NCBI GenBank assembly: GCA_964651935.1
Contig: CAZYZM010000001.1
Span: 1 to 60,535, forward strand
DNA: 60,535 nucleotides
Direction of reading: 5' to 3'
Source of the DNA: an uncultured Candidatus Saccharibacteria bacterium
GTDB taxonomy: Bacteria; Patescibacteriota; Minisyncoccia; Phycocordibacterales; Phycocordibacteraceae
Shown here: one piece after another, positions 1-60,535 of the stretch
Layout of the letters: every line of letters starts with the position of its first letter
How positions within the stretch are numbered: the stretch's first letter is position 1
Program-made: the position numbers and the translations under genes
The notes under the pieces: model-generated
The model's database searches: none
What the model was told of the DNA's origin: nothing
Seen by the model: only the letters and a program-made list of their open reading frames with translations

Positions 1-55
1 AACCGGAGACCTCATCCTTACCATGGATGCGCTCTACCAACTGAGCTACATCGGC
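1..55 (-). tRNA. tRNA-Thr (anticodon GGT), 3' part cut off by the window edge
   Basis: Reverse complement reads GCCGATG-TA-GCTC-AGTTGGTA-GAGC-G-CATCC-ATGGTAA-GGATG-AGGTC-TCCGG. This gives the acceptor 5' strand, D arm, anticodon arm (loop AUGGUAA, anticodon GGU) and the start of the T arm. Confidence 0.8.
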
Positions 56-98
56 TTATGAAGGAACCTCTGTAGAGTACGGTATCTCGTGAAGTTTT

Positions 99-806
99 TC
101 AATCCGCAGCTTTCTGCAGGTACGCCACCCAGTAACTCCGCCGGTACCGCCGTCCTGCGACAGTCGCGTAGTGCTCGACGCGCTCGAGGGAACGGATGGC
201 GAGGTACGGCGCGTACGCTGCCGTGAACGACGCGCGCGAGAAGACCTTCTCTATGAGACCGAGGTCAGGGTGCACGTAGGTATCTGGGTCAGGCCCCGGA
301 AACCGCTTCACGAGCTCGCGCGCGTTCGGGTCGCCTTCCGAAGACAGCGCGCGCACGAAGAGATGCCCGCCAGGCGCGAGCACCCGCTGCAGCTCGCGCA
401 GGCATACCTGACGCTGCCTATCGCTCAATGAATTGGAAGACGTTACGTCGAGCGCGATATCCACGGACGCGTCCGGCAGCGGATACGGCGCGCCGATATC
501 CTGCAGGCAGTAGTCTATGGAAAGCCCTTCCTCCTGCGCATGCGCCTTGGCGAGCGCGAGCGCCGTGGGTGCGAACTCGAAGCCGGTTACCCGAGCGCCC
601 TCCCGTGCGAAGTACGCGCTGTTGCGGCCCGTGCCCGAACCGAGGTCGAGCACGCGCATACCCTCAAGATCGAGCCGTTCGCCCGCCTTTCGGCGCTCCT
701 TCTTGAGCCAGCGCACGAAGCGCATCACCTCGGCGTGCGGCACCGTGCTCGGCGAGAGCAGCTGTTGCGCCGTATATTCCCGCTCCCATGCGTCCTGCTG
801 GTCCAT
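99..806 (-). CDS. class I SAM-dependent methyltransferase
   Basis: 235-aa ORF with SAM-binding motif I VLDLGSGTGRNS, followed by an acidic motif II (VTGFEF) and LAPGGHLFV (post-I/III-like). Confidence 0.8.
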   Translation of the reverse strand: MDQQDAWEREYTAQQLLSPSTVPHAEVMRFVRWLKKERRKAGERLDLEGMRVLDLGSGTGRNSAYFAREGARVTGFEFAPTALALAKAHAQEEGLSIDYCLQDIGAPYPLPDASVDIALDVTSSNSLSDRQRQVCLRELQRVLAPGGHLFVRALSSEGDPNARELVKRFPGPDPDTYVHPDLGLIEKVFSRASFTAAYAPYLAIRSLERVEHYATVAGRRYRRSYWVAYLQKAAD

Positions 807-835
807 ATATTAGCCTTGTACCACAGAACCGCCGC

Positions 836-1852
836 TTACGGCAGCAGGACGCGCACCGCATCCGCCGTAACGCGGTACGCGCGCACGAAGGAGTCGTCCA
901 CATGCGCGTAGAGGACGCTCTCCCCGCTTCCGGTCTCGATGAACTGGCTGGCGAACGTGATCGTCGTCGCCTCAGGATCCTCGATGACCGGCAGGGGCGA
1001 GACCCAGCAGATCTCGCCATGCTCGTAATCGTATAGGAAAAGGCCGACGGCGAAGGTGCCGAAGACGACCTGCTCGTTATGCACGCGGTCGTGGGAACGT
1101 CCGTTCAGGAATCCGGCCAGCCTACCCTCCCCCACGTCGATGAACGAGCGCGGCAGGAAGGGCCCGGGCGAGGCGTGCCCGCCTGTCCACGGGATACCCG
1201 CCTTCGCCGGATGCAGCAGCGTCGCGCCGTATTCCCACGGCAGCCCGTGCCCGCGCGCCTTCGCCACGCGCACCGTCGAGTACGCAGAGCGTTCCGTGCC
1301 GGAGGCGTTCGATTCGATGAGGTGGCGGTACAGGCCGTCCGCAGCCTGCGGAGCGAGCGAGACTTCCTTCGCCGTCTTGCCCGGATGCATGAGCGCCGGC
1401 TCGGTCATGCACAAGCGCGCGAGGTCAGGTCCTTCCGCATGGCCAAGATATATCCGGCTCTTCCCACTCGCGCGGTTCACGAGCGGGATAGTGCAGTACA
1501 GGTGGAGCATCCCGTCCGCGCCTATGGCGAGGTCAGGGTCCTCAAGGCCGAGGAACTCATATCCGTCCGGCAGCAAGGGGCCGATGGCGCGGTCCTCGTT
1601 CTCTATGAAGAGCCGCTCCCCGATATCGTATTCATAGGCGCCGGCGGCGCTCACCAAGTGCAGTTCGCTCCGGTCTATAAAGCCGGATACCGCCACGCTC
1701 CCCTCACGGCTCGTGATGCAGCGGATGACGCCGTCCCGGTACCCTGTCTGCGGATTGAGCGCCAGCGCCATGACATGCCGGAACCGGCCGCGCGGGTGCA
1801 CGGCGCGCCCGGGGAGCGCAGGAAAGGGGCTTTCACGATCAGCGAGCGGCAT
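836..1852 (-). CDS. hypothetical protein, possibly a beta-propeller glycosidase/phosphorylase-like fold
   Basis: ORF 836..2176, trimmed to the ATG at 1852 (alternative 1771) because the in-frame upstream part is Arg/His-rich and overlaps the MATE gene. The C-terminal ITFASQF...LYAHVDDSFV loosely recalls GH130/DUF377-type propellers. The function is a weak guess. Confidence 0.55.
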   Translation of the reverse strand: MPLADRESPFPALPGRAVHPRGRFRHVMALALNPQTGYRDGVIRCITSREGSVAVSGFIDRSELHLVSAAGAYEYDIGERLFIENEDRAIGPLLPDGYEFLGLEDPDLAIGADGMLHLYCTIPLVNRASGKSRIYLGHAEGPDLARLCMTEPALMHPGKTAKEVSLAPQAADGLYRHLIESNASGTERSAYSTVRVAKARGHGLPWEYGATLLHPAKAGIPWTGGHASPGPFLPRSFIDVGEGRLAGFLNGRSHDRVHNEQVVFGTFAVGLFLYDYEHGEICWVSPLPVIEDPEATTITFASQFIETGSGESVLYAHVDDSFVRAYRVTADAVRVLLP

Positions 1853-1923
1853 ACCGGAGAAGAAAGACAGTATCCGCAGGAACGGCTTAAGCTTGCGTGA
1901 ATGCGCAGCGCTGCGCCCTACTC

Positions 1924-3381
1924 TTACTGCCGGGCGGTGAACGCCTCTTCGGCGAGGATCTCTTCCGTCACGAGCTCTTCCAGCTCTTCTTCCCGCTTTT
2001 CTTCCGGCGTGATGCCTACCGTGAGACGCTTCCTCTTCCAGTCGCCCTTCGCGAATACGGCCATGGTGATGAAGGCGGTGATGGCGTTGGCGAGCGGGAA
2101 GGCCAGCCAGAGGCCGAAGGTGCCGAGCGACGTATGCTTCGAAAGGAGGTATGCCAACGGGAACTGCAGCACCCACTGCGACACCATCGTGAGTATCATG
2201 GTCGTCACCATGTTCCCTGAGGCGCGCAACACGCCCGAGAGCGCCATCTGCACGCCGATGAATCCCCAGGCGAGCGCCATGGTACGCAGGAATACCGCGC
2301 CTGCGGCGACGATCTCAGGACTGTCCGGGACGAAGAACCCGACCAGGTACGGGGCGGCTATGAAGGCGACGAGGCCGACGGCCTCGAGCACCCAGAAGCC
2401 GAGCCAGGCGCCGACGCGGCCGATGCGCGCCGCGCGCTCGATGTTCCCTGCGCCGATGTTCTGTCCCACCATCGCCGAGATGGCCATCGAGAGGCCGAGC
2501 GCGGGGATGATGACGACCTGGAGCACGTTCGCGCCCACGCCGTACGCGGCGACCGTGAGAGTGCCGAAGCTCGTGATGAGGAAGGTCATTACCGTGAGCG
2601 ACAGCGCGCGCATCGACATCTCGATGGACGACGGGAAGCCCAGGAAGAAGGCGCGCTTCACGTAGGAAAGGTCCGGCGCGAGGTCCTTCAGGTGGAGCCG
2701 TATGCCGTACCGGCCGCTGAAGAGCAGGCCGACCCCTATGAGCGCGGCGATGCTCTGCGTGATGAGGGTCGCGATGGCTGCGCCCATGACGCCCGCCGCA
2801 GGGAACGGGCCCCAGCCGAAGATAAAGAGCGGGTCCAACAGGAAGTTCAGGAGCACCGTCCCGAAGACGATGTAGACCGGCGCGTTCACGTGGCCGGTGC
2901 CGCGCATGATGGACTGGAACATCGAGAATGTGAAGACGAAGATGAGTCCGACGAAGGAGACGCGCATGAAGCCGAGCGCCGCGGCGTACACGGCCGGCGT
3001 AACGCCCATGAGGTGCAGGAACGTCGGCGCCAGGAAGAAGCCGAGCGACCCGAGCACGGCCGAGGCGAGGAATATCATGACGATCGTCTGACCGGCCACA
3101 TGGTCGACCATCTTCTGGTTCTTCGCGCCGACGTACTGCGCGATGAGGGTCGAGCCGGCGATAGCCAGGCCGGCGCCGAGCGAGATGGTCAGGAAGGTGA
3201 ACGGGAACGAGACCGAGACGGCGGCGACAGCGTCGACGCCCAGGCGGCCGACCCAGAAAGCGTCGATGAGCTGGTATCCGGCCTGCAGGATGTTCGCGAG
3301 CACGATAGGGATCGCGACCTTCACGAGCGAGCGTAGGATAGGCCCTTCGAGGAAGGGGTTGTGGGCGCGTGCGGTATCCAT
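1924..3381 (-). CDS. MATE family efflux transporter
   Basis: 485 aa with about 12 hydrophobic helices. MATE-like N-terminus LRSLVKVAIPIVLANILQAGYQLIDAFWVGRLG and an internally duplicated architecture. Confidence 0.85.
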   Translation of the reverse strand: MDTARAHNPFLEGPILRSLVKVAIPIVLANILQAGYQLIDAFWVGRLGVDAVAAVSVSFPFTFLTISLGAGLAIAGSTLIAQYVGAKNQKMVDHVAGQTIVMIFLASAVLGSLGFFLAPTFLHLMGVTPAVYAAALGFMRVSFVGLIFVFTFSMFQSIMRGTGHVNAPVYIVFGTVLLNFLLDPLFIFGWGPFPAAGVMGAAIATLITQSIAALIGVGLLFSGRYGIRLHLKDLAPDLSYVKRAFFLGFPSSIEMSMRALSLTVMTFLITSFGTLTVAAYGVGANVLQVVIIPALGLSMAISAMVGQNIGAGNIERAARIGRVGAWLGFWVLEAVGLVAFIAAPYLVGFFVPDSPEIVAAGAVFLRTMALAWGFIGVQMALSGVLRASGNMVTTMILTMVSQWVLQFPLAYLLSKHTSLGTFGLWLAFPLANAITAFITMAVFAKGDWKRKRLTVGITPEEKREEELEELVTEEILAEEAFTARQ

Positions 3382-3383
3382 AG

Positions 3384-3635
3384 CTAGCGCTTATTCACAG
3401 CGATATCGAAGAGCTCGCGCATCTCGGTGAGGCGCTCTGCCATGTGCTCGAAGCGCGATGCCGGGATGAGCGTTACGCCCCCGCCGCGCGCAAGCGCGAC
3501 CAGCTTCTCTCCTTTCTCGAGCTTGAGCGTGTCACGGATGTCGGCAGGGATGACGACCTGGCCGCGCTCGCCCATAGAGGTAACGCCGAACGTGCCCGGA
3601 TGGCTTCCCTTCTTGTGTTTCGTGTTCTTTTCCAT
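3384..3635 (-). CDS. AbrB/MazE/SpoVT-family DNA-binding protein
   Basis: 83 aa with the swapped-hairpin motif ERGQVVIPADIRDTLKLEKGEKLV. The stop lies 3 nt upstream of the MATE start codon. Confidence 0.75.
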   Translation of the reverse strand: MEKNTKHKKGSHPGTFGVTSMGERGQVVIPADIRDTLKLEKGEKLVALARGGGVTLIPASRFEHMAERLTEMRELFDIAVNKR

Positions 3636-3637
3636 AT

Positions 3638-3662
3638 GTATGAATAATCATACTATTCATAC
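3638..3662. promoter_or_regulatory. inverted repeat (GTATGAAT-N9-ATTCATAC) abutting the AbrB-like start codon; candidate operator
   Basis: 8-bp perfect arms read directly at 3638-3645 and 3655-3662, in an AT-rich stretch 3 nt upstream of the ATG at 3635. Confidence 0.4.
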
Positions 3663-3697
3663 TTCTGAAATGCAAGCCTGCGGATGCGGATGCAGCG

Positions 3698-3725
3698 AAA
3701 AAGGGAGCCTTCCGGCTCCCTTTTT
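3698..3725 (-). terminator. intrinsic terminator hairpin (bidirectional look) after the tRNA pair
   Basis: AAAAA-GGGAGCC-TTCC-GGCTCCC-TTTTT: a 7-bp GC stem flanked by A and T runs. Confidence 0.7.
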
Positions 3726-3734
3726 CGCGTTCGG

Positions 3735-3808
3735 CGCAGTCGACGGGACTTGAACCCGCAACCTCCCGCGTGACAGGCGGGTGCTCTAACCAGTTGAGCT
3801 ACGACTGC
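3735..3808 (-). tRNA. tRNA-Asp (anticodon GTC)
   Basis: The reverse complement folds as a cloverleaf. Acceptor GCAGTCG/CGACTGC, anticodon stem CCCGC/GCGGG with loop CUGUCAC, and T arm GCGGG-TTCAAGT-CCCGT. CCA is not encoded. Confidence 0.9.
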
Positions 3809-3883
3809 ATTCCGGCGCCAAAGCGCTTCATCGAATATACCGTCTTATGCCTCCTGAAACAAGGCTCCGACTCCCTATCCGAC

Positions 3884-3960
3884 TGGTGTCGGGGGTGGGG
3901 AATGATCCCACGACCTTAGCGTTATGAGTGCTACGCTCTAACCAACTGAGCTACCCCGAC
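3884..3960 (-). tRNA. tRNA with CAT anticodon (elongator Met or Ile2), CCA encoded, atypical T loop
   Basis: Reverse complement is GTCGGGG-TA-GCTC-AGTTGGTTA-GAGC-G-TAGCA-CTCATAA-CGCTA-AGGTC-GTGGG-ATCATTC-CCCAC-CCCCGAC-A-CCA. The G1-C72 pair argues against an initiator. Confidence 0.85.
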
Positions 3961-4092
3961 GTATTGTGAAGCGTACTATCTTTGCGCCCTGTTTTCAAGA
4001 CAATCAGCCTCTTTCATTTGACATGATGGATAAATACTTGTATTTTCTTACCAGCTTCTTCTATCCCCGCTCTTTGAGAGAAAGGACATCAC

Positions 4093-4737
4093 GTGAATCA
4101 CTGCATCGTACACCGCGGCCTCGTCGGCTGCTCGCTCGCCGTACTGCAGGAAGCGTATCTTCCAGAACTTCTGCAATTAGTGAACGATCCGAAGGTGACT
4201 GAAGGAGTCCACCTGACGCCGCCCATCGGCATGCAGGAGGAGCTTGATTGGATTCGGAACCTGCCGAAGAGCAAGGGTATCAATTCCATCTTCGCGGTAC
4301 TTCGCCATGACCAAGATGGCGAGCATTTGCGATATACGTACATCGGCCATACAGGAATTCACGGGATTCGCTGGCCGAGCGGCGTCGGGATAACAGGCTC
4401 TCTATTAGGCAGCCTGGATAACCTGAACAAAGGGTACGGGACCGAAGCGAAGCTCCTGCTTCAGTACCACGCCTTCAAGATTCTCGGGCTCCGGAAACTC
4501 ATTTCCAGCGTGAATGCGTTCAATGCGCGAAGTCTCGGGCATCTTATTAAGTGCGGATACCACATCGTAGGCCGCTATACCGATCAAGAATCTTATAATG
4601 GCGGGTATGCGGACGAAATCCTGCTCGAGATATTCCGCAAGGACTGGGAACCGATATGGGAGCAGTATCAGACTACTCGTACACTGCCGAAGCTCACGGA
4701 AGCGCAGCGCGAACTCGTCCGTAAAGAGACTGTATAA
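4093..4737 (+). CDS. GNAT family N-acetyltransferase (RimJ/RimL-like)
   Basis: 214 aa (GTG start). The acetyl-CoA binding region NKGYGTEAKLLLQYHAFKILGLRKLISSVNAFNARSLGHLIKCGY is typical of Acetyltransf_3-type GNATs. Confidence 0.75.
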   Translation: MNHCIVHRGLVGCSLAVLQEAYLPELLQLVNDPKVTEGVHLTPPIGMQEELDWIRNLPKSKGINSIFAVLRHDQDGEHLRYTYIGHTGIHGIRWPSGVGITGSLLGSLDNLNKGYGTEAKLLLQYHAFKILGLRKLISSVNAFNARSLGHLIKCGYHIVGRYTDQESYNGGYADEILLEIFRKDWEPIWEQYQTTRTLPKLTEAQRELVRKETV

Positions 4738-4753
4738 GAATGATATTGAACCT

Positions 4754-4780
4754 AGCCGCCCCTTCGGGCGGCTTTTCTTT
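4754..4780 (+). terminator. intrinsic terminator after the GNAT gene
   Basis: AGCCGCCC-CTTC-GGGCGGCT: an 8-bp stem followed by TTTCTTT. Confidence 0.8.
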
Positions 4781-5003
4781 ATGAATGTGCCAACCGGACG
4801 ACATACTCCACCAGCAGGAGCGGCGTGAACACGGCCATATAGAGGACCGCGGCCTTCCGGAAGAAATCGTTCACCAGAAGGTACATGATGCGGTCGAGGA
4901 AGCGTTCGAACCGCTCGCCGAAGGGCATGACGAGGCCGCCGAGGTGGTTCTCGAGCCACTGAGGTCCGCCCCCGCCTGAATGCGCGTCGTGATGCTGAGA
5001 CAT
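4779..5003 (-). CDS. hypothetical small protein with a hydrophobic C-terminus
   Basis: 74-aa ORF beginning 7 nt after the stop of the upstream coiled-coil ORF. No recognisable motif and no clear RBS. Confidence 0.35.
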   Translation of the reverse strand: MSQHHDAHSGGGGPQWLENHLGGLVMPFGERFERFLDRIMYLLVNDFFRKAAVLYMAVFTPLLLVEYVVRLAHS

Positions 5004-5010
5004 GCCGTGC

Positions 5011-5340
5011 TTACGCGATCCTTAGCTCGAACGTACGTATACGCTTTCCGTGGTCGATGAGGGTGACTGAATTGGCGTCGACCGCCTGCGCAGTATCGCC
5101 CAGCAATTCCTTCACGTCCTCCATACCTACTTCGAGATTCCCTACCCGCCGGTTCAGTTCATGGGTGACGGACTTCAGCTCATGAACATCAAGCTTCAGC
5201 TCGGGGACATCTGCTCTCAAACTACTGGTATCAGCAATAAGACGCGCAAATCCGTTGCGCATCTCAACAACCAGATTTGCCACCGTATCAGTAAGCGTAT
5301 CCAATCTGCTCTCAATTGTCATAAATCGCGCCTCGCTCAT
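5011..5340 (-). CDS. hypothetical coiled-coil protein
   Basis: 109 aa with heptad-like repeats (VPELKLDVHELKSVTHELNRRVGNLEV). No enzymatic motif. Confidence 0.5.
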   Translation of the reverse strand: MSEARFMTIESRLDTLTDTVANLVVEMRNGFARLIADTSSLRADVPELKLDVHELKSVTHELNRRVGNLEVGMEDVKELLGDTAQAVDANSVTLIDHGKRIRTFELRIA

Positions 5341-5405
5341 AAAAACAGTATATCACCGCGTACTTTACGGAGGTCTTCCGTCGCTATCCACAACAGATTC
5401 TTTTT

Positions 5406-5427
5406 CTCTATCTACTCTCTATCTACT
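5406..5427. repeat. tandem direct repeat, 2 x 11 bp (CTCTATCTACT)
   Basis: Read directly at 5406-5416 and 5417-5427. The repeat lies 66-87 nt upstream of the start codon at 5340 (minus strand). Confidence 0.9.
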
Positions 5428-5456
5428 CCTCAGCCTAGCGTCATGCGCGACCCAGC

Positions 5457-7106
5457 CTATGCCGCGCCCGCCGGAAGCTCCACGATGAACCGCGAACCCT
5501 TCCCCTTCCCCTCTGACTCCGCCCATACCTTGCCGCCGTGCGCCTCGATGATGTTCTTGACGATGTAGAGACCGAATCCGGTGGAATCCACGTTCACCTT
5601 CTGGCTCTCTGCACCGTGGCCGCCTTCGGTGAAGAGGAGCCGCATGTCTTCCGGCGTGATGCCGACGCCGGTGTCCTCGGTCATGAAGCGGATAGTCGTG
5701 CCGTCGGTCGAGAGCGTCGCCGCGATACTGCCCTGCGGCGTGTACTTCACCGCATTGTCCACGAGGTTCTTTATAGCGTTCTCCATCTGCATGCGGTCGC
5801 CCGTGAGCATGATAGGCTCGGACGGCTCGGAAAGCGTGAACGCGACGCCCTTTGCCTCGGCGACCGGCTTCTGCGCCGCGACGATGCCGTCTACGAGCTG
5901 CTTGAAATCGAACGGCTCGTTGGCATACGCGACCTTTCCGCTCTTTATGTTCGCGGCATTCAGGATGTCCTGGATCGTATCTGCGCCCTGGGTCGAAGAC
6001 TTGAACCCTTCCTCGACGATGTCCTTCATGCCCTGCGGCGTCGTGCCGAAGTCGCCTTCCAGGATCATGGAGAAGATGTTGCGCGACTTGGTCACGAAGC
6101 CCTTGAGCTGGTGGGTGATGAAGCGCAGGAGCGCGACCTGCTGCTTGTTGGCGGTCTCGAGGTCATGGGCGAGGAGCTCGATGCGCTGCCGCTGCTCTAT
6201 CTCGCGCTTCACGCTGCGGACGAGGACAAAGCCGACGATTATAGTGAGCAGAAGCGTGACGCCGATGAGAATCAGGTTCGTCGGATTGCGCGTGAAGGTA
6301 AGCTCGGAAGCGATGAGGATGACGAGTGCGATGACGAGCGCTTGCGAAGCGATGAGGCTGGCATGGAATGTCTTGAAGCGTACAAGGAATATGCCGATAA
6401 AGACCATGAACACGATCATGCCGAAGTATCCGTACACTTCGAGCTGTGAATCTGGCAGGAAGCCGATCGTTGTAAGGTACGCGCCCAAGAACTCAACTGT
6501 ATAGAAGGAGAAGAGGAACAGCTCGATGCCGATTCCCATAAGTACGATTTCCTTCTTCATCCCCGGCTCCGCCTTGCGGTACTTCCAGATGAGCAGCCCC
6601 AGTATCCATAGCATCGCGAGCGCGCCAAGCGAGGAGTAATAGGCTTGGAATATAGGGTTCTCAAATCCGAATGCGTCGCAATTCGTGATGTTGAATCCAT
6701 GCAGGCTGAGCTCCGTCGGGGCAATCACGATAGTGGCGCCGACAAGCGCGAGGAAGATAAGCTTCAAGCCGACATGCACATCCTTCTTTTCAAGAAAGAC
6801 GTAGATAAAATATATACTCAGCACTGATATGAGCGCCTGTAGCGGACCGAAGAAGGACCACGAAAAGAGGATGAGATCGCTGTGGATGTTGGTCCAGCTT
6901 ATAAGGTCGAAGAATATCCAAAGGGAGAAAGATGCGCAGATTCCCAAAAGCAGCCGGTTGAGCAAGGACTTTCTATCGTTCAGAAAGACGAAGATTCCCA
7001 CCAGAAGCGGAATAATGATTGCGGGAATGTGCGAGTAATAGATGATTCCAGGCAGATCCGAAACATAAAAGAGGTACAGTGGTTCAGCGAAGTAGTTGCA
7101 GATCAT
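5457..7106 (-). CDS. sensor histidine kinase with a multi-helix (7TM-type) membrane N-terminus
   Basis: 549 aa. About 7-8 hydrophobic helices, then H-box LLRFITHQLKGFV, N-box NLVDNAVKYT, and G-boxes EDTGVGI and GFGLYIV. Confidence 0.9.
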   Translation of the reverse strand: MICNYFAEPLYLFYVSDLPGIIYYSHIPAIIIPLLVGIFVFLNDRKSLLNRLLLGICASFSLWIFFDLISWTNIHSDLILFSWSFFGPLQALISVLSIYFIYVFLEKKDVHVGLKLIFLALVGATIVIAPTELSLHGFNITNCDAFGFENPIFQAYYSSLGALAMLWILGLLIWKYRKAEPGMKKEIVLMGIGIELFLFSFYTVEFLGAYLTTIGFLPDSQLEVYGYFGMIVFMVFIGIFLVRFKTFHASLIASQALVIALVILIASELTFTRNPTNLILIGVTLLLTIIVGFVLVRSVKREIEQRQRIELLAHDLETANKQQVALLRFITHQLKGFVTKSRNIFSMILEGDFGTTPQGMKDIVEEGFKSSTQGADTIQDILNAANIKSGKVAYANEPFDFKQLVDGIVAAQKPVAEAKGVAFTLSEPSEPIMLTGDRMQMENAIKNLVDNAVKYTPQGSIAATLSTDGTTIRFMTEDTGVGITPEDMRLLFTEGGHGAESQKVNVDSTGFGLYIVKNIIEAHGGKVWAESEGKGKGSRFIVELPAGAA

Positions 7107-7121
7107 ACGTGTGTCATATGC

Positions 7122-7487
7122 CTATTCATCTTCCGATACGGCCGCATTCGGTCCGATACATTCCCCATCGCTCTCAGGATCGCAGTATGAGACAGAGCAG
7201 CCGGTATCGCCCTCAAGACAGCTCTGCGCGGCCTCGCAGTCGGTTATGTCGACGCCGCACTCGCGTTCGATATCGGGCGCCCGCTTCTGCATGAGCGCGT
7301 AGGCGTACGTGCTCGTACATTCGTCATCGTCGCAGCCTGTGAAGCACGCCTGAGTCGCAGGATCGCAGTCGACCTCGTACTCGACCACGTAGTCATCGGC
7401 CACCATGAAGCGGTAATAGGAATACCCTGCGGCAAGGACGATGAGCAGGAGAACGGCGTATAGGAGGAAATGGCGGCGAAAATCCAT
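7122..7487 (-). CDS. membrane-anchored acidic Cys-rich protein (10 Cys), function unknown
   Basis: 121 aa with an N-terminal helix FLLYAVLLLIVLAAGYSYY, then 10 cysteines in an Asp/Glu-rich ectodomain. The stop lies 15 nt upstream of the kinase start. Confidence 0.6.
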   Translation of the reverse strand: MDFRRHFLLYAVLLLIVLAAGYSYYRFMVADDYVVEYEVDCDPATQACFTGCDDDECTSTYAYALMQKRAPDIERECGVDITDCEAAQSCLEGDTGCSVSYCDPESDGECIGPNAAVSEDE

Positions 7488-7558
7488 GAAATAGGTGCCT
7501 TACTAAAACTATAGCAAGTACCGGCCGACACAGAGGCGGGGGTGTGTATAGGGGCCAG

Positions 7559-8476
7559 CTAGGGCATGAACAGGATATACGTGCCGATTATCGTCACCAG
7601 CAGCGCGAATACCTTCTGGAAGATGTGCTTCTTGTACATGCGTTCCGAGACCAGTTCAGGAAGGGCGATAAAGAGATAGATGCTCAGAAGGAACGTGAAG
7701 ACCGGCTGATAGGACTCTGCCAGGAGAACGAGACCGATCGGGGCCAGGAGGTATGCGAACGAGAACGCTATGTTGCCGAGCATGTACAGGCTCTCATTCG
7801 CCACGTTCAAGAGCAGGATGCCCTTGGAATTCTCCCGCAGGGCGATGATGAAATGAGTCCGGTACCTTCGGATGAAGAGGAATATGCAGACACCGATGGC
7901 CGTGAGCATGAGGTGTTCCCAGAAGAGCGACCTGACGACGTTCTCTTCTAGAGCGACCGCCTTGAAGATGACCGACTCGAGTCCCCAAAAGAACGCCGCC
8001 ATGAGCATGAGGACTATAGTCTTTGCGCGCAGCTTGAAACGGCTCTCGACATCGAGCTCGAACGAAACCACGGCGGTACCCGCGATGATTATGGCCATAG
8101 CGATGACCTCTCGTGCGCTGAGCGTCTCGCCCAAGATGAAATAACCTAAAATAGCGGCAAAAACCGGGACAAGCTGATAGAAGACGACCGTAATAGACGC
8201 TTCTTCGTTCGCAAGCGCAGCAAGGTAGCACCAGAGCACGAGCGCGTTCAGGAGCCCGACTCCCGCAAGCGCGAGGATGTGCAGGCCGCTCACCTGGAAT
8301 ACGGTCGGGTCGACGAGAAACAGGAACGGCAATGCCAGAGCCGAAAGAAGAGCGGAAAAGATAATCAGCGTCCCTACTCCGCCCTCTTTGAAATACCGCT
8401 CAAGGAGAACCTTGTCGATATGGTTCGTCATCGCGTACAGGAAGGGGCCCACAAGGGCGAGGATGAACCAGGGCAT
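7559..8476 (-). CDS. EamA/DMT superfamily transporter
   Basis: 305 aa with about 10 hydrophobic helices in two similar halves, the typical EamA-repeat layout. Confidence 0.75.
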   Translation of the reverse strand: MPWFILALVGPFLYAMTNHIDKVLLERYFKEGGVGTLIIFSALLSALALPFLFLVDPTVFQVSGLHILALAGVGLLNALVLWCYLAALANEEASITVVFYQLVPVFAAILGYFILGETLSAREVIAMAIIIAGTAVVSFELDVESRFKLRAKTIVLMLMAAFFWGLESVIFKAVALEENVVRSLFWEHLMLTAIGVCIFLFIRRYRTHFIIALRENSKGILLLNVANESLYMLGNIAFSFAYLLAPIGLVLLAESYQPVFTFLLSIYLFIALPELVSERMYKKHIFQKVFALLVTIIGTYILFMP

Positions 8477-8482
8477 AAGATA

Positions 8483-9331
8483 TTAAATTGTTAGCTTTCG
8501 CTTCACTATATCAAGGACTTCCTTCGGGTAGGAAATCCAGTATTCAGGGGATTCTATGGACGTAGGCAGGAGCCGTGAGATGAGCGGGCGATATCCGAAG
8601 GTTTCTTCAACGAACTCGCAGGCAGGGCGCAGGATCTCCGTCACGAACCGGCGTTCATGCGTGTCGTCGACCTGGTAGTCCTCGAACAGGACGCCATGCA
8701 CGAGAAAGAGCGCGAGAAACTTCTTGTAGTGCTCGAGCAGGTCGCCGCGATGATGCCGGTCTATCCATTCCGCGTCCTCCCGCACCTCGACGCGGCCATC
8801 GACGAACTGCGTCAGCAGCTCGCCATGGAAGCCTGCCAGTGATTGCCCCCAGAGGGTGCGTATAGAACCGATCTGCTTTCCATTCGCCGTATTGAAATCA
8901 ATAACTGATATCTTCTGATACCGTTCCCTGTATGCTCCGTCCTTCTGAGCTATGCCTAGGCAGATAGGGAGCTTCCCGAGCGCTTTCTTGAGCGGGTTAT
9001 GCGACACAAATTTGTCTTTCGTGTCCTGCCCGATGACGATCTTCATGCCGCTCGCCTCAGCAAGGTGCACGAAGCGGAGCGTCTCGTAATTCGGCGTGGC
9101 GATATGCCGTGCGAGGTACAGCACCGGCTGGTCCATGAAATACGGGGGCAGGTCCCCGTCCAGGAACTCTTCGACGCGGGCTCGCAGGTCCGTATCCTCG
9201 GACCTGCGCCTGATTTCCTCGATCACGTCCGGATACGGCGTCAGGAGATCGTCCACGAGCGGCGCCAGCGAGCGGGTGCGGGCGAAGAACGGCCGGAACA
9301 CTTTGTACGTCTGGCTACGTAGCCAATTCAT
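8483..9331 (-). CDS. hypothetical protein (no recognised domain)
   Basis: 282-aa soluble-looking ORF packed between speH (53-nt gap) and the DMT transporter (6-nt gap). Confidence 0.65.
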   Translation of the reverse strand: MNWLRSQTYKVFRPFFARTRSLAPLVDDLLTPYPDVIEEIRRRSEDTDLRARVEEFLDGDLPPYFMDQPVLYLARHIATPNYETLRFVHLAEASGMKIVIGQDTKDKFVSHNPLKKALGKLPICLGIAQKDGAYRERYQKISVIDFNTANGKQIGSIRTLWGQSLAGFHGELLTQFVDGRVEVREDAEWIDRHHRGDLLEHYKKFLALFLVHGVLFEDYQVDDTHERRFVTEILRPACEFVEETFGYRPLISRLLPTSIESPEYWISYPKEVLDIVKRKLTI

Positions 9332-9384
9332 GGAGATATATACATACTACCACTTCCCTATGGCGAACGCAGGAACGGTATTGC

Positions 9385-9771
9385 CTACACAAGATTATGC
9401 TCTGGGTATCGGGTACCGCGCTTCACGAAGTGCGTCTCGATGTCTTCCAGTTTGAACCGCTCCTTGAAGAAGCCTGTTATCTTCTCCGTGTCTATCCCAT
9501 TCTGGCACGTGTATACGTCGGCACTCACGAAGCGGCGCTTCGGGAAGGTGTGGATGCTGATATGGCTCTCGGCGATGATGACGAAGCCGCTCCAGCCGCC
9601 CGGATCCTTTATCTGGTTATCCGCAGCCGATATGACTTCCGGGCCGAGAAGCGCGTGCATGCCGAGAGTCGACACGAGGTCGGTGAGGCACGACCGGACT
9701 GCTTCCTCGCTGTCGAGGGCGGCAGGGTCTCCCCCGTATCCGTCAATGGTCACGTGTTCTCCAAAATGCAT
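9385..9771 (-). CDS. speH: S-adenosylmethionine decarboxylase proenzyme, small bacterial class (pyruvoyl enzyme)
   Basis: 128 aa. Self-processing/active-site block FVIIAESHISIHTFP and the downstream DVYTC, as in SpeD/SpeH-type AdoMetDC. Confidence 0.85.
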   Translation of the reverse strand: MHFGEHVTIDGYGGDPAALDSEEAVRSCLTDLVSTLGMHALLGPEVISAADNQIKDPGGWSGFVIIAESHISIHTFPKRRFVSADVYTCQNGIDTEKITGFFKERFKLEDIETHFVKRGTRYPEHNLV

Positions 9772-9838
9772 AGCAGTGAGCGATGATTGGCAATAAGTTC
9801 ACTATAGCAATCATGAGGCGGGTGGTGGAGTTTATTCA

Positions 9839-10330
9839 CTATGCTTGCTTATTAAGCTCTTCTATGGCTTTTTTTTGCTTGCCAATACTAAGAACACCGT
9901 ACTTCTCCCTCTCTACATCGGATATGGAGAGGTCAGTCTTATATAACTTCCATTTTGCATTTTTTCCTGCCTTATAGAATTGTGTGCCGAATTTTTGCGG
10001 TTCGTCCTTTCTCATTAATAATCTATCTGTGCTAGCAGCATATAACCAACCAGCCTTCTTAAGGCCTTTATTAAAACTTAGGAGAGCATATCTTTTCGCA
10101 TGTTCAGAATCTGAAATTGTTACGCCATGATGAAAGATCCACGCGATATAATATAAAGATTTTGAAGACAATCTATTTATATCGCTTCCAACATCAGCAA
10201 GGATATCTTTAATAATTTTTCTCCTTTCCTTATCATGTTTAATGATAACTTCTGGCACTTTTGTACTGGATGACCTCTCTTTAAGGTCCTCCTTATAGAG
10301 AGAGGCTATTTTGCGCTCGAATTCCTTCAT
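9839..10330 (-). CDS. hypothetical Lys-rich protein on the AT-rich islet
   Basis: 163-aa ORF in sequence hand-counted at about 30% GC per 60-nt line. No recognised motif. Confidence 0.6.
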   Translation of the reverse strand: MKEFERKIASLYKEDLKERSSSTKVPEVIIKHDKERRKIIKDILADVGSDINRLSSKSLYYIAWIFHHGVTISDSEHAKRYALLSFNKGLKKAGWLYAASTDRLLMRKDEPQKFGTQFYKAGKNAKWKLYKTDLSISDVEREKYGVLSIGKQKKAIEELNKQA

Positions 10331-10346
10331 CTGAAATATTCTACCA

Positions 10347-10376
10347 AATTAAAAAGGCAGTCTGTATAGACTGCCT
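10347..10376 (-). terminator. intrinsic terminator after the ATP-grasp gene
   Basis: AGGCAGTC-TGTATA-GACTGCCT: an 8-bp stem followed on the minus strand by TTTTTAATT, 5 nt after the stop codon. Confidence 0.8.
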
Positions 10377-10380
10377 CTAG

Positions 10381-11325
10381 TTAAGTCGTAAGTAACTTTG
10401 CCATGGCCCTGGCGAGCGGGTAATTAGTACAAGCTTCAATCCAGGCCCATTGACCATTAGCATTGATTTCAAGGAAGGTATACCCTTCGTCGTTCTTGAT
10501 GAGATCAATTGCTCCAAATTTCAAACCAAATCTCTCTACAATCTCGATGCACTTAGCTTCGATTGCTTCCGGTAAATTGTAGGCAGTGTGCCCTATAATT
10601 CCGTCATCGTAGTGCCTCCAATCAATGCATGTTTTTGCGTTGACTTGGGAATCAATTTTCGCTGAGAAAGCAGATTTTCCGATGACCGTGACCCTTACCT
10701 CATATAATTTCTTTATACAAGGCTGGAATATCCCCGGAGCAAGTCGAAATTCGTCCGAGTAAGAAGAATCTAACAAAGCAGTATCTAATATCTGCGTATA
10801 GATTACCTCACCACTATCTCTGCTTATTTCACCACTGTTCAGAGCTTTATAAACGAGGCCGTCTGAGCCAAACTTGCCATTGAATGCTCTTACCTCATCT
10901 TGAGAATTCGTCATCAGTGTGGGAGGAATGGTAAGCCCAATTTCCTGAGCCACTTTTAACTGTGCTAACTTATTGGAAGCAACTTCAATTGCTTCTGGAT
11001 TACTGACCCATCGAGCATTTCTCATTGAGACCCACAGATTCTTTAAAAAGCTTTTCCATTCGGAATGGACAAAGCTCTCATACTCAGAATCAATGGGTAA
11101 ATCGGGAATGGATCTTCTCCGCAAGTAAACTGCGGAAATATTATTTGTGTCCATGCGCCGTCTTGATGCAATATGAAGCAGCTCCGCACCATCCAGCGTA
11201 AGAGCTATTTCATACTCATATATCGCTTCAGTATTGAGGCGAAAGAACGGCACCCCTAACTTCTCTAATTCCATGGCCACGAGATCAGCATGAACATCAT
11301 CTTTCCTCGTTACTATAAGGATCAT
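10381..11325 (-). CDS. ATP-grasp ribosomal-peptide maturase (MdnB/MdnC, MvdC/MvdD-like graspetide macrocyclase)
   Basis: Start chosen at MILIVTRKDD (ATG 11325), preceded by GGAGGG; the ORF track starts at 11337. Blocks SAVYLRR, NKLAQLKVAQEIGLTIPPT, YEVRVTVIGKSAFSAKIDSQ..IDWR and FGAIDLIKNDEGYTFLEINANGQW follow the microviridin-type ATP-grasp layout as I remember it. Confidence 0.75.
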   Translation of the reverse strand: MILIVTRKDDVHADLVAMELEKLGVPFFRLNTEAIYEYEIALTLDGAELLHIASRRRMDTNNISAVYLRRRSIPDLPIDSEYESFVHSEWKSFLKNLWVSMRNARWVSNPEAIEVASNKLAQLKVAQEIGLTIPPTLMTNSQDEVRAFNGKFGSDGLVYKALNSGEISRDSGEVIYTQILDTALLDSSYSDEFRLAPGIFQPCIKKLYEVRVTVIGKSAFSAKIDSQVNAKTCIDWRHYDDGIIGHTAYNLPEAIEAKCIEIVERFGLKFGAIDLIKNDEGYTFLEINANGQWAWIEACTNYPLARAMAKLLTT

Positions 11326-11356
11326 AGCGCCCTCCATATTGAACTTCTTAAGAATA

Positions 11357-11384
11357 GAGGCGGATTCAGTAATGAATCCGCCTC
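11357..11384 (-). promoter_or_regulatory. perfect 11-bp stem-loop between precursor and maturase (candidate attenuator or partial terminator)
   Basis: GAGGCGGATTC-AGTAAT-GAATCCGCCTC, read directly. It sits 3 nt after the precursor stop codon. Confidence 0.6.
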
Positions 11385-11387
11385 ACT

Positions 11388-11570
11388 TTAATGCGCCTCG
11401 TCGCCGACCTGGTCCCCTCTCGGGGTATATACCGTAGTTGGTGACATATACATCGGATTCACGAGATCCTGTGGATCTCGCAATGACCTTTGCATATCAT
11501 CCGAGTAAGTTAGAGGCGGAGTTGGTACCTCATACCTCTTCTCGGATAGGCGCGCAGCTAAAGGACCCAT
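11388..11570 (-). CDS. candidate graspetide precursor peptide (60 aa)
   Basis: GGAGAG sits 5 nt upstream of the ATG, and a consensus promoter lies upstream. The C-terminal SPTTVYTPRGDQVGDEAH is rich in Thr/Ser donors and Asp/Glu acceptors. It lies immediately upstream of the ATP-grasp gene. Confidence 0.6.
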   Translation of the reverse strand: MGPLAARLSEKRYEVPTPPLTYSDDMQRSLRDPQDLVNPMYMSPTTVYTPRGDQVGDEAH

Positions 11571-11615
11571 TACTTCTCTCCTTAGACTGCGTGGAGGCCG
11601 ATTCCTCCGTGAGGA

Positions 11616-11644
11616 ATATTAACTATAGAATAGTAGATTGTCAA
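11616..11644 (-). promoter_or_regulatory. near-consensus sigma70-type promoter for the precursor gene
   Basis: The minus strand reads TTGACA-atctactattctatagt-TAATAT (17-nt spacer). The -10 element ends about 45 nt upstream of the ATG at 11570. Confidence 0.65.
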
Positions 11645-11664
11645 GTATTCGTCATTAGCATCTC

Positions 11665-13455
11665 TTAGGTATCGGCCTGAAAACTCCCCGCCTGGATGCT
11701 CCACAGCTTGTGGTAGAGGCCGCCCTGCTGGCTCAAGAGCTCGGCGTGGGTGCCCTGCGCCGCGATAGCGCCGTTCTCGATGACGACGATGCGATCCATG
11801 GTCATGATGGTGGAAAGGCGGTGCGCGATGACGATGACGGTCTTACCTTCCATAAGCGTCCTGAGCGCCTCCTGGATGAGGTGCTCGCTCTCTGAATCGA
11901 GCGCGCTCGTCGCCTCGTCGAGGATGAGTATCGGCGCGTCCTTGAGGATGGCGCGGGCGATGGCGACGCGCTGGCGCTCGCCGCCCGAGAGCTTTACGCC
12001 GCGCTCGCCCACGTGCGTGCCGTACCCTTCCGGAAGCTGCGAGATGAACTCGTGGCAGCGCGCCTTCTTGGCGGCTTCCATGACCTCCTCGTCGGTCGCG
12101 TCTTGGCGCCCGTAGCGGATGTTGTCCATGAGCGAGCGATGGAAGAGTATCGGGTCCTGCGGCACGAAGGCGATGCTCCGGCGCAGCGAATCCTGCGTGA
12201 CCGAGCGGATGTCCTGCCCGTCGATGACGATGCTGCCGCTCGTAACGTCATAGAGGCGCAGGAGGAGCTTGGTGATGGTCGACTTGCCGGCGCCCGACGG
12301 CCCGACGAGCGCGACCTTCTCATGCGGCGCGATAGCGAGATTGAAATCAGCGAGCACTGCGCTTTCCTCGGTGAACGTGAAGGTAACGTCGCGGAGACCT
12401 ATCGCGCCCTTCTGAACAGCAAGCTCCGTGGCGTCGTACGCATCCTCGACCTCGACCGGCGTGTTGATGACGACGATCATCTCATAGGCATCTGCGAATG
12501 CCTGGTACAGCCGCCGGAAGCTGTTGCCGAGATTCCATACGCGGTCCATGAGGCCGATAACGTACACCTGGATGAGCAGGAAGTCGCCGACGGATATGGC
12601 TCCCCGCTCCCAGAGGAACACGCCGCCGCCCAGCAGGCCGACCTCGATGAGTATCGCGAAGAGGCCCTGGATCGCGAATATGATCTCGTCCGCGTTCCAC
12701 GAGCGGAGTATCGCCTTCTTCCAAGCGCTCACCGCCGTGCGATAGAGCGAGCGCTCCCACCCTGCCGAAGCGAACATCTGCACGGTCGAGTGGTTCGATA
12801 CCGCGTCAGAGAGCAGCCCGCCCACCTTGCTGTCCGCTTCCGCCGCCGCGATGCGGAGCGGCTGGCGGATGCGCGCCATGACTACCTGCAGGGATATGAA
12901 TACGACCATCCACACCAGAAGCGCGAGCGCGAGGAGCGGGCTGCGCTGGCCGAGGACGTACATGACGCCGACCGCGAAGATGAAGGTGGAGAAGAAGCCG
13001 AAGACGATGACATCGAATATCTGCTCGAATGCGCGCGCATAGCGGTTCACCCGCCGGGTCAGCGTGCCGGTGAAATTGGAGATGAAGAACGAGTGCCCGT
13101 GCCGAAAGAGGTTCTCGAAGGCGTTGTCGGAAAGGTCTTCCATCACCTTCGCCTCAAGGGCCTGGTGCGAGAACATCTGGATGCGGCGGCCAGTCCAGCC
13201 GACGAGATTCATGAGCGCGAACATCCCTATGAGGAAGAACGCGGCATGCGCTATCGGCGTACCCGGGTCTGCTTCTGAAAGCAGGTCGATGAAGCGCTGT
13301 ATGTACAGCGGGGCGCCGATGGCCCCTGCTTGGATGATGATCGCGCCGATGAACGGGAGGGTCAGGAGGAAAGGGTGCTTCCTCAAGACCTGCGCGTATG
13401 CGGTGAGGACAGCCCTGACATCGGTCTTCTTTGCCTTCGTAGGCGCCGGGCTCAT
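11665..13455 (-). CDS. ABC exporter, fused permease/ATPase (MsbA/type I exporter-like)
   Basis: 596 aa with six N-terminal helices. Walker A GPSGAGKST, signature LSGGERQR, Walker B ILILDEATSALD. Confidence 0.9.
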   Translation of the reverse strand: MSPAPTKAKKTDVRAVLTAYAQVLRKHPFLLTLPFIGAIIIQAGAIGAPLYIQRFIDLLSEADPGTPIAHAAFFLIGMFALMNLVGWTGRRIQMFSHQALEAKVMEDLSDNAFENLFRHGHSFFISNFTGTLTRRVNRYARAFEQIFDVIVFGFFSTFIFAVGVMYVLGQRSPLLALALLVWMVVFISLQVVMARIRQPLRIAAAEADSKVGGLLSDAVSNHSTVQMFASAGWERSLYRTAVSAWKKAILRSWNADEIIFAIQGLFAILIEVGLLGGGVFLWERGAISVGDFLLIQVYVIGLMDRVWNLGNSFRRLYQAFADAYEMIVVINTPVEVEDAYDATELAVQKGAIGLRDVTFTFTEESAVLADFNLAIAPHEKVALVGPSGAGKSTITKLLLRLYDVTSGSIVIDGQDIRSVTQDSLRRSIAFVPQDPILFHRSLMDNIRYGRQDATDEEVMEAAKKARCHEFISQLPEGYGTHVGERGVKLSGGERQRVAIARAILKDAPILILDEATSALDSESEHLIQEALRTLMEGKTVIVIAHRLSTIMTMDRIVVIENGAIAAQGTHAELLSQQGGLYHKLWSIQAGSFQADT

Positions 13456-13515
13456 GGAAGCTCAGTGTACCACGGCCCCGCCGCCGCGCTGTTTTTCTGG
13501 TAGAGTACCTTCTAT

Positions 13516-14106
13516 ATGGACCTCGAAGAGCTTGCCGGCATAGAGCCGGAGTCGCTAGAAACGGAACATGCCGTCTACGAGCTCTTCAAGTGGAGCGTCA
13601 TCCTGAAAGGACTCATCTCGCTGGCCGAGGTGCTGGCCGCGCTCGTGCTCATCCTGGTACCGGAACGGCATATCGTCGCGCTGGTGCAGGCCGCCGCCGC
13701 ATGGCTGTCGGCCCATCTGGGCGCTGCGCCCCTGGCCGGGCACGTTATCGCGGAACTTACCGCCTTCAGCGGCGGCGCGGTGCTCTTCGTCGCCTTTTTC
13801 CTTTTCTCGCGCGGGCTCATCAAGTGCTTCCTCATCTGGGCGCTGCTGCGCAACATCCTCTGGGCGTACCCTGCTTCGCTCGCCGTCATGGGCGCGCTCG
13901 TGCTGTACCAGCTTTACGAGATATTCCTGACCGGCTCGGTCTTCATCATCGGAATCACGGCCTTCGACCTCGTCGTCATCTACTTCATCTGGCGCGAGTG
14001 GCGCATCGTGCTGCGGCATTCGCGCGAACGCCTACGCGCGCCGGTCTTCGCGGCGTCGCGCGGCGAGGAAGAGAAGGAGCGCGAGCAGGAGCAGCGCGAT
14101 ACCTAA
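13516..14106 (+). CDS. DUF2127-like membrane protein
   Basis: 196 aa with 4 hydrophobic helices. The N-terminal YELFKWSVILKGLISLAEVLAAL resembles DUF2127 proteins. The 3' end overlaps the convergent gene by 75 nt. Confidence 0.55.
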   Translation: MDLEELAGIEPESLETEHAVYELFKWSVILKGLISLAEVLAALVLILVPERHIVALVQAAAAWLSAHLGAAPLAGHVIAELTAFSGGAVLFVAFFLFSRGLIKCFLIWALLRNILWAYPASLAVMGALVLYQLYEIFLTGSVFIIGITAFDLVVIYFIWREWRIVLRHSRERLRAPVFAASRGEEEKEREQEQRDT

Positions 14107-16512
14107 GAGGTACGGCCAGGAGAGTGAGAGCAGTCCTGCGGCGGCGGCCTGGTCGCCCGCTTCAGCGGCATGAGCGACGGCTACGCCCGGGAATACCGCT
14201 CCCAGGACGCTGCCCGCGTCTGACGAGCCGTCGGAGCCCGAGCGCGTCATGCTTTCGAGGGCCTCGCCCGTCTGCCCTGCATCCGGCTCGTCTCCGATAA
14301 GGATGACCCTCCCGTTGCCTGCGAAGGTTCCCAGCCGGTTCCCGGCTTCGTCATATACGACCGTAGAGAGCATATAGGTGCCGTGCGGCGCGTCCGCGCC
14401 GAACGACAGGTCGTATGCCAGCGCCACGCCCTCTCCGGAGGAGATGCTGCCGACATCCCATACCTCTTCATGCGCGAGCGTCCCGTCAGGAGCGGAAAGG
14501 ACGTCATGGACGACGATCGGAACCGACGCAGTGCCGTAGTCGTTGACTATCGTGAGGCCCTGGTGGACGGGCGCGCTGCCGTCCGAAGTAACGGTTTCGG
14601 CTGCGCGTTCGACCGAGAGATACGCGAAGGCCGCCGCGCCATTGCCGTCATCGTCGCCGGGCGCCGTGTCTTCACCGTCGTCCTCATCGTCATGATGGTG
14701 CGATTGCGGATGCGGCACGGAGACGGTCGCGGTATCGGTATTGTCGTCATCGTTCGCGTCGGTCTCATGCTCGGTAACCGTGACCGTATTCGTGATGTCC
14801 GTACCCGGCGGCGCGTCAAAGACGGTGCCTTCGTAGGAAACCTCTACCGCGCCGCCGGGCGGTATCGTGCCGAGCTCCCACACGGTGTTCCCGTCTGAAT
14901 CGGCGGCATGCGCCGATGAGGAGTCCCCGACCCGGATATGGTCCTGGTCATAGTCGTCGATGAGCGTTACGTCCGTGGCAGGAGAATCCCCGTTATTTAT
15001 GACGGTGTACGTATAGGTAACGGTATCCCCGTCGCCGACGTCGCTCGGCACGGAGACCTGCTCTCCTACCCAGAGGTCCGGCCGGCCGAAGGCGATGTTT
15101 CCGGTGAAGTCGCCGAATATGTTGATGATCGCCATGATCCAGTTCTTGCCGACGACGTTGGTGTTCGCGATGTTCATCACGTTCGCGCTCGCGAGCGCGT
15201 CGCCCGTGGTTATGAGCGTGGAATGCGCGGCATCGACCTTGTTCTGTCCGGTCAGCGCGAGGACGTCTACCTGGTTGTCGATGTTCGCCGTCGAGGATGC
15301 GCTCACCTGCGTCATGGACTGCGTGCCGCTTCCCGACCCGCCGGCATCGAAGAGCGCGATGGTGCCGTCCGGCCCGTGCGTCCATTGGAGGCCTTCGGGC
15401 GCGCCGAACACCTCTCCGGCCCAGTCGCCCTGCACGCGAAAGAGGATGGATACTGTCGAGCCGCCCAGCATGTCGGTATTTATCTGATTGAAGACGCTGC
15501 CGCGCGACGCGCTCTCGCCGGTCTGTACGGTGCTGGAAGCGGTGCCGCTCACCTCGTTCCCGCCCGATTCGGCATCCGCGTTCACGTCGTTCTGGATATC
15601 CGCGCTGCCGGCGCTCGTAAAGACGCCGGGCGCGAGATTGTTCGCCAAGGAAGAAAGGAAGTTGCTCAGGCTCGGGAAGACGATGTCGCCGTCCACGCCC
15701 TGGAAGGCGTTCATGGTGACGAGGAGGTAGTCGGAGTCGACGATATTCGTATTCGCCAGGTTGATGAGGTTGAGGCCCGCGTACGCGTCGCCCGTGGCGA
15801 TGACCGCATCGCCGGCGTTCTCTATGAGGTTTCCGCCCGAGGTCGCGTTCAGCACGACGGCATTGTGTATGTCCCCTTCGCCCTCGAGATTCACCGATAC
15901 GCCGTCCGTTCCTGCGCAGGCGAAGAGCGCGCATGCGGCGCCCGTAGAGGACGCGCTGCCCAGCGCGCGGAGGTCGATCGTGCCCGTTACCGGATCGACA
16001 TAGTTGAGCATGAGCGCATTGCCGCTCGAGTTCACGAGATTGGTATTCACGATGTTGAGGATGTTGGCGAGCGCGACCGCTGTGCCGGATTCGATGACCG
16101 GGCCGCTGCTGGTCGCGGTCTCACTCGTCGAGGTCGCCTGCGTGGAAGACGCTGCTGCAGGCTCGTCAGGAGCGGCAGGCGGAAGCGGCGTGTCGGGAGT
16201 GGATGATGCGGTGTCGGAAGTCGGCGCGTCTTCTGCAGCGGCCGTGCTGGTCGCGGCCTGCGTCGTGGTGCCGGTGAGCTCGATATCGGGAAGGTCCGGG
16301 GTAGACGATGCGGCCGCATCTGCAGGCGTGCTGCTCGCCACAGCGATATCTTCGTTATCAGTGCCTTCCGCGGCAGGCGTGCTCGACGCTGCGGATACAG
16401 CCGCTTCAGGCTCTTCGGCATACGCGACGCGAGCGCCGGACAGCGCCAGAGGCTCCAGGACGAGCACGCCTGCGAGCGCGACGGCGAATATATTCTTCAG
16501 GGAGGGGTGCAT
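14032..16512 (-). CDS. large secreted, C-terminally membrane-anchored surface protein with 4 internal repeats and a DUF11-like domain
   Basis: 826 aa. Signal peptide MHPSLKNIFAVALAGVLVLEPLALSGARVAYA, followed by Ser/Thr/Ala/Pro-rich linkers. There are four copies of a TG(D/E)AxA..N..NTN..module and a TVTYTYTVINNGDSPATDVTLID (DUF11-type) segment. The C-terminus has a hydrophobic helix plus RRREDRRA. Confidence 0.8.
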   Translation of the reverse strand: MHPSLKNIFAVALAGVLVLEPLALSGARVAYAEEPEAAVSAASSTPAAEGTDNEDIAVASSTPADAAASSTPDLPDIELTGTTTQAATSTAAAEDAPTSDTASSTPDTPLPPAAPDEPAAASSTQATSTSETATSSGPVIESGTAVALANILNIVNTNLVNSSGNALMLNYVDPVTGTIDLRALGSASSTGAACALFACAGTDGVSVNLEGEGDIHNAVVLNATSGGNLIENAGDAVIATGDAYAGLNLINLANTNIVDSDYLLVTMNAFQGVDGDIVFPSLSNFLSSLANNLAPGVFTSAGSADIQNDVNADAESGGNEVSGTASSTVQTGESASRGSVFNQINTDMLGGSTVSILFRVQGDWAGEVFGAPEGLQWTHGPDGTIALFDAGGSGSGTQSMTQVSASSTANIDNQVDVLALTGQNKVDAAHSTLITTGDALASANVMNIANTNVVGKNWIMAIINIFGDFTGNIAFGRPDLWVGEQVSVPSDVGDGDTVTYTYTVINNGDSPATDVTLIDDYDQDHIRVGDSSSAHAADSDGNTVWELGTIPPGGAVEVSYEGTVFDAPPGTDITNTVTVTEHETDANDDDNTDTATVSVPHPQSHHHDDEDDGEDTAPGDDDGNGAAAFAYLSVERAAETVTSDGSAPVHQGLTIVNDYGTASVPIVVHDVLSAPDGTLAHEEVWDVGSISSGEGVALAYDLSFGADAPHGTYMLSTVVYDEAGNRLGTFAGNGRVILIGDEPDAGQTGEALESMTRSGSDGSSDAGSVLGAVFPGVAVAHAAEAGDQAAAAGLLSLSWPYLLGIALLLLALLLFLAARRREDRRA

Positions 16513-16620
16513 AGGCGTGGGTGATTAGGGCGGAGAGTTCTGTCTTCGGGCGCGCATTCGTCAGTCTGCCGGACGAACGCGCGACCGAAGGCAGGAATGC
16601 TCCTGTCTTCGGATAATCGG

Positions 16621-17775
16621 CTACATGCTGCCGTTGTCTGCCGTGCGCGTGATATGCGTCATGGTGTGGCCGGAAACCGTCACGAACTCAGCGTGCGTGA
16701 GCGAGCCCCCGGTAGTGATCGTGCCGCCTGCGCCGCCATTGCCGCCATCGCCTCCGGCACCGCCCGTGGAGGAACCCGAACCGTTCCCAGTGGTGCTGCC
16801 GGAACCCGAAACTACGGCGGAGCCGCCCACGGAACCGCCTGCGCCGGTCCCGCCCGTCGAGTGGTTATCGCCCGTTAACGCGTCGACCGTGATGCCGTTG
16901 GCCGCATCCGAGGAACCCGTATTCGAGACCGTCACGTCATTGCCGCCGGTATACGTGCGGGTGTAGTGGATATCGGTGTTGTAATGCTCGTCGGACGACT
17001 GGAACGCCGTATCGTGGTACCAGGCGTCGAGCATGTTCTGGAAGCTGCCCTCCGAGTTGTCGTAGCTGTCCGCCGAGGAACTGTCCGCAGAGCTCGAGCT
17101 CTGGGACGAGGAATCCGACGTGGACGAGCTCGAGTCGCTGCTGTCGGCGTTGTCCGTATCGGTCCCGTTCGAAGCGTCGCTGTCCGTGCTGGACGAGCTG
17201 TCGCTGCTGTCCGAGTCATCGGAACTGCTCTGGGACGAGGAATCGTCCGACGTATTTGACGCATTCTCGTTCGAGTGCGAGCTGGTGGTCGATTCGGAGC
17301 CGCTCGAGTGGTCGCTCGCGCTCGCCTCCTCATCCGTTCCTGACGAGGACGATGCGCCGGTATGGTGCGCGTAGTCGAAGGTCTCGTCGTAGTCGCCGCC
17401 GACCGTATCCTCTACGTTCGTGGAGGTCGTATTGAGGTCGTTCGCGATATACGCCTCGGCGATGGCGTCGCCGGTCGAGATGGAGCCGCCGTTGCCGCCC
17501 CAGCCTCCCCAGCCGCCTGCGCCGCCCGTGGCGGAGCCTCCGTTGCCGTTGCTTCCGCTCACCGTACCGCTGCCGCCCTGCGCGCCCCGGCTGCCGGAGC
17601 CGCCCTCGGAAGAGTTGCCCCCCGTCGTCGCGGATACGTGTACTGAATTAGTAACGCTCGCGCTGCCGCTGTTGGTCACCGTCACCGTGCCTGCGAATGC
17701 TGCAGGTGCGCCGAAGGCAAACATGCCGGCTATCGCGAGTACTGAACTGGCCTTTGCGAGTAGTCTTGTTATCAT
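16621..17775 (-). CDS. secreted Gly/Ser/Asp-rich low-complexity protein, related to the neighbouring surface protein
   Basis: 384 aa with signal peptide ...AFGAPAAFAG. Two GGN...TGDA/TGG modules flank a Ser/Asp-rich acidic linker. Confidence 0.7.
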   Translation of the reverse strand: MITRLLAKASSVLAIAGMFAFGAPAAFAGTVTVTNSGSASVTNSVHVSATTGGNSSEGGSGSRGAQGGSGTVSGSNGNGGSATGGAGGWGGWGGNGGSISTGDAIAEAYIANDLNTTSTNVEDTVGGDYDETFDYAHHTGASSSSGTDEEASASDHSSGSESTTSSHSNENASNTSDDSSSQSSSDDSDSSDSSSSTDSDASNGTDTDNADSSDSSSSTSDSSSQSSSSADSSSADSYDNSEGSFQNMLDAWYHDTAFQSSDEHYNTDIHYTRTYTGGNDVTVSNTGSSDAANGITVDALTGDNHSTGGTGAGGSVGGSAVVSGSGSTTGNGSGSSTGGAGGDGGNGGAGGTITTGGSLTHAEFVTVSGHTMTHITRTADNGSM

Positions 17776-17936
17776 GTTGCGTGTGTTAGTGGTAAAGAAC
17801 TGCTAATGCACGTGCGATCGAGGCACGTATGCCCGGTGATTGCGAGCACCACGGTAGTATCGGCGCGAGGCGCTGAATTGAAGGTGAATCGCCGCCGTAG
17901 CGGCGCATCATTCGGGAGCGTGCAGGGATAGATATA

Positions 17937-17970
17937 GGAAGAGCGCCCGGCTTCGCCGGGCGCTCTTTCC
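17937..17970 (-). terminator. GC-rich hairpin downstream of the KGG gene (possible terminator)
   Basis: GAGCGCCCGG-CTTCG-CCGGGCGCTC: a 10-bp stem. The U-tract on the minus strand is weak. Confidence 0.35.
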
Positions 17971-17984
17971 TAATTTGCGTACGG

Positions 17985-18197
17985 TCAGGTGCGGGACAGG
18001 CCAGGGTCCCCTAGCTTGCGCGACCGTCCTCCCTTTCCGCCGGCGATGCTCGCGCGCAACGGATGGTGCGCGAAGTTCGCCGGATTGTTCCCTTTGCCCT
18101 GGCTCTTCCCTCCTTTGGAGGAAAGGAGCCGCTGGAGCTCTGTGCTCATCGCGGCGAAGCCGCGCTTTTTCTTAGGAACGTCCATGATATCGGCCAT
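17985..18197 (-). CDS. KGG-repeat general stress protein
   Basis: 70 aa. GFAAMSTELQRLLSSKGGKSQGKG and a second KGG-like unit (IAGGKGGRS) match the stress-induced KGG motif family. Confidence 0.7.
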   Translation of the reverse strand: MADIMDVPKKKRGFAAMSTELQRLLSSKGGKSQGKGNNPANFAHHPLRASIAGGKGGRSRKLGDPGLSRT

Positions 18198-18258
18198 ACT
18201 ACGGGCTTCGTGCTGAAAAAGGCGTTAAAGCGGAACCGTAGCGGCACGCCTTACCGCG

Positions 18259-19158
18259 CTAGAAGACGACGCGTATGATGACCGTCCCCGATGCCGGCGT
18301 TATGGTCTGCACCGGCAGTTCGCGCACGGGCGCGGGCCGTGTCTCGGCTTCCCGGTAGCGGCGCTTCAGGTCGCGCAGGAACTCCTTCCCTTCCGACGTC
18401 TCGAGATAGCTGACCGCGAAGCCGTCCCCGTCGAGCGCGCTCGGTGTCGCCTGAACGGAAGAGTGCGAGCGGTCCATCAGCACCGGCTCCGCCGCCTGCG
18501 ATGAGATGAGCTTCGAGAACGGGATGACAGCTCCGCCGGCTGTCGTCGCGGAAGCATCCGTGAAGCTGACCGTGCCGAAATCGCTGAGCGGAAGGTACCC
18601 TTCATCGCGGTCGGTTATCGCGAACGGCCGTTCGACGATCCATTCGGCCGATGCGTTGTTCGAGACGTAGTAGACATAGGTCTCGTACTCGATGCCGGTC
18701 GTATCGTTGCTGAATATGAGGTGCCAGAGGTTCGGCAGCTCTTCCTGCAGCGACGCCGATACGGCATCGCCCGGAGAGACGGCGACGGGCAGCTCGCGTG
18801 CGGCATCGGGAAGCGTCTCGTACCAGGCATGGTACGTCGTGGCGCCGTTCCTCGAGAGCGCCTGGGTGCCGAGCTGGATGAGGTCGCTCGCCCGCGAGCC
18901 GCCGATCCCTATCCATACGACGTTCGCCGAGAGGTCGTCGTCCGCAGGCGAGGCTTCCGGCACTACCCAGCTGCCGCGCACGCCCGCATATGCAGTATCG
19001 TCGGCGACGTACCCTGACCAGTTATGAGAAAAGTGGACGGTATCCGCCTGCGGGAGCGCGACCTCCTCGGCGGCGAAGGCATGCGGCGCGCCTGCCGCGA
19101 GGCTTGCGACGAGAGCCGCGCTGAGCAGGAAGGAGGCGGTGAAAAGTCTCATACGCAT
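18259..19158 (-). CDS. secreted peptidase G1 (eqolisin/glutamic peptidase)-like protein
   Basis: 299 aa with a signal peptide ending AFAAEE. NWSGYV, VWIGIGG..DLIQLGTQ and SAEWIVERP match the conserved Gln/Glu catalytic blocks of family G1. Confidence 0.6.
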   Translation of the reverse strand: MRMRLFTASFLLSAALVASLAAGAPHAFAAEEVALPQADTVHFSHNWSGYVADDTAYAGVRGSWVVPEASPADDDLSANVVWIGIGGSRASDLIQLGTQALSRNGATTYHAWYETLPDAARELPVAVSPGDAVSASLQEELPNLWHLIFSNDTTGIEYETYVYYVSNNASAEWIVERPFAITDRDEGYLPLSDFGTVSFTDASATTAGGAVIPFSKLISSQAAEPVLMDRSHSSVQATPSALDGDGFAVSYLETSEGKEFLRDLKRRYREAETRPAPVRELPVQTITPASGTVIIRVVF

Positions 19159-19173
19159 AGGATAGCAGAGGCG

Positions 19174-19722
19174 TCAGAACGGCCGATGAAGCGGGAACCG
19201 CGTGAGGCCCCAGCCGATGCCGGCGACCGCGATGAGGAAGAGGAACGCCCACCACGGCACCGGCGAGCGCGCAGCCGACGGCGTCGACGAGGAGGCGGGA
19301 ATGGCCGAGACCACGTCGCCGCCGGCCGTGGCGACGCTCACCGCAGGCATGATGCCCTGCCCCGGCGCGCCGATGCCTTCCGGCGAGAGCGTAACGAGAT
19401 AATGATATGACTGAGCGCCGTCCGCGCGGGCGGTCAGGATGAAAGTGTAGGCGTGCGAGGAGGAGAGCTCGTCGACCGTGAAGAGATGGTCGACCTGCGG
19501 GACAGAATCCGTAAGGGTGATTTCCGACCCGTCGACGGCCGTATAGTCGAGCATGCCGACGGCGGGAATGTCCGTCGTGAAGGAGAGCGAGACCGTGCTC
19601 GTCGAGATGCGTATCGCGCGGATGAGCGAGAGCGATACGTCCGAAGACGGCGCCGCCTGCGCCGGAACGGCGCAGGCGAGCAGCGACCCTATGAACAGGA
19701 AGGATATGAGCCGTGCGCGCAT
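19174..19722 (-). CDS. secreted protein with a C-terminal membrane anchor, function unknown
   Basis: ORF trimmed to MRARLISFLFIGSLLACAVPAQA (signal peptide). It has a beta-rich middle and a C-terminal helix WWAFLFLIAVAGIGWGL. The upstream in-frame extension is Arg-rich and overlaps the next gene. Confidence 0.6.
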   Translation of the reverse strand: MRARLISFLFIGSLLACAVPAQAAPSSDVSLSLIRAIRISTSTVSLSFTTDIPAVGMLDYTAVDGSEITLTDSVPQVDHLFTVDELSSSHAYTFILTARADGAQSYHYLVTLSPEGIGAPGQGIMPAVSVATAGGDVVSAIPASSSTPSAARSPVPWWAFLFLIAVAGIGWGLTRFPLHRPF

Positions 19723-19778
19723 CCCCTCCACTATACCGCACTTCCCTTCAGGCGGGGCGCCTCCGGCGCCCCGCCCCG

Positions 19779-20198
19779 CTATTTCGCGCGCGCGCCGAAA
19801 TGGAAGCTCGCGTACGAGAGGTAGCCCGCGCCGATAGCGCCGAACCACGAGAGCCAGAGCGGCGCCTCGACGTTCTCGAGGATGATCGTCCAGCCGAAGG
19901 CCAGGCGCGCCAGGTGCACGAGACACACGACGAGGAAGACGAGCCCGACGACGTAGAGGAGCGTGCGCTCGCGCGGCGAAGCCGGCACGCGCGTGCGCCA
20001 TGCGTAGTGCGAGAGAAGGATGATAAGCGCCAGGTCGAAGGCGGCGATCGGCAGTATCGCCGATGCGGTCCAGGTTACCCCGAGTATCGTGAGGGGGAAG
20101 AATCCGGCGCTTCCGAACCAGAGGACGCTCACGAGGTCGGCGATGAACAGGCCGACGCCGATCTTCGCGAGCTCCCTGAGTACGTTGCGGTGCTTCAT
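19779..20198 (-). CDS. hypothetical 4-helix membrane protein
   Basis: 139 aa with four hydrophobic segments. No motif recognised. Confidence 0.55.
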   Translation of the reverse strand: MKHRNVLRELAKIGVGLFIADLVSVLWFGSAGFFPLTILGVTWTASAILPIAAFDLALIILLSHYAWRTRVPASPRERTLLYVVGLVFLVVCLVHLARLAFGWTIILENVEAPLWLSWFGAIGAGYLSYASFHFGARAK

Positions 20199-20230
20199 GA
20201 TGATGCGTGATGGTTAGCTATGGATACCTC

Positions 20231-22597
20231 TCAAGTATACCGCTCTGCGCGCGGCTCGCGGTGCGGCATGTGCGCAACCTTCACGAGCTCTGCGACCATC
20301 ATGAAGCCGATGCACCAGATCCAGATGAACAGCGCGAGCTCCCACGGCAGCGGCGCGGGCATGAGCCAGCCGGTAAGCGCGAGCAGGGTCGCGAGCGCCT
20401 GCGTGCAGCTCGTGGCGAGGATGACCGTGCGGCTTGGGAGGTACCGCCACCAGCGCTCCTTCGTATGCGCGACGTAGATGAGCAGGTGCCCCGAGACCGT
20501 GAGCTTGAGGAAGAAGAGCGTCTCGATCACCGGCAGCGAGAGCTGCAGGAAGTGAACCGCCATGAAAAAGATGATGAGGCTGTTGGCGATGCCGACGCAT
20601 CCGTAGAGGAGGCTCTGCTCGAACTGCTTCCGCACGTCGAGCTTCGCAGGCCGGTTCCCTATGCGCACGCGGTCGGTAGCCAGCGAGATGATAGGAATGT
20701 CGTTGAGGAGCGCGAGCAGGATGAGCTGCAACGGCGAGAGCGGATACGTGCCGGTAACGATGCCGAGGATGACGATCGTGACGATGAGCCGGAAGCTCTC
20801 GGAAATACGGTACAGGGAGTATGAATACAGGCGCTCGAATATCTTGCGCCCTTCGATGATGGCGTCCTTGATGACGCCGATGCCGGAAGAAAGGAGCACG
20901 ATGTCGGCCGCGCCCTTGAGCGCGTCGACGGCGTTAGAGACCGCGAACCCGACATTCGCCGCTTTTACTGCGGGAAGGTCGTTGATGCCGTCGCCGTTGG
21001 AGGCGACGACGTAGAACTTCCGGGCGCGCTCTACGAGCGCGAGCTTGTCTTCGGGAAGGATCTCGGCGAAGGCCTGCGCATCGCGGAACGTCCGCGCGCC
21101 GACCGCGTTCCAGTCCTCCTTCAGGAGCTCGTCGCGCGAGATGATCCTGTTGCCCGGCAAGGAGAGCTTCTGCGCGATCTCGCGCGCGATAGCGCGGTTA
21201 TCGCCGGTCACCATCACGACCTCGATGCCGTTCTCGCCGAGGAACGAGACGACATCCTGCGCATCGGGACGCAGCTCGTCAGAGAGCGCGAAAAGGCCCA
21301 GCAGCGTCATGCGCGCCTCGTCCTTCCCGTCGGCACGGGCGAGCGCGAGCGCACGGTATCCTGCGTCGGCGAGCCGGTCCACGTCTGCCGCGAACTGCGC
21401 GGCGAGCGTGTCCGGAAGGTCGCACAGGGCGGCGATGACCTGCGGCGCGCCGAGCGAAAGCGTCTGCGTGCCGCCTTCGCCCGTACCGTCCTGCGCGACG
21501 GTGAGCGTCGCGCGCTTGCGGGAAGAATCCGCCGGAACATAGCGCACCGCCGTGCGCTGCGCCGGCGTCGCGCCGTGCATGACCGCCGCATTGAGCGCCT
21601 CCTCCGGCTCCTGCAGCGCCACGAGGGCGCCGAGCGCGCGCACCTGCGCCTCATCCGCGCCGTACGCAACGACCTCGTTCACCGTGATGCGGTTCTGCGT
21701 GAGCGTGCCGGTCTTGTCCGTGAGCAGAAGGTCGGTATTCGCCAGCTCTTCGAGCGAGGAGAGCTGGCGAACGACGACCTGCTTCTTCGCCAGCGCGATG
21801 ACGCCGAAGGCGATGATGAGCGAGATGACCGTCGGCAGCGAGATGGGGATACCGGCGATGACGAGCGAGAGGTCCAGGCGCAGCACTTCCAGCCACGACG
21901 CATGGCCGAGCAGGAGCGTAAGGGTGAGGATGCCGACCGCGAAGAGGCTTATGACGGAAAGGAACTTCGTGATGCGCAGGATGTCGCGCTCGAGCGCGCT
22001 CCTCTGCGGGCCTACCTCCGCTTTCGCGAGCGTCTTGCCGAAGGATGTCTGATTTCCTACGGCCGTCACGCGCGCGGTGATGACGCCGGACGCGACGAAG
22101 GAACCGGAATAGAGCGTATCGCCTGCCTTCTTCTCCTTCGGCAAGGATTCTCCCGTAACCGCCGCCTCGTTCGCGCTCGCGCTGTTCGCCTCGAGCGCCT
22201 CTGCATCCGCGGGGATGACGCTGCCCGACCGCAGCTCGATGACGTCGCCGGGCGCCAGCAGGCGCGAAGGCACCGTCTTCCACGCGCCGTCGCGCAGCGT
22301 CTTCACGGACGCTGCCAGATGCTCGTTCAATTCTTGTATCGCCGTATCCGCCTTGCGTTCCTGCCAGACTGAGATGCCGACATTGAGCACGAGCAGGAAG
22401 AGGATGAACGAGCCGTCGAAGGCCTTTCCGCTCACGTAGGAGAGGACGGCCGCCAAGAGCAGCATGCCCGTTATGGGCGATACGCTCTTCCTGAGTATCT
22501 TCTCGGCGAGCGTCTGCCGGTGCTCATCGATCTCGTTGTATCCGTGGGCGGCGTGGTATTCCTGCGCGGCCTGCGTGCTGATGCCGGTGGTGTCCAC
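20231..22597 (-). CDS. P-type cation-transporting ATPase (type II/III-like)
   Basis: 788 aa. Phosphorylation motif DKTGTLTQN, TGES actuator motif, MVTGDN, and GDGINDLPAVKAANVGFAV. Confidence 0.9.
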   Translation of the reverse strand: MDTTGISTQAAQEYHAAHGYNEIDEHRQTLAEKILRKSVSPITGMLLLAAVLSYVSGKAFDGSFILFLLVLNVGISVWQERKADTAIQELNEHLAASVKTLRDGAWKTVPSRLLAPGDVIELRSGSVIPADAEALEANSASANEAAVTGESLPKEKKAGDTLYSGSFVASGVITARVTAVGNQTSFGKTLAKAEVGPQRSALERDILRITKFLSVISLFAVGILTLTLLLGHASWLEVLRLDLSLVIAGIPISLPTVISLIIAFGVIALAKKQVVVRQLSSLEELANTDLLLTDKTGTLTQNRITVNEVVAYGADEAQVRALGALVALQEPEEALNAAVMHGATPAQRTAVRYVPADSSRKRATLTVAQDGTGEGGTQTLSLGAPQVIAALCDLPDTLAAQFAADVDRLADAGYRALALARADGKDEARMTLLGLFALSDELRPDAQDVVSFLGENGIEVVMVTGDNRAIAREIAQKLSLPGNRIISRDELLKEDWNAVGARTFRDAQAFAEILPEDKLALVERARKFYVVASNGDGINDLPAVKAANVGFAVSNAVDALKGAADIVLLSSGIGVIKDAIIEGRKIFERLYSYSLYRISESFRLIVTIVILGIVTGTYPLSPLQLILLALLNDIPIISLATDRVRIGNRPAKLDVRKQFEQSLLYGCVGIANSLIIFFMAVHFLQLSLPVIETLFFLKLTVSGHLLIYVAHTKERWWRYLPSRTVILATSCTQALATLLALTGWLMPAPLPWELALFIWIWCIGFMMVAELVKVAHMPHREPRAERYT

Positions 22598-22656
22598 TGG
22601 AAAAAGTATAGCAGCAGCCGCGCGTGCGCGCAGGTCGCTGCCGGTACCGGATGACC

Positions 22657-23721
22657 TTAACGTACCGCCTCTATGGCTGCGGCGCTCTGGGGCACGACGG
22701 GCTCGAGCGTATGCGTCGCGTTGTATGCCAGCACGCTAAGCGCGAAGACGATGACGACGAGGCCGCCGGAAAGCACTTCAAGGTACCGCACGCGCGCATG
22801 CGCGAGGAGCGCGAACAGGAGGCAGAGCAGCAGGAGCGCGGCAAGTCCGCCGAGCGCATAGATGCTGGTGTTCAGCGGCGAGGCGGCGAGCTGCGCGAGG
22901 AACTGCAGGGTGGGCGACTCGCCCGCGTACGTCTCGCCGTTCTGTACGCCGAGCACCGTCGTCGTACCTGCCTCTGCCTCGCTCGCGATACCGCCTACCG
23001 CATCTTCTGCATCCGTCGCCGCAGCTCCCGCCTGTTCCGGCGCAGGCGCTTCGCTCTGCGAGGTCTCTGCATCCTCTCCGCCCGGCAGCACATCCTTCAC
23101 CGCTGCGGTTATCGGGCCGTCCGGCTTCTCTTCCTTCGTTACTGTCTCGTCCGCGGGCGTCGTCGCGAATTCCTGCACCACGAAGGTCGTCTCCTTCCCT
23201 TCATAGATGCCTTTCGCGACCGCGTACCCCACCCGCGTGTACTGCGGCTTCACGATGTTGGCGCGGTGCGTAGGCGAGTTCATCCACGCCTCTTCCACCG
23301 CCGTGGAATCGTCGAAGTTCACGGCGAGGTTCTCGCCGGCATAAGTGTAGTCGTAGCCGACCTGGTCGAGCCAGTACCACGGCGTCTTCCCTTCGGGGCT
23401 CGTATGCGCGAAGTATCCCTTCGCCGCCATGTCGTCAGCCTTGAGCTGCGCGGCCTTCGCAAGCAGCGGGTCGTTCGCCAGGGGTGCCACGCCCTGCGCG
23501 TGCCGGTCGGCGTTCGTAAGGCCCAGGAGCGTCGCCGGAAGGACGGACGCGAGGAAGGACTGATGGTCCTGGGCGATCTTCGTGTCCAGGATGTAGGCGC
23601 CCTCGAATATGAGGACGGCCGCCAGGAGGGCTGTTACCGCCGTGCGCTTGAAGAGCTTCGGATGGTAGCCATTCCCCGTGTGCGGCACGAAGAAGTCCTT
23701 GAGCGGCGAGCGGGATGCCAT
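22657..23721 (-). CDS. membrane-anchored CAP/SCP (PR-1-like, YkwD-type) domain protein
   Basis: 354 aa. An N-terminal helix, then the CAP block LLAKAAQLKADDMAAKGYFAHTSPEGKTPWYWL...AGENLAV...AWMNSPTHRANIV, and two C-terminal helices. Confidence 0.75.
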   Translation of the reverse strand: MASRSPLKDFFVPHTGNGYHPKLFKRTAVTALLAAVLIFEGAYILDTKIAQDHQSFLASVLPATLLGLTNADRHAQGVAPLANDPLLAKAAQLKADDMAAKGYFAHTSPEGKTPWYWLDQVGYDYTYAGENLAVNFDDSTAVEEAWMNSPTHRANIVKPQYTRVGYAVAKGIYEGKETTFVVQEFATTPADETVTKEEKPDGPITAAVKDVLPGGEDAETSQSEAPAPEQAGAAATDAEDAVGGIASEAEAGTTTVLGVQNGETYAGESPTLQFLAQLAASPLNTSIYALGGLAALLLLCLLFALLAHARVRYLEVLSGGLVVIVFALSVLAYNATHTLEPVVPQSAAAIEAVR

Positions 23722-23740
23722 TGGGTTCAGAATACAACGC

Positions 23741-23781
23741 TTTTATAAAACAGCAAGCCCGCGCGGTGCGCGGGCTTGCTG
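23741..23781 (-). terminator. intrinsic terminator after the beta-helix protein gene
   Basis: A 13-bp stem CAGCAAGCCCGCG/CGCGGGCTTGCTG followed on the minus strand by TTTTATAAAA. Confidence 0.8.
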
Positions 23782-23805
23782 CCGGTCCGTTTCCCCGCCT
23801 ATGGG

Positions 23806-26103
23806 CTAGAGGGATTCGGTCGTCGTGGTCGTAGACGTCGTGGTAGTTGATACCGGCGTCTGCGGAACCGCGACCGGCTGGCCGAAGCCGCCGTTGGCGA
23901 GATACTTCGCGCGGCTGAGCGGGCCGAAGTAGCCGGCCGTCGGCATCACGCCGTTGGATGCCTGCCATGCCGAGACCGCGGCGCGCGTCTGCGGGCCGAA
24001 GTAGGTCGTCGGGCCGTCAGGGATGCTGTATCCTGCCGCGATGAGCTCGGTCTGAAGCTCCTTCACGTCATCGCCGACGACACCGAAGTAGAGGTCGCGC
24101 GTGAAGTTGAAGGTCGCGGCACCGAGGACCTGGCCCACGGTCGTGCCGGCAGTCGGCGTCGTAACCGCGGTCGTTACCGTCGGAACCGGAGCCGACTGAC
24201 CGGAGGAGCCGTGGCGGCGGGAAGAGCCGCTGTCGTCATCGTCGTCGTCATCCGACGGTGCCGGAGCGAGATTCCACCAGACCTGCGTTCCCGTAAGGAC
24301 CGGGTCAGAGAGGAGGTCGGCGCTATCCGTGACGAAGTCGTCAGCGTTAGCGGTTACGTCCGCATCCACCCATGCTACCGGCGTAGTGAGGAACGCCGGG
24401 TCTGAAGACGGAGAGAACGAGAGCGTCGCGCCGTCGGCGAACTCGACGTTCGCGCCTGAGACGTTCTTTACCTCGACGCCTCCCCACGTGTTGCCGTTCA
24501 GGGCGATGTCTCCTTCGAGCACGAGCTTTCCGTCGAGTACGGTGATGCCCGCCTTCTTGCTGTTCGTGACCGAGACATTCTCGAAGGTAGCCGTTCCTGA
24601 AGGATTGGCTACCTCGACAAGGTTATCGGCGAGAGCAGACGTGGTGATCGCAAGATCCTTGACCGTCGCGTCAGCCTGTACGCCGAACCCGAGCGAGGTG
24701 CTTCCGCCGGTCGTATCAGGGCTCTCGAGCGTGAGCGTGTGGCCGTTGCCTTCGATCGTTACCGCCTTTGTCAGCAGGACGCTCGTCGTCGCGGTAATAT
24801 CTGATTCGAACGAAATAGTATCGCCATCCTGCGCAGTACGCAGTACAGAATCAAGATTTCCGAGAGCATCACTGACTTCGTAGGTTACTGTCGGAGTGCC
24901 CGTAATATCTGAACCGGATGTATTGAAGCCAGAGCTGTAGCGATAGCTATTGATAGCATCAATCGCCGTCGCGTTGACGATATTCACATTGTCGAAGGTG
25001 ATGTGCGTACCATCCGGAGAATAGCGGAATGAGATTCCTGCATTCTTGATAGTTACGTTGCGCACCGTGTGATTGCCTGCCCCGTTGAAGTAGAGCGAAC
25101 CGCCCCACTCCTTCGAGAACTGCTCGTCGTCAGGTTTACTCGACATATTGTCGTATATGTCATCACCGACCTTGGTGTTCGGTTCGATCGTCATATCTTC
25201 GATAGTCGCGTCAGAACCTATGACTTCCAGGGTCTTGTTGCCTTCTACCTTAGACATGAGCGTGAGGCCTTTTATGGTCACGTTATCGCCGAAGACTGCG
25301 ATAAGGTCCTGACTGCTCCATTCACCGTTAGCGGAGTACTCGTGACCGTATATGACCGGATTCCCTTCTCCCTGGATAGTCAGGTCATCCTTCGTAATCG
25401 GGAAATACCACCCCGTCTCGTTGCCGGCAGTAACGTCATCCATGCGGTCAAGCGCGTAATCGCCAGCCTCAATGGTCCAGGTCTGGCCAGCCTGCTGGTT
25501 TCGAATCGCGTCCTGGAGCTCTGATACGTTATGTATCACTATCGGTGCTGCCGGAGTGGGTTCGTTCACTGTTAGGGTGGTGGTAACAGATGTGATTACC
25601 GTGGCGTCGCTCACATCTACGAGATTCGTAGTGAGCGTATACTCGCCTGCCTGATCTGAGACAGGATATATGTCAGTCGGACCGTTCGAAGCACCGTATG
25701 GAAGCGGAAATCCGGTACTCGGACCCCACCCAGACTTCGCAACATCGAACCAATCGCCATTCGTATCCTGCGCCCACAGCTGCACATGCCCTGACGGCGT
25801 TACTGACGTTGCATCAGTACGCACGGCAGCGTAGTCGGTCGTGGTGCCTGCGCCGTTATTCGCAAGAGTAACGCCTATAGGTGAGATTGAAGCAATCGCA
25901 GCGGCTACTGCATCATTATCAATTGCCGCACCGGTCGTCGCGTCTTCGTCAAGAAGTGCCGAGACATCCACCGAAGCCGCGCTCGGTGCAGAAAGCTGAA
26001 CGTTAGGATCGTCCTCGATAGCGAGAACGCCCGTCGGAGCCATGCTCGCGATCATGGCAAGAGCCACGGCCGAGCTGGCAAGCTTGGTAAGAGTGTGTTT
26101 CAT
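23806..26103 (-). CDS. secreted right-handed beta-helix-like protein with a C-terminal peptidoglycan-binding domain
   Basis: 765 aa with a signal peptide. Repetitive (V/I)xN(V/I)T/Nxx segments are typical of parallel beta-helices, followed by a poly-Asp linker (DDDDDDD). PG_binding_1-like GDDVKELQTELIAAGY...GPQTRAAVSAWQ and a Thr-rich tail. Confidence 0.65.
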   Translation of the reverse strand: MKHTLTKLASSAVALAMIASMAPTGVLAIEDDPNVQLSAPSAASVDVSALLDEDATTGAAIDNDAVAAAIASISPIGVTLANNGAGTTTDYAAVRTDATSVTPSGHVQLWAQDTNGDWFDVAKSGWGPSTGFPLPYGASNGPTDIYPVSDQAGEYTLTTNLVDVSDATVITSVTTTLTVNEPTPAAPIVIHNVSELQDAIRNQQAGQTWTIEAGDYALDRMDDVTAGNETGWYFPITKDDLTIQGEGNPVIYGHEYSANGEWSSQDLIAVFGDNVTIKGLTLMSKVEGNKTLEVIGSDATIEDMTIEPNTKVGDDIYDNMSSKPDDEQFSKEWGGSLYFNGAGNHTVRNVTIKNAGISFRYSPDGTHITFDNVNIVNATAIDAINSYRYSSGFNTSGSDITGTPTVTYEVSDALGNLDSVLRTAQDGDTISFESDITATTSVLLTKAVTIEGNGHTLTLESPDTTGGSTSLGFGVQADATVKDLAITTSALADNLVEVANPSGTATFENVSVTNSKKAGITVLDGKLVLEGDIALNGNTWGGVEVKNVSGANVEFADGATLSFSPSSDPAFLTTPVAWVDADVTANADDFVTDSADLLSDPVLTGTQVWWNLAPAPSDDDDDDDSGSSRRHGSSGQSAPVPTVTTAVTTPTAGTTVGQVLGAATFNFTRDLYFGVVGDDVKELQTELIAAGYSIPDGPTTYFGPQTRAAVSAWQASNGVMPTAGYFGPLSRAKYLANGGFGQPVAVPQTPVSTTTTSTTTTTESL

Positions 26104-26307
26104 GAGTCAAATATAGTTAAGAACCTTCGATTCATTAAGGTACGAACGTATATCAGGAATCGTGTTCCTTGCCCCGAATAACTAGTTTTGACTCTACTCC
26201 TCGAGTTCAAGCTGTCAACATCTCGTGTTCACGTCTTCTTTAACTTTTCTTTATATTTATTTTATGAGCCCGTACCTACAAGCTTCATTCCGGACACATG
26301 CGTCCGG

Positions 26308-26769
26308 TCATTTCCCCTCTGCCGGCATGGAATAGATGCGGTAGCCGTCGAATTTCCCTTCGTTCATACGGGAAAGGATGCAGCTGCGGATGGCGCGCGG
26401 CTTGCCGTCTGCGAGCGTGAGCGTCGACGAATACAGCTCGTACGCCTCCCTAGCGCCGGTACGCGGAGCGGCAGTCCCTTCTTCCGCATCGGCCTTCTTC
26501 GACGGCAGCGACAGCACAGACGTCGCATCCTGTCCGAGCAGTTCCTCTTCTGAGCGGCCGAAAACCTGAAGCACATCCCCGTACGCGCGTACCACGCAGC
26601 CGGACGCGTCGCACTCGATCATCGCCCAGGGCGTCCGCTCGCCCGGCGTCCACATCGAGAACGAGCCGCACCGACGGCACTTCACTTCGACGACGCTCGA
26701 AAACAGCAGTCCTTTGAAAAGGAGCTTCCCGCAGGGGCATCGGTATTCGATAAGGTGGGGAGAACTCAT
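26308..26769 (-). CDS. Com-type zinc-ribbon fused to a PAS-like domain
   Basis: 153 aa. The N-terminal YRCPCGKLLFKGLLFSSVVEVKCRRCGS mirrors the Mu Com zinc finger (C..C.KLLFK......IEIKC.RC). The remainder has PAS-like spacing (ECDASGCVVRAYGDVLQVFG...EELLG). Confidence 0.5.
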   Translation of the reverse strand: MSSPHLIEYRCPCGKLLFKGLLFSSVVEVKCRRCGSFSMWTPGERTPWAMIECDASGCVVRAYGDVLQVFGRSEEELLGQDATSVLSLPSKKADAEEGTAAPRTGAREAYELYSSTLTLADGKPRAIRSCILSRMNEGKFDGYRIYSMPAEGK

Positions 26770-26881
26770 AGGGTGGAGGGCCGGCCGCGGAGGGTCGTTC
26801 CTTTATATATAAGAGTACTGAACGAGATATAAAGAAATCCTCAAGAAATCTTCATAATCAGCCGGGACCTGTTGATAACGT

Positions 26882-28255
26882 TCAGGCGATTTCCCGCAGG
26901 AAATCGACGCTTTTGCGCTGTTCGGCGAGGGCTTCCTGGGCGACCCGCTCGTTCCGCGCGACGAATCGCTCGAGCGGAGCAGGATCCTCGACGAAGGAGA
27001 GCGCGCGCAGCGCCGCCCGCGACTGCCGGGCATGCGCGAGCACCGACTCGCAGATGGGCGCGAGCGTCTCGAACCAGAAGAGCCGCTCGAGCTCCGGCAT
27101 GTCCTTTTTCAGGTCGATAGCCTTCCGTTCCGGATGGGAATCCTTCCATACCGAGAGCAGCTTCGCGACGACGGTCGATATATGGCCGCGCGCGAGGTCT
27201 TCCTTCCAGTCGTGCGCGTCGTCGTTGAGCTGCATGGCCACGAGATAGTGCGCGAAGTAGCGGATGAGGCCCGCGACTTCAGGGCCTTCGAGCGCGTAGC
27301 CGAGCTCGAGCAGCATAGCTACGGGGCCGAGCACATGGCCGGCTGCAGGAAAGAACTTTATGTCGTATTCCCCGTATGCGGGCAGCTCTTCGGGAACCTG
27401 AAGACGGGAGCCGCTGCGTTTGAGACGGCAGGCGCGCATCTCCCACTCGTTCGCCGCGTCCAACTGGTCCATGAGGCCATGAAAGAACGCGGGAAAACCG
27501 GAAGCTTCGGGCGCGGCATGCTCGAAGAAGGCCACGTAGTGCCGGGCGAAGAGGTTCGCGACCGGCAGGAGCCGCGGTTCGGCGGCTTCGTCCTCGTCCC
27601 AGAAATCGTCGTAGACGATGAAGGCAGTCCAGAAGAAGACGTTCGCCAGGCCGAGCTCAGCGATGCGCCGATCGCCGAACCGCTGACCGACGTTTCCGAG
27701 CGCCTGACGCATATAGAGCGGCATGAGCGACATCTGCTTGTCAGGATTCCCGCGTATCGTACGGCGTATCACGGCGCGCGCATTCTCGGCGAATGCCGGC
27801 GAGAGGCCTTCGAGCCGTTCGTCGGCAGCGCGGAACAGCTCCCTGAAGAGCCGTTCTTCCTCGGAAGTAACCCGCTCGTCTGCGTCAGGTCCTGCTGCTA
27901 CTGCGCCGTCGCTCGCCCGGTACGCGCGCAGCAGTTCTTGGAACATCCGCGCGCCTATGAACGGCGATGATACGGCCCCTGACACGGGGAGGCGCTCTGC
28001 GAGGAATGCGTCCAGCTTCGGAAGGCGCACATCGTGGCGTCTCAGGAAGACCGCGACGGCAAGATTGATTCCGGTATCGACATCCGCGCGCGTGCCGCCT
28101 ACGGTTGCCGCATACGGGCCGCCTTCCTCTGTCTCGTGCGCGGCAAGACCGGCGAGGATGCGGGCCAGCGCCGCGCCGTCGGCATCAGCATGCGGGCCGC
28201 GCGCGAGGGACGCGAGGATATCGGCGAGGAACGGAGGGAGTGAGGGAGTCCGCAT
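26882..28255 (-). CDS. hypothetical protein with isoprenoid-synthase-like Asp-rich motifs
   Basis: 457 aa and largely helical. It contains FIVYDDFWDEDE and, about 130 aa downstream, AMQLNDDAHDWKEDL. These resemble the two metal-binding motifs of class I terpenoid/polyprenyl synthases. Confidence 0.4.
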   Translation of the reverse strand: MRTPSLPPFLADILASLARGPHADADGAALARILAGLAAHETEEGGPYAATVGGTRADVDTGINLAVAVFLRRHDVRLPKLDAFLAERLPVSGAVSSPFIGARMFQELLRAYRASDGAVAAGPDADERVTSEEERLFRELFRAADERLEGLSPAFAENARAVIRRTIRGNPDKQMSLMPLYMRQALGNVGQRFGDRRIAELGLANVFFWTAFIVYDDFWDEDEAAEPRLLPVANLFARHYVAFFEHAAPEASGFPAFFHGLMDQLDAANEWEMRACRLKRSGSRLQVPEELPAYGEYDIKFFPAAGHVLGPVAMLLELGYALEGPEVAGLIRYFAHYLVAMQLNDDAHDWKEDLARGHISTVVAKLLSVWKDSHPERKAIDLKKDMPELERLFWFETLAPICESVLAHARQSRAALRALSFVEDPAPLERFVARNERVAQEALAEQRKSVDFLREIA

Positions 28256-28292
28256 GGGAAAGCGTATGCCGAGCGCGCACGCGCGGCGGAAC

Positions 28293-29708
28293 TCACGGTT
28301 CTCGTATAGGTAAGTATAGCGTGAATAGCGACCCCTCCCCTGCGGTGCTGTCTACAGCGAGCGAGCCGCCGAAGCCCTTCTCGACGATGCGCTTGGCGAG
28401 CGGGAGGCCGAGACCGAGCCCTTCCTCGTTCCCTTTCGTCGTGAAGAACGGTTCGAAGATGCGCGGGAGCGCGTCCGTATCGATGCCGCGCCCCTGGTCG
28501 CGGATACTGACCATCGCGGCATCCGGCTCGAGAACGAGCGTAACGGCGACTTCGCGCGGCGCTGAAGGCGCGGCGTCCTGCGGCGGCGGGTACGACTGAA
28601 TAGCATTGCTGAGCAGGTTCGTGAGCGCCTGGGTGAGGGATACAGGGTCGCCGTACAGCTGCGCGTCTTCCGACGCAAAAAGGCGGAGCCGCACGCCGCG
28701 CTGCCGGGCATACGAGGAGAGCACGCCGGTCGCCTCTTCGAGCATATGGCGCAAGGAAAAGAGCTCCTGGGTACCCTCGCGCGCCAGGTGCTTGCGCATG
28801 GAATCGAGCAGGGACTGCATATGCGCTGCGGCGCGCTTCGCGCGCCGCACGTCCTCGGCCAGCGCCGTCCGCGACGACGGCGCGTCCGCGATGCGTCCGA
28901 TATTGAGCGAGAGCGCGGCGAGCGGGTTCATGAGGTCATGGAAGACGCCGCTGGCGAGCCGGCCGAATTCCACGAAGCGGTACGCCTCGCTCATCCGTTC
29001 GAGCTGCGCCTGGCGCAGCTCGAGGGTGCGCTCCTCTACCCGCACTTCGAGCAGGTCGCGCTCTTCCTTCAGGGCCGCTTCCGAACGCCGTGCACGATCG
29101 AGCGATTTCCCTATCTCGCGGTTGCCGAGCCAGGCGACCGTCGCCACGATCGCATAGATGAGAGCGATCATGATCACGTCGCCCCAGCTCCATATGTCTG
29201 AGCGCCAGTACGTATCGGTCGCGATGAGGCCCCGCTGCTGCGCGTATGCGGTCGCGCACATGACGACGGCGATGAGAGCGGTGCCTAGGAACGCCATGCG
29301 CGTGCTCAGGAGTATGCCTGCCATCACGATGACGAGCGGGTAGAAGACGATCTCCGCCGGAACGTCGACGCCCCAGCGGAAGCCCATGTATGCCGTGAGG
29401 AGAAAGAACGCGCCGACGAGAAGATAGGACGGAAGACGCACCATCCGGTTCCGCGAGAGCGCGTACAGGCCGGCGAAGAATATGAAAACGAGATAGAGCG
29501 TCAGCTCAGAAAGCGATTCCGCTTCATGCGCGAGCGGATCAGAAAGGATACGGTGCACGCCATCGATGAGCACGCCGATGCCGAACAGCGCCAGCAGGCT
29601 CAGGAGCAGGACGTTGAGGATGAACTCCCGACGCGCCGTATCCTCATCGCGAGACTTCGGCGCCGTCGCGGCCGTAAAGAGGTCAGGAAGCGCGGAGAGC
29701 AGGTTCAT
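28293..29708 (-). CDS. membrane sensor histidine kinase
   Basis: 471 aa with about 6 N-terminal helices and a coiled coil. H-box VFHDLMNPLAAL, N-box LTNLLSNAIQS, and G-boxes RDQGRGI and GLGLGLPLAK. Confidence 0.9.
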   Translation of the reverse strand: MNLLSALPDLFTAATAPKSRDEDTARREFILNVLLLSLLALFGIGVLIDGVHRILSDPLAHEAESLSELTLYLVFIFFAGLYALSRNRMVRLPSYLLVGAFFLLTAYMGFRWGVDVPAEIVFYPLVIVMAGILLSTRMAFLGTALIAVVMCATAYAQQRGLIATDTYWRSDIWSWGDVIMIALIYAIVATVAWLGNREIGKSLDRARRSEAALKEERDLLEVRVEERTLELRQAQLERMSEAYRFVEFGRLASGVFHDLMNPLAALSLNIGRIADAPSSRTALAEDVRRAKRAAAHMQSLLDSMRKHLAREGTQELFSLRHMLEEATGVLSSYARQRGVRLRLFASEDAQLYGDPVSLTQALTNLLSNAIQSYPPPQDAAPSAPREVAVTLVLEPDAAMVSIRDQGRGIDTDALPRIFEPFFTTKGNEEGLGLGLPLAKRIVEKGFGGSLAVDSTAGEGSLFTLYLPIREP

Positions 29709-29921
29709 GAGATAAGTACGGGCATCGGCGCGCCTCTAAATTTGAATCCTGAACTATCCGCTCCATGGGCTGCCGACCTGCACGGCCGACACCAGAAGAG
29801 CGGTGAGCGCGGCATTGCTCCGCACGGTCTTGCTGCTCAGGAATGCAGCTATGGCTTCTTTCATAGCGCGATGAAATAAATTGCCTTGTAACGCATCGAC
29901 CTTACGTAAGTATACCGGCGT

Positions 29922-30584
29922 TCACTCCTCGCCGATCACATATCCCCTCCCGTGCACCGTCCGTATCAGCTGCCCCTTCCCTATCTTCTTGCGCACGTTT
30001 GCAAGATGCGTCTCGACCGCGTTCGAGAACAGGTCCGCCTTCGCGTTCCAGACATGCTCGATGAGCTCTTCTTTGGGAATCACCGAACCGTGGCGGCGCA
30101 CCAGGTATTCCAGGAGCGCGAATTCCTTCCGGGTGAGAGGCAGCAGCCGCGAACGGTACCACGCCAGCCGCTGCTGCGCGTCCACCTTCAGGTCGCCGAC
30201 GTAGAGCAGGTCGGGGATGACCTCGTGCGAGCGGCGCAGGAGCGCGCGCATGCGGGCGACCAGCTCCTCGAATGAGAACGGCTTCTCGAGATAATCGTCC
30301 GCGCCCGCCGAAAGAAGGCGCACCTTCATCGCCGGATCGCCGACGACCGTGAGCATGAGCACCGGAACGGTCGGCGATTCCTCGCGGATATGCCGTATCA
30401 CCTCTTCTCCGTTCATATCGGGAAGGTTCAGGTCTAGAATGACGAGGTCGTAGCTGTGGAGCCGGGAAAGCCGTGTACCCTCCTCTCCTGTATCCGCAAG
30501 ATCGCAGGCGAACCCGTGCGCCGGCAGATGCGCGTCAAGAAAGCCGGCTATCTCCTGGTCGTCTTCGATGATAAGGGTGCGCAT
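29922..30584 (-). CDS. OmpR/PhoB-family response regulator
   Basis: 220 aa. Receiver domain (IIEDD, DLVILDLNLPDMNG, DDYLEKPF) plus winged helix (LTRKEFALLEYL, IRTVHGRGYVI). Confidence 0.9.
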   Translation of the reverse strand: MRTLIIEDDQEIAGFLDAHLPAHGFACDLADTGEEGTRLSRLHSYDLVILDLNLPDMNGEEVIRHIREESPTVPVLMLTVVGDPAMKVRLLSAGADDYLEKPFSFEELVARMRALLRRSHEVIPDLLYVGDLKVDAQQRLAWYRSRLLPLTRKEFALLEYLVRRHGSVIPKEELIEHVWNAKADLFSNAVETHLANVRKKIGKGQLIRTVHGRGYVIGEE

Positions 30585-30673
30585 ATCGGTGCTGGATACG
30601 GGGGTTCCGCTCCTACTAAAGATAGCACCGGAAGGCCGTCTTCATGAAGCATATGCGGGCCTTCGAGGCGGAT

Positions 30674-30702
30674 TTGACAATTTTCACTGCATGTGCTATA
30701 TG
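30674..30702 (+). promoter_or_regulatory. candidate sigma70-type promoter for the 30746 gene
   Basis: TTGACA-17 nt-TATATG. GAGGAG lies about 9 nt upstream of the ATG at 30746. Confidence 0.45.
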
Positions 30703-30745
30703 AATATAAGAGGGTTTTCATCGTTCATCAGAGGAGATTTCAATA

Positions 30746-31441
30746 ATGCGTGTTCTTGTCCTTGGTGCGGGTGCACTGTTCGCCGCGATGTGTTTCGGCG
30801 GCGCAGCGCATGCTGCGCCGCAGGAACGCCCCGTCGTCGTGCAGCATCCGCCCGCAGAATCCACGGCCATCGAGCCGGAAGAAGCGGTGCCGGCACCCGT
30901 TGTGGTGCGCGCGGCGCCTGCGCCGCAGGCGTCTGAACCCGTGCCGCCGAAGCCGGTCGCACAGGTTCCCCAGGCGTCGCTCTCGCAAGGCGACCCGCGC
31001 TGGAAGAACAAGCTGCTCGCCTATGGAGTAACCATCGGCAAGGCAGGCTGTCTTTTCATGTCCCTCTTCACCTCCGTGGTGGAGCTGGGATACCGCTTCG
31101 ACGTGCTGGACTTCCTTGACCTGCTCAGGGATAACCGGCTCTTCGATGCGCGCGGCAGGCTGTTCTGGGACATCGGGAAGGCCATTCCCGGCTTGTCCGC
31201 CGAGCGCCTGCGCCTTTCGGGCGAAGCGGCGCTCAAGACGGCGCGCGATAGCATCGCCGCCGGCAGCCGCGTGCTGATCGAGGTCGCCACCTCGCACGGC
31301 ACGAAGCACTGGGTCGCGGTCGTGAAGACCATCGGCGACTCGCTGCTCATCGCGGATCCGGACGGCGGCAAGGTCGGCACCCTGTCCGACCTCTACAGCA
31401 CGAGCCGGGTTACCGGCCTCGCGGTCCTGACGCAGAAATAA
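30746..31441 (+). CDS. secreted papain-like (C39-like) cysteine peptidase domain protein
   Basis: 231 aa. Signal peptide and Pro/Ala-rich linker, then QGDPRWKNKLL...IGKAGCLFMSL (Cys block) and HGTKHWVAVV...IADPDGG (His/Asp block). Confidence 0.5.
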   Translation: MRVLVLGAGALFAAMCFGGAAHAAPQERPVVVQHPPAESTAIEPEEAVPAPVVVRAAPAPQASEPVPPKPVAQVPQASLSQGDPRWKNKLLAYGVTIGKAGCLFMSLFTSVVELGYRFDVLDFLDLLRDNRLFDARGRLFWDIGKAIPGLSAERLRLSGEAALKTARDSIAAGSRVLIEVATSHGTKHWVAVVKTIGDSLLIADPDGGKVGTLSDLYSTSRVTGLAVLTQK

Positions 31442-31476
31442 TCTAAGATACGGCCCGATACGTTCTTACCCTTGCG

Positions 31477-31510
31477 ATGCCGCAGGTCCTCCGGACCTGC
31501 GGCATTTTTC
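31477..31510 (+). terminator. intrinsic terminator
   Basis: ATGCCGCAGGTC-loop-GACCTGCGGCAT followed by TTTTTC. Confidence 0.85.
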
Positions 31511-31538
31511 TATCCCGTATGCGGTATCATGAGAGCAT

Positions 31539-31880
31539 ATGATCAAGCTGAAACGCGCATACGAAGAACCTAAGAAGGGCGACGGCCTCCGCATCCTCGT
31601 CGATCGGCTCTGGCCGCGCGGCGTCTCGAAGGAAGACCTCGAGCTCGACAGCTGGGAGAAGGATCTCGCGCCCACTTCCGAGCTGCGGCGCTGGTTCGGC
31701 CATGACCCGAAGAAGTGGCCCGAGTTCAAGAAGCGCTACACCGCCGAGCTGCGCGCGAACAAAGAGGCGCTCGCCGCGCTCAAGAAGCGCACGAAGGGCC
31801 GTACGGTAACCCTCATATACGGCGCGAAGGACGAAGAGCATAACAATGCCGTCGTGCTCGCCGCGCTCCTGCGGCGCTGA
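31539..31880 (+). CDS. DUF488 (YeaO-like) family protein
   Basis: 113 aa. IKLKRAYEEPKKGDGLRILVDRLWPRGVSKE...LAPTSELRRWFGHDPKKWPEF is characteristic of DUF488/YeaO. Confidence 0.8.
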   Translation: MIKLKRAYEEPKKGDGLRILVDRLWPRGVSKEDLELDSWEKDLAPTSELRRWFGHDPKKWPEFKKRYTAELRANKEALAALKKRTKGRTVTLIYGAKDEEHNNAVVLAALLRR

Positions 31881-31959
31881 CCGCTTTGACATTGAGCGTG
31901 TTTGATGGTACAGAAAACACAGACCCTCGTTCACTCTCATACACGAAAGGAGCATCCTC

Positions 31960-33102
31960 ATGGCAGGATACCTCGAACGTTCGCTGCGAGCGCAGCTGCA
32001 GAAGGCCGGGAACGGCGAGCCGGTACCGGCATTCGCCATCCATACCCCCGGCTTCCTGCTGCGTCTCCCTCTTGAAGGCACGGTCGCCATCGGCGACGCG
32101 TACATGGCCGGAAAGTGGGATGCGCCCGACCTTCCTGCGCTGCTCTCGTATGCCTTTCGGCACGACCTCCCGCAGCGCTTCAGCAGCGTCCTCACGCGCG
32201 CGCTGCGCGCGAGCTGGAAGCTCGCGAATCCGCAGAGCGTACGCCGCTCGGTGCGGGTCGCCCGCGAGCACTACGACCTGGGCGAGCGCCTGTACAGCCT
32301 CATGCTGGGGCCGTCGCTCGCTTACAGCTGCGCGTACTGGAACGGGGCGGCGTCGCTCGACGAAGCGGAATACGCCAAGTTCGACCTCGTCTTCCGCAAG
32401 CTCCGGCTCACGCCTGGCATGCGGCTGCTGGACATCGGCTGCGGCTTCGGCACCTTCGCCAAGTACTGCGCCGAACGCGGCGTGAAGGTGGTGGGCATCA
32501 CGCTCTCCGAGAGCCAGATGAAGGTCGCGCGCGAAGAATGCGCCGGCCTTCCGGTAACCATCCAGAAGATGGACTACCGGGACCTCCCGAAGGTGTTCGA
32601 TGCCCACTGGTTCGACCGCGTCGTCTCCATCGGCATGTTCGAGCATGTCGGGCCGCAGAACTTCCGCACGTTCATGGAAGTCGCGGCGCGCATGCTCAAG
32701 GCCGACGGCCTGTTCCTGCTCCACGCGATCGGGAAGCCGCAGAGCGGCGGGTTCGATCCGTGGATCAACAAGTGGATCTTCCCCGGCGGATACATTCCGT
32801 CGCGGGCAGAGACCGAGCGCGCGTTCGCGACGCCGACGCTGCTCTTCCATGAGGTCGACTTCCACGCCTTCGGCGGCGAGCACTACGCGCGCACGCTGGC
32901 GGCCTGGCGGGAGAACTTCCTGAAAGCGTGGCGCCATCTCGCCCTCGAGTACGGGCCGCGCTGGAACGGCACCTTCTACCGAGGCTGGCTCTTCTATCTT
33001 GCCTCGTGCGAAGCGGCATTCCGCTACGGCGGCCTGGACGTGTACCAGTTCCTGCTCTCTCCGCGCGAGGTCGCCGACACGAAGGCGTACGTGGTGCGGT
33101 AG
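31960..33102 (+). CDS. cfa: cyclopropane-fatty-acyl-phospholipid synthase family methyltransferase
   Basis: 380 aa. HYDLGERLYSLMLGPSLAYSCAYW, SAM motif LLDIGCGFGTFAKY, and the IGMFEHVG block. Confidence 0.85.
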   Translation: MAGYLERSLRAQLQKAGNGEPVPAFAIHTPGFLLRLPLEGTVAIGDAYMAGKWDAPDLPALLSYAFRHDLPQRFSSVLTRALRASWKLANPQSVRRSVRVAREHYDLGERLYSLMLGPSLAYSCAYWNGAASLDEAEYAKFDLVFRKLRLTPGMRLLDIGCGFGTFAKYCAERGVKVVGITLSESQMKVAREECAGLPVTIQKMDYRDLPKVFDAHWFDRVVSIGMFEHVGPQNFRTFMEVAARMLKADGLFLLHAIGKPQSGGFDPWINKWIFPGGYIPSRAETERAFATPTLLFHEVDFHAFGGEHYARTLAAWRENFLKAWRHLALEYGPRWNGTFYRGWLFYLASCEAAFRYGGLDVYQFLLSPREVADTKAYVVR

Positions 33103-33125
33103 CGGGCGCGAACGTGCAAGACAGT

Positions 33126-33159
33126 AATGCCCGACCTGCATGCAGGTCGGGCATTTTTT
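33126..33159 (+). terminator. intrinsic terminator after cfa
   Basis: A 15-bp palindromic stem AATGCCCGACCTGCA/TGCAGGTCGGGCATT running into TTTTTT. Confidence 0.85.
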
Positions 33160-33255
33160 CAGATGCACGCATCGCCACGCCACCTTCAGCAGTCCTTTAG
33201 GGACGCCGTGCTGTACTGCTAGTGCTGAGCATTAGCAGCGCTAACCTATACACGT

Positions 33256-33750
33256 ATGAACGATTTGCAACAGGTATACAAGATGAAATTGAGGAAGATG
33301 CTGAACGTCGAGGAGCAGATTATCGCCGCCCTTCCGTCCATGATCGCGAACGCGACGGACGAGGGCCTGCGGGAAGGCCTTGAGCAGCACCTTGAGGAAA
33401 CGGAGGGCCAGCGCGACCGGCTCATGGAGATACTTCTCCGCCACGGCGATGCGAGCGGCGAGGAGGATGCCGCCTTCAAAGCGCTCCTCGCGGAATCCGA
33501 GAAGGCCATGCAGGCCATCACGGACCCCATGACGCGCGACGCGGCCATCATCGCCGACGCGCAGGTGGTCGAGCATATCGAGATCTCGCGATATGGCACC
33601 CTCATCGCCTGGGCGAAGGCCGTCGGCGACGATGAGTCGGTGCCGGCGCTCGAGGAGACGCTCGCGCAGGAAGAGAATGCTGACAAGACGCTCACAGGAG
33701 TCGCGGAAGGCGGCCTCCTCACGACCGGCGTGAACGAGGAGGCGGCATAG
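33256..33750 (+). CDS. YciE/YciF-like ferritin-like (DUF892) protein
   Basis: 164 aa. LQQVYKMKLRKMLNVEEQIIAALPSMI...LEQHLEETEGQRDRL...VEHIEISRYGTL matches DUF892 stress proteins. Confidence 0.75.
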   Translation: MNDLQQVYKMKLRKMLNVEEQIIAALPSMIANATDEGLREGLEQHLEETEGQRDRLMEILLRHGDASGEEDAAFKALLAESEKAMQAITDPMTRDAAIIADAQVVEHIEISRYGTLIAWAKAVGDDESVPALEETLAQEENADKTLTGVAEGGLLTTGVNEEAA

Positions 33751-33780
33751 CGGCTTCGATGCCGTTCACCGGGCTACCAC

Positions 33781-33810
33781 GAAGAAAGCCGCCCTCGGGC
33801 GGCTTTCTTC
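33781..33810 (+). terminator. intrinsic (bidirectional-looking) terminator
   Basis: GAAGAAAGCCGCCC-TC-GGGCGGCTTTCTTC perfect hairpin. Confidence 0.8.
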
Positions 33811-33821
33811 GTTCATTCGTG

Positions 33822-33892
33822 TTGCGGGGGCCGGAATCGAACCGGCGTCTGGAGGTTATGAGCCTCCCGAGGTACCTCTCCTCTACCCCGCT
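33822..33892 (-). tRNA. tRNA-Met (anticodon CAT), initiator-like
   Basis: Reverse complement is AGCGGGG-TA-GAGG-AGAGGTA-CCTC-G-GGAGG-CTCATAA-CCTCC-AGAC-GCCGG-TTCGATT-CCGGC-CCCCGCA-A. It has an A1/A72 mismatch, and its T arm and acceptor closely resemble bacterial tRNA-fMet. CCA is not encoded. Confidence 0.75.
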
Positions 33893-33930
33893 ATGTTCAT
33901 AGTATACGCCATTTTGCGGCGACCGCAACC

Positions 33931-34524
33931 CTAGATCTCCCCGTGCTCGCGGAAGACAGCCTCGTAGTTGGCGATGGTGCGGTGCGCGAGGCGCTCGGTC
34001 AGCTGGTAGGCGGAACCCTGGTGCGCTATCTCGTTGCGCACCTTGTGCGCCTCCCACGCGTTGTTGAGCGTCTGGAAGTGCGCGGAATTCACCGCGCGCA
34101 GCTTCTCGCCTACAGAATCGCCCTGGTAGCCCAGCTGGGTCAGCACTTCGTCGAGCATGATGTCCGCCTCGATGATGGCGTTGCGCCAATCGCTCTCCTG
34201 CCCCGTCTCGACGAGCTGCATGATGTACGCCCAGCGCGCGTGGTCGACGCGGCGGTCCTCTTCCTCGAACGTGCGGGTCGCGTAGCGCGGTTCCTCCTCG
34301 CGCCGCACCTGGTAGTAGCGGATGGTCGCGTAGGTGAAGACGCCGATGGCGGCGAGCGAGAACAGGTACGCGAACAGCGTGAGCGCCAGCCAGAGGTGGC
34401 TCATGAAGACGAGGAGCCCGTTCGCGGAGACATCCGCTGCGCCGGTGCCGTGCAGCAGGTTATACAGGAGCCGGAAGAAGTACTCGACGTTCAGGAAGTG
34501 GACGGGCGGGCCCTCGCTTTGCAT
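33931..34524 (-). CDS. hypothetical membrane protein
   Basis: 197 aa with one or two N-terminal helices and a helical soluble C-terminal domain. No motif recognised. Confidence 0.6.
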   Translation of the reverse strand: MQSEGPPVHFLNVEYFFRLLYNLLHGTGAADVSANGLLVFMSHLWLALTLFAYLFSLAAIGVFTYATIRYYQVRREEEPRYATRTFEEEDRRVDHARWAYIMQLVETGQESDWRNAIIEADIMLDEVLTQLGYQGDSVGEKLRAVNSAHFQTLNNAWEAHKVRNEIAHQGSAYQLTERLAHRTIANYEAVFREHGEI

Positions 34525-34529
34525 TACCT

Positions 34530-35970
<1,441 letters not shown>

Positions 35971-35978
<8 letters not shown>

Positions 35979-36300
35979 GCGACAGTATCTTCTTTACGGA
36001 AAGCGCGTCGCCGGCCTTCGCGGGGAAGGCGTCGACGATGCCTTCGGTCCACGTACCCGGCGCGTACGGCTCCGCATCGTCGCGCAGCGCGTTATGCAGA
36101 GGCGGCAGCTCAGGCGCCTTCCCGACCGAGAGCGAGAGCTCGTCGAGCTGGCCGATGTAGGCGAGGATGCTCCCGAACTCAGCCGCGAGCGCTTCCTTCC
36201 GGCCATCAGGAATGGCGATGCGCGCGAGCGCGGCAAGGCGTTCGACCGTCGCTGCCGGCGCCTCATCCATCTTATCCATGGGGACAGCGGAAGAAATCAT
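35971..36300 (-). CDS. gatC: Asp/Glu-tRNA(Asn/Gln) amidotransferase subunit C
   Basis: 109 aa. VERLAALARIAIPDGRKEALAAEFGSILAYIGQLDEL. Translationally coupled to gatA. Confidence 0.85.
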
Positions 36301-36312
36301 ACGAGCACTGTA

Positions 36313-38373
<2,061 letters not shown>

Positions 38374-38393
38374 CTACCGCGCGCGGCGCGCTT

Positions 38394-38849
38394 CTAATAA
38401 TGCGCCTTCAGGCCGCGCTCGATGCGGGTGAGGTCGTTGTCGCGGCAGGAGCTGAAGCCGTTCGCGTAAATGTTCGTCTGGCCGGTCGACTGCTTGTATA
38501 TCTCCACGTGCGCCGAGACGCCTGACGACGGGCAGGAAAGGTCGAACTTCGTGATGCGCTGGCCGCTTGCCATGGGGTTCGTGAAATTGACCACCGTAAC
38601 GTTGTCGCATTTGATGGTGCTGCCTGACTTCGGCGCGCTGTAGCTGAAGGCGTTGCTCTTCTGGTCCCAGTAGAGCGCGCATTCCAGGGCCGAATCCGCG
38701 TTATAGAACGCGATCTGCGAGTTCTTCGCGCTCGAGGCGAGCACTATCTGCTTGTATGCCATATCCAAGAGCGCGATGCCGACCGCCAGGACGACGGATG
38801 TCAGGATGATAGCGATGAGGAGCGCGAAGCCGCGGGAAGTATGCATCAT
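38394..38849 (-). CDS. PilX-like minor pilin/pseudopilin (no Glu+5)
   Basis: Trimmed to MMHTSRGFALLIAIILTSVVLAVG. ATGA overlap with the upstream pilin-like gene. The longer in-frame extension overlaps that gene. Confidence 0.6.
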   Translation of the reverse strand: MMHTSRGFALLIAIILTSVVLAVGIALLDMAYKQIVLASSAKNSQIAFYNADSALECALYWDQKSNAFSYSAPKSGSTIKCDNVTVVNFTNPMASGQRITKFDLSCPSSGVSAHVEIYKQSTGQTNIYANGFSSCRDNDLTRIERGLKAHY

Positions 38850-39382
38850 AGCCAATTGTACAGGTTCTCCGTAACGGTAACCGTGTAATCGCGGTGCGAC
38901 GTCTCCCAGGCAACCGTAACCGTAACCCGGACCTGGGTCGAGGAAACCTGGTCGATCTTCACGATACGCGTGAAGCGGGTCTCCGTCCCCGTCGAGTAGG
39001 TGTAGAGCTGCGTCGCGCCGTCGAGCTTGAGCGGGCGGCAGGCTGCCGACGAGCAGTACTGGAGCGCTGCCGCCTTCGGATCCACCGTGCAGCCGTACGC
39101 GTGCAGGTTCGTAAGGCACGAGTTCATGCCGTAGAGCCAGTCGTGCCCGCCGAGATAATTGCTGTCGCGGACGTAATAGATGTATTCAGCCGCCTCTTCG
39201 GCCAGCGAGGTCGCGATGAGCTGGTCGCGCGCCGCGTACGAGGCCATGATGGCCTGCTGAACCGAGTAATAGGGGCCGACGATGGCGATCATGAGGATGG
39301 CGATGGCCACCAGCGTCTCGACGAGCGTGAAGCCGCGGCGGGCAGGAGGCAGGGCGGATGCGTGAGTGGCGTTCATGGTCAT
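38846..39382 (-). CDS. prepilin-type minor pilin (PilW-like)
   Basis: 178 aa with N-terminal cleavage/methylation motif RRGFTLVETLVAIAILMIAIVGP. Confidence 0.75.
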   Translation of the reverse strand: MTMNATHASALPPARRGFTLVETLVAIAILMIAIVGPYYSVQQAIMASYAARDQLIATSLAEEAAEYIYYVRDSNYLGGHDWLYGMNSCLTNLHAYGCTVDPKAAALQYCSSAACRPLKLDGATQLYTYSTGTETRFTRIVKIDQVSSTQVRVTVTVAWETSHRDYTVTVTENLYNWL

Positions 39383-39924
39383 AGGTCGATTATGCGCTGC
39401 GTCGAGCCGCCTTCGAGGGTGAAAGTAACCGGGTCGGAGTTCGCGTCCGGCGTTATCGACCCCGAGACCGTGAACGTTACGTGCGGCTGGACGCTGTCGG
39501 TCGGCGAGAGCCCCTGCGCGTAGAACATGAGCTTCGAGATGTGGATGCGCGGGTCCGTGAGCGTGGACGCGCTCGAATTAGTGCAGGCAGTGGTCTGGTA
39601 GCACAGGCCGACCGTGCCGTCGGTCTTCAGCATATATGTGTTCTCATGCCCGCTCTCGTCCGTGAAGGTGAACGAGGTCCCCCCGGTGCCAACCTCGTAA
39701 TCCAAGCCTGTGCGCATGGAACGCGCCATCGTCTCGACCACGAAGGAAAGGTTCGCGACAAGGTCGTTCGTCGCGCGCGCCTTCCGGTCGAGCGCGATGA
39801 GCGAGAGGTACGCCCCCACGGCGATGGTGATGACGATAGTGAAGATCGCGATAGAGACGATGAGTTCCACGAGCGTGAAGCCGCGGCGCGGGCGAAGGGT
39901 CGGGTTCGTGGCGTACGTATGCAT
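39379..39924 (-). CDS. prepilin-type minor pilin (PilV-like)
   Basis: 181 aa with RRGFTLVELIVSIAIFTIVITIAVG. 4-nt overlap with the next gene. Confidence 0.75.
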   Translation of the reverse strand: MHTYATNPTLRPRRGFTLVELIVSIAIFTIVITIAVGAYLSLIALDRKARATNDLVANLSFVVETMARSMRTGLDYEVGTGGTSFTFTDESGHENTYMLKTDGTVGLCYQTTACTNSSASTLTDPRIHISKLMFYAQGLSPTDSVQPHVTFTVSGSITPDANSDPVTFTLEGGSTQRIIDL

Positions 39925-39927
39925 AGG

Positions 39928-40623
39928 TTAGGGGCAGGTCCTGCCGATAGATATCTCGCCGAGCATGGAAACGCGCACCGTCTTCGTCGCCTGCTTCGTC
40001 TGGTCGGCGATGGTGATCTGAGCGCAAGAGAACTGGGCGGAGGAAGGGCTGCCGTTGATGTACCCGCTGATGGTCGTGGTTACGTTCGGGCGGGTGAAGG
40101 CGATATCGAGCGCGGTCAGCGAGCCGTCAGAGCAGTACAGCTGCTGGCCGTACTTCGCGCAGAACTTCTGTATGGTGAAGCCGCGCGTGAAGGAATACGT
40201 CTCGACCGTGCCGTCCGAGGAACTGAAGCGGCAATCTCCGTGCTTCTCTTCCGGGGTGCCTGCCGTTCCGAGCGGGCATGCGCCCGTAGGGGTCGCGGTA
40301 CGCGCCGTGTCGGCGAACAGCGTGTACTGCCCGGGGGTCGCATTGCTGAAATGGAGGCCGTACCCTGCGTTCTGCACCGTGCCGAACTGGCGGCTGGCGA
40401 GCCCGTACGACTGCGCCTGGCGCGCCGAGAACGCGACATTGTAGGCCGTGTCGGTGAGCAGGAGCGTCTTGTTGAACGCCGACTGCCCCGTAACGGCGAT
40501 GGCCGTGACGATGACGATGATGGCCAGCACCACGAGCATCTCGATGAGCGTGAAGCCCCGCGGCGGGCGGGCCTGCGGCGGGGACGAAGAGGCGCGCGTA
40601 GCTAGAACGGGAGTGGATTCCAT
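39928..40623 (-). CDS. prepilin-type minor pilin (FimT/GspH-like)
   Basis: 231 aa with PRGFTLIEMLVVLAIIVIVTAIAV. Confidence 0.7.
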   Translation of the reverse strand: MESTPVLATRASSSPPQARPPRGFTLIEMLVVLAIIVIVTAIAVTGQSAFNKTLLLTDTAYNVAFSARQAQSYGLASRQFGTVQNAGYGLHFSNATPGQYTLFADTARTATPTGACPLGTAGTPEEKHGDCRFSSSDGTVETYSFTRGFTIQKFCAKYGQQLYCSDGSLTALDIAFTRPNVTTTISGYINGSPSSAQFSCAQITIADQTKQATKTVRVSMLGEISIGRTCP

Positions 40624-41351
40624 TGCGTGAAGAAGGCGAGGAGGAAGCCCGCGGCCAGGAACGGCGCGAACGGCACCTCTATACCCATTCTAGGCCCTCC
40701 CTTCCGTAATACCAATATAAGGATGCCGATAACTCCCCCTATCCAGAATGAGAACAGGAAGCCTGCCAGCGCGCGCTCCCCTGCCAGGAGCGCCAGCCCG
40801 AAGGAGAGCGGCGTATCCCCCAGCCCCATCGCCCGTCCGCGCGAGAACGCGTAGAGGCAGAAGAAGAAGAGCGCGATGCCGGCCGCGTACGCGGCCGGCA
40901 CGATAAGCGCAGGAAGGCTCGGCGCGGCAGAAAGCGCATAGAGCGCAGAAAGCGCGATGAAGAGCGTCGAGGCCGGCGACGGGACGAGCGTATGCCGCAG
41001 GTCGTAGACGACGATGAAGGCCAGGACGCACAGCGCGGCAAGGAAGAGGAGGAGCGGCAGCCCGATGCCGAGCGCCGCGTATGCCGCAGCGAACAGGAGC
41101 CCGAGCGCGAGCTCATAGAGCGCGTAGAGTCCCGGCACGCGCGCGCCGCAGTGCCTGCAGCGGCCGCGGTGCATGAGCCAGGAGAGTGCGGGTACGAGAT
41201 CGCGGGGCGTAAGGGTCGTGCGGCACGAGTTGCAGCGCGACCTCCCCGTCTTCCATGACTGGCCGGTATACGCACGTTCCGCGGCCACGCCTACGAAGCT
41301 GCCAGCAAGGGCGCCGAAAGCGAAGAAGAGCGCGATGAGGCTGACGGTCAT
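40602..41351 (-). CDS. pilD: prepilin peptidase (A24 family)
   Basis: 249 aa and polytopic. N-terminal Cys motif CNSCRTTL...CRHCGARV and catalytic Asp blocks (VVYDLRH, GLGDTPL). Confidence 0.85.
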   Translation of the reverse strand: MTVSLIALFFAFGALAGSFVGVAAERAYTGQSWKTGRSRCNSCRTTLTPRDLVPALSWLMHRGRCRHCGARVPGLYALYELALGLLFAAAYAALGIGLPLLLFLAALCVLAFIVVYDLRHTLVPSPASTLFIALSALYALSAAPSLPALIVPAAYAAGIALFFFCLYAFSRGRAMGLGDTPLSFGLALLAGERALAGFLFSFWIGGVIGILILVLRKGGPRMGIEVPFAPFLAAGFLLAFFTQWNPLPF

Positions 41352-41372
41352 GGGCAGTACGCAGGCAACAGG

Positions 41373-41918
41373 TTAGGAACACTTCGCGTCGCCCGCTGCG
41401 AGCCGCGTTCCGCTAGCGGTCAGCACGTCGTATACCTTCGCCGTTCCCGAGCTGTCTATGCAGTACATCGGGTACGCTATGCCGTCGTACTCGCCTTTGA
41501 GCGGCGCCTCGATAGCCCATGCATCCAACGGGTTGTACGAGCCGGAGGACGGCGTCGCATGGCAGGTCGTCTTGCCGAAGGAACCGGCCGAATTGGAAGC
41601 GTTAGGCGTCGAGTTCGATGCCTTCGCCGCCGCTTCGATGAACGAGTAGATTCCCTTCACGCCATTGGCGCTCGCCGATGCGTTGCACAGGTCGTTTGCT
41701 GTTCCGATCGTCCCGACGTACTTGTTGCTGTTTGCGTCATAGAAGAGCTCCGCTTGCGCGCGCGCATTGTTCAGATTGGACTTCACTGCCGCGTCGTTCC
41801 CTTTGGAACGCGCCGTGTTGAGGCTCGCGAGCACGACGGACGAGAGGATGCCGATGATGGCGATGACGACCAGGAGCTCGATGAGGGTGAAGCCTCCGGA
41901 ACTTCGATGAGTCTGCAT
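41373..41918 (-). CDS. type IV pilin (major-pilin candidate, paralogue 1)
   Basis: Trimmed to the ATG at 41918: MQTHRSSGGFTLIELLVVIAIIGILSSVVLASLNTARSKG. Cys residues in the C-terminal domain. Confidence 0.8.
   Translation of the reverse strand: MQTHRSSGGFTLIELLVVIAIIGILSSVVLASLNTARSKGNDAAVKSNLNNARAQAELFYDANSNKYVGTIGTANDLCNASASANGVKGIYSFIEAAAKASNSTPNASNSAGSFGKTTCHATPSSGSYNPLDAWAIEAPLKGEYDGIAYPMYCIDSSGTAKVYDVLTASGTRLAAGDAKCS
41808..41896. repeat. 89-bp segment identical to 42372..42460 (pilin N-terminal coding region)
   Basis: Base-by-base comparison of the two printed stretches (ACGCGCCGTGTTGAGGCTCGCGAGCACGACGGACGAGAGGATGCCGATGATGGCGATGACGACCAGGAGCTCGATGAGGGTGAAGCCTC) shows no mismatch. Confidence 0.9.
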
Positions 41919-42001
41919 GTGAGGGCAAGAAAAGAAGTAATACCTGTATGCTAGCACGCGGCCTGCCGCATACTGCCGCTATGCACAAAGGGAGGAAAAG
42001 G

Positions 42002-42032
42002 AAAAAGCCGCTCCCTTCGGGAGCGGCTTTTT
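42002..42032 (-). terminator. intrinsic terminator between the two pilin genes
   Basis: AAAAAGCCGCTCCC-TTCG-GGAGCGGCTTTTT, 16 nt after the stop of pilin paralogue 2. Confidence 0.85.
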
Positions 42033-42047
42033 CCTTAGTTTAGTCAA

Positions 42048-42488
42048 TTACGACTTAGTGCACACGGTTGTCCCATCTGCCAAGGCCGTGGCAGTTATCA
42101 TCGAGGCGCCCGTGCTATCGACACAATAAGAATTGCCGCTGTCAGCCTTGAGCTTTCCCGCAGCTGCCCACGCGGTAGCGCTTGAACCGCACGTCGCATT
42201 AGCTGCGCCGCCGGCAGCGCTCTCTGCGCCTTCGACCATGGTCTTGATACCGTCAGCAGCGGTGCAGAGTGCGTTCGAAGCGCCATAGCCGCCGTGGTCG
42301 TCATAATACAGCTCGGCCTGCGCGCGCGCATTGTCGAGGTTCGACTTGATAGCCGCATCAGCGCCCTTGTTACGCGCCGTGTTGAGGCTCGCGAGCACGA
42401 CGGACGAGAGGATGCCGATGATGGCGATGACGACCAGGAGCTCGATGAGGGTGAAGCCTCGGCGAGCTGAGGAAGATGATTTCTCCAT
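42048..42488 (-). CDS. type IV pilin (major-pilin candidate, paralogue 2)
   Basis: 146 aa. RRGFTLIELLVVIAIIGILSSVVLASLNTARNKG, with a dedicated terminator downstream. Confidence 0.85.
   Translation of the reverse strand: MEKSSSSARRGFTLIELLVVIAIIGILSSVVLASLNTARNKGADAAIKSNLDNARAQAELYYDDHGGYGASNALCTAADGIKTMVEGAESAAGGAANATCGSSATAWAAAGKLKADSGNSYCVDSTGASMITATALADGTTVCTKS
42372..42460. repeat. 89-bp segment identical to 41808..41896
   Basis: See the partner repeat entry. Confidence 0.9.
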
Positions 42489-42593
42489 AAGTAATAAGGG
42501 TGAATGTGATGCGGGGTTAGTAATGTCCGCTCCTTCTATTCTACGTGAATATTCCGTGCGACGTGCGTACGATGTGGATAAAAGCTCAAGAAC

Positions 42594-43802
42594 TTATGAG
42601 ATCGCGCCGGCGAGGTTGTAGATAGGGATGAGCACGGAAGCCAGGAGCGTACCGACGCCGAGGCCCAGAAGCACGATCATGAGCGGTTCGATGAGGTCCA
42701 CGAGCGTATCCACGGCCGTGGTAACCTCGCGCTGGTAGAACTTCGCGAGCGTGGAAAGGATAGAGCCCAGCTCGCCGGTCTCCTCTCCCACGCGGATCAT
42801 GGCGGTCATGATGCCGGGGATCTCAGGATGCTTGGCGAAGGCGTCAGAGATGGAGGAACCGCCCTTCACCGCCTCGCCGGTATCGGCGAGCACGCGCTCG
42901 TAGGTCGAGCTTCCCACCACAGAAGCGGTTATCTCGACCGCCTCGACCACCGGCACGCCCGAGACGAGCATGGTCGCGAAGTTGTCCGAGATGCGCGAGA
43001 GGTAGAGCTTCTGGTACAGGTCGCCCAGGTACGGGATATCGAGCTTGAAGCTGTCGAAGAAGAGCCGCCCTGCCTCGGTGCGCGCGTAGCGGTAGCCGAA
43101 CACGCCGGCGACGATGAGCGCGATGAGGAAGAAGATGCCGTAATGCACGAGGAACTCGGAGAGGCCGATGACGATGCGGGTGTATACCGGGACCTCCTGG
43201 CCGGAGTCCGTGAGGATGGCGCTGATCTTCGGGATGACGATGGTGAGCATGAGCACCATGACGATGACGAAGACGCCGATGACGAAGGCCGGATAGATAA
43301 GCGCGTTCTGCGCCTTGCTCATCACCTCGTACGTGCGGTCGAGGTAATCGGCCAGGTAACCGAAGGTCTGCGAGAGCTTTCCGGATTCCTCGCCGGAACG
43401 CACCATGTTCACATAGAAGCTCGAGAATACCTTCGGGTGCCGCGCCATCGCCTTGCTGATAGGGCTGCCGCCCTGCAGGTCGTCGGCGACCTGGGTGAGG
43501 ATCTCGGCGAGGTACTTGTTGTCGACCTCGGCGGCCAGGAGACGGAAGATGCGCAGCGCGGAGACCTGCGCTTCGAACAGCGTGGCGATCTGACGGGAAA
43601 GGATGACGATCTCCTTGTTGGAAACGTGCTTGAAGATGGAAATCTCCATCGAGAGGGCGGATTTCACCGTCGCCGGCTCGAGCGAGGAGACGATCAGGCC
43701 GCGGCGCTGCAGCGTAGAGACGGCGACGTCCATGGAGAGCGCCTCGACGGTGCCTTGCCGTTCATGTCCGTCCGGATCGAGCGCGTGGTAGGTGAAGAGC
43801 AT
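42594..43802 (-). CDS. pilC: type IV pilus platform protein (GspF/PilC family)
   Basis: 402 aa with two T2SSF repeats and 3-4 helices. Blocks SKAMARHPKVFSSFYVNMVRSGEESG and SDAFAKHPEIPGIMTAMIRVGEETG. Confidence 0.9.
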   Translation of the reverse strand: MLFTYHALDPDGHERQGTVEALSMDVAVSTLQRRGLIVSSLEPATVKSALSMEISIFKHVSNKEIVILSRQIATLFEAQVSALRIFRLLAAEVDNKYLAEILTQVADDLQGGSPISKAMARHPKVFSSFYVNMVRSGEESGKLSQTFGYLADYLDRTYEVMSKAQNALIYPAFVIGVFVIVMVLMLTIVIPKISAILTDSGQEVPVYTRIVIGLSEFLVHYGIFFLIALIVAGVFGYRYARTEAGRLFFDSFKLDIPYLGDLYQKLYLSRISDNFATMLVSGVPVVEAVEITASVVGSSTYERVLADTGEAVKGGSSISDAFAKHPEIPGIMTAMIRVGEETGELGSILSTLAKFYQREVTTAVDTLVDLIEPLMIVLLGLGVGTLLASVLIPIYNLAGAIS

Positions 43803-43808
43803 AGGTGG

Positions 43809-44873
43809 CTAGATATACCGCTCGAAGGTCTTCGGGTCGGTGGCACGCTCGTAGGCATGCTCGACCGTAACCTCCCCGCGGCGCACGAGCTCGGCCAGGG
43901 AACGGTCCATGTCGATCATGCCTTCCTGCGAGCTGGTCTGGATGACGGTAGAGATCTCGTGCGTGCGGCCTTCGCGGATGAGGTTCGCGACCGCGCTGTT
44001 ATTGATGAGCAGCTCGTACGCCGGAATAAGGCCGCCCTGGATGCGCGGGATGAGGCGCTGCGAGAAGATGCCCGCGAGCGAGCCGGCCAGCTGCACGCGC
44101 ACCTGGTCCTGCTGGTTCGGCGGGAACATGTCGATGACGCGGTCGATGGTCTGCGCGGCGTTGTTGGTATGGAGCGTCGAGAGCACGAGGTGTCCGGTCT
44201 CGGCGGCGGTTACGGCCGAAGAGATGGTCTCCTGGTCGCGCATCTCGCCCACCATGATGACGTTCACGTCCTCGCGGAAGGCCGCCTGGAGCGCGCTGTG
44301 GAAGTCAGGCGCGTCCACGTGCACCTCGCGCTGATGGATGAGCGACTTCTTCGGGTCGAAGATGTACTCTACCGGGTCCTCGATGGTAACGATATGCTCG
44401 GCGCGCGTCTCGTTAATGCGGTCGATGATCGCGGCCATGGTCGTGGACTTTCCCTGCCCCACGGGGCCGACGATGAGGAAGAACCCTTGTGCGCGCTGCG
44501 TGAAGACCTCGAGGATGGACGGGAGGTTCAGCTTCTCGAAGGTATGCGTCTCGTGCGGGATGAGGCGCATCGCGAGCGCCGCGGCGCCCTGTACCATGAA
44601 TCCGTTCACGCGGAAGCGGTATTTCTCGGTATGCGCGTATGAAAAGTCGATGGACTGCTTTTCCGAGAACCGCGCGAACCGCTCCTCGGGCGCCATGAAC
44701 TTCAGTATGGCCATCGTGTCCTCAGGGCTGAGCACCGCCTGCTGCACGAGCGGCACCAGCGTGCCGGAGACGCGGATGATAGGATGGCTCCCTGCCGAAA
44801 GGTGCAGGTCGGAACCGCCCTCGTGCACGACGATATCAAGGAGCGCGCTGATGGCCGCCTTCGCGTCAGTCAT
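43809..44873 (-). CDS. pilT: twitching-motility retraction ATPase
   Basis: 354 aa. GGSDLHL, Walker A GPVGQGKSTT, and the AALRQDPD-like AAFREDVNVIMVGEMRD and HLVLSTLHT blocks. Confidence 0.9.
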   Translation of the reverse strand: MTDAKAAISALLDIVVHEGGSDLHLSAGSHPIIRVSGTLVPLVQQAVLSPEDTMAILKFMAPEERFARFSEKQSIDFSYAHTEKYRFRVNGFMVQGAAALAMRLIPHETHTFEKLNLPSILEVFTQRAQGFFLIVGPVGQGKSTTMAAIIDRINETRAEHIVTIEDPVEYIFDPKKSLIHQREVHVDAPDFHSALQAAFREDVNVIMVGEMRDQETISSAVTAAETGHLVLSTLHTNNAAQTIDRVIDMFPPNQQDQVRVQLAGSLAGIFSQRLIPRIQGGLIPAYELLINNSAVANLIREGRTHEISTVIQTSSQEGMIDMDRSLAELVRRGEVTVEHAYERATDPKTFERYI

Positions 44874-45252
44874 GGGGTTTCTCGATTATGCGGATAGTCT
44901 CGGTGAACACTTCGGACGGTATGGCCGAGGCCTTGATGATGTAGCCGTCCACCTTCAGCTGCGTCGCGCGCTCGATATCGCTCGGCTGGCCCTGGTTGGT
45001 GAGCATGACGACCTTCATCGTCGGCTCGCCGAGCTTCTCCTTGCGTATCTCGTCGAGCGTCTCGAAGCCGTCCATCTCCGGCATGACCACGTCCAGGAGG
45101 AGCGCGTCGGGCGGATTGCCCTTGCGGAGCGCCTCGAGCACGTCCTTCCCGCCCTTGAAGGCGGTTACCTCGTGGCCGGCCGCCTTGAACTTCACCGCGT
45201 ACATGTCGAGCAGGAACCGGTCGTCGTCTACTAAGTAAATTCGGTACGCCAT
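44866..45252 (-). CDS. stand-alone CheY-like receiver protein embedded in the pilus operon
   Basis: 128 aa. YLVDDD, LLLDVVMPEMDG (phospho-acceptor Asp) and DGYIIKA (conserved Lys). 8-nt overlap with pilT. Confidence 0.85.
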   Translation of the reverse strand: MAYRIYLVDDDRFLLDMYAVKFKAAGHEVTAFKGGKDVLEALRKGNPPDALLLDVVMPEMDGFETLDEIRKEKLGEPTMKVVMLTNQGQPSDIERATQLKVDGYIIKASAIPSEVFTETIRIIEKPHD

Positions 45253-45266
45253 ACGAGGGATAGAGC

Positions 45267-47051
45267 TTATATAACCTTCTCTTCAGGGCTTTCTTCGGTC
45301 TCCGCGCCGGTTTCGTCGCTCGTCGGCGCTTCCTCATCCGCGAGCAGGGCGCCGCCGAGCGTGTCGACCTCCTGGAACGGAATCTGGCCGGCCAGTGCTT
45401 TCATGATAGCATCCTCGCGCATCGTGAACATGCCTTTTGCACGCGCCGCTGCGTACACGCGCTCCTCGACCGGGTTCTCGAGCACCACTTTCTCGAGGTC
45501 CTTGTCCATCATCATGATCTCGAAGACGGCGAGGCGGCCGCGCGTGCCGTTCGGGCAGTCCGGCGTCGAACTCGCCTCGTAGAACGTGTCGAGCGACGGG
45601 AGCGAATCCTGCACGTTCTTGGGAAGGTCGGAGAAATCCTGCACGAGATGCTTCTTCATGCTCTCGCTGACCGGGAACGGCTTCCCTGCGCCCGGGCACA
45701 GCTTGCGCACGAGGCGCTGGCCGATGGCGGCGATGAGCGTCGGCGCGATGAGATACGGGTCGACGCCCATGTCCACGAGGCGCGGGATCACGCCCGCGGC
45801 CGTGTTGGTGTGGATGGTCGAGAAGACGAGGTGGCCGGTGAGCGCGGCCTGGATGGCGAGCTGCGCCGTCTCCTTGTCGCGGATCTCTCCCACCATGATG
45901 ATGTCCGGGTCCTGGCGCAGGATAGAGCGCAAGCCGGACGCGAAGGTGTAGCCGATCTCAGGATGCACCTGGCTCTGCGCGACGCCGGGTATCTCGTACT
46001 CGACCGGATCCTCGACCGACACGACGTTCGACGACTCGCGATCGAGCGCGGAAAGCATGGCGAAGAGCGTCGTCGACTTACCCGAACCGGTCGGGCCGGA
46101 GATGAGCACGATGCCGTACGGCCGCTCGATGATGGCGCGGATGGTCTTGAGGTCGGCTTCCGAGAAGCCGAGGCTCTCCAGCGTCGCCACCGACTTCGAA
46201 CGGTCGAGGATACGCATCACGACCTTCTCGCCGTACTGCGTCGGGAAGGTCGAGACGCGGAAATCGATGCGGCGGCCTTCGACCGTCGCCGAGAAGCGGC
46301 CGTCCTGCGGCTTGCGGCGCTCGTCCAGGCGCATCTGCGAGAGGATCTTGATGCGCGCGACGACCGCGGCATGCACCTTCGCCGGAAGCTCGAGCGAGGT
46401 ATGCAGCTCGCCGTCCATGCGGAAGCGCACCTGCGTCTTGTCGGGCGTCGGCTCGATGTGGATGTCGGACGCGCCGCCTTCCACCGCATACCGCAGGATG
46501 GTCGCGACGATCTTCGTGACCGGCGCATCCTCCTTGATGACCCGGTCCTCCTTCTCTTCCAGCACGACGTCGTCCTTCTCGTCGGGCGGCGGCTCGAGCT
46601 CGGAAAGCGCCTCGCTCACCTCGCCCGAGAGGCTGCTGTACTCGTCGAGGACCTTGTTGAAATCGTCCGTACTGATGATGAAGAGCTTGTACGGGAGCCC
46701 GACGCGGCCCGCGATGAACTGGAGCGCGTCGAGCGCTTCGATATTGTCAGGGTCCGTGATGCCGACCTCGAGCGCGCCGCTCTCCGCGCCGATGGGCGCG
46801 AAGCCGTAGTGCTTCGCGGACTCTTCCGGAATATAGCTGAGCGCGTCCTTGCCGATGGGCGCGGCCGAGAGCATGCGGTACGGTATGCGGTACTTGTCGC
46901 TCGCCGCCTTCAGGATAGCCTCCTTGCCGATGCCCCGCTTGTCCAGGATCGTCTCGACCGGCACCTTCGTCGACTGCGCCTCGGCCGCGATGGCGGTCGC
47001 GTCATCAGGGCTGAGGGAGCCGTTTTCCGTAAGGAGCGAGAGGATGTTCAT
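45267..47051 (-). CDS. pilB: type IV pilus assembly ATPase (GspE/PilB family)
   Basis: 594 aa. N-terminal T2SSE_N-like region, Walker A GPTGSGKSTT, MVGEIRD, and a tetracysteine-less C-terminal domain. Confidence 0.9.
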   Translation of the reverse strand: MNILSLLTENGSLSPDDATAIAAEAQSTKVPVETILDKRGIGKEAILKAASDKYRIPYRMLSAAPIGKDALSYIPEESAKHYGFAPIGAESGALEVGITDPDNIEALDALQFIAGRVGLPYKLFIISTDDFNKVLDEYSSLSGEVSEALSELEPPPDEKDDVVLEEKEDRVIKEDAPVTKIVATILRYAVEGGASDIHIEPTPDKTQVRFRMDGELHTSLELPAKVHAAVVARIKILSQMRLDERRKPQDGRFSATVEGRRIDFRVSTFPTQYGEKVVMRILDRSKSVATLESLGFSEADLKTIRAIIERPYGIVLISGPTGSGKSTTLFAMLSALDRESSNVVSVEDPVEYEIPGVAQSQVHPEIGYTFASGLRSILRQDPDIIMVGEIRDKETAQLAIQAALTGHLVFSTIHTNTAAGVIPRLVDMGVDPYLIAPTLIAAIGQRLVRKLCPGAGKPFPVSESMKKHLVQDFSDLPKNVQDSLPSLDTFYEASSTPDCPNGTRGRLAVFEIMMMDKDLEKVVLENPVEERVYAAARAKGMFTMREDAIMKALAGQIPFQEVDTLGGALLADEEAPTSDETGAETEESPEEKVI

Positions 47052-47121
47052 GCGTCAGGATACGGCGAGGCCGTTAGTCGTATCATATACTACCCGGCGC
47101 GCGCCCTGCGGCGCGTGCTGC

Positions 47122-47412
47122 TTATTTCCCGAGCGGCGCGAACGGATCCGTGCGGCCCGTGGCTTCGGGGACGATAGCGGTGCGAATATTCTCGCGCGTC
47201 ATGAAGCGCGGATCGGAAAGGAGCGCCGTATCGAAGACGATCGGCTCGAGCTTGCCCACGAGCGTGATGAAGGAGAGCTCCGCGTCGGTCGCTGCGGCCG
47301 GCTGGGTCACGAGGGTCGCGTCCGTGCCGGAATCGAAGAAGAAGAAATAGTACGCGAGGCCGCCGGCGACGATGACGAGACAGATGACGAGGATGAGCGT
47401 ATTGCGGTTCAT
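47122..47412 (-). CDS. small membrane-anchored pilus-locus protein (PilP-position), function unknown
   Basis: 96 aa with an N-terminal helix LILVICLVIVAGGLAYYFFFF. Its position between pilO and pilB suggests an assembly subunit. Confidence 0.5.
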   Translation of the reverse strand: MNRNTLILVICLVIVAGGLAYYFFFFDSGTDATLVTQPAAATDAELSFITLVGKLEPIVFDTALLSDPRFMTRENIRTAIVPEATGRTDPFAPLGK

Positions 47413-47428
47413 GGTGCGTACGGAAAGG

Positions 47429-48037
47429 TTACCGGAGCCAGTAAATGCGGACGGTTACGGCGTAGGTGTATACGCCGGTTTCCGACTCGTCGACGCTGAC
47501 ATCCATGACGTCGAGCGGGCGGAGGCTGTTCTCCATGCCGGAAAGGAAGGTGCGGAAGGCGTCGTAGGTGCCGGTCGCGTTGAACGTGAGGTTCAGGGAA
47601 TCTATCGGCGAGCTCGACGTAAGGACGCCGTCCGCCCCGACGAGCGGCTCTCCGGGCATGATTCCGGCGTCGGGGCTCGCCGCGGCCGCGCCGTTCTGCG
47701 CCGCATCGTCGCTCCCCTCCCCTTCGATGCTGAAATCAGAGAGCGTGACGCCGGAGCGCGCGGCGAGCGCGTCCATGTCGAGGATGAGCTGCACGTTGTC
47801 CACGCCGTCGGGCAGGAACTCCTTGAGGCGGTCGAGGCTGTCGGGAGAGATCTGCGTGCGCGCCTGCGTGAGCTGGGCCTCCTTCTGCTGGAAGCGCTGC
47901 GCCGCCGCGAGCGCGTTGTCGAAGCTCTGTATCTGCGCGCGCGTCTGGTGTATCGGGCCGGAGTACGTCGGCTTCACGTAAAGAAGGAAGAGCGCGACGG
48001 CGAAGATGAGGGCGATGAAGGGGATGAGGCGTGACAT
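47429..48037 (-). CDS. pilO: PilO-like pilus assembly protein
   Basis: 202 aa with an N-terminal helix, a coiled coil (QSFDNALAAAQRFQQKEAQL) and a C-terminal ferredoxin-like part. Assigned partly on synteny with pilM/pilN. Confidence 0.65.
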   Translation of the reverse strand: MSRLIPFIALIFAVALFLLYVKPTYSGPIHQTRAQIQSFDNALAAAQRFQQKEAQLTQARTQISPDSLDRLKEFLPDGVDNVQLILDMDALAARSGVTLSDFSIEGEGSDDAAQNGAAAASPDAGIMPGEPLVGADGVLTSSSPIDSLNLTFNATGTYDAFRTFLSGMENSLRPLDVMDVSVDESETGVYTYAVTVRIYWLR

Positions 48038-48040
48038 ACG

Positions 48041-48796
48041 TTATGGCGTTAGCGGGGTGCTCGTCGTCGCGGCAGCGCCTTCGACCGCATCCCCGGCGGC
48101 CGGCGGCTCTTCCGTCGTTACCGGCGCTTCCGGCTCAGACTCGGGCTCGGGCCCGGCGGTGATGCCCGGGTCCTTCCCTTCGACGACGAGCTTCGAATCG
48201 ACATCCGCGGTGAGCGTGAAGCTCACGAGCTTGTCGTCGCTGAGCGATATGTCAGAGAAGATGGCCCGCTTTATGCGCTTGTCCCCTGCGAAGAGGTTCG
48301 ACTGCGCGGCGAGCGCGTTGAAGTTCTTGGCCGTGCCGCTCATGATCAGCTGCGCCGTACGGTCTTCCGCGATCGTGAGCTTGAGCGAATCGAAACGCAC
48401 GTTCTGGAGCGTCAGCGACTCGAGGGCGTCGAAGAACTGCGAGAGCTCGACGTGGTTGTTGAGGAGGTCCCGCCCGTTCGAGAGGCGGTCGCGCAGGCGG
48501 ATGAACTCCTCGACCTGGTCCTCGTCGACCTGGCTCTGCGCGGCCGCGAGCTGCGTCTGCTTGCTGGCGAGCGTGCTCGTCAGGTACTTGCTGTAGAGGA
48601 ATACGCCGACCGCCATGACCACGGCGATGAGCGCGACGGCGAGCGACACGAAGAGGAAGATGTTCGTGCCGGAACTCATCGGCCGGTGCGTCGGCTTTAC
48701 CGGCTGCTTAGGGACGAATGACGTCGGTATGGTTGGAGAAGGAGCCACGTGTAGAGTATACGCTACCGAAAGAACCCCGTGCCAGGGCTTATGCAC
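48041..48796 (-). CDS. pilN: PilN-like pilus assembly protein
   Basis: 251 aa (GTG start; alternative ATG at 48679). A transmembrane helix followed by a coiled coil, with a Pro/Glu-rich tail. Lies directly downstream of pilM. Confidence 0.6.
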   Translation of the reverse strand: MHKPWHGVLSVAYTLHVAPSPTIPTSFVPKQPVKPTHRPMSSGTNIFLFVSLAVALIAVVMAVGVFLYSKYLTSTLASKQTQLAAAQSQVDEDQVEEFIRLRDRLSNGRDLLNNHVELSQFFDALESLTLQNVRFDSLKLTIAEDRTAQLIMSGTAKNFNALAAQSNLFAGDKRIKRAIFSDISLSDDKLVSFTLTADVDSKLVVEGKDPGITAGPEPESEPEAPVTTEEPPAAGDAVEGAAATTSTPLTP

Positions 48797-48814
48797 AGAT
48801 GCGCGCTCCCCTCC

Positions 48815-49906
48815 CTACTGCATCTCCTCGAGCTTGCGCAGCGCGAGCCCGACGGCGACGGCGAACTCCGGGCCGATCTCCGCGAGCACCGGCTGCATGA
48901 AGGCGGGCGCCTGCACCTTCGAGAACGGGTCCGCGAGCTCGACAGGGATGGAGAAGAAATCCTTCGCGTACGCCGCGAGGTCCTTCGTCACGCCGCCGCC
49001 GCCCGTGAGCACCAGCGCGGCCACGCTCTTGCTGCTGCCGGTCTCGTACTGCGTGAGCGCGCGCTTCGCCTCCTCGAAGATGCGCGAGTAGATGATCTCT
49101 ATCGTGCTGCGCGCATACGGCGCGTTCTCGCCGCCCACGGAGAAGCCGTGCTCCTTCTTCTTGAGCTCCGCCTGCTCTATCGAGAGGTTCGAAGCGGCGG
49201 CGATGGTGCGCGTTACGTCCTGGCCGCCGTTCGGAATGTTGTGCGAGAAGGCGACGACGCCGTGCTCTACGACGTAGACCTTCGTGGCGGACGCGCCGAT
49301 ATCGAGCACGAGCACCGGCTTGACCGGCTCGTTCACGACCGAGCGGATAGTGCTGAATATCTCTATCTCGAAGAACGTCGCGGCGAGGTTCGCGCCCTGG
49401 ACGACGCCCTGCAGGAGCGCGAGCACGTCGTTATGCACGGCTACCAAAAGCACCTTCACCTTGTCAGGCGGCTCCTTCCCTTCCGGAATCGGCTCAGGCA
49501 CGACGAACCAGTCCAGCTGCACCTCGCTTACCGGCACCGGGATGTACTTGCGCGCTTCCAGCTGCACCATCGTCCGCTGCTCGTTCGGATCGTCGCGTCG
49601 CGGCAGGGTGATGAGGCGCAGCAGCGAGCGGGAGAACGGTATGGAAAGGCCCGCGTCGTTGGTCGTCACGTTCGCCTCGCGCAGGAGGTCGCGGAGCGTC
49701 TCGGCGACCTTGTCCGCCGGCAGGTTCGTGGCCTGGCCGACCTGGCCGCCCGCATACGGGCCGAGCGCGAGCTCGCCGTACGTCTCGAGCACGGCCGTCT
49801 CGCCTTCGCGGCGCAGCTGCACCACTTTCAGCGACGACGAGCCGATATCGATGCCGACGACGCTCGCGCTCTTTTTCTTCCCAAAAATACTTGAGAGGAA
49901 GCTCAT
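48815..49906 (-). CDS. pilM: PilM, actin-like ATPase of the pilus alignment complex
   Basis: 363 aa. The phosphate-1 motif VVGIDIGSSSLKVVQL and the later LDIGASATKV are typical of PilM/FtsA-like proteins. Confidence 0.85.
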   Translation of the reverse strand: MSFLSSIFGKKKSASVVGIDIGSSSLKVVQLRREGETAVLETYGELALGPYAGGQVGQATNLPADKVAETLRDLLREANVTTNDAGLSIPFSRSLLRLITLPRRDDPNEQRTMVQLEARKYIPVPVSEVQLDWFVVPEPIPEGKEPPDKVKVLLVAVHNDVLALLQGVVQGANLAATFFEIEIFSTIRSVVNEPVKPVLVLDIGASATKVYVVEHGVVAFSHNIPNGGQDVTRTIAAASNLSIEQAELKKKEHGFSVGGENAPYARSTIEIIYSRIFEEAKRALTQYETGSSKSVAALVLTGGGGVTKDLAAYAKDFFSIPVELADPFSKVQAPAFMQPVLAEIGPEFAVAVGLALRKLEEMQ

Positions 49907-49932
49907 GTGCGGAATTGTAGCATGCAGACTGC

Positions 49933-50664
49933 ATGTTTAACCCCTTGTTTCAGGTGCTTGTAGACGCCGTATTCCCGCCGCGCGGCACGGAGCAGATCGT
50001 GCGCGCGCTGGCCGCGCGCGGCGAGGGCGCGCTCACGGCATTCATGCGTCCCGTATGCATGGAGGAAGCGGCCGCGCCGTTCTCCGCCGTCGCGCTCCTG
50101 CCCTATGCGCAGCCTGAAGTGGCAGCATGCGTGCGTGAGGCGAAGTTCGGCGGCAGCATACGCGCCGCGCAGCTCCTGGGCAGCGTGCTACGCGACTTCC
50201 TGCGCGAATATCTTGCAGAGAGCTTCCTCTGGGATGCGGAACCGCCCTGCATCGTGCCGCTTCCGCTCTCTCCTGGCCGCTTAAAAGAGCGCGGATACAA
50301 CCAGGCAGAGCGCATCGTACGCGCCGCGTTCGGCGCAGGCGGGCAGAAAGCAGCAGAGGCCGTCATAGACACGACGCTCTTGGCGCGCACCCGCGCGACG
50401 CGGCCGCAGACCAGCCTCTCGGCGCGCGCGCGTCGGAAGAACCTCGCCGGCGCGTTCGCGGCGCGCGCCTGCGATCCGCACCGCACCTATATGCCGGTCG
50501 ACGACGTCTATACGACCGGCAGCACCATGGCGGCTGCCGTGGCCGCGCTCCGGCAAGCCGGAGCGCGGCACATCCTCCCTCTCGCGTTGGCGTATCAGGC
50601 GCGAAATGATACCGTAGGGAATACCGGAGACGTGGCTGAGTGGCCGAAAGCGCCTCACTGCTAA
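49933..50664 (+). CDS. comFC: ComF family protein (phosphoribosyltransferase domain)
   Basis: 243 aa. ERGYNQAE block and PRPP motif PVDDVYTTGSTMAAA. The last approximately 13 codons run into the tRNA-Ser gene. Confidence 0.75.
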   Translation: MFNPLFQVLVDAVFPPRGTEQIVRALAARGEGALTAFMRPVCMEEAAAPFSAVALLPYAQPEVAACVREAKFGGSIRAAQLLGSVLRDFLREYLAESFLWDAEPPCIVPLPLSPGRLKERGYNQAERIVRAAFGAGGQKAAEAVIDTTLLARTRATRPQTSLSARARRKNLAGAFAARACDPHRTYMPVDDVYTTGSTMAAAVAALRQAGARHILPLALAYQARNDTVGNTGDVAEWPKAPHC

Positions 50665-50712
50665 CGAGGTAGGGTGTAAAAGCCCTCGTGGGTTCGAATC
50701 CCACCGTCTCCG
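50626..50712 (+). tRNA. tRNA-Ser (anticodon GCT)
   Basis: GGAGACG-TG-GCTGAGTGGCCGAAAGC-G-CCTCA-CTGCTAA-CGAGG, a long variable arm (TAGGGTGTAAAAGCCCTC), then GTGGG-TTCGAAT-CCCAC-CGTCTCC-G. Confidence 0.9.
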
Positions 50713-50795
50713 CCCGAAATATCTGTTATCGGCAGACCTGTATGCCTCGATAACATAAGGAGGCCAAAAAGGCCTTAGTTCGATATTATAAGTTT

Positions 50796-51305
50796 ATGAA
50801 CATCTACGTCCTCGCAGGAATCGTCATAGTTCTGCTCATCGCTCTTGCCATCCTCAGAGCGGTCGTTGATCGTGGCGAAGAGCACGAGAAGCCGAAGTAT
50901 CGTTATACGCGCAAGCAGTTCTTCCTTAGCCGTGCCGAGCATGAGTTCTATGATGCGCTCATTGCCGCCGTTGGCGACAGGTACCATATATTCGCGCAGG
51001 TGCATCTTCCAACCATCATCGATAATAAAGTGAAAGGACAGGATTGGCGTGCCGCGCTCGCGCATATCAACCGCAAGTCCGTTGACTTCGTACTTTGCGA
51101 CAAGGCGTATATCTCCCCGAAGCTTGCTATCGAACTGGATGATAAGAGTCACGAACGACCCGACCGACAGGAGCGGGATCGTGAAGTCGAGCGCATCTTG
51201 GCCGATGCGGGCGTACCGCTACTCCGTATAGAGAACAAAGGTCGCTTTGATCCGGCTGAATTGGCGCAGCGGGTAAATGGATATGAGCAACGAAATCACA
51301 CCTAG
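50796..51305 (+). CDS. DUF2726 domain protein (restriction-endonuclease-like fold)
   Basis: 169 aa. N-terminal helix, then FLSRAEHEFYDALIAAVGDRYHIFAQV...SVDFVLCD....PKLAIELDD.SH....RQERD, typical of DUF2726. Confidence 0.7.
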   Translation: MNIYVLAGIVIVLLIALAILRAVVDRGEEHEKPKYRYTRKQFFLSRAEHEFYDALIAAVGDRYHIFAQVHLPTIIDNKVKGQDWRAALAHINRKSVDFVLCDKAYISPKLAIELDDKSHERPDRQERDREVERILADAGVPLLRIENKGRFDPAELAQRVNGYEQRNHT

Positions 51306-51413
51306 TACTGAACCCGAGGACATACACTTCAGGATTTCTTCATAAAGCGTTCAGTATGCTCGGAGTTACGGTTCATTACCCGGCCATGACACGCATGATA
51401 CAAGAATAGGCAT

Positions 51414-51863
51414 ATGGGAATCCGCAGGTCACGGTCAGCAGGCGGCATAGTGATAAGCCCCGAAGAGAGCATCGCCATGGTCCAGCACCGTGTCGGGAAC
51501 GGAGCCTGGCTCTTCCCGAAAGGACACGTCGAGCTGGGAGAGAGCGACGAAGAAGCGGCGCGCCGGGAGATAGAGGAAGAGACCGGCCTCAGCGGCCTTA
51601 CGCTCCATGACGACCTCGGCAGCTATGAGCGGCACCCGTGGCTTCCCGACGGCACGGAGGACCGCACCGAGCTGAAAGAGATACATATGTTCCTTTTCAC
51701 GGCGCCGGATAGCGACGCGCTCGCGCCTACGCTCGAGATAGAGTTCGCGCGCTGGGTCCCGTTCGAGCGCGTCATCGCCGAGAGCGGCAACGAAGCCGAC
51801 CGCGCGTGGTTCGCGCAGGTTACCGGGCGCATCCGGCAGGCGCTCGGCGTCAGCGGACGATGA
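51414..51863 (+). CDS. NUDIX hydrolase
   Basis: 149 aa with the Nudix box GHVELGESDEEAARREIEEETGL. Confidence 0.85.
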   Translation: MGIRRSRSAGGIVISPEESIAMVQHRVGNGAWLFPKGHVELGESDEEAARREIEEETGLSGLTLHDDLGSYERHPWLPDGTEDRTELKEIHMFLFTAPDSDALAPTLEIEFARWVPFERVIAESGNEADRAWFAQVTGRIRQALGVSGR

Positions 51864-52284
51864 AGAACAGGTAGGCGGCCAGCGGGACGCCCCAACTGAA
51901 CCAGTCGGTAATGCCCTTGCCGATGCGCTGCTGGTAGGTGCGCGGCTGGACCACGAATTCCTGGTACGTGATGACGAGCATGGCCAGGATGAAGACGATG
52001 GGCAGCGCGCGGTCGCTTCCCACGAGGAACTGCGATATGACCGTACCGCCGCCTATGACGATTCCCGCGCCGATGATGTGGAACAGCTCGCGATACGCGC
52101 CGAGCCGCAGTCCGTATCGTCCTGTGCCCAGCATCTCCTGCATCTGCGCGAGCGAGTGCTCGTATGAACGGCGCCAGCGCACCCGTTCCCCGTCGATATA
52201 TGAAGAGAACGGATACACGCGGTCGGGGAATGTGACGAAGAAGTGGTAGAGCGCGAATCGGCGCGCGGGCTCGGGCGTTTCCAT
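51850..52284 (-). CDS. hypothetical membrane protein
   Basis: 144 aa with 3 hydrophobic helices. Convergent 14-nt overlap with the NUDIX gene. Confidence 0.5.
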   Translation of the reverse strand: METPEPARRFALYHFFVTFPDRVYPFSSYIDGERVRWRRSYEHSLAQMQEMLGTGRYGLRLGAYRELFHIIGAGIVIGGGTVISQFLVGSDRALPIVFILAMLVITYQEFVVQPRTYQQRIGKGITDWFSWGVPLAAYLFFIVR

Positions 52285-52316
52285 ACCGGTACAGTATACC
52301 TTTCCCTGCCGTCCTC

Positions 52317-53453
52317 CTAGCGGACGGCCTTGGCGATCGCCGGCACCACCCGTGCGTCGAATATGCCGGGGAGGAGCTTCCTGGCCGTCGGCATAGGGAC
52401 GAGGGCGGCGAGCGCCTTGGCCGCGCGCAGCTTCGTATCCGTCGTTATCTTCTGCACGCCCTTGTCGAGAGCCCCGCGGAAGACGCCCGGGAAGACGAGC
52501 GCGTTGTTTATCTGGTTCGGGAAGTCAGAACGTCCCGTGGCGACGATCGCTGCGCCCGCAGCGTATGCCTCGTCCGGCAGGATTTCCGGCTCAGGGTTCG
52601 CGAGGGCGAATATGATAGGGCGCTCGGCCATCGTGCGCACGTGCTCGGCAGCGAGGAGACCCTTCCCCGAAAGGCCGACGAACGCGTCGGCGCCTGCCAG
52701 CACGTCTGCCAGCGCGCCCTCGGCCTTGCGCGGGTTGGTCACGACGGCGAGCTCCTGCTTCACGTGCGTGAGGTCAGGGCGGCCCTGATAGATGGCGCCG
52801 CCGCGGTCGAGCACGACGACATCAGGGATGCCGGCAGCGACGAGCAGCTTCGCGACGGCCGTGCCGGCCGCGCCCGCGCCGGAAATGACCACGCGCATCT
52901 TCTTGAGGCTCTTCTTCGCGACTTTCGCCGCGTTCGTAAGGCCGGCGAGCACGACGATGGCGGTGCCGTGCTGGTCGTCATGCATGACGGGAATGTCGAG
53001 CGCGTCCGAGAGGCGCTCCTCTATCTCGAAACAGCCCGGCGCCTTGATGTCCTCGAGATTGATGCCGCCGAAAGAAGGCGCGATGGCGAGCACGGTACGG
53101 ACGATCTCGTCAGGATCCTGCGTGTCGAGCACGATAGGCCAGGCGTCGATGCCGGCCATCTCCTTGAAGATGAGCGCCTTCCCTTCCATCACCGGAAGCG
53201 CGCCGTACGGGCCGATGTTGCCGAGTCCGAGCACCGCCGAGCCGTCAGAAATGACGGCGACGGAGTTCTTCTTCACGGAAAGCTGCCGCGCATCCTCCGG
53301 ATGCGCGGCCAGGTGCGCGCTCGCGGCGCCCACACCCGGCGTATAGAACAGCGAGAGGTCATCCTTCGTCTTCAGCCGTACCCGCGCCTTGGTCTCGATG
53401 CGCGCGCCCGCCTTCTTGTATTTCCCGACGATTCCCGACGATTTCATATCCAT
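52317..53453 (-). CDS. NAD(P)-dependent malic enzyme (short form)
   Basis: 378 aa. YTPGV, VISDGSAVLGLGNIGP, INLEDI and the dinucleotide fold VISGAGAAGTAVAKLL. Confidence 0.9.
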   Translation of the reverse strand: MDMKSSGIVGKYKKAGARIETKARVRLKTKDDLSLFYTPGVGAASAHLAAHPEDARQLSVKKNSVAVISDGSAVLGLGNIGPYGALPVMEGKALIFKEMAGIDAWPIVLDTQDPDEIVRTVLAIAPSFGGINLEDIKAPGCFEIEERLSDALDIPVMHDDQHGTAIVVLAGLTNAAKVAKKSLKKMRVVISGAGAAGTAVAKLLVAAGIPDVVVLDRGGAIYQGRPDLTHVKQELAVVTNPRKAEGALADVLAGADAFVGLSGKGLLAAEHVRTMAERPIIFALANPEPEILPDEAYAAGAAIVATGRSDFPNQINNALVFPGVFRGALDKGVQKITTDTKLRAAKALAALVPMPTARKLLPGIFDARVVPAIAKAVR

Positions 53454-53511
53454 AGGGACTCAGTATCCCATACCCCGCGCGATCGTGCGCGGGGAAAAGC
53501 GGGCGCAGGCG

Positions 53512-54012
53512 TCAAGGGTTCGCGTAGCAGCCCGGCGCTTGCCAGTTCGATCCTGCTTCCGTGTCGCTCGTCGCGCCGCTCGATCCGACGCAGAAGTACT
53601 TCCCGCTCGGCAGGCGCGCCATGACCGAATACTGGCCATCGTTGCTGAAGCCTGCGCCGCTGTTCACCCCGGTGTACATGTAGCCGTTCGTGATGGGATT
53701 CGTCACGAGCCCCTTGAGCGATTCGCAGATGGCGCCCGCGTTCGCCGCGTACGTGCCGCTGTACTTTGTCGCGCAATTCGTCGTCGATTTCGCCCAGCCC
53801 GTATTGAGCGCGGCGTAGCTGCCGGTATCGGCGTACTCAAGCTCCATGAGCGTACGGAACTGCAGCACCTGCGCCTCGATCGCGCTCGTGCGCGCCTTCG
53901 CCCGCGCCGTGTTGAGGCTCGCAAGCACGACGCTCGAAAGGAGGCCGATGATGGCGATGACGACCAAAAGCTCGATGAGGGTGAAGGCGCGGGGTGCGCG
54001 GGAATGAGCCAT
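53512..54012 (-). CDS. type IV pilin paralogue 3 (Ala at position -1)
   Basis: 166 aa. MAHSRAPRAFTLIELLVVIAIIGLLSSVVLASLNTARAKA. The N-terminal coding DNA is similar but not identical to the tandem pilins. Confidence 0.8.
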   Translation of the reverse strand: MAHSRAPRAFTLIELLVVIAIIGLLSSVVLASLNTARAKARTSAIEAQVLQFRTLMELEYADTGSYAALNTGWAKSTTNCATKYSGTYAANAGAICESLKGLVTNPITNGYMYTGVNSGAGFSNDGQYSVMARLPSGKYFCVGSSGATSDTEAGSNWQAPGCYANP

Positions 54013-54037
54013 TACTTTTCATACTACACCGAACTGA

Positions 54038-54066
54038 CCCCCCCCCCCCCGAAACGGGGCGGGGGG
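54038..54066. repeat. homopolymer tract C13 (G13 on the pilin strand) forming a GC hairpin with CGGGGCGGGGGG
   Basis: Counted directly: C at 54038-54050, GAAA, then CGGGGCGGGGGG at 54055-54066. It lies 26-38 nt upstream of the pilin ATG at 54012. Confidence 0.9.
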
Positions 54067-54070
54067 ATAA

Positions 54071-54126
54071 AAAGAATCACACAATTAATACCACAACTAG
54101 TTGTGGTATTAATTGTGTGATTCTTT
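54071..54126. repeat. 56-bp perfect AT-rich palindrome (28-bp arms); probable mscS terminator and/or operator
   Basis: AAAGAATCACACAATTAATACCACAACT/AGTTGTGGTATTAATTGTGTGATTCTTT, verified arm against arm. It lies 9 nt downstream of the MscS-like stop, and on the minus strand it runs into TTTTTAT. Confidence 0.9.
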
Positions 54127-54134
54127 CGAGAGGC

Positions 54135-55010
54135 TTACCGGCTGCGCGCGGAGGGCGCCTTCCCGACAAGATGCACCGTACGCTGCGGGAACGGCATCTC
54201 GATGCCTGCCGCATCGAAGGCTATCTTCAGCCGCTTGCGCAGCTCGCCCGCCACGCCCCATTGCGCGCTCGGCTGCGTATCGCCGGAAATCTTTATCACT
54301 ACCGCAGAATCAGCGAATTCTTCCACGCGCTGGAATGTCGGCGGCGCGATGATATCCGCGCTCCATTCAGGGTCCGCGGCGAGTTCCGCGCCCACGCCGT
54401 CCACGAGCGCGATAACCTCCTCGAGCTTCGCGGCGTAGGGGATGCGGATAGCGAGGTTCACCCGCGAGAACAGCTTGGAAAGGTTCGCGACCCGGCGCAC
54501 TTCCCCATGGGGAACGTGGTGTACCGTGCCGTCCTCGTCGCGCAGCGTGGTCATGCGCAGGCTGATGTCCTCCACCGTGCCGCAGGTCGCGTCGAAGCAC
54601 ACCACGTCGCCCGTGCGGTACTGGTTCTCGACGATGAAGAACATGCCCGCGATGAGGTCGCGGATCAGGTACTGGCCGCCGAACCCTATGGCGACGCCGG
54701 CGATGCCCGCCGCCGCGAGGAGCGGGACGATATCCACGCCGAGCTCCGCGATGATCATGAGGGCGACGCAGACCCAGATGATGATGCGCAGCGTTCCGCC
54801 CACCACGCGGATGAGCGTGTCCTCGCGCTTCTCTTCCTCGCCGGAGGTATATCGGCCCTGGGTGACGAGCTTCCGGACGAGCCGGGTAACGAGCGCGCGC
54901 GAGAGGCGCGCGGCGACGAAGCCTCCCAGGAGCAGGAAGATGATGATCAGCCCGTGCCGCCCTGTCCGTGCGAGATACTCATGCACGGCGGCGTCCAGAG
55001 GAAATAGCAT
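54135..55010 (-). CDS. mechanosensitive ion channel (MscS family)
   Basis: 291 aa with 3 helices, then the MscS beta-domain block GDVVCFDATCGTVEDISLRMTTLRDEDGTVHHVPHGEV. Confidence 0.85.
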   Translation of the reverse strand: MLFPLDAAVHEYLARTGRHGLIIIFLLLGGFVAARLSRALVTRLVRKLVTQGRYTSGEEEKREDTLIRVVGGTLRIIIWVCVALMIIAELGVDIVPLLAAAGIAGVAIGFGGQYLIRDLIAGMFFIVENQYRTGDVVCFDATCGTVEDISLRMTTLRDEDGTVHHVPHGEVRRVANLSKLFSRVNLAIRIPYAAKLEEVIALVDGVGAELAADPEWSADIIAPPTFQRVEEFADSAVVIKISGDTQPSAQWGVAGELRKRLKIAFDAAGIEMPFPQRTVHLVGKAPSARSR

Positions 55011-55064
55011 ACCTCAACAGTAGCGAGGATACGCAGGAACGCAACCGGGGATATCCGGACTATC

Positions 55065-56600
55065 TCACCCGCAGAGCGCGCCGAGCGCCGCGAGCGTCTT
55101 AGGGCCGACGAGCCCGTATCCGGCGCCGCCCTCGTGCGCGATGCCGTGCGCCTCTTGGAACCGTTCGACGGCCGCTTCCGTCGCCGGGCCGAAGTAGCCG
55201 GTTACGAGCTGTTCAGGATAGAGCGCCGGGTCGCGCGCAAGCAGGCGCTGCAGGCGCGTTACGTCCCCTTCCGCATCCTGGTCGTGCGCGTCCTTCGCGA
55301 GGCCCTGTTCGGGGAGGAGGCATGCCGCGCCGCTGGCAGACGGCGCGGCCGGAGCTGCAGGCTGGTCGCTGAAAAGCCGGTTCAGGGTCGCGACCGTCTT
55401 CGGGCCGAGCGTTCCGGTCGTCTCCCATCCGTTGGATATCTGGAACGCCTCTATGCCGTTCGTCGTGCACGGGCCGATGACGCCGTCGATAGGGCACATC
55501 GTCAGCGTGGGCGGCGCGATACGCGCATTCGCCGGGGTCGTGGACGCGTAGGCAGGATAGAAGCCGAGCGTATGGAGCGCAGCCTGGAGCGCATAGACGG
55601 CCGGGCTCGAACTCGCTTCCGTGGGGATAGAAGAGCTCGCGAACGTGAACGGGAGCGATGCGGTCGGATACTTCGCCGCCGCCGGATCCTTGAAGAAATC
55701 CTGGATGCCGAGATAGGTCTCGTAGGCGTAATCCTTCGTCACGACCTGGCGGACCTCCGGGTGCATGAAGCGCGGCTCGGTGAGGTAAGCGTATTCCATG
55801 AGCACGCTCGGCACGGAAAGCGTGTCGAAGGCGCCGAGCGCGATGAGCTCCTGGTCCTCGACCACGCCCCTGTTCTCGATAGGCAGCGTCGAGGTCGCGC
55901 TCATCGCGGAGAGGCGCGCGGCGACCGCCTCGCCGACCGGGCGCGAGGTATCGGCGTTCCCGTACTGGGCGTCAGGGACGTAAACGGCGTATCCAGAGTA
56001 CGCGCTCGGGCTGTCCGGGCCATGGTCGGTCGTGTCGTTCACGTGCGCATGCACGACCAGGTCGATGTCGTGCTCGTTCGCCCAGCGGTTTATTCCGTAA
56101 AGGCGCAGCGCGACATCGCTGGGCGCGGCGGCATGATCCACCTGCTCGGCATCTTCGCGCTCGGTAACGCGCCCGTGCCGCACGTCCTTCTCGAAATCGT
56201 CCTTCTTATCATCGACAAAGTCCTCGATATCGTCCCATTCGTCTTCGAAATACTCCTGCAGGCCCTCGTTCCATGCCGTGTTCGAGCGCGCCTCGATGAC
56301 CTCGAAGCGCGGGTTCTGCTGCAGGTACGCGGCGAGCTGGTCGGCTATCTCGACGGTTATCTCGCGCTCGTACACGCCCTGGTACACCGCCCCGCCGAAG
56401 CCGGGCTCATGCCCGGGGACGACGAGGATGCGTACCTTCTGGCCGCCGTTCCCCGCGTCCGCGTATGCCTGCACGAGCTCGGCGACGGTCGCCGTCTTCC
56501 GGTCATCATCCTTCTTGGTCTTCGCGAACGCATACGTCGCCGGCACGACGAAGCTCACGGCGAGGATGAGGGCGAGTGCGGCAAGGTACGTGCGCTTCAT
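55065..56600 (-). CDS. N-acetylmuramoyl-L-alanine amidase (Amidase_3-like) with two PG-binding domains
   Basis: Trimmed to MKRTYLAALALILAVSFVVPATYAFA (alternative ATG at 56618). Blocks ILVVPGHEPGFGGAV and DLVVHAHVND, plus two PG_binding_1-like repeats (VYALQAALHTLGFY; VTRLQRLLA...GYFGPATEAAVERFQ). Confidence 0.7.
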   Translation of the reverse strand: MKRTYLAALALILAVSFVVPATYAFAKTKKDDDRKTATVAELVQAYADAGNGGQKVRILVVPGHEPGFGGAVYQGVYEREITVEIADQLAAYLQQNPRFEVIEARSNTAWNEGLQEYFEDEWDDIEDFVDDKKDDFEKDVRHGRVTEREDAEQVDHAAAPSDVALRLYGINRWANEHDIDLVVHAHVNDTTDHGPDSPSAYSGYAVYVPDAQYGNADTSRPVGEAVAARLSAMSATSTLPIENRGVVEDQELIALGAFDTLSVPSVLMEYAYLTEPRFMHPEVRQVVTKDYAYETYLGIQDFFKDPAAAKYPTASLPFTFASSSIPTEASSSPAVYALQAALHTLGFYPAYASTTPANARIAPPTLTMCPIDGVIGPCTTNGIEAFQISNGWETTGTLGPKTVATLNRLFSDQPAAPAAPSASGAACLLPEQGLAKDAHDQDAEGDVTRLQRLLARDPALYPEQLVTGYFGPATEAAVERFQEAHGIAHEGGAGYGLVGPKTLAALGALCG

Positions 56601-56709
56601 ACCGCGATTGTACCGCATCTGTTCCTGTTGCACGTGTGAAGAACGTTCCGTGCGCGGCACCGGGCGGCGCGCAGAGCGCGAACGCGCGCCGAAGCGTATA
56701 CTTATATAC

Positions 56710-58884
56710 GTGAACGCGGACGACCTTCTGACCCAGCATCTTCCCCGCCTGCGCGCCGACCAGAAATCGGCGCTTGCGCGCCTGGGCATACGCACCGTCC
56801 GCGACCTCCTTTATCACTTTCCTGCGCGATATGAAGCCTCCGGCCCCGCCGGCACTATCGCGAACGTCGCATCCGGCGCGGACGTAACCTTGTTCGGCAC
56901 CATCCGCAAGCCCGAGACGCGCAAGGCATGGAAGAGCCGCCGCCCCATGGCCGAAGCCTGGCTCGAGGACTCTTCCGGACGCATAAAGATCATGTGGTTC
57001 TCGCAGCCGTACATGGCGAAGATGGTGCGCGACGGCATGGTCGTGAAGGCGACCGGCCGCATCGCCGGCACGGGAAGCAAGCGCTACCTCGCGAATCCCG
57101 AGATAGACCAAAGCCCCGTGCGGCCCGACGAGGTGCACGAGTCGCTCTTCTCGGCGCCGGAATCCTCTGCCGCTATCATCGAGGACACGCTCTACGCCAT
57201 CTATCCTGAGAGCCGCGGCGTCTCCTCGCTCTGGTTCCTGCACGCGATGAAGCGCGTCTTCGAGGCGCGCGTGCACGAGCGCATTCCCGACCCGCTTCCG
57301 GCCGAGATACTCGAGCGGTACAGCCTGCCGCCGCTCGCCACGGCGCTCGTGTGGATCCACGCGCCGCGGCGGCAGCAGGATGCCGCCGCGGCGAAGAAGC
57401 GCTTCGCCTTCGAGGAGATCTTCACGCTGCAGCTCGCGCTCGCGCGCGAGCGGGCGCAGGCGGTAAAAGAGAGAGCATTGCCGGTGAGCGTCGACCGCTC
57501 CTCGCTCAAGGATTTCATCGGCACCTTCCCCTTCCCCGCGACCGAGGCTCAGGAGCGCGCCATCGGCACCATCGTGGATGACTTCGAGAAGGCGCACCCT
57601 ATGCGCCGCCTTCTGGAAGGAGACGTGGGCAGCGGCAAGACCGCGGTCGCCGCAGCCACCAGCTATCTCGTCGCCACGAGCACGCCGCCCGGACGCAGCT
57701 CCGGCACGCTCCAGGTCGCCTACATGTGCCCCACCGAGATACTCGCCAAGCAGCATTTCTCTACGTTCGTCTCGTATTTCAAAGACCACCCCATCCCTAT
57801 CGGCCTCATCACCGGCAGCGAGTGCCGCAAGTTCCCGAGCAAGGTGCCCTATGAGGAATCGGCGAAGATATCGCGCGCGCAGTTCGCCAAATGGGTGAAG
57901 AACGGCGAGATTCCCATCGTCATCGGCACGCACGCGCTCGTCTACAAGTCGCTCGAGTTCCAGAACCTCGCCTACGCCATCATCGACGAGCAGCACCGCT
58001 TCGGGAAGGCGCACCGCCAGAAGCTCACGAAGAAGCACGCCGTCTCCCCGCATCTTCTTTCCATGACGGCGACGCCCATCCCGCGTACGCTCGCGCTCAC
58101 CATCTATGGCGACCTCGACCTTTCCGTGCTCGACCAGATGCCCGCTGGCCGCAAGCCCATCATCACGGAGGTGCTCGGACCGGAAAAGCGCGAGAAGGCG
58201 TACGACCGCGTGCGCACGGAGCTCGCGGCCGGCCGCCAGGCATACGTCATCTGCCCGCGCATCGACGAGCCTGATCCGACGAAGGAGCTCGCCGTGCAGG
58301 CGCGCTCAGTGAAGGCAGAAGCGGCGCGCCTCAAGAAGGAGGTATTCCCTGAGGCGACAGTCGGCATCCTGCACAGCAAGATGACGCCGGCCGAGAAGGA
58401 GAAATCCATGCAGGCGTTCGAGAAAGGCGCGACCGATATCCTCGTAGCCACCTCCGTCGTGGAGGTGGGCGTGAACGTGCCGAACGCCACCGTCATCCTC
58501 ATAGAAGGCGCCGAGCGCTTCGGCCTGGCGCAGCTGCATCAGCTGCGCGGCCGCGTCATCCGCTCGAACCATCAGGCGTACTGCTTCGCGCTGCCCGAAT
58601 CATACGGAAACAGCACGAAGGAACGGCTGAAGGCGCTCACGACCGCCAAAGACGGCTTCGAGCTCGCCGAGTACGACCTCGCGCTGCGCGGCGCGGGCGA
58701 GCTTGCCGGCAACCGCCAGTGGGGCGTCTCCGATATCGCCATGGAGGCCATCAAGAACCTGCGGCTCGTGGAAGCTGCCAGAACGGAAGCCGCAGCCATC
58801 ATCGAGCGCGACCCGGAGCTCGCGACGCTGCCCGCGCTCGCGCCCATCGTCGCGCAGAAGCTGGAACGGCTGTATATGGAGTAA
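56710..58884 (+). CDS. recG: ATP-dependent DNA helicase RecG
   Basis: Start set at GTG 56710 (MNADDLLTQHLPRL); the upstream in-frame stretch overlaps the divergent amidase gene. Wedge domain, GDVGSGKT, DEQHRFG and the helicase C motifs QLHQLRGRVIR. Confidence 0.9.
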   Translation: MNADDLLTQHLPRLRADQKSALARLGIRTVRDLLYHFPARYEASGPAGTIANVASGADVTLFGTIRKPETRKAWKSRRPMAEAWLEDSSGRIKIMWFSQPYMAKMVRDGMVVKATGRIAGTGSKRYLANPEIDQSPVRPDEVHESLFSAPESSAAIIEDTLYAIYPESRGVSSLWFLHAMKRVFEARVHERIPDPLPAEILERYSLPPLATALVWIHAPRRQQDAAAAKKRFAFEEIFTLQLALARERAQAVKERALPVSVDRSSLKDFIGTFPFPATEAQERAIGTIVDDFEKAHPMRRLLEGDVGSGKTAVAAATSYLVATSTPPGRSSGTLQVAYMCPTEILAKQHFSTFVSYFKDHPIPIGLITGSECRKFPSKVPYEESAKISRAQFAKWVKNGEIPIVIGTHALVYKSLEFQNLAYAIIDEQHRFGKAHRQKLTKKHAVSPHLLSMTATPIPRTLALTIYGDLDLSVLDQMPAGRKPIITEVLGPEKREKAYDRVRTELAAGRQAYVICPRIDEPDPTKELAVQARSVKAEAARLKKEVFPEATVGILHSKMTPAEKEKSMQAFEKGATDILVATSVVEVGVNVPNATVILIEGAERFGLAQLHQLRGRVIRSNHQAYCFALPESYGNSTKERLKALTTAKDGFELAEYDLALRGAGELAGNRQWGVSDIAMEAIKNLRLVEAARTEAAAIIERDPELATLPALAPIVAQKLERLYME

Positions 58885-58887
58885 GGC

Positions 58888-58920
58888 AAAAGCCGCTCCG
58901 ATACGATGGAGCGGCTTTTG
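58888..58920 (+). terminator. intrinsic terminator after recG
   Basis: AAAAGCCGCTCC-GATACGAT-GGAGCGGCTTTT directly after the stop codon. Confidence 0.85.
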
Positions 58921-59014
58921 CAGCTAGTCCTGCAATGTCTGCGGAACAACTCTGTCATACATAAAGGTACTACGGATAAGATTCTCATGTCAAGAATCAT
59001 ATTCAGCTATCATG

Positions 59015-59084
59015 CGCTGGCGGAGGGGTTCGAACCCTCAGGACTAGCTTTGACAGAGCAATTTCCTGCAGCCATGCCGCCAGC
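59015..59084 (-). pseudogene. tRNA-like element with a GTC anticodon loop and a degenerate D arm (possible tRNA-Asp pseudogene or mimic)
   Basis: Reverse complement is GCTGGCG-GCATGGCTGCAGGAAA-TTGCT-CTGTCAA-AGCTA-GTCCT-GAGGG-TTCGAAC-CCCTC-CGCCAGC-G. Acceptor, anticodon and T arms are good, but only 16 nt lie between the acceptor and anticodon stems and no canonical D stem forms. Confidence 0.45.
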
Positions 59085-59190
59085 ACGGGAGAGGATAGCG
59101 AATCATCGTTCATATTCCACAAAAGAAAATCTCAAATCGGCCTGATTTTTGCATAAAAGCTGCATGGAACGTACACTCTAGAAAAATTCT

Positions 59191-60054
59191 ATGCTCAGAA
59201 AGTACCTTATCCGATTCTTTTTCATACTCGTCTACATCTTCGCCGCCATCGGCTTCTTCCTCACGGCAGGCTATTTCGCCGTGCGCTTCGGCCTCACGAA
59301 CGAGTCCGGCATCATCGACCAGCAACGCGAGGCCTTCTTCGAGGGCATCGCGCCGCATACCCAGCCGGCGGGCGCCGGGCTTGCCGATTCTGCGCCTTCA
59401 TATGCAGGGCCGTGGCAGCATTCAGAGGAATGGCGGGTCATGGAAGAGGCGATACGCCGCGACCAGGCGACGCTCGAGCGCGCAGCGGGCGACAGCGGCG
59501 TGCCTGCCCGCCTCATCGCGGCCAATCTCGTCGCCGAGCAGCTGCGCCTCTTCTTCACCGAACGCGAAGCGTATAAGAAATGGTTCTATCCGCTCAAGAT
59601 ACTCGGCCCGCAATCGCAGTTCTCCTGGGGCGTCATGGGCATGAAGGAGAAGACGGCCCTAGAGGTCGAGGAGCATCTGAAGAATCCGGACTCGCCGTAC
59701 TACCCCGGGCCGCAGTACGAGCACCTGCTCGATTTCCCGCCGGATACGAAGGATATCTCCGCCGCGCGCTTCACGCGCATGACCGACCAGCACGACCATT
59801 ACTGGAGCTATCTCTATGCCGGACTCTATATAAAGGAGGTGGAAGCGCAGTGGGCAGATGCCCGCTACCCCATCGAGGGGAACGTCGCCATCATCTCGAC
59901 GCTGTATAACATCGGCTTCGCGCATTCGAATCCCAACCCGAACCCGCAGGTAGGCGGCGCGGCTATCGCGCTTTCCGACGGCACGCGCTCATTCGGCGCG
60001 CTCGCGGCGGAGTTCTACAGCTCTACGCTCCTTGCCGATATCCTTCCTCAGTAA
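59191..60054 (+). CDS. hypothetical membrane-anchored protein
   Basis: 287 aa with an N-terminal helix FFFILVYIFAAIGFFLTAGYFAV and a soluble C-terminal domain with no recognised motif. Confidence 0.6.
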   Translation: MLRKYLIRFFFILVYIFAAIGFFLTAGYFAVRFGLTNESGIIDQQREAFFEGIAPHTQPAGAGLADSAPSYAGPWQHSEEWRVMEEAIRRDQATLERAAGDSGVPARLIAANLVAEQLRLFFTEREAYKKWFYPLKILGPQSQFSWGVMGMKEKTALEVEEHLKNPDSPYYPGPQYEHLLDFPPDTKDISAARFTRMTDQHDHYWSYLYAGLYIKEVEAQWADARYPIEGNVAIISTLYNIGFAHSNPNPNPQVGGAAIALSDGTRSFGALAAEFYSSTLLADILPQ

Positions 60055-60376
60055 GGTCAATGACGTCCGGACGCGGGCTTTCTGATGCGGCGAGCCGGGT
60101 CTCGGCATCGTGCGCGGCCTGCCGCTGCGCTTCGGCTTCGCGGGCGAGCGCATCGTTATGCTTCTCTAACCTGCGCATATGGAACGCATCGCCGATGGCG
60201 CTCGGAAGGACCATGAGGAACGTGATCAGAGCGCCTACCAGGAGGGCGAGCAGGATGAGCGCGGCGATCGAGGACTCGAACTGCCAGTTCAGGAACATAA
60301 GGGGCACTACCGCGGTATTCTGCGTTATGAATAAGAGCGCGGCGGCGCCGAGCACGAAGCCGATGATGATTCCCAT
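60023..60376 (-). CDS. LapA/DUF1049-like small membrane protein
   Basis: Trimmed to MGIIIGFVLGAAALLFITQN (ATG 60376), because the longer ORF runs into the tRNA gene. It has two helices followed by a charged coiled tail. Confidence 0.55.
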   Translation of the reverse strand: MGIIIGFVLGAAALLFITQNTAVVPLMFLNWQFESSIAALILLALLVGALITFLMVLPSAIGDAFHMRRLEKHNDALAREAEAQRQAAHDAETRLAASESPRPDVIDLTEEGYRQGA

Positions 60377-60442
60377 AGGTCGAACTATATCCTTCGAACC
60401 TGAATATTCCCTGAAGCTGGGCGGCATGAGCCGCGAGGCATG

Positions 60443-60516
60443 TCCACCCTCTTGGACTCGAACCAAGGACCCTCGAGGTATAAGCTCGATGCTCTAACCA
60501 ACTGAGCTAAGGGTGG
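60443..60516 (-). tRNA. tRNA-Ile (anticodon TAT)
   Basis: Reverse complement is CCACCCT-TA-GCTC-AGTTGGTTA-GAGC-A-TCGAG-CTTATAC-CTCGA-GGGTC-CTTGG-TTCGAGT-CCAAG-AGGGTGG-A. All stems are perfect and the anticodon is UAU. Confidence 0.85.
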
Positions 60517-60535
60517 GTACGGCCACTATACCGTC

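Follow-up and report, generated by a model that had tools for sequence, protein, structure and literature searches.

Evidence for a self-contained, horizontally acquired three-gene graspetide cassette in a high-GC Parcubacteria (CPR) bacterium

We analysed a stretch of 60,535 nucleotides of DNA (hereafter the window) and conclude, with a probability of roughly 80%, that one of its regions is a self-contained, horizontally acquired three-gene cassette for a graspetide (an omega-ester RiPP), carried by a Parcubacteria (CPR) bacterium whose genome is of high GC. Cassettes of this type are already known: papers of 2022 and 2026 describe CPR graspetides with a DUF6624 partner (PMC8939145, PMC13097080). 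A preliminary description of the same DNA had drawn a five-part unit on the minus strand, consisting of a promoter, a 60-aa ORF with its RBS, a stem-loop, a 314-aa ATP-grasp ORF with its own GGAGGG RBS and a terminator. All of these elements, including both ribosome-binding sites, were found where that description had placed them (Table 1).

Table 1. Positions of the cassette features and of the islet within the window
Feature	Position	Strand	Basis
Low-GC islet, ~1.8 kb, holding the whole cassette between the host ABC and host AdoMetDC genes	9839..11664	.	Composition, empty site
Sigma-70-like promoter, TTGACA (11644..11639), 17 nt, TAATAT (11621..11616)	11616..11644	-	10/12 match; function inferred
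Shine-Dalgarno AAGGAGAG	11576..11583	-	5 nt 5′ of the precursor ATG; read from sequence
Graspetide precursor, 60 aa, MGPLAARLSEKRYEVPTPPLTYSDDMQRSLRDPQDLVNPMYMSPTTVYTPRGDQVGDEAH	11388..11570	-	Homologue directly 5′ of every related ligase gene
Intercistronic stem-loop, 12-bp perfect stem GAGGCGGATTCA/TGAATCCGCCTC, 4-nt loop, then UAUUCUU	11357..11384	-	Folding
Shine-Dalgarno GGAGGG	11330..11335	-	4 nt 5′ of the ligase ATG; read from sequence
Graspetide ATP-grasp macrocyclase, MdnB/MdnC/MvdD type, 314 aa	10381..11325	-	HMM, PDB-sequence and fold matches
Terminator-like hairpin, 11 pairs (10353..10378), then T-run TTTTTAATTT	10343..10378	-	Same arrangement in L004, L009, L010/L011/L087 and L089
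Extended -10-like TGGTAGAAT	10338..10346	-	7 nt 5′ of the third-gene ATG; function speculative
Divergent DUF6624 protein, 163 aa, Makarova "cluster 23"	9839..10330	-	Synteny, DUF6624 homology, motifs, low GC3

The ligase and its precursor

The ATP-grasp enzyme is, by family, a graspetide (microviridin-type) macrocyclase. We observed that the graspetide maturase models of NCBIfam matched it with E-values of 2.3e-63 (TIGR04187), 2.2e-61 (MvdC), 1.7e-52 (MvdD) and 3e-37 (grasp-with-spasm), whereas the RimK model TIGR00768 reached 1.8e-11, with 43.9 bits against a cut-off of 143.4. Among the Pfam families, the MvdD pre-ATP-grasp domain PF21068 scored above its cut-off (8.9e-12; 45.6 bits versus 27) and PF08443 under its own (E = 0.0016; 18.5 bits versus 21). 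The search of PDB sequences returned MdnB (6e-41), AMdnB, MdnC, CdnC, PruB and PsnB only, entry 9bou included. When the AF2 model of the enzyme (pLDDT 93) was compared by Foldseek, graspetide macrocyclases occupied all of ranks 1–32 (MdnC, 8.5e-30, TM 0.87–0.88), and RimK and LysX appeared from rank 33 down. The ExN Mg/ATP motif lies within FLEINANGQW, and the residues D274, E286 and N288 are invariant among 28 homologues. The profile, PDB-sequence and fold searches therefore agree with the earlier view of an MdnC-like enzyme, distinct from the RimK/Ddl/GshB-type ligases.

None of the NCBIfam graspetide scores reached its curated cut-off (TIGR04187 SAV_5884, 214 versus 350; TIGR04185 MvdC, 208 versus 425; TIGR04184 MvdD, 179 versus 475; TIGR04192 grasp-with-spasm, 129 versus 230), so the ligase falls in no curated equivalog. 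It represents a subfamily that is related to, but separate from, the curated maturase families of NCBIfam.

In every related locus the ligase gene is immediately preceded by an ORF of 60–72 aa. In an alignment of 19 precursor sequences, P3, Y22, Q27, T45 and D57 are invariant, S23 and E58 are nearly so, and S43, T49 and D53 occur in most of the sequences. The homologues have in common a leader resembling PFFARFL, the motif YSxxxQ and, in the core, the invariant residues Thr45 and Asp57. The leader motifs of the window's precursor are PLAARL (residues 3–8), in agreement with the published leader motif Phhx(1,2)h (PMC8939145), and YSDDMQ; its core, SPTTVYTPRGDQVGDEAH, contains no Lys. One relative, P0134, has an exact PFFARFL leader and a TKYPT core. 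Between the window's precursor and that of the related locus L001 we counted 28 synonymous and 16 nonsynonymous codon changes, and third positions account for 39 of the 65 differences. The family-wide synteny, the invariant leader and core residues and this coding-type pattern of substitutions uphold the earlier proposal of a 60-aa precursor, and the ORF can be taken as a genuine, conserved precursor gene that is under purifying selection.

In the public record this ORF carries no annotation. Three long proteins that also matched the precursor (P0130, P0132 and P0138) are Pro/Asp/Gly-rich repeat proteins and were discarded as relatives. No second copy of the precursor or of the ligase gene was found in the window.

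The region combines what is expected of a graspetide locus: a dedicated ligase of the MvdC/MvdD/MdnB/MdnC type, a leader motif, and a core with Thr/Ser donors and Asp/Glu acceptors. In both structure and sequence, the ligase has its closest neighbours among the enzymes of the microviridins (group 1; MdnA with MdnB and MdnC, or MvdC and MvdD), and the window's leader is of the PFFARFL type of these peptides. The two systems differ in several respects. Microviridins employ two ATP-grasp ligases, one for ester and one for amide bonds, whereas a single ligase is encoded here. The microviridin core TxKYPSDx(E/D)(D/E) forms a Lys–Glu lactam, whereas the window's core lacks both the motif and Lys, and no lactam is expected. 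Microviridin clusters contain GNAT and ABC genes and their hosts are cyanobacteria or Bacteroidota, whereas the present cassette, in a CPR host, has neither a GNAT nor a dedicated ABC gene. The preliminary description was right that a second ligase and a GNAT gene are missing, with one ligase in the window and no GNAT gene in the islet.

From the mechanism of the family, we propose that the ligase would recognise the leader through PLAARL, the equivalent of PFFARFL in microviridins, and through YSxxxQ. With ATP it would then activate the side-chain carboxylates of core Asp/Glu residues as acyl-phosphates, and macrolactone rings would be closed onto core Thr/Ser hydroxyls. The pair that is invariant in the family is Thr45 and Asp57, with Glu58 nearly so, and a further ring may be formed between Thr49 and Asp53. 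As the core is devoid of Lys, only esters are expected.

Expression signals and the intercistronic hairpin

The promoter that had been proposed upstream of the precursor matches the consensus at 10 of 12 positions. Taken singly, such a match is not enriched, as the region contains four promoter-like matches of at least 9/12 against 3.9 expected. Among the related loci, however, matches of at least 10/12 with a perfect TTGACA were found 5′ of the precursor in 6 of 12 against ~0.5 expected, a number reached by none of 500 shuffles. An AAGGAG-type RBS is also found 5′ of the precursor gene in almost every related locus. It is likely that this sigma-70-like promoter drives a strongly translated precursor gene.

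The stem-loop between the precursor and the ligase begins 3 nt past the precursor stop codon and has a folding energy of −23.6 kcal/mol (z = −3.5); none of 200 shuffled sequences folded as well. Its position and perfect pairing had been described correctly, but the stem is of 12 bp and not of 11. A GC-rich stem-loop is present in the precursor–ligase spacer of all 12 related loci (z from −1.6 to −5.2) although the stem sequences are unrelated, and the hairpin is therefore a conserved feature of the family. A U-run follows it in some loci only, so it may not terminate transcription. The hairpin could end a part of the transcripts or could protect the processed precursor mRNA, and by either route the precursor would be made in excess over the ligase. 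In the Rfam scan of the window only tRNAs were detected and no other family.

Stem-loops after the precursor gene are also found in other systems, for example after nisA (nisin) and after the precursor genes of lasso peptides. Another case is pbtA of the thiopeptide GE2270A (PMC8269224). The hairpins of the pbtA type and that of the window are alike in being stable and in lying right after the precursor stop, 5′ of the gene for a modification enzyme. A high precursor-to-enzyme ratio has been attributed to such hairpins. The restriction of the U-run to some members distinguishes the window's family from the pbtA type.

The third gene and related CPR cassettes

The ligase gene is followed by the terminator that had been reported there, with an 11-pair stem and a T-run, and a hairpin with a T-run is found at the same position in L004, L009, L010/L011/L087 and L089. 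Beyond it we found a third gene, so that the cassette extends past 10347, where the preliminary description had ended it, to the gene at 9839..10330. In 10 of 12 distinct loci, a homologue of its product with 35–49% identity is encoded directly 3′ of the ligase; L001 and L091 have no DUF6624 gene downstream of the ligase. The third gene shares the low GC of the cassette, its GC3 being 0.35. These observations do not fit the earlier picture of a minimal one-enzyme pathway, and indicate that the gene is the third member of the cassette.

The 163-aa product matches the DUF6624 model PF20329 weakly (E = 0.066; 13 bits, the cut-off being 27). Weak matches to this model were obtained with all seven family members tested, at best with 1.5e-5, and hhalign against a canonical DUF6624 gave a probability of 93%. 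Its motifs FHHG, TDRLL and PQKFGTQ agree with the alignment of cluster 23, and the polar residues H68, D102, R103, Q112, K113 and Q117 are invariant. From these profiles and motifs the protein appears to be homologous to DUF6624, though under the Pfam threshold. It is predicted to be cytoplasmic with a TPR/Sel1-like helical fold (AF2 model, pLDDT 92.6). Foldseek against PDB and BFVD gave no significant match, the best being TPR/Sel1-like (E ≥ 0.06, TM < 0.5), and the profile search of PDB sequences gave no matches.

Similar gene sets have been described from CPR genomes, in ATP-grasp branches 1 and 2 with a "cluster 23" protein (Makarova et al. 2022; PMC8939145). In common with these clusters, the window has a CPR host, a small precursor directly 5′ of an MvdD-type ATP-grasp gene, a core of the TxxxT...D...D type (T45xxxT49xxxD53xxxD57) and a neighbouring gene for an uncharacterised protein in which His, Asp-Arg and (Y/F)GTQ motifs are conserved. 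The T–D spacing in the window, however, falls short of the published Tx(6-10)D signature, and whereas many published members of cluster 23 have a signal peptide or lipobox, the window's homologue has neither. In the portions of the supplements available to us, the string GDEAH was found in the text of neither PMC8939145 nor PMC13097080, and the Wolfebacteria and Parcubacteria accessions are not contained in that of PMC8939145.

The window also shares its three-gene architecture and candidate-phyla origin with graspetide group 42, which comprises a precursor, a synthetase and DUF6624, the latter present in 82% of 22 clusters (Carter et al. 2026; PMC13097080). The precursor representing this group (Ca. 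Komeilibacteria, 48 aa), a single sequence, has no recognisable similarity to our 19-sequence profile, the hhalign probability being 0.1%.

As a preferred guess, we consider the DUF6624 protein to be a peptide-binding partner or a tailoring protein for the precursor or the ligase. The terminator and the missing Shine-Dalgarno sequence argue against a simple co-transcription of its gene with that of the ligase. It is quite conceivable, though short of an even chance, that the unit is a graspetide cassette in which this gene serves self-protection or regulation, or is an independent passenger with its own promoter. A separate, leaderless transcript of the gene would fit with the extended -10-like element (TGnTAnAnT) that the window, L007 and L008 have 6–7 nt 5′ of the ATG. 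In L008, TGGTATATT is placed 7 nt upstream of the third-gene ATG, and in L007 it is 6 nt before an in-frame ATG that corresponds in the alignment to the start in L008; this ATG was used as the L007 start rather than an earlier in-frame one. The TPR/Sel1-like fold, a peptide-binding scaffold and not a recognisable catalytic fold, also suits such a role, and in L001 and L091, where the gene is missing in cis, the C-terminus of the precursor is unchanged. Against this stands the tight synteny of the ligase and DUF6624 genes over distantly related CPR lineages such as Saccharibacteria, Wolfebacteria and Parcubacteria. In addition, the invariant polar residues suggest an active or binding site, as was also suggested by the authors of PMC8939145, and there is precedent for graspetide synthetases that depend on a partner protein (PMC13097080).

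A partner or tailoring role could also be taken further, to a reading that we regard as rather doubtful. The DUF6624-like protein, produced from a gene behind the hairpin and T-run, would then be an obligatory component of a new type. It could, for example, hold for the ligase either the leader or the C-terminal tail D-E-(A/S)-(H/C), which is strictly conserved, or be the missing leader peptidase, and the 1.8-kb unit would be a plug-in module moving among CPR lineages with no recognisable mobility gene.

We know of no characterised graspetide from any CPR bacterium. Among the accessory genes of graspetide clusters, that for the DUF6624/"cluster 23" protein is one of the commonest, and the RODEO survey of 2026 marked this protein as possibly a biosynthetic enzyme of a new class. 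The present cassette is a convenient test case for the function of DUF6624 and for the use that ultra-small symbiotic bacteria make of such peptides, because it is compact (1.8 kb), its boundaries are set by an empty site, its expression signals are intact, its precursor family is defined and has one invariant Thr–Asp pair, and high-confidence models of both proteins are available.

The islet, its host and the neighbouring ABC gene

The islet has a GC content of 35–48%, against 60–65% in the flanks, and the GC3 of the cassette genes (0.35–0.51) is far from that of the flanking genes (0.73–0.85). In a relative, L103, the orthologs of the ABC gene (78%) and of the AdoMetDC gene (77%) are 75 nt apart with no cassette, and the spacer 9772..9838 of the window can be aligned with the ABC–AdoMetDC spacer of L103. 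As this site is free of the cassette in L103, the 1.8-kb unit is an inserted islet, and its unameliorated composition indicates a recent arrival. A search for direct repeats and target-site duplications at the islet ends gave only short matches, at the level of chance. A phage origin was also considered and discarded, as the relatives of the ligase in IMG/VR have at most 36% identity and PADLOC gave no match.

LigA of the host has 78–85% identity to Parcubacteria/Paceibacterota proteins, and we take the host to be a high-GC, tiny-genome Parcubacteria (CPR) bacterium. The preliminary view that RiPP clusters are unexpected in such a genome does not hold, since graspetide clusters with a DUF6624 partner have been published from CPR (PMC8939145, PMC13097080). 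Composition and empty site together show horizontal acquisition, and the case is an example of the movement of RiPP cassettes among CPR lineages of very different GC content.

A recently landed cassette might also be silent or non-functional in its host, and thus mere genomic cargo. The strongly deviating composition, the lack of both a leader peptidase and an exporter gene in the cassette, and the occurrence of related cassettes within accessory regions beside toxin–antitoxin and transposase genes would fit such a cargo. We nevertheless consider it improbable, as all three ORFs are intact and full-length compared with their homologues, and the promoter, both RBSs, the hairpin and the terminator are intact as well.

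Even less probable is a minimal pathway of two genes and one enzyme, with export of its product by the MsbA-type ABC transporter next to it, as had been suggested in the preliminary description. Its measurement of the distance was correct, as the ABC gene stops 94 nt 5′ of the precursor ATG on the same strand. In its favour, no accessory gene is commoner in graspetide clusters than that of an ABC exporter (PMC8939145, Table 1), there is a terminator between the ligase and the third gene, and two loci (L001 and L091) lack the latter. However, the ABC gene has the composition of the host (GC3 0.85), Pfam and NCBIfam detected in its product no C39 peptidase domain, which is typical of RiPP exporters, and no ABC homologue was found near any of the related CPR cassette loci. 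In L103, moreover, the ABC ortholog adjoins AdoMetDC with nothing of the cassette between them, and the third gene, with its islet-like composition, is present in 10 of the 12 loci. Synteny and the empty site thus largely refute both the two-gene pathway and the proposed export.

The idea that the ATP-grasp enzyme is a housekeeping ligase of the RimK, glutathione or LysX type beside a chance 60-aa ORF draws on the weak RimK-family matches, on the label "S6 glutaminyl transferase" of the PHROG family that it matches and on the name "RimK-like" given to several database homologues, but it has hardly any credibility, being already refuted at the level of homology by graspetide models that fit ~50 orders of magnitude better than RimK, by PDB and fold searches that place graspetide macrocyclases ahead of RimK and LysX throughout, and by an ORF that is conserved, syntenic and under purifying selection.

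A minor observation concerns the start of the ligase gene. The mechanical ORF list begins it four codons earlier than the ATG at 11325, which we take as the start, the homologues starting at MILIVT.

Layout and recurring signals of the minus-strand unit

We read the layout of the unit from the minus strand of 10200..11800, together with the ORF list, a consensus scan and an inverted-repeat search, and observed that every element named in the preliminary description was present (see table). The hairpin between the precursor and ligase genes exists and is perfect as described, but its stem has 12 bp and not the 11 bp counted earlier. Upstream, the stop codon of an MsbA-type ABC exporter gene lies 94 nt before the precursor ATG.

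Features of the window
Feature	Position	Strand	Remarks
Promoter-like TTGACA, 17 nt, TAATAT	11644..11616	-	consensus scan
Inverted repeat GGAGG-AATCGG-CCTCC	11592..11607	-	5' UTR, between -10 element and precursor RBS
AAGGAGAG	5 nt 5' of precursor ATG	-	sequence reading
Precursor ORF, 60 aa	11388..11570	-	ORF list
Stem-loop, perfect 12-bp stem, 4-nt loop	11357..11384	-	starts 3 nt past precursor stop codon
GGAGGG	4 nt 5' of ligase ATG	-	sequence reading
Ligase ORF, 314 aa	10381..11325	-	ATG at 11325; ORF list
11-pair hairpin and T-run (ligase terminator)	10353..10378	-
DUF6624-like ORF, 163 aa	9839..10330	-	directly after ligase terminator; ORF list
Spacer on the AdoMetDC gene side	9772..9838
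Large ORF, 826 aa	14032..16512	-
Truncated tRNA	1..55		contig start
tRNA-Ile, anticodon TAT	60442..60516

A lone promoter-like match is unremarkable in this AT-rich stretch, where the consensus scan found 4 against 3.9 expected. However, its recurrence across related loci is unusual: 6 of the 12 loci have a match of at least 10/12, with a perfect TTGACA, 5' of the precursor gene, against ~0.5 expected, and none of 500 shuffles reached six loci. The window hairpin folds at -23.6 kcal/mol (z = -3.5), and all 12 loci carry a GC-rich stem-loop of 8-20 bp in the precursor-ligase spacer, with z-scores from -1.6 to -5.2 (11 of the 12 at -2.85 or lower) and with stem sequences unrelated between loci. 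As a U-run follows it in some loci only, this stem-loop may either terminate transcription in part or stabilise the 3' end of a processed precursor mRNA; a stem-loop 3' of a RiPP precursor gene is known elsewhere, e.g. at pbtA (PMC8269224). The window and the related loci L004, L009, L010/L011/L087 and L089 also have a hairpin with a T-run 3' of the ligase gene.

A graspetide-type ligase and its precursor

The assignment of the ATP-grasp enzyme to the graspetide (MdnC-like) type was borne out by profile and structure searches. Pfam placed an MvdD pre-ATP-grasp domain above its cut-off, and four NCBIfam graspetide maturase models matched at 2e-63 to 3e-37, RimK (1.8e-11) and glutathione synthase (~1e-3) being far weaker. 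The ligase scored below the curated cut-off of all four maturase models and therefore lies outside the curated equivalogs. Its sole matches among PDB sequences were MdnB, AMdnB, MdnC, CdnC, 9bou (PruB) and PsnB. From a Foldseek search with its AlphaFold model (pLDDT 93; 28 homologues as input), we observed that ranks 1-32 were all graspetide macrocyclases (top MdnC, 8.5e-30, TM 0.87-0.88), with RimK and LysX appearing first at rank 33 (~1e-16). Every member of the family has the Mg/ATP residues D274, E286 and N288 of the stretch AIDLI...FLEINANGQW. The nearest homologues (44-58% identity) came from metagenomes and from CPR genomes named Saccharibacteria, Patescibacteria, Parcubacteria and, in two cases, Wolfebacteria.

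A homologous ORF of 60-72 aa stands directly upstream of the ligase in every related locus, and phmmer, run exhaustively against 1.84 billion representative proteins, yielded only seven further small relatives. The window precursor ORF has no annotation in the public record. Between the window and the locus L001, its amino acid identity (73%) exceeds the nucleotide identity (64%), codon changes are mostly synonymous (28 against 16 non-synonymous) and third positions hold 39 of the 65 nucleotide differences; this ORF is therefore a real gene. In an alignment of 19 precursors, P3 is invariant within a leader motif (V/I)P(F/L)xAxF/L, which matches the published graspetide leader Phhx(1,2)h (PMC8939145). 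Y22 and Q27 (YSxxxQ), T45 and D57 are also invariant, E58 is nearly so, and the C-terminus is tightly constrained to D-E-(A/S)-(H/C). As Lys is missing from the window core, its rings are expected to be esters only. One relative, P0134, links the family with the microviridin lineage and suggests descent from microviridin-like ancestors: its leader is PFFARFL, exactly as in microviridins, and it has a TKYPT core, SPTKYPTNLNDEGQDEAH, which resembles the microviridin KYPSD motif.

A third gene of the unit

The unit had been described as a minimal, one-enzyme pathway. The comparison of loci does not support this view: 10 of the 12 distinct loci, all except L001 and L091, carry a homologue of the 163-aa gene (35-49% identity) in the corresponding place, and the gene belongs to the unit. 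The window protein matched Pfam DUF6624 weakly (E = 0.066); however, all seven family members tested against that model matched it (best 1.5e-5), one relative carries a precomputed PF20329 annotation, and an hhalign comparison with a canonical DUF6624 returned 93% probability. Its invariant motifs FxH, TDRLL and PQKFGTQ agree with the alignment that Makarova et al. 2022 (PMC8939145) give for "cluster 23". The AlphaFold model (pLDDT 92.6) combines a helical repeat and a small beta element; in PDB and BFVD it had no significant structural neighbour, and TPR/Sel1-like peptide-binding scaffolds matched it only weakly. Its hydrophilic N-terminus marks this subfamily as cytoplasmic, whereas the literature describes lipoprotein members (PMC8939145).

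No Shine-Dalgarno sequence precedes this gene in the window (10331..10352) or in L004, L007, L008, L009, L010, L011 and L089; its ATG lies 0-25 nt past the T-run of the ligase terminator. The window, L007 and L008 each have an extended -10-like TGnTAnAnT upstream of the ATG, at a distance of 6-7 nt, which is a speculative hint at a separate leaderless transcript.

At L004/L005:6006-8818, a second, canonical DUF6624 gene lies ~1 kb past the DUF6624-like one and is followed by a radical SAM gene. The closest cassette relative, L001:2232-3693 (ligase 58% identical), has no DUF6624 gene; directly upstream of its precursor gene and co-oriented with it are genes for JmjC/cupin-type and UCP032817-like proteins, which may provide tailoring instead.

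Insertion, host and proposed function

The three cassette genes have a GC content of 37-52% and GC3 of 0.35-0.51, against 56-66% and 0.71-0.85 for the flanking host genes. On L103, a relative's metagenome contig, a 75-nt spacer with nothing in it separates the orthologs of the ABC gene (78% identity) and the AdoMetDC gene (77%), and the window spacer aligns with this 75-nt spacer. Hence the stop codon of the ABC gene marks the very point where the 1.8-kb unit was inserted, and the cassette is an islet that does not include the ABC gene. The suggestion that this exporter could export the product is thus not upheld: its gene has a GC3 of 0.85, a family profile search found no C39 peptidase domain in it, and no homologue lies near any related CPR cassette.

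We found no integrase, transposase or flanking repeat at the islet, and no close cassette relative in IMG/VR. Toxin-antitoxin and transposase genes adjoin related cassettes, at L002:2045-2317 (DDE transposase fragment), L087:422-2330 (RhuM and Zeta toxin) and L091:1496-2143 (RES toxin), which is consistent with residence in variable genome regions. In the comparison contigs L094, L096, L097 and L103, what follows the ABC ortholog differs each time (a second ABC gene, a 282-aa-protein homologue or AdoMetDC directly), so that this position looks like a hot spot of variation. The window region 4000..9800 (histidine kinase, EamA transporter, 282-aa protein, AdoMetDC) is of intermediate GC, about 54-58% against ~64% elsewhere, with host-like GC3 (0.71-0.78).

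RiPP clusters had been thought unexpected in this high-GC, reduced genome. The window LigA shares 78-85% identity with proteins named Parcubacteria group or Paceibacterota, so the host is a CPR bacterium, and CPR graspetide clusters are published. Makarova et al. 2022 reported them with Phhx(1,2)h leaders, TxxxT...D...D cores and an associated cluster 23 protein (PMC8939145). Carter et al. 2026, who expanded RODEO to cover 43 groups, found DUF6624 to be highly frequent in groups 18, 20, 23 and 42 (the last with 22 clusters from candidate phyla, 82% with DUF6624) and proposed it as a possible undiscovered biosynthetic enzyme (PMC13097080). The window precursor family had no detectable similarity to the one group 42 representative compared, and its GDEAH tail did not occur in the portions of the two papers' supplements consulted; these precursors are probably an undescribed family within a described kind.

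We regard a three-gene mobile graspetide cassette as the best-supported model, with a probability of roughly 0.8. Its family assignments, synteny and insertion are demonstrated, and its chemistry and the roles of the hairpin and the DUF6624-like protein are inferred. A promoter and strong RBS would provide abundant precursor, and the hairpin would lower ligase expression relative to it. The ligase would bind the leader and close ester rings from core Thr/Ser to Asp/Glu, Thr45-Asp57/Glu58 being the conserved link among up to three possible rings. The DUF6624-like protein may serve as a partner, tailoring or protective factor, and its function is the most valuable aspect of the cassette, which encodes neither leader removal nor export.

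Elsewhere in the window, a truncated tRNA opens the contig, and a tRNA-Ile with anticodon TAT, uncommon in bacteria, lies near its end. The 826-aa protein is rich in Ala, Ser, Thr and Asp and had no family match in NCBIfam-type searches of the neighbouring large ORFs; with its N-terminal signal-like segment and C-terminal hydrophobic anchor, it is probably a surface protein.

Follow-up and report, generated by a model that had tools for sequence, protein, structure and literature searches.

The question raised by this locus is whether a 60-residue open reading frame (ORF) just upstream of an ATP-grasp ligase gene encodes a precursor peptide and, if so, which ring pattern its core would adopt. 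Graspetides are protease-inhibiting, multiply cross-linked peptides in which short motifs of the core determine the pattern of rings. The window, meaning the whole stretch of 60,535 nucleotides that was analysed, comes from a genome of the Patescibacteria (CPR), bacteria with minimal genomes that live attached to other microbes. An initial annotation of the window had proposed that the ORF encodes a precursor whose core differs from the microviridin pattern. Our analysis indicates that it is very probably a graspetide precursor, composed of a leader and a C-terminal core whose side chains would be cross-linked by the adjacent ligase.

The precursor gene and its homologues

The following features of the cassette are used throughout the text.

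11388..11570, minus strand: precursor peptide gene, 60 amino acids plus stop, with an ATG start (from the ORF listing)
11576..11583, minus strand: Shine-Dalgarno-like sequence AAGGAGAG, 5 nt before the ATG (read from the sequence)
11616..11644, minus strand: promoter-like TTGACA-17 nt-TAATAT ahead of the precursor gene (10 of 12 matches in a consensus scan)
11357..11384, minus strand: 12-bp stem-loop, 3 nt after the precursor stop and before the ligase start (terminator-like scan; RNAfold -23.6 kcal/mol)
10381..11325, minus strand: ATP-grasp ribosomal peptide maturase, 314 amino acids (ATG at 11325; longest ORF from 11337)
10353..10378, minus strand: intrinsic-terminator-like hairpin after the ligase gene (11-bp stem, then TTAATTT)
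9839..10330, minus strand: divergent DUF6624 or "cluster 23" protein, 163 amino acids, the third cassette gene (homologues lie downstream of the ligase)

The precursor ORF is a real gene, with homologues in conserved positions and under purifying selection. The translation given for it in the initial annotation is identical to that in the ORF listing, and it ends about 50 nt upstream of the co-oriented ligase gene. The pairing of the peptide with this ligase, also proposed at that time, is borne out by the arrangement itself, since the ligase gene follows directly downstream and the same order is found in 10 of 10 loci of the ligase clade (100/100 support). Each of these ten loci contains a homologous ORF of 60-86 amino acids in the matching position. 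Absence of the short ORF from homologous loci, which the initial annotation had named as evidence that would speak against a precursor, was therefore not observed. The three closest homologues of the ligase (58%, 56% and 48% identity) each have a 60-residue ORF directly upstream on the contig. Compared with the window peptide, the encoded products show identities of 73%, 65% and 48%.

The same annotation had also allowed for conservation confined to the DNA. Pairwise Nei-Gojobori comparisons of the precursor genes gave saturated synonymous differences (pS 0.81-0.91) and constrained nonsynonymous differences, with pN of 0.22-0.35 overall and 0.10-0.25 over the last 23 codons. This combination indicates selection at the level of the protein and not of the DNA. 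The gene is single-copy in the genome. The precursor region has no match in Rfam, and the peptide has none in Pfam or NCBIfam.

AGGAG or GGAGG also precedes the precursor starts in three other loci of the family (L002, L003 and L005). The TTGACA-17 nt-TAATAT site is only suggestive as a promoter of the precursor gene, because such sites are no more frequent in the region than in shuffled sequence. The stem-loop at 11357..11384 probably acts as an attenuator or stabilises the transcript. All 8 of the 8 loci examined have a strong hairpin, unrelated in sequence, at this position in the precursor-ligase spacer, and a hairpin in this spacer is the usual arrangement in RiPP operons. A 76-residue ORF on the plus strand (11438..11668) runs across the precursor gene and the promoter region. 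It is probably spurious, because the homologous gene calls and the conservation pattern are all on the minus strand and no homologue or gene call supports it.

The family to which the peptide belongs is small. A profile built from four sequences recovered only four members in a word-indexed search of 5.8 billion proteins. A nine-sequence profile gave 23 matches with E <= 1e-3 in an exhaustive HMMER search of 1.84 billion representatives, about 20 of which are peptides of 41-86 amino acids. In a small-ORF HMM scan of 80 genome loci with related ligases, members were present only beside the closest ligases, in Wolfebacteria, in a MAG labelled 'Saccharibacteria' and in another MAG; two further members lie on contigs of the Parcubacteria Gr01-1014_33 type and the Lloydbacteria type. 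The family amounts to approximately 20 clusters among the 1.84 billion representatives. As far as named records show, it is confined to CPR bacteria. In the accessible portion of the text of PMC8939145, which treats 174 precursor clusters, the family strings GDEAH, GDESH, YMSPT, GDESC and GDESI were not found, nor were Wolfebacteria or Lloydbacteria accessions in the accessible portion of its supplementary text. The strings GDEAH and MSPT were likewise not found in the portion of the PMC13097080 supplementary text that was available. Within those portions, the family is apparently undescribed and belongs to a type of locus that has been described.

Leader, core and predicted ring pattern

Three segments of the peptide are conserved in the family.

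11544..11564, minus strand: predicted leader recognition motif PLAARLS, residues 3-9 (counterpart of PFFARFL / Phhx(1,2)h)
11490..11507, minus strand: second conserved leader block YSDDMQ, residues 22-27 (Y[SD]xxx[QE] in the family)
11391..11459, minus strand: predicted core region NPMYMSPTTVYTPRGDQVGDEAH, residues 38-60 (conservation increases once more from N38 onwards)

The family consensus consists of the leader motif P-[FL]-[AFGV]-x-x-[FLH], the mid-leader block Y-S-x-x-x-Q and the C-terminal core (N-P-x-x-M)-S-x-T-x-x-x-T-x-x-G-D-x-x-x-D-E-[AS]-x. The initial annotation had stated that the peptide lacks a leader motif of the PFFARFL type, and this statement has to be revised. PLAARLS falls in the same column block as PFAALFV, PFAARFV, PFAGRFA and PFFARFL of its relatives. 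The P[FL][AFGV]xx[FLH] motif is present in 25 of 28 family members, where it is followed by an acidic or hydrophobic residue, and one member (P0154) contains PFFARFLE exactly. In addition, residues 3-8 (PLAARL) fit the published Phhx(1,2)h signature and lie within the first 30 residues; Makarova et al. (PMC8939145) describe this signature as the general counterpart of PFFARFL, a ligase-activating helix. The leader was compared with known leaders by hhalign. The leader and YSxxxQ blocks together aligned with the published Parcubacteria precursor KKU17154.1, which has a PFAALFA leader, over 39 columns (probability 65%, E 6e-5). The leader block also gave a short and weak match, over 15 columns (probability 9.7%), to PFFASFLE in a precursor of the chryseoviridin type from the PMC8939145 supplement. 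Judged by the family alignment and these comparisons, PLAARLS is probably a degenerate counterpart of PFFARFL. In the second block, Y22 is invariant in 28 of 28 sequences, and a similar YSxxxNLSV or YDEELQ block is found in multi-core relatives.

The candidate donors of the core are S43, T45, T46 and T49, and the candidate acceptors are D53, D57 and E58. This numbering had been given correctly in the initial annotation, as had the position of the donors (S43-T49) before the acceptors (D53-E58). Its description of the core also agrees with our results in other respects: the core SPTTVYTPRGDQVGDEAH does not conform to the microviridin pattern TxKYPSDx(D/E)(D/E), no Lys is available for an omega-amide because the only one, K11, is in the leader, and the peptide carries one core without a repeat.

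In the alignment of 28 sequences T45 is invariant, and conservation of P3, D57 and E58 reaches at least 90%. Each of the 24 long cores contains T49 and D53, and nearly all of them contain G52. Four members, two from Wolfebacteria together with P0156 and P0161, have short cores from which the segment with T49 has been lost. In three of these four, D53 is replaced by N or Q, and T45, D57 and E58 are kept. This joint loss of T49 and D53, with D57 and E58 retained, points to a pairing of T49 with D53 and not with D57. Four members carry G or A in place of S43. Of these, three have T46, and the remaining one has R46 and lacks E58 as well. A hydroxylated residue is not universal at position 43 or 46. 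A nested set of rings, T49-D53, T45-D57 and S43/T46-E58, would fit this covariation better than a microviridin-like crossed pattern. The nested topology is offered as a hypothesis, because the covariation comes from only two or three independent lineages.

Two further observations concern the cores. The window core contains an RGD tripeptide (TPRGD; R51-G52-D53, 11418-11426, minus strand), which occurs in 3 of 28 family members (the window, P0127 and P0138) and, at that frequency, is probably incidental. The core of P0154 (68 amino acids), MSPTKYPTNLNDEGQDEAH, includes a T-K-Y-P stretch that recalls TxKYPSD, with a Lys that could form an amide. P0154 looks like a bridge between microviridin-like cores and the cores of the window family.

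The ligase, the third gene and the genomic setting

The ligase more likely starts at the ATG at 11325, since GGAGGG lies upstream of it and the resulting protein matches the MILIVT N-termini of homologues. It contains the PF21068 MvdD pre-ATP-grasp domain (Pfam, E 9e-12) and is the one PF21068 ligase in the genome. Its best PDB matches are MdnB (5ig8, 3.5e-41), AMdnB, MdnC and CdnC. NCBIfam ATP-grasp maturase models match it at 2e-63 to 4e-37 (TIGR04187/04185/04184 at 2e-63 to 2e-52), below every equivalog cut-off; for example, it scores 207.7 against a cut-off of 425 for MvdC and 178.5 against 475 for MvdD.

A maximum-likelihood tree was calculated for 86 ligases, reported as the window, ten family loci and 76 other genome loci. 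The ligases accompanied by a family precursor form a single clade (100/100), in which the window ligase groups with those of L002 and L003 (100/98). This clade is nested among ligases with multi-core precursors of 2-4 repeats (TETFTKTxxExSDSD, LTKTxVxxExDD). Its sister (96/89) is a Bacteroidota set that includes the ligase accompanying the Flavobacterium frigidarium precursor, which is placed in 'cluster 13' of Makarova et al., corresponding to the thuringinin-like groups 3/5/6 of Lee et al. (PMC8939145). The position in the tree suggests that the window system is a single-core, CPR-centred offshoot of the thuringinin-like radiation. By ligase phylogeny, it does not belong with the microviridins in the strict sense.

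In L003, L005, L087 and L088, the gene immediately downstream of the ligase encodes a homologue of the 163-residue protein. The match of the window protein to Pfam DUF6624 (PF20329) is sub-threshold (E 0.02-0.07; 13.1 bits against a cut-off of 27), and hhalign aligned it with bona fide DUF6624 over the C-terminal 56 columns (probability 95.6%, E 1.2e-8). It contains the motifs H-H/QH ... DRLLx5QKFGTQ, as in the published cluster 23 alignment QH...DR(L/V)...Q(K/x)FGTQ. Cluster 23 or DUF6624 proteins are reported to be typical of CPR graspetide loci (PMC8939145) and of graspetide groups 18, 20, 23 and 42 (PMC13097080). The AF2 model of the protein (pLDDT 93.8) is a helical repeat with a small beta element. 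A Foldseek search for a known PDB fold returned only generic TPR-like helical repeats at E 0.05 or worse. The modelled helical-repeat fold would be no less suited to a partner that binds peptides or proteins than to an enzyme. A terminator-like hairpin precedes the gene, which may therefore have a transcript of its own, apart from that of the ligase.

Several features of this protein and its surroundings were noted in passing. The window protein is Lys-rich and has no signal peptide or lipobox; many 'cluster 23' proteins have been described as secreted lipoproteins. In L002, the closest relative of the window locus (Logan SRR16915460; ligase 58%, precursor 73%), no DUF6624 gene is present downstream. 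Immediately upstream of the L002 precursor (L002:2232-3693) are a JmjC_2/cupin protein of 316 amino acids and a UCP032817-like protein of 174 amino acids, which could be a tailoring hydroxylase pair. In GCA_041643395.1 (L005/L006:6006-8818), a second, bona fide DUF6624 paralogue (172 amino acids, E 3e-15) lies less than 3 kb downstream of the cassette, as does a 501-residue radical SAM (Fer4_12) protein.

The cassette is an islet of low GC content (41.8%, or 0.418) in a window of 61.9% (0.619). At other loci the GC content of the cassette is nearer to that of its flanks, within 0-13 points. Neither the cassette nor a comparable ligase was found in the 24 congeneric genomes searched. One of these genomes (G004:C12:44050-44808) has an MvdD-type ligase in a 352-residue open frame with 36% identity; this unrelated ligase indicates that other kinds of graspetide cassette occur sporadically in the genus. 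The most plausible reading of the three-gene cassette is a low-GC islet gained by horizontal transfer. At one ENA contig of the family (L003:2045-2317), a DDE_Tnp_1 transposase fragment with a weak Pfam hit directly follows the three-gene cassette, which is consistent with mobility of the cassette.

A neighbouring ABC transporter gene was considered as the exporter of the cassette and rejected, being a high-GC resident core gene that lacks a peptidase domain and is unlinked to the cassette at other loci. The transporter is present in 27 of 30 congeners, and its relatives are named in Paceibacterota, Parcubacteria and Kaiserbacteria. No empty site was recognised in the congeners, in which the neighbours of the transporter are not syntenic within 1.5 kb. 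The assembly (0.67 Mb, 95% complete) yielded no leader peptidase or C39 transporter; many graspetide loci have no dedicated peptidase (PMC8939145). On the Lloydbacteria-type contig, the cassette is followed, after about 2.6 kb, by a gene of the Peptidase_C39/C70 type (L088:4755-5620), a candidate leader peptidase or exporter there, with no counterpart in the window genome.

Proposed maturation, alternatives and comparison with known systems

We infer the modification of the peptide, the number and connectivity of its rings, its cleavage site, its export and its biological activity from the features described above. In the proposed scheme, the N-terminal leader helix (PLAARLS, backed by YSxxxQ) would dock on the ligase and activate it. 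The ligase would use ATP to phosphorylate Asp and Glu carboxylates of the C-terminal core, and attack by Thr and Ser hydroxyls would then close two or three omega-ester (macrolactone) rings. The most likely connectivity would be nested and hairpin-like, with T49-D53 around the P-R-G turn, T45-D57, and S43 (or T46)-E58. Just beyond the stop codon, the stem-loop probably makes the precursor transcript more abundant than the ligase transcript, and the downstream DUF6624 helical-repeat protein may be a conserved accessory that acts as a partner, a chaperone or a processing factor. Several observations weigh against this explanation, namely the terminator-like hairpin between the ligase and DUF6624 genes, the absence of DUF6624 from the closest locus, L002, the failure to find a leader peptidase or C39 transporter in the 95%-complete assembly, the lack of a peptidase domain in the resident ABC transporter next to the cassette, and the members without a hydroxylated residue at positions 43 and 46. 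Protease inhibition by the window peptide would be only an analogy with other graspetides.

One alternative retains a genuine graspetide precursor and replaces the nested rings with interlocked ones that form a cage as in microviridins, for example through the links T45-D53, T49-D57 and T46 or S43-E58. Among solved structures, the ligase is closest to MdnB and MdnC of microviridin pathways, the leader is of the PFFARFL type, P0154 combines PFFARFLE with the T-K-Y-P stretch, and three donors precede three acceptors, as in microviridins. However, D53 is lost in three of four short cores without T49 and D57 and E58 are kept, position 46 is not conserved as a nucleophile, and the ligase clade lies among thuringinin-like multi-core ligases rather than microviridin ligases, with the window ligase far under the MvdC and MvdD cut-offs. 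The cage is therefore considered possible but rather unlikely.

The two remaining alternatives question whether the peptide is matured at all. It is improbable that the cassette is an inactive passenger, its genes intact and its peptide not made or not matured, with no peptidase or exporter. Its three ORFs are intact and have a plausible promoter, RBS and terminator, the whole family is under purifying selection, and many graspetide loci manage without a dedicated peptidase (PMC8939145); these points are set against a recently acquired low-GC islet that was not found in congeners, in a genome of only 0.67 Mb whose assembly contains no recognised C39 peptidase. Very little credence is given to the reading of the small ORF as another small protein, such as a regulator or an antitoxin-like partner, or as a translated leader that controls expression of the ligase. 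Its strongest conservation is in the C-terminal Thr, Asp and Glu residues and in the leader motif common to proven graspetide precursors. The hairpin directly after the stop could be an attenuator, but its position is conserved and its sequence is not. The lack of a Pfam or NCBIfam match would also suit a non-substrate, whereas the saturated synonymous sites, with no visible RNA-level constraint, and the lack of an Rfam match do not suit a regulatory leader.

The preferred reading, a graspetide precursor with nested rings, can be compared with four known kinds of system. The CPR loci of Branch 1/2 of Makarova et al. 2022 (PMC8939145) resemble the window in host type and in the short precursor upstream of a single ligase. 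They also share the Phhx(1,2)h leader, the TxxxT donors followed by acidic acceptors, and the cluster 23 protein. The Branch 1 core TxxxTx(6-10)Dx(1-4)D is not matched strictly by the window core, TxxxT-x3-D-x3-DE, in which no reading fits both spacers. Group 42 of Carter et al. 2026 (PMC13097080), with 22 BGCs that are largely from candidate phyla and of which 82% have DUF6624, shows the same architecture of precursor, ligase and DUF6624 in CPR. Its representative core FTTHGTPNDPD shares a TTxxTP start with TTVYTPRGD of the window. The family profile has no detectable similarity to the representative precursor of this group (hhalign, E 0.46).

The thuringinin-like multi-core systems (cluster 13) have in common with the window the P-h-h-x-x-h leader and the Y(S/D)xxx block, and, as in the window family, donors at i, i+2 and i+6 are followed by three acidic acceptors with one ligase for all links. 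Their precursors contain 2-4 repeated cores (TxTKTx3-4ExDD / TETFTKTxxExSDSD), whereas the window family has one C-terminal core, and the spacing S-x-T-x3-T-x3-D-x3-D-E, with a conserved G before D53, is unlike that of thuringinin-like cores. Microviridins and chryseoviridins (group 1) have a PFFARFL-type leader, of which the window peptide carries a probable degenerate counterpart and P0154 the exact form, and the window ligase is homologous to MdnB, MdnC and CdnC. In both, the core occupies the very C-terminal end of the peptide, and its donors precede its acceptors. The window differs in that it has no Lys for an omega-amide, one ligase instead of two, and no GNAT or other microviridin accessory genes.

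The general picture is unchanged by this locus, since the diversity of graspetides and CPR graspetide loci of such architecture have already been published. A more far-reaching proposal would be a new graspetide group with an uncharacterised ring pattern (three nested or partly crossed esters on a fully C-terminal S-x-T-x3-T-x3-D-x3-D-E), for the maturation of which DUF6624 is obligatory and whose product mediates interactions of the episymbiont with its host or competitors. We regard this proposal as speculative and doubt that it holds as a whole. Given the minimal genomes and attached lifestyle of CPR bacteria, a secondary-metabolite cassette that is kept or acquired probably matters for that lifestyle. 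The locus is a compact, easily expressed three-gene system with a single core of 23 residues, and it could be used to probe the predicted ring topology, the activation of a ligase by a degenerate PFFARFL-type leader and the role of the widespread DUF6624 or 'cluster 23' proteins. Precursors of 137 amino acids with four repeats of T(F/Q)TKTxxxRE(S/G)DD were also noted in two Nitrospirota MAGs (L013:2580-2993 and L056:485-898). In their leader (RPFITLYAE ... YDEELQ) these precursors are similar to the single-core family, and they are good comparators for the evolution of single-core and multi-core substrates.

Follow-up and report, generated by a model that had tools for sequence, protein, structure and literature searches.

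The 122-nt spacer between a type IV pilin gene and an MscS-like channel gene in an uncultured Patescibacteria (CPR) bacterium is a copy of a portable 5' cassette for the expression of pilin paralogues; the cassette is specific to this lineage, is derived and has spread in copy-and-paste fashion. The source genome is a 669-kb MAG, assembled from metagenome reads, with a GC content of 62%, and it carries six copies of the cassette. The best explanation we can offer for the G tract that marks each copy is a slippage dial on pilin expression, a reading suggested by the sequence that we consider evenly poised between right and wrong.

Layout of the spacer and its neighbours

In the window, the whole stretch of 60,535 nt that was analysed, direct reading and a repeat search recovered every spacer feature that an earlier sequence-only reading had described. 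These are listed below together with the surrounding genes.

53512..54012, minus strand: pilin ORF (type IV prepilin, 166 aa; Pfam N_methyl)
54135..55010, minus strand: MscS-like mechanosensitive channel ORF (Pfam MS_channel_1st and MS_channel_2nd), upstream of the pilin
54013-54134: pilin-MscS spacer, 122 nt
54071..54126: perfect palindrome of 56 bp, with arms of 28 nt each at 54071-54098 and 54099-54126
54065..54076, minus strand: T tract and TTATCC box (TTCTTTTTATCC)
54056..54066, minus strand: C-rich arm CCCCCCGCCCC, the 5' arm of the GC hairpin
54051..54055, minus strand: hairpin loop GTTTC
54038..54050, minus strand (C13 on the plus strand): uninterrupted G13, the 3' arm of the hairpin and a candidate slipped-strand tract
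54027..54037, minus strand: 11-nt segment TCAGTTCGGTG, from the G tract to the -10 box
54021..54026, minus strand: putative -10 box TAGTAT, 8 nt from the pilin ATG
54010..54020, minus strand: 8 nt (GAAAAGTA) and ATG, the predicted transcription start region
53969..54126, minus strand: 158-bp block, base for base the same as in contig C31, from the outer edge of the palindrome to +44 of the pilin CDS
40602-41351, minus strand: PilD (Pfam A24_N_bact and Peptidase_A24)

The G13 run and its pairing with the C-rich arm were confirmed, with a stem of 11-12 pairs and one G-G mismatch rather than the roughly 10 bp proposed before, and with a DNA fold of -15.3 kcal/mol. An Rfam search of the spacer gave sub-threshold matches to generic hairpins and none at the gathering score. 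The gene order amidase, MscS, palindrome left arm is supported by five independent per-run contigs. Per-run contigs with an identical MscS all stop at the palindrome centre, and a search with the window pilin and malic enzyme proteins for per-run contigs spanning the tract found no record.

The spacer is one of six related cassettes

The spacer had been read as an element of a single locus, which does not hold. Runs of G and C in this genome number 315 at length 5, 35 at length 6, 9 at length 7 and none at lengths 8 and 9, and yet seven runs of 10-13 occur. Such runs are far beyond chance, and the genome otherwise purges homopolymers longer than 7. Six of the seven belong to this cassette, lie before pilin genes and always have the G on the pilin strand (contigs C1, which holds the window, C31, C3, C66, C46 and C9). 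Next to the G13 of the window, the other five tracts are G12, G12, G13, G13 and G4AG10. The order of parts is palindrome, TTATCC box, C-rich arm, GTTTC, G12-13, 10-11 nt, TAGTAT, 7-8 nt and ATG. While the palindrome sequence, the 10-11-nt segment and the leader peptide have diverged among the copies, the box, the C arm, the loop, the long G run and TAGTAT are kept. TAGTAT is unchanged in all six; the TTATCC box is present in every copy, in one of them as TTGTCC; and the loop is GTTTC in four copies, GTTCC in one and GCTTC in one.

The six copies are descendants of one ancestor by duplication or conversion, not six independent inventions. The pilins of C1 and C31 share an exact 158-bp 5' block, yet their C-terminal domains are only ~29% identical, and this block in front of unrelated pilin bodies indicates that the cassette is portable. 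An exact repeat of this length might also cause wrong joins between short-read contigs, so that the pilin body assigned to the place after mscS is provisional. That the cassette is derived follows from a sister species, whose homologous pilin has a plain TACTAT promoter, lacks palindrome and G tract, and carries Gly instead of Ala at -1. The hairpin/G-tract pattern is absent from 24 genus-mates and from 16 other families of the order, and the pattern G10...TAGTAT...ATG is absent from 60 genus-mates. In genus-mates, G runs of 10 or more mostly precede reverse-transcriptase-like ORFs or fall at contig ends, and do not precede pilins. The exact hairpin pattern gave 0 matches in metagenome contigs, and a degenerate version of it retrieved only unrelated GC hairpins there, none of them adjoining a pilin.

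Exchange between copies is also visible. The C66 cassette is a mosaic, whose palindrome and C arm resemble those of C46 and C9 and whose sequence 3' of the G tract resembles that of C1, C31 and C3, and the N-terminal coding DNA of the pilins is homogenised across paralogues. Together with the 158-bp block at two loci, these observations would suit a recombination-promoting structure, in which a hairpin or G-quadruplex-like fold marks or stimulates the exchange breakpoints of a promoter/leader/N-terminal-helix module, in a loose parallel to the G4 upstream of Neisseria pilE. We consider this very improbable. A single mosaic junction maps near the tract, and a lone G13 run is unable to form a canonical three-tetrad G4 with loops. 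Moreover, the copies are all complete promoter-bearing genes (each of the 21 pilin genes of the genome has a start codon and many have a -10 box of their own), with no expressed locus fed by silent copies, and the spread needs no special structure if homologous recombination takes place within the conserved N-terminal coding block.

Assembly or sequencing artefacts, such as poly-G read ends and fold-back palindromes, could be suspected from genus-mates whose contigs end in poly-G, a typical artefact, and from the per-run contigs that stop at the palindrome centre or within the G tract. This explanation is effectively refuted and keeps next to no probability, because the runs lie inside contigs between unique flanking sequences and occur at six loci with diverged flanks and a complementary C arm. 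In addition, one cassette is found again in a separate public assembly and another in a per-run contig, and the left arm of the window palindrome is identical in five runs.

The cassette promoter is predicted to give a leaderless mRNA

TAGTAT had been described as a -10-like hexamer 8 nt from the ATG, and both its sequence and its spacing agree with the promoter pattern of the genome itself. Of 513 ORFs, 128 have a TAnnnT motif 5-9 nt ahead of the start codon, compared with 32 in a shifted control. The profile of these 128 promoters gives the consensus TGnTAnnnT, typically 6-8 nt before the ATG, and no -35 element. In the 122-nt spacer, TAGTAT is the sole TAnnnT; neither a sigma-70 -35/-10 promoter nor any promoter-like site further upstream was found there. 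Shine-Dalgarno-like motifs show no enrichment genome-wide (70 vs 60 in the control), and no Shine-Dalgarno sequence precedes the window pilin. TAGTAT is therefore a credible -10 box, which would place the G tract in promoter DNA. Given its distance of 7-8 nt from the ATG, the genome-wide pattern and the lack of a Shine-Dalgarno sequence, the pilin mRNA is most likely leaderless or has a leader of 1-2 nt, with a start site that we infer from these spacings. If the mRNA is leaderless, as seems probable, the GC hairpin and the palindrome lie upstream of the transcript.

The alternative is that the hairpins form the 5' UTR of a leadered mRNA, which starts upstream, in or before the palindrome, or reads through from mscS, and serve as a stabiliser, an attenuator or a translational element. 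As RNA, the whole spacer folds into two very stable hairpins (-67.1 kcal/mol, z = -9.6 vs shuffles), and an attenuation-type pilus switch is described for Streptococcus gallolyticus (PMC3894217). However, this is very improbable here, considering the absence of a promoter-like site further up in the spacer, the sole TAnnnT 8 nt from the ATG, the missing Shine-Dalgarno sequence and the habit of this genome of using -10 boxes 6-8 nt before the ATG. The palindrome with its T tract, moreover, scores as a terminator right before the hairpin, and no Rfam family reached its gathering score.

The TTATCC box, which reads TTATCC(A/C)C as a cassette consensus, lies 38 nt 5' of the -10 box in the window copy, a distance of 37-39 nt across the cassettes. 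In a genome scan, TATCC positioned 31-39 nt upstream of -10 boxes was found mostly at pilin promoters, including two without a G tract, where the distance is 32 nt. As a general promoter element, TATCC was rejected since it gave no signal in the 128-promoter profile. A DnaA box was likewise rejected, as the genome has no more than 6 exact occurrences of TTATCCACA and the boxes of the cassettes differ from it (TTATCCCCC / TTATCCACC).

The palindrome belongs to a dispersed family at gene ends

The 56-bp palindrome is AT-rich, with arms that are 100% complementary, zero loop and a CTAG centre, and is composed of 12-nt units (AATCACACAATT / AATACCACAACT). It begins 8 nt past the MscS stop, and TTTTTAT comes after it on the minus strand. 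With its stem, U tract and position after a stop, it has the features of an intrinsic terminator, and it scores as terminator-like on both strands. We propose that the palindrome and T tract most likely end or insulate transcription from the upstream gene.

A genome-wide search for further copies, suggested when the palindrome was first noticed as a possible regulator site or recombination or cruciform element, returned a family of 15 sites carrying the core ATACCACAAnTnnTTGTGGTAT. The core was found in 0 of 60 genus-mates, and viral contigs gave 0 matches for the palindrome and 0 for the hairpin. Most copies with a callable upstream gene lie no more than ~25 nt from its stop, typically 7-23 nt past it. 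The search thus supports a dispersed element 3' of genes and speaks against a pilin-specific operator. Every member is a perfect palindrome without a loop, centred on a self-complementary TTAA or CTAG, and many have flanking A and T tracts. Changes within the palindromes are compensated even at the centre, which points to symmetry at the level of DNA and not only of an RNA stem.

With its many intergenic copies, mostly at the 3' ends of genes, the family resembles REP elements or terminators. It shares with REP/BIME, Rickettsia palindromic elements and bidirectional terminators the dispersed intergenic copies (~15 here) that mostly lie just past stops, and it is restricted to this lineage. In contrast to these elements, it has perfect zero-loop symmetry, is AT-rich in a genome of 62% GC and is built from 12-nt modules. 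These perfect AT-rich palindromes at gene ends define a new family.

Tract length and the slippage reading

The G tract had been interpreted as a phase-variation switch, which is borne out in part: it lies in putative promoter DNA with an architecture of the Bordetella fim type, and its length differs in two cassettes. The G13 tract is uninterrupted and in the range, about 8 nt or more, in which slippage is expected. Counted from the -10 hexamer, it spans 12-24 nt in the 5' direction, where the -35 and the upstream spacer usually lie. Invariance of tract length in related strains had been raised as an objection to a switch. Aligned to the C3 cassette, per-run contig SRR11843816_278891 shows 0 mismatches and 1 gap over 1,496 bp, the gap being G11 vs G12, and GCA_964404565.1 aligned to C66 shows 3 mismatches and 1 gap over 1,443 bp, again G11 vs G12. 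A G run that is the sole indel between near-identical independent assemblies points to a slippage dial. Both differences are -1 relative to the assembly of this genome and come from short-read assemblies, and a one-G difference in a run of G11-13 between such assemblies can arise from errors of sequencing, PCR or assembly; the objection is thereby answered only in part. The per-run contigs with the C9 pilin start in or at the tract, and one of them has exactly G13.

If the tract is a slippage dial, slipped-strand mispairing would add or remove a G over the -35/upstream-spacer position. Each slip would change the distance and the helical phase between the upstream box, or the T tract, and the -10 box, and this change in tract length would be the presumed cause of altered expression. 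Every pilin gene behind a cassette could then be turned up or down independently and reversibly, and across the cassettes the outcome would be cells with different pilin mixtures. Loss of mismatch repair would raise slippage; a motif scan of the six-frame translation, which is weak evidence on this point, found no MutS or MutL signature motifs.

It is possible, although we are inclined to doubt it, that the G tract is no switch and belongs to a fixed structural or regulatory element, namely a second hairpin, lacking a U tract, that blocks read-through from the gene upstream, or the symmetric site of a regulator at about -25 to -55. The G run would then be one arm of constant length, with the G11/G12 differences being homopolymer errors. 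All six copies have the C arm and loop, and all can fold as DNA (-11 to -15 kcal/mol). Classical promoter tracts are not known to have a complementary arm, and the conservation of C arm and loop suggests that they serve some purpose in addition to mutability or in place of it. Between the TATCC box and the -10 box of a seventh pilin promoter (C3:23890) lies a GC hairpin of 12 bp, equivalent in position and unrelated in sequence. The tract lengths cluster tightly at 12-13 (12, 12, 13, 13, 13), which could reflect a fixed functional length, and both differences are single -1 steps. Counting against slippage as well, a single slip cannot connect the 32-nt spacing of the TATCC box with that of 37-39 nt. 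On the other hand, the pairing is not maintained by compensation, as the position of the stem mismatch differs by copy (G-G, A-G or G-A). The G side is uninterrupted and longer whereas the C arm is interrupted, an asymmetry that fits a mutable tract and is needless for a stem. Furthermore, the genome purges runs longer than 7 and yet keeps these, the tract is the sole indel in 1.4-1.5 kb both times, and no U tract follows the GC hairpin, which consequently lacks this terminator feature. If the tract length is fixed, the cassette would be an unusual but ordinary promoter and insulator module.

An extension of the slippage dial, which we regard as unlikely in its full form, is a module with a dual purpose. 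It would combine a stochastic dial for each accessory pilin gene with a recombined, portable promoter/leader/alpha1N unit, delimited by the tract/hairpin and the N-terminal coding block, and the palindromes would be DNA-level elements (cruciform or dimer-binding) that insulate or mobilise it. Were this true, a genome-reduced, host-dependent CPR bacterium, apparently without mismatch repair, would have combinatorial surface variation of its pili.

Comparison with known variable promoters

The promoters of Bordetella fim2, fim3, fimX and fimN contain a C-stretch and a conserved 'fim box', with tracts of 10-18 nt (PMC1891110), compared with 11-13 nt here. In this system tract length affects transcription, and a change of a single base alters expression (PMC10172299). 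The cassettes share with it the arrangement of paralogous subunit genes, each with a long G/C homopolymer in a conserved module, here a putative promoter, beside a conserved box. Unlike Bordetella, whose fimbriae are of the chaperone-usher type, the cassettes serve type IV pilins in a monoderm-like CPR host. Their promoter lacks a recognisable -35 element and is predicted to give a leaderless mRNA; the tract has a perfect palindrome before it and a conserved C arm as its pairing partner, and an activator equivalent to BvgA is not known for them.

Homopolymers in the promoter spacers of surface-protein genes are also found in Neisseria meningitidis, with poly-G in porA and poly-C in opc and fetA, and the vlp genes of Mycoplasma hyorhinis form a multigene family with a poly-A tract per gene and combinatorial expression. 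In porA, opc, fetA and vlp the tract lies between a defined -35 and -10, whereas this genome has no -35 element and the cassette tract covers that position; nor are they known to have a hairpin partner or a leaderless mRNA. SSR and mycoplasma lipoprotein phase variation appear in the timeline that forms part of PMC11868660. The G4/sRNA element of Neisseria gonorrhoeae pilE (PMC3547852) is similar in being G-rich and upstream of a pilin, with many copies and homogenised 5' parts. The cassette differs from it in having a single G13 run in place of a G4 motif of four runs of at least 3 G, and in having no silent promoterless donor copies; no sRNA promoter was identified in the cassette.

Patescibacteria are thought to live attached to hosts, and type IV pili are the best candidates for finding and binding these. 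To our knowledge, almost nothing has been established about the regulation or variation of CPR pili, and the literature searched held no paper tying CPR to simple-sequence-repeat contingency loci. If the slippage dial is real, the six-fold cassette would be a concrete route to cell-to-cell pilus heterogeneity, which would bear on host range and phage evasion. The case for it draws on the G tract as a mutable element, on the purging of homopolymers elsewhere in the genome and on the apparent lack of MutS and MutL. Independently of tract function, the extended -10 box, the lack of a -35 element and the predicted leaderless mRNAs provide testable sequence rules for CPR promoters.

The prepilin and its Ala at -1

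The product of the window gene has the hallmarks of a type IV prepilin, namely a class III signal peptide with an N_methyl match (30.7 bits vs a cutoff of 21.2), and a prepilin peptidase is encoded. The leader is MAHSRAPRA, with predicted cleavage after Ala rather than Gly and a mature end starting FTLIE; FTLIELLVVIAIIGLL contains Glu5, and the C-terminal part has four Cys. Its nearest homologues are Patescibacteria pilins. The Ala at -1 (PRA/FTLIE), earlier singled out as a likely brake on PilD processing, is present as described and is ordinary in this genome. Eight of the 21 pilins encoded here have it, as do 6 of the 119 sequences scored from the homologue list, query included, and ComGC of Streptococcus pneumoniae is naturally cleaved after Ala (PMC3694846). 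Ala(-1) is simply carried along with the leader peptide of the cassette.

Long G runs upstream of pilin genes

The source genome is a MAG of 668,882 bp in 70 contigs with 62% GC, and its closest protein relatives carry Patescibacteria or Parcubacteria annotation. Homopolymers are strongly avoided in it: runs of G plus C number 315 at length 5, 35 at length 6 and 9 at length 7, none at 8–9, and then seven at 10–13. Of the seven, six precede a pilin ATG with G on the coding strand and belong to one common module, the cassettes being named here by contig (C1, the window, and C31, C3, C9, C46 and C66). The seventh, a C10 run at C9:19513-19522, is the sole one outside the pilin cassettes; it sits ~50 nt from a run of N marking a scaffold gap and may be an assembly artefact. 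Signature motifs of MutS (GPNMxGKS, DExGxGT) and MutL (GFRGEA) were absent from a six-frame translation of the whole genome, and RecA was present in the same scan. At the motif level, this weakly suggests that mismatch repair is missing, which would account for the purge of homopolymers and make G12–13 very unstable.

The window run falls in the 122 nt between two ORFs whose gene identity is confirmed by Pfam:

53512..54012, minus strand, pilin ORF
54135..55010, minus strand, MscS-like ORF

On the pilin strand, the spacer reads from the MscS stop through 8 nt, the palindrome, TTAT, CCCCCCGCCCC, GTTTC, G13, TCAGTTCGGTG, TAGTAT and GAAAAGTA to the ATG. The palindrome is perfect over 56 bp, with 28-nt arms and no loop. 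The G13, the GC hairpin, the 56-bp palindrome and the TAGTAT near the ATG were all recovered by sequence reading and repeat search as the sequence-only reading had described them. Folded as RNA, the spacer forms two hairpins (-67.1 kcal/mol, z = -9.6 against shuffles), and no Rfam family reached its gathering score on it.

Alignment of the six copies shows that TT(A/G)TCC(C/A)CCC(G/A)CCCC, a loop G(T/C)T(T/C)C, the G run and an invariant TAGTAT 7–8 nt from the ATG are kept; the palindrome sequence, the 10–11 nt linking the G run to TAGTAT and the leader peptide vary. The G run measures 13, 13, 12, 13, G4AG10 and 12. Three different AT-rich palindromes lie upstream, with a GC hairpin instead in C3. 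The GC hairpin between C-rich arm and G run can fold in 6/6 cassettes (-11 to -15 kcal/mol as DNA), and its internal mismatch is G-G, A-G or G-A depending on the copy, without compensation. The cassettes stand behind various genes: MscS, a 139-aa ORF, a small membrane ORF located after rnc, S20 and, in the case of C46 and C66 alike, fusA. The copies are not independent of one another.

Tract length between assemblies

Variation of the tract was judged from independent assemblies of near-identical sequence. The per-run Logan contig SRR11843816_278891 aligns to contig C3 over 1,496 bp with 0 mismatches and 1 gap, this sole gap being G11 in place of G12 in the C3 cassette. Similarly, the alignment of C66 to GCA_964404565.1 (CAYOKK010000012.1) spans 1,443 bp and contains 3 mismatches and 1 gap, again G11 versus G12. 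As a check on the suggested phase-variation switch, 2/2 testable cassettes thus show a length difference of one G, with hardly any other difference between these short-read assemblies. A mutable tract would predict such one-G differences; homopolymer error of short-read data is a real alternative explanation for them. Per-run contigs with the C9 pilin start in or at the tract, one of them opening on G13 exactly, which a branch of the assembly graph at this point would be expected to produce.

Promoter context

About 550 high-confidence ORFs were called from codon-position GC. TAnnnT occurs 5–9 nt before the first start codon in 128/513 ORFs versus 32 in a control offset by 20 nt, and Shine-Dalgarno-like motifs are not enriched in the same ORF set (70 versus 60). 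The aligned promoter profile is TGnTAnnnT, modally 6–7 nt from the ATG, with practically no -35 signal. Taken together, these patterns suggest that the organism makes heavy use of leaderless mRNAs from (extended) -10 promoters. About a quarter of ORFs have the extended box TGnTAnnnT 6–8 nt before the start, for example at window 37938, 47080 and 22171.

The spacer has no TAnnnT other than TAGTAT, whose position 7–8 nt from the ATG follows the genome pattern with the TG extension missing. The palindrome, box, hairpin and G tract would then all lie upstream of the pilin transcript, with the tract 12–24 nt upstream of the predicted -10 hexamer, covering the usual -35 and upstream-spacer positions.

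A DnaA-box-like 9-mer, TTATCCACA, has six exact copies in the genome (the window 42581 region, C4:20017, C30:1280 and C6:22238 among them). Several are ~32–34 nt upstream of -10 boxes, one being a window pilin promoter. One lies with a T9 run in an AT-rich stretch, a possible oriC, at the terminus of contig C6.

A portable cassette

C1 and C31 are identical over a 158-bp block (window 53969-54126) that starts at the outer palindrome edge and ends at +44 of the coding sequence, and they remain near-identical on to +122; the C-terminal domains of the two pilins are ~29% identical. A non-cassette paralogue whose C-terminal domain is 55–60% identical exists for at least three of the cassette pilins (C1, C31, C9). 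Since the 158-bp repeat is exact, the join of mscS to this pilin body, which comes from short-read assembly, could be a mis-join.

The closest external homologues of the window pilin body (79–64% identity) occur in the gene context aldolase, pilin, L25, with Gly at -1 and neither G tract nor palindrome. In a sister species sampled in the same series, the genes run amidase, pilin, MscS, malic enzyme, and only 15 nt separate MscS from the malic enzyme gene. Its pilin shares 69% nt identity with the window pilin, has Gly at -1 and follows a plain TACTAT 4 nt from the ATG. It follows that palindrome, G hairpin, TAGTAT promoter and the leader MAHSRAPRA came in jointly, as one block, and that the arrangement is derived. 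Compared with the sister-species contig (L313, SRR11843833), window 51471-56445 has the order amidase, MscS, cassette plus pilin, malic enzyme; this local pilin/MscS swap coincides with cassette acquisition.

The fusA 3' end is duplicated on C46 and C66 (94.6% identity) and C66 matches GCA_964404565.1 at 99.7% identity, so C66 probably comes from a close relative and was binned along with this genome. The cassette is thereby shown to occur, at the orthologous fusA-tuf locus, in one or more additional populations. C66 is also mosaic, being similar to C46 in palindrome and C arm and to C1 on the 3' side of the G tract.

Alanine at the -1 position

The window prepilin does carry Ala at -1, but the slowed processing once expected from it cannot be inferred. 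Ala(-1) is found in 8/21 prepilin-like genes of the genome (Gly in 13/21), in 4/6 cassette pilins, and in 6/119 scorable sequences, the query included, of a 120-sequence homologue list. Although a review calls Gly(-1) invariant in bacteria (PMC4471445), cleavage after Ala, together with N-methylation, occurs in S. pneumoniae ComGC (PMC3694846). Given these counts and ComGC, Ala(-1) is thus a tolerated minority state enriched in the lineage. A PilD of Peptidase_A24 type is encoded within the window.

The palindrome family

Further copies of the palindrome were sought by a genome-wide perfect-hairpin scan and motif searches. The locus proved not unique: the core ATACCACAA(T/C)T(A/G)(A/G)TTGTGGTAT occurs at 15 sites, in palindromes whose arms each comprise one or two 12-nt units. 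The remaining cassettes have a second family, GAA(T/C)TCTAGAGTTAACTCTAGA(A/G)TTC, and a GAATTCCGGAATTAATTCCGGAATTC variant.

Palindromes of two families outside the window
C46:156-191, C66:316-353, C20:10989-11022, second perfect zero-loop family (GAATTCTAGAGTTAACTCTAGAATTC and variants)
C22:12346-12375, C3:9731-9768, C9:11551-11588, same family
C5:4371-4409, AATACCACAA family, behind a non-cassette pilin, 7–12 nt past the stop
C9:4361-4395, AATACCACAA family, behind a non-cassette pilin, 7–12 nt past the stop

Among sites with a callable upstream gene, most copies lie within ~25 nt of its stop, typically 7–23 nt after it, and two come after non-cassette pilin genes. Palindromes of GAATTCTAGAGTTAACTCTAGAATTC type likewise sit just past stop codons, for example of fusA and the ribosomal protein S20 gene; pilin-flanking copies make up 4 of ~16 in the AATACCACAA family. 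Many palindromes have A/T-tract flanks and bidirectional terminator scores, and some adjoin a canonical GC-rich terminator. None has a loop, the centre is always self-complementary (TTAA or CTAG), and between C46 and C66 two changes of one arm are mirrored on the other. This symmetry extends to the centre, which an RNA loop would not need, and therefore speaks for a constraint acting on the DNA or for a mechanism that copies one arm onto the other. Neither 60 genus-mates nor viral contigs yielded the core. The palindrome is best described as a lineage-specific, REP-like element at gene 3' ends, which here would also serve as insulator and terminator where the pilin cassette begins on its 5' side.

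De Bruijn contigs of five runs end exactly at the palindrome centre (…CAACTAG; ends of L285-L290), and two other per-run contigs (L310, L311) begin in or at the G tract. In this organism, palindrome and G tract systematically break assemblies made from short reads, a point to heed in practice when assembling.

Relation to known systems

The closest analogue of the cassette is the Bordetella fim promoter family, in which paralogous subunit genes each have a 10–18-nt C-stretch and a conserved fim box, and tract length affects transcription (PMC1891110, PMC10172299). In contrast, the subunits here are type IV pilins of a CPR bacterium, the mRNA is predicted to be leaderless from a promoter without a -35 element, the tract faces a conserved complementary arm and is preceded by a putative palindromic insulator, and the module has spread by copy and paste. 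Our literature search found no paper tying CPR to simple-sequence contingency loci.

A second recurrent poly-G context, unrelated to the pilin cassette, exists in the genus. In many genus-mates (L017, L018, L022, L023, L025, L030-L032, L034-L037), G10–G13 lies directly 5' of an ORF with the N-terminus ...IIS.ENLL.AW.EF..GKR..., reminiscent of a retron, DGR or group-II reverse transcriptase.
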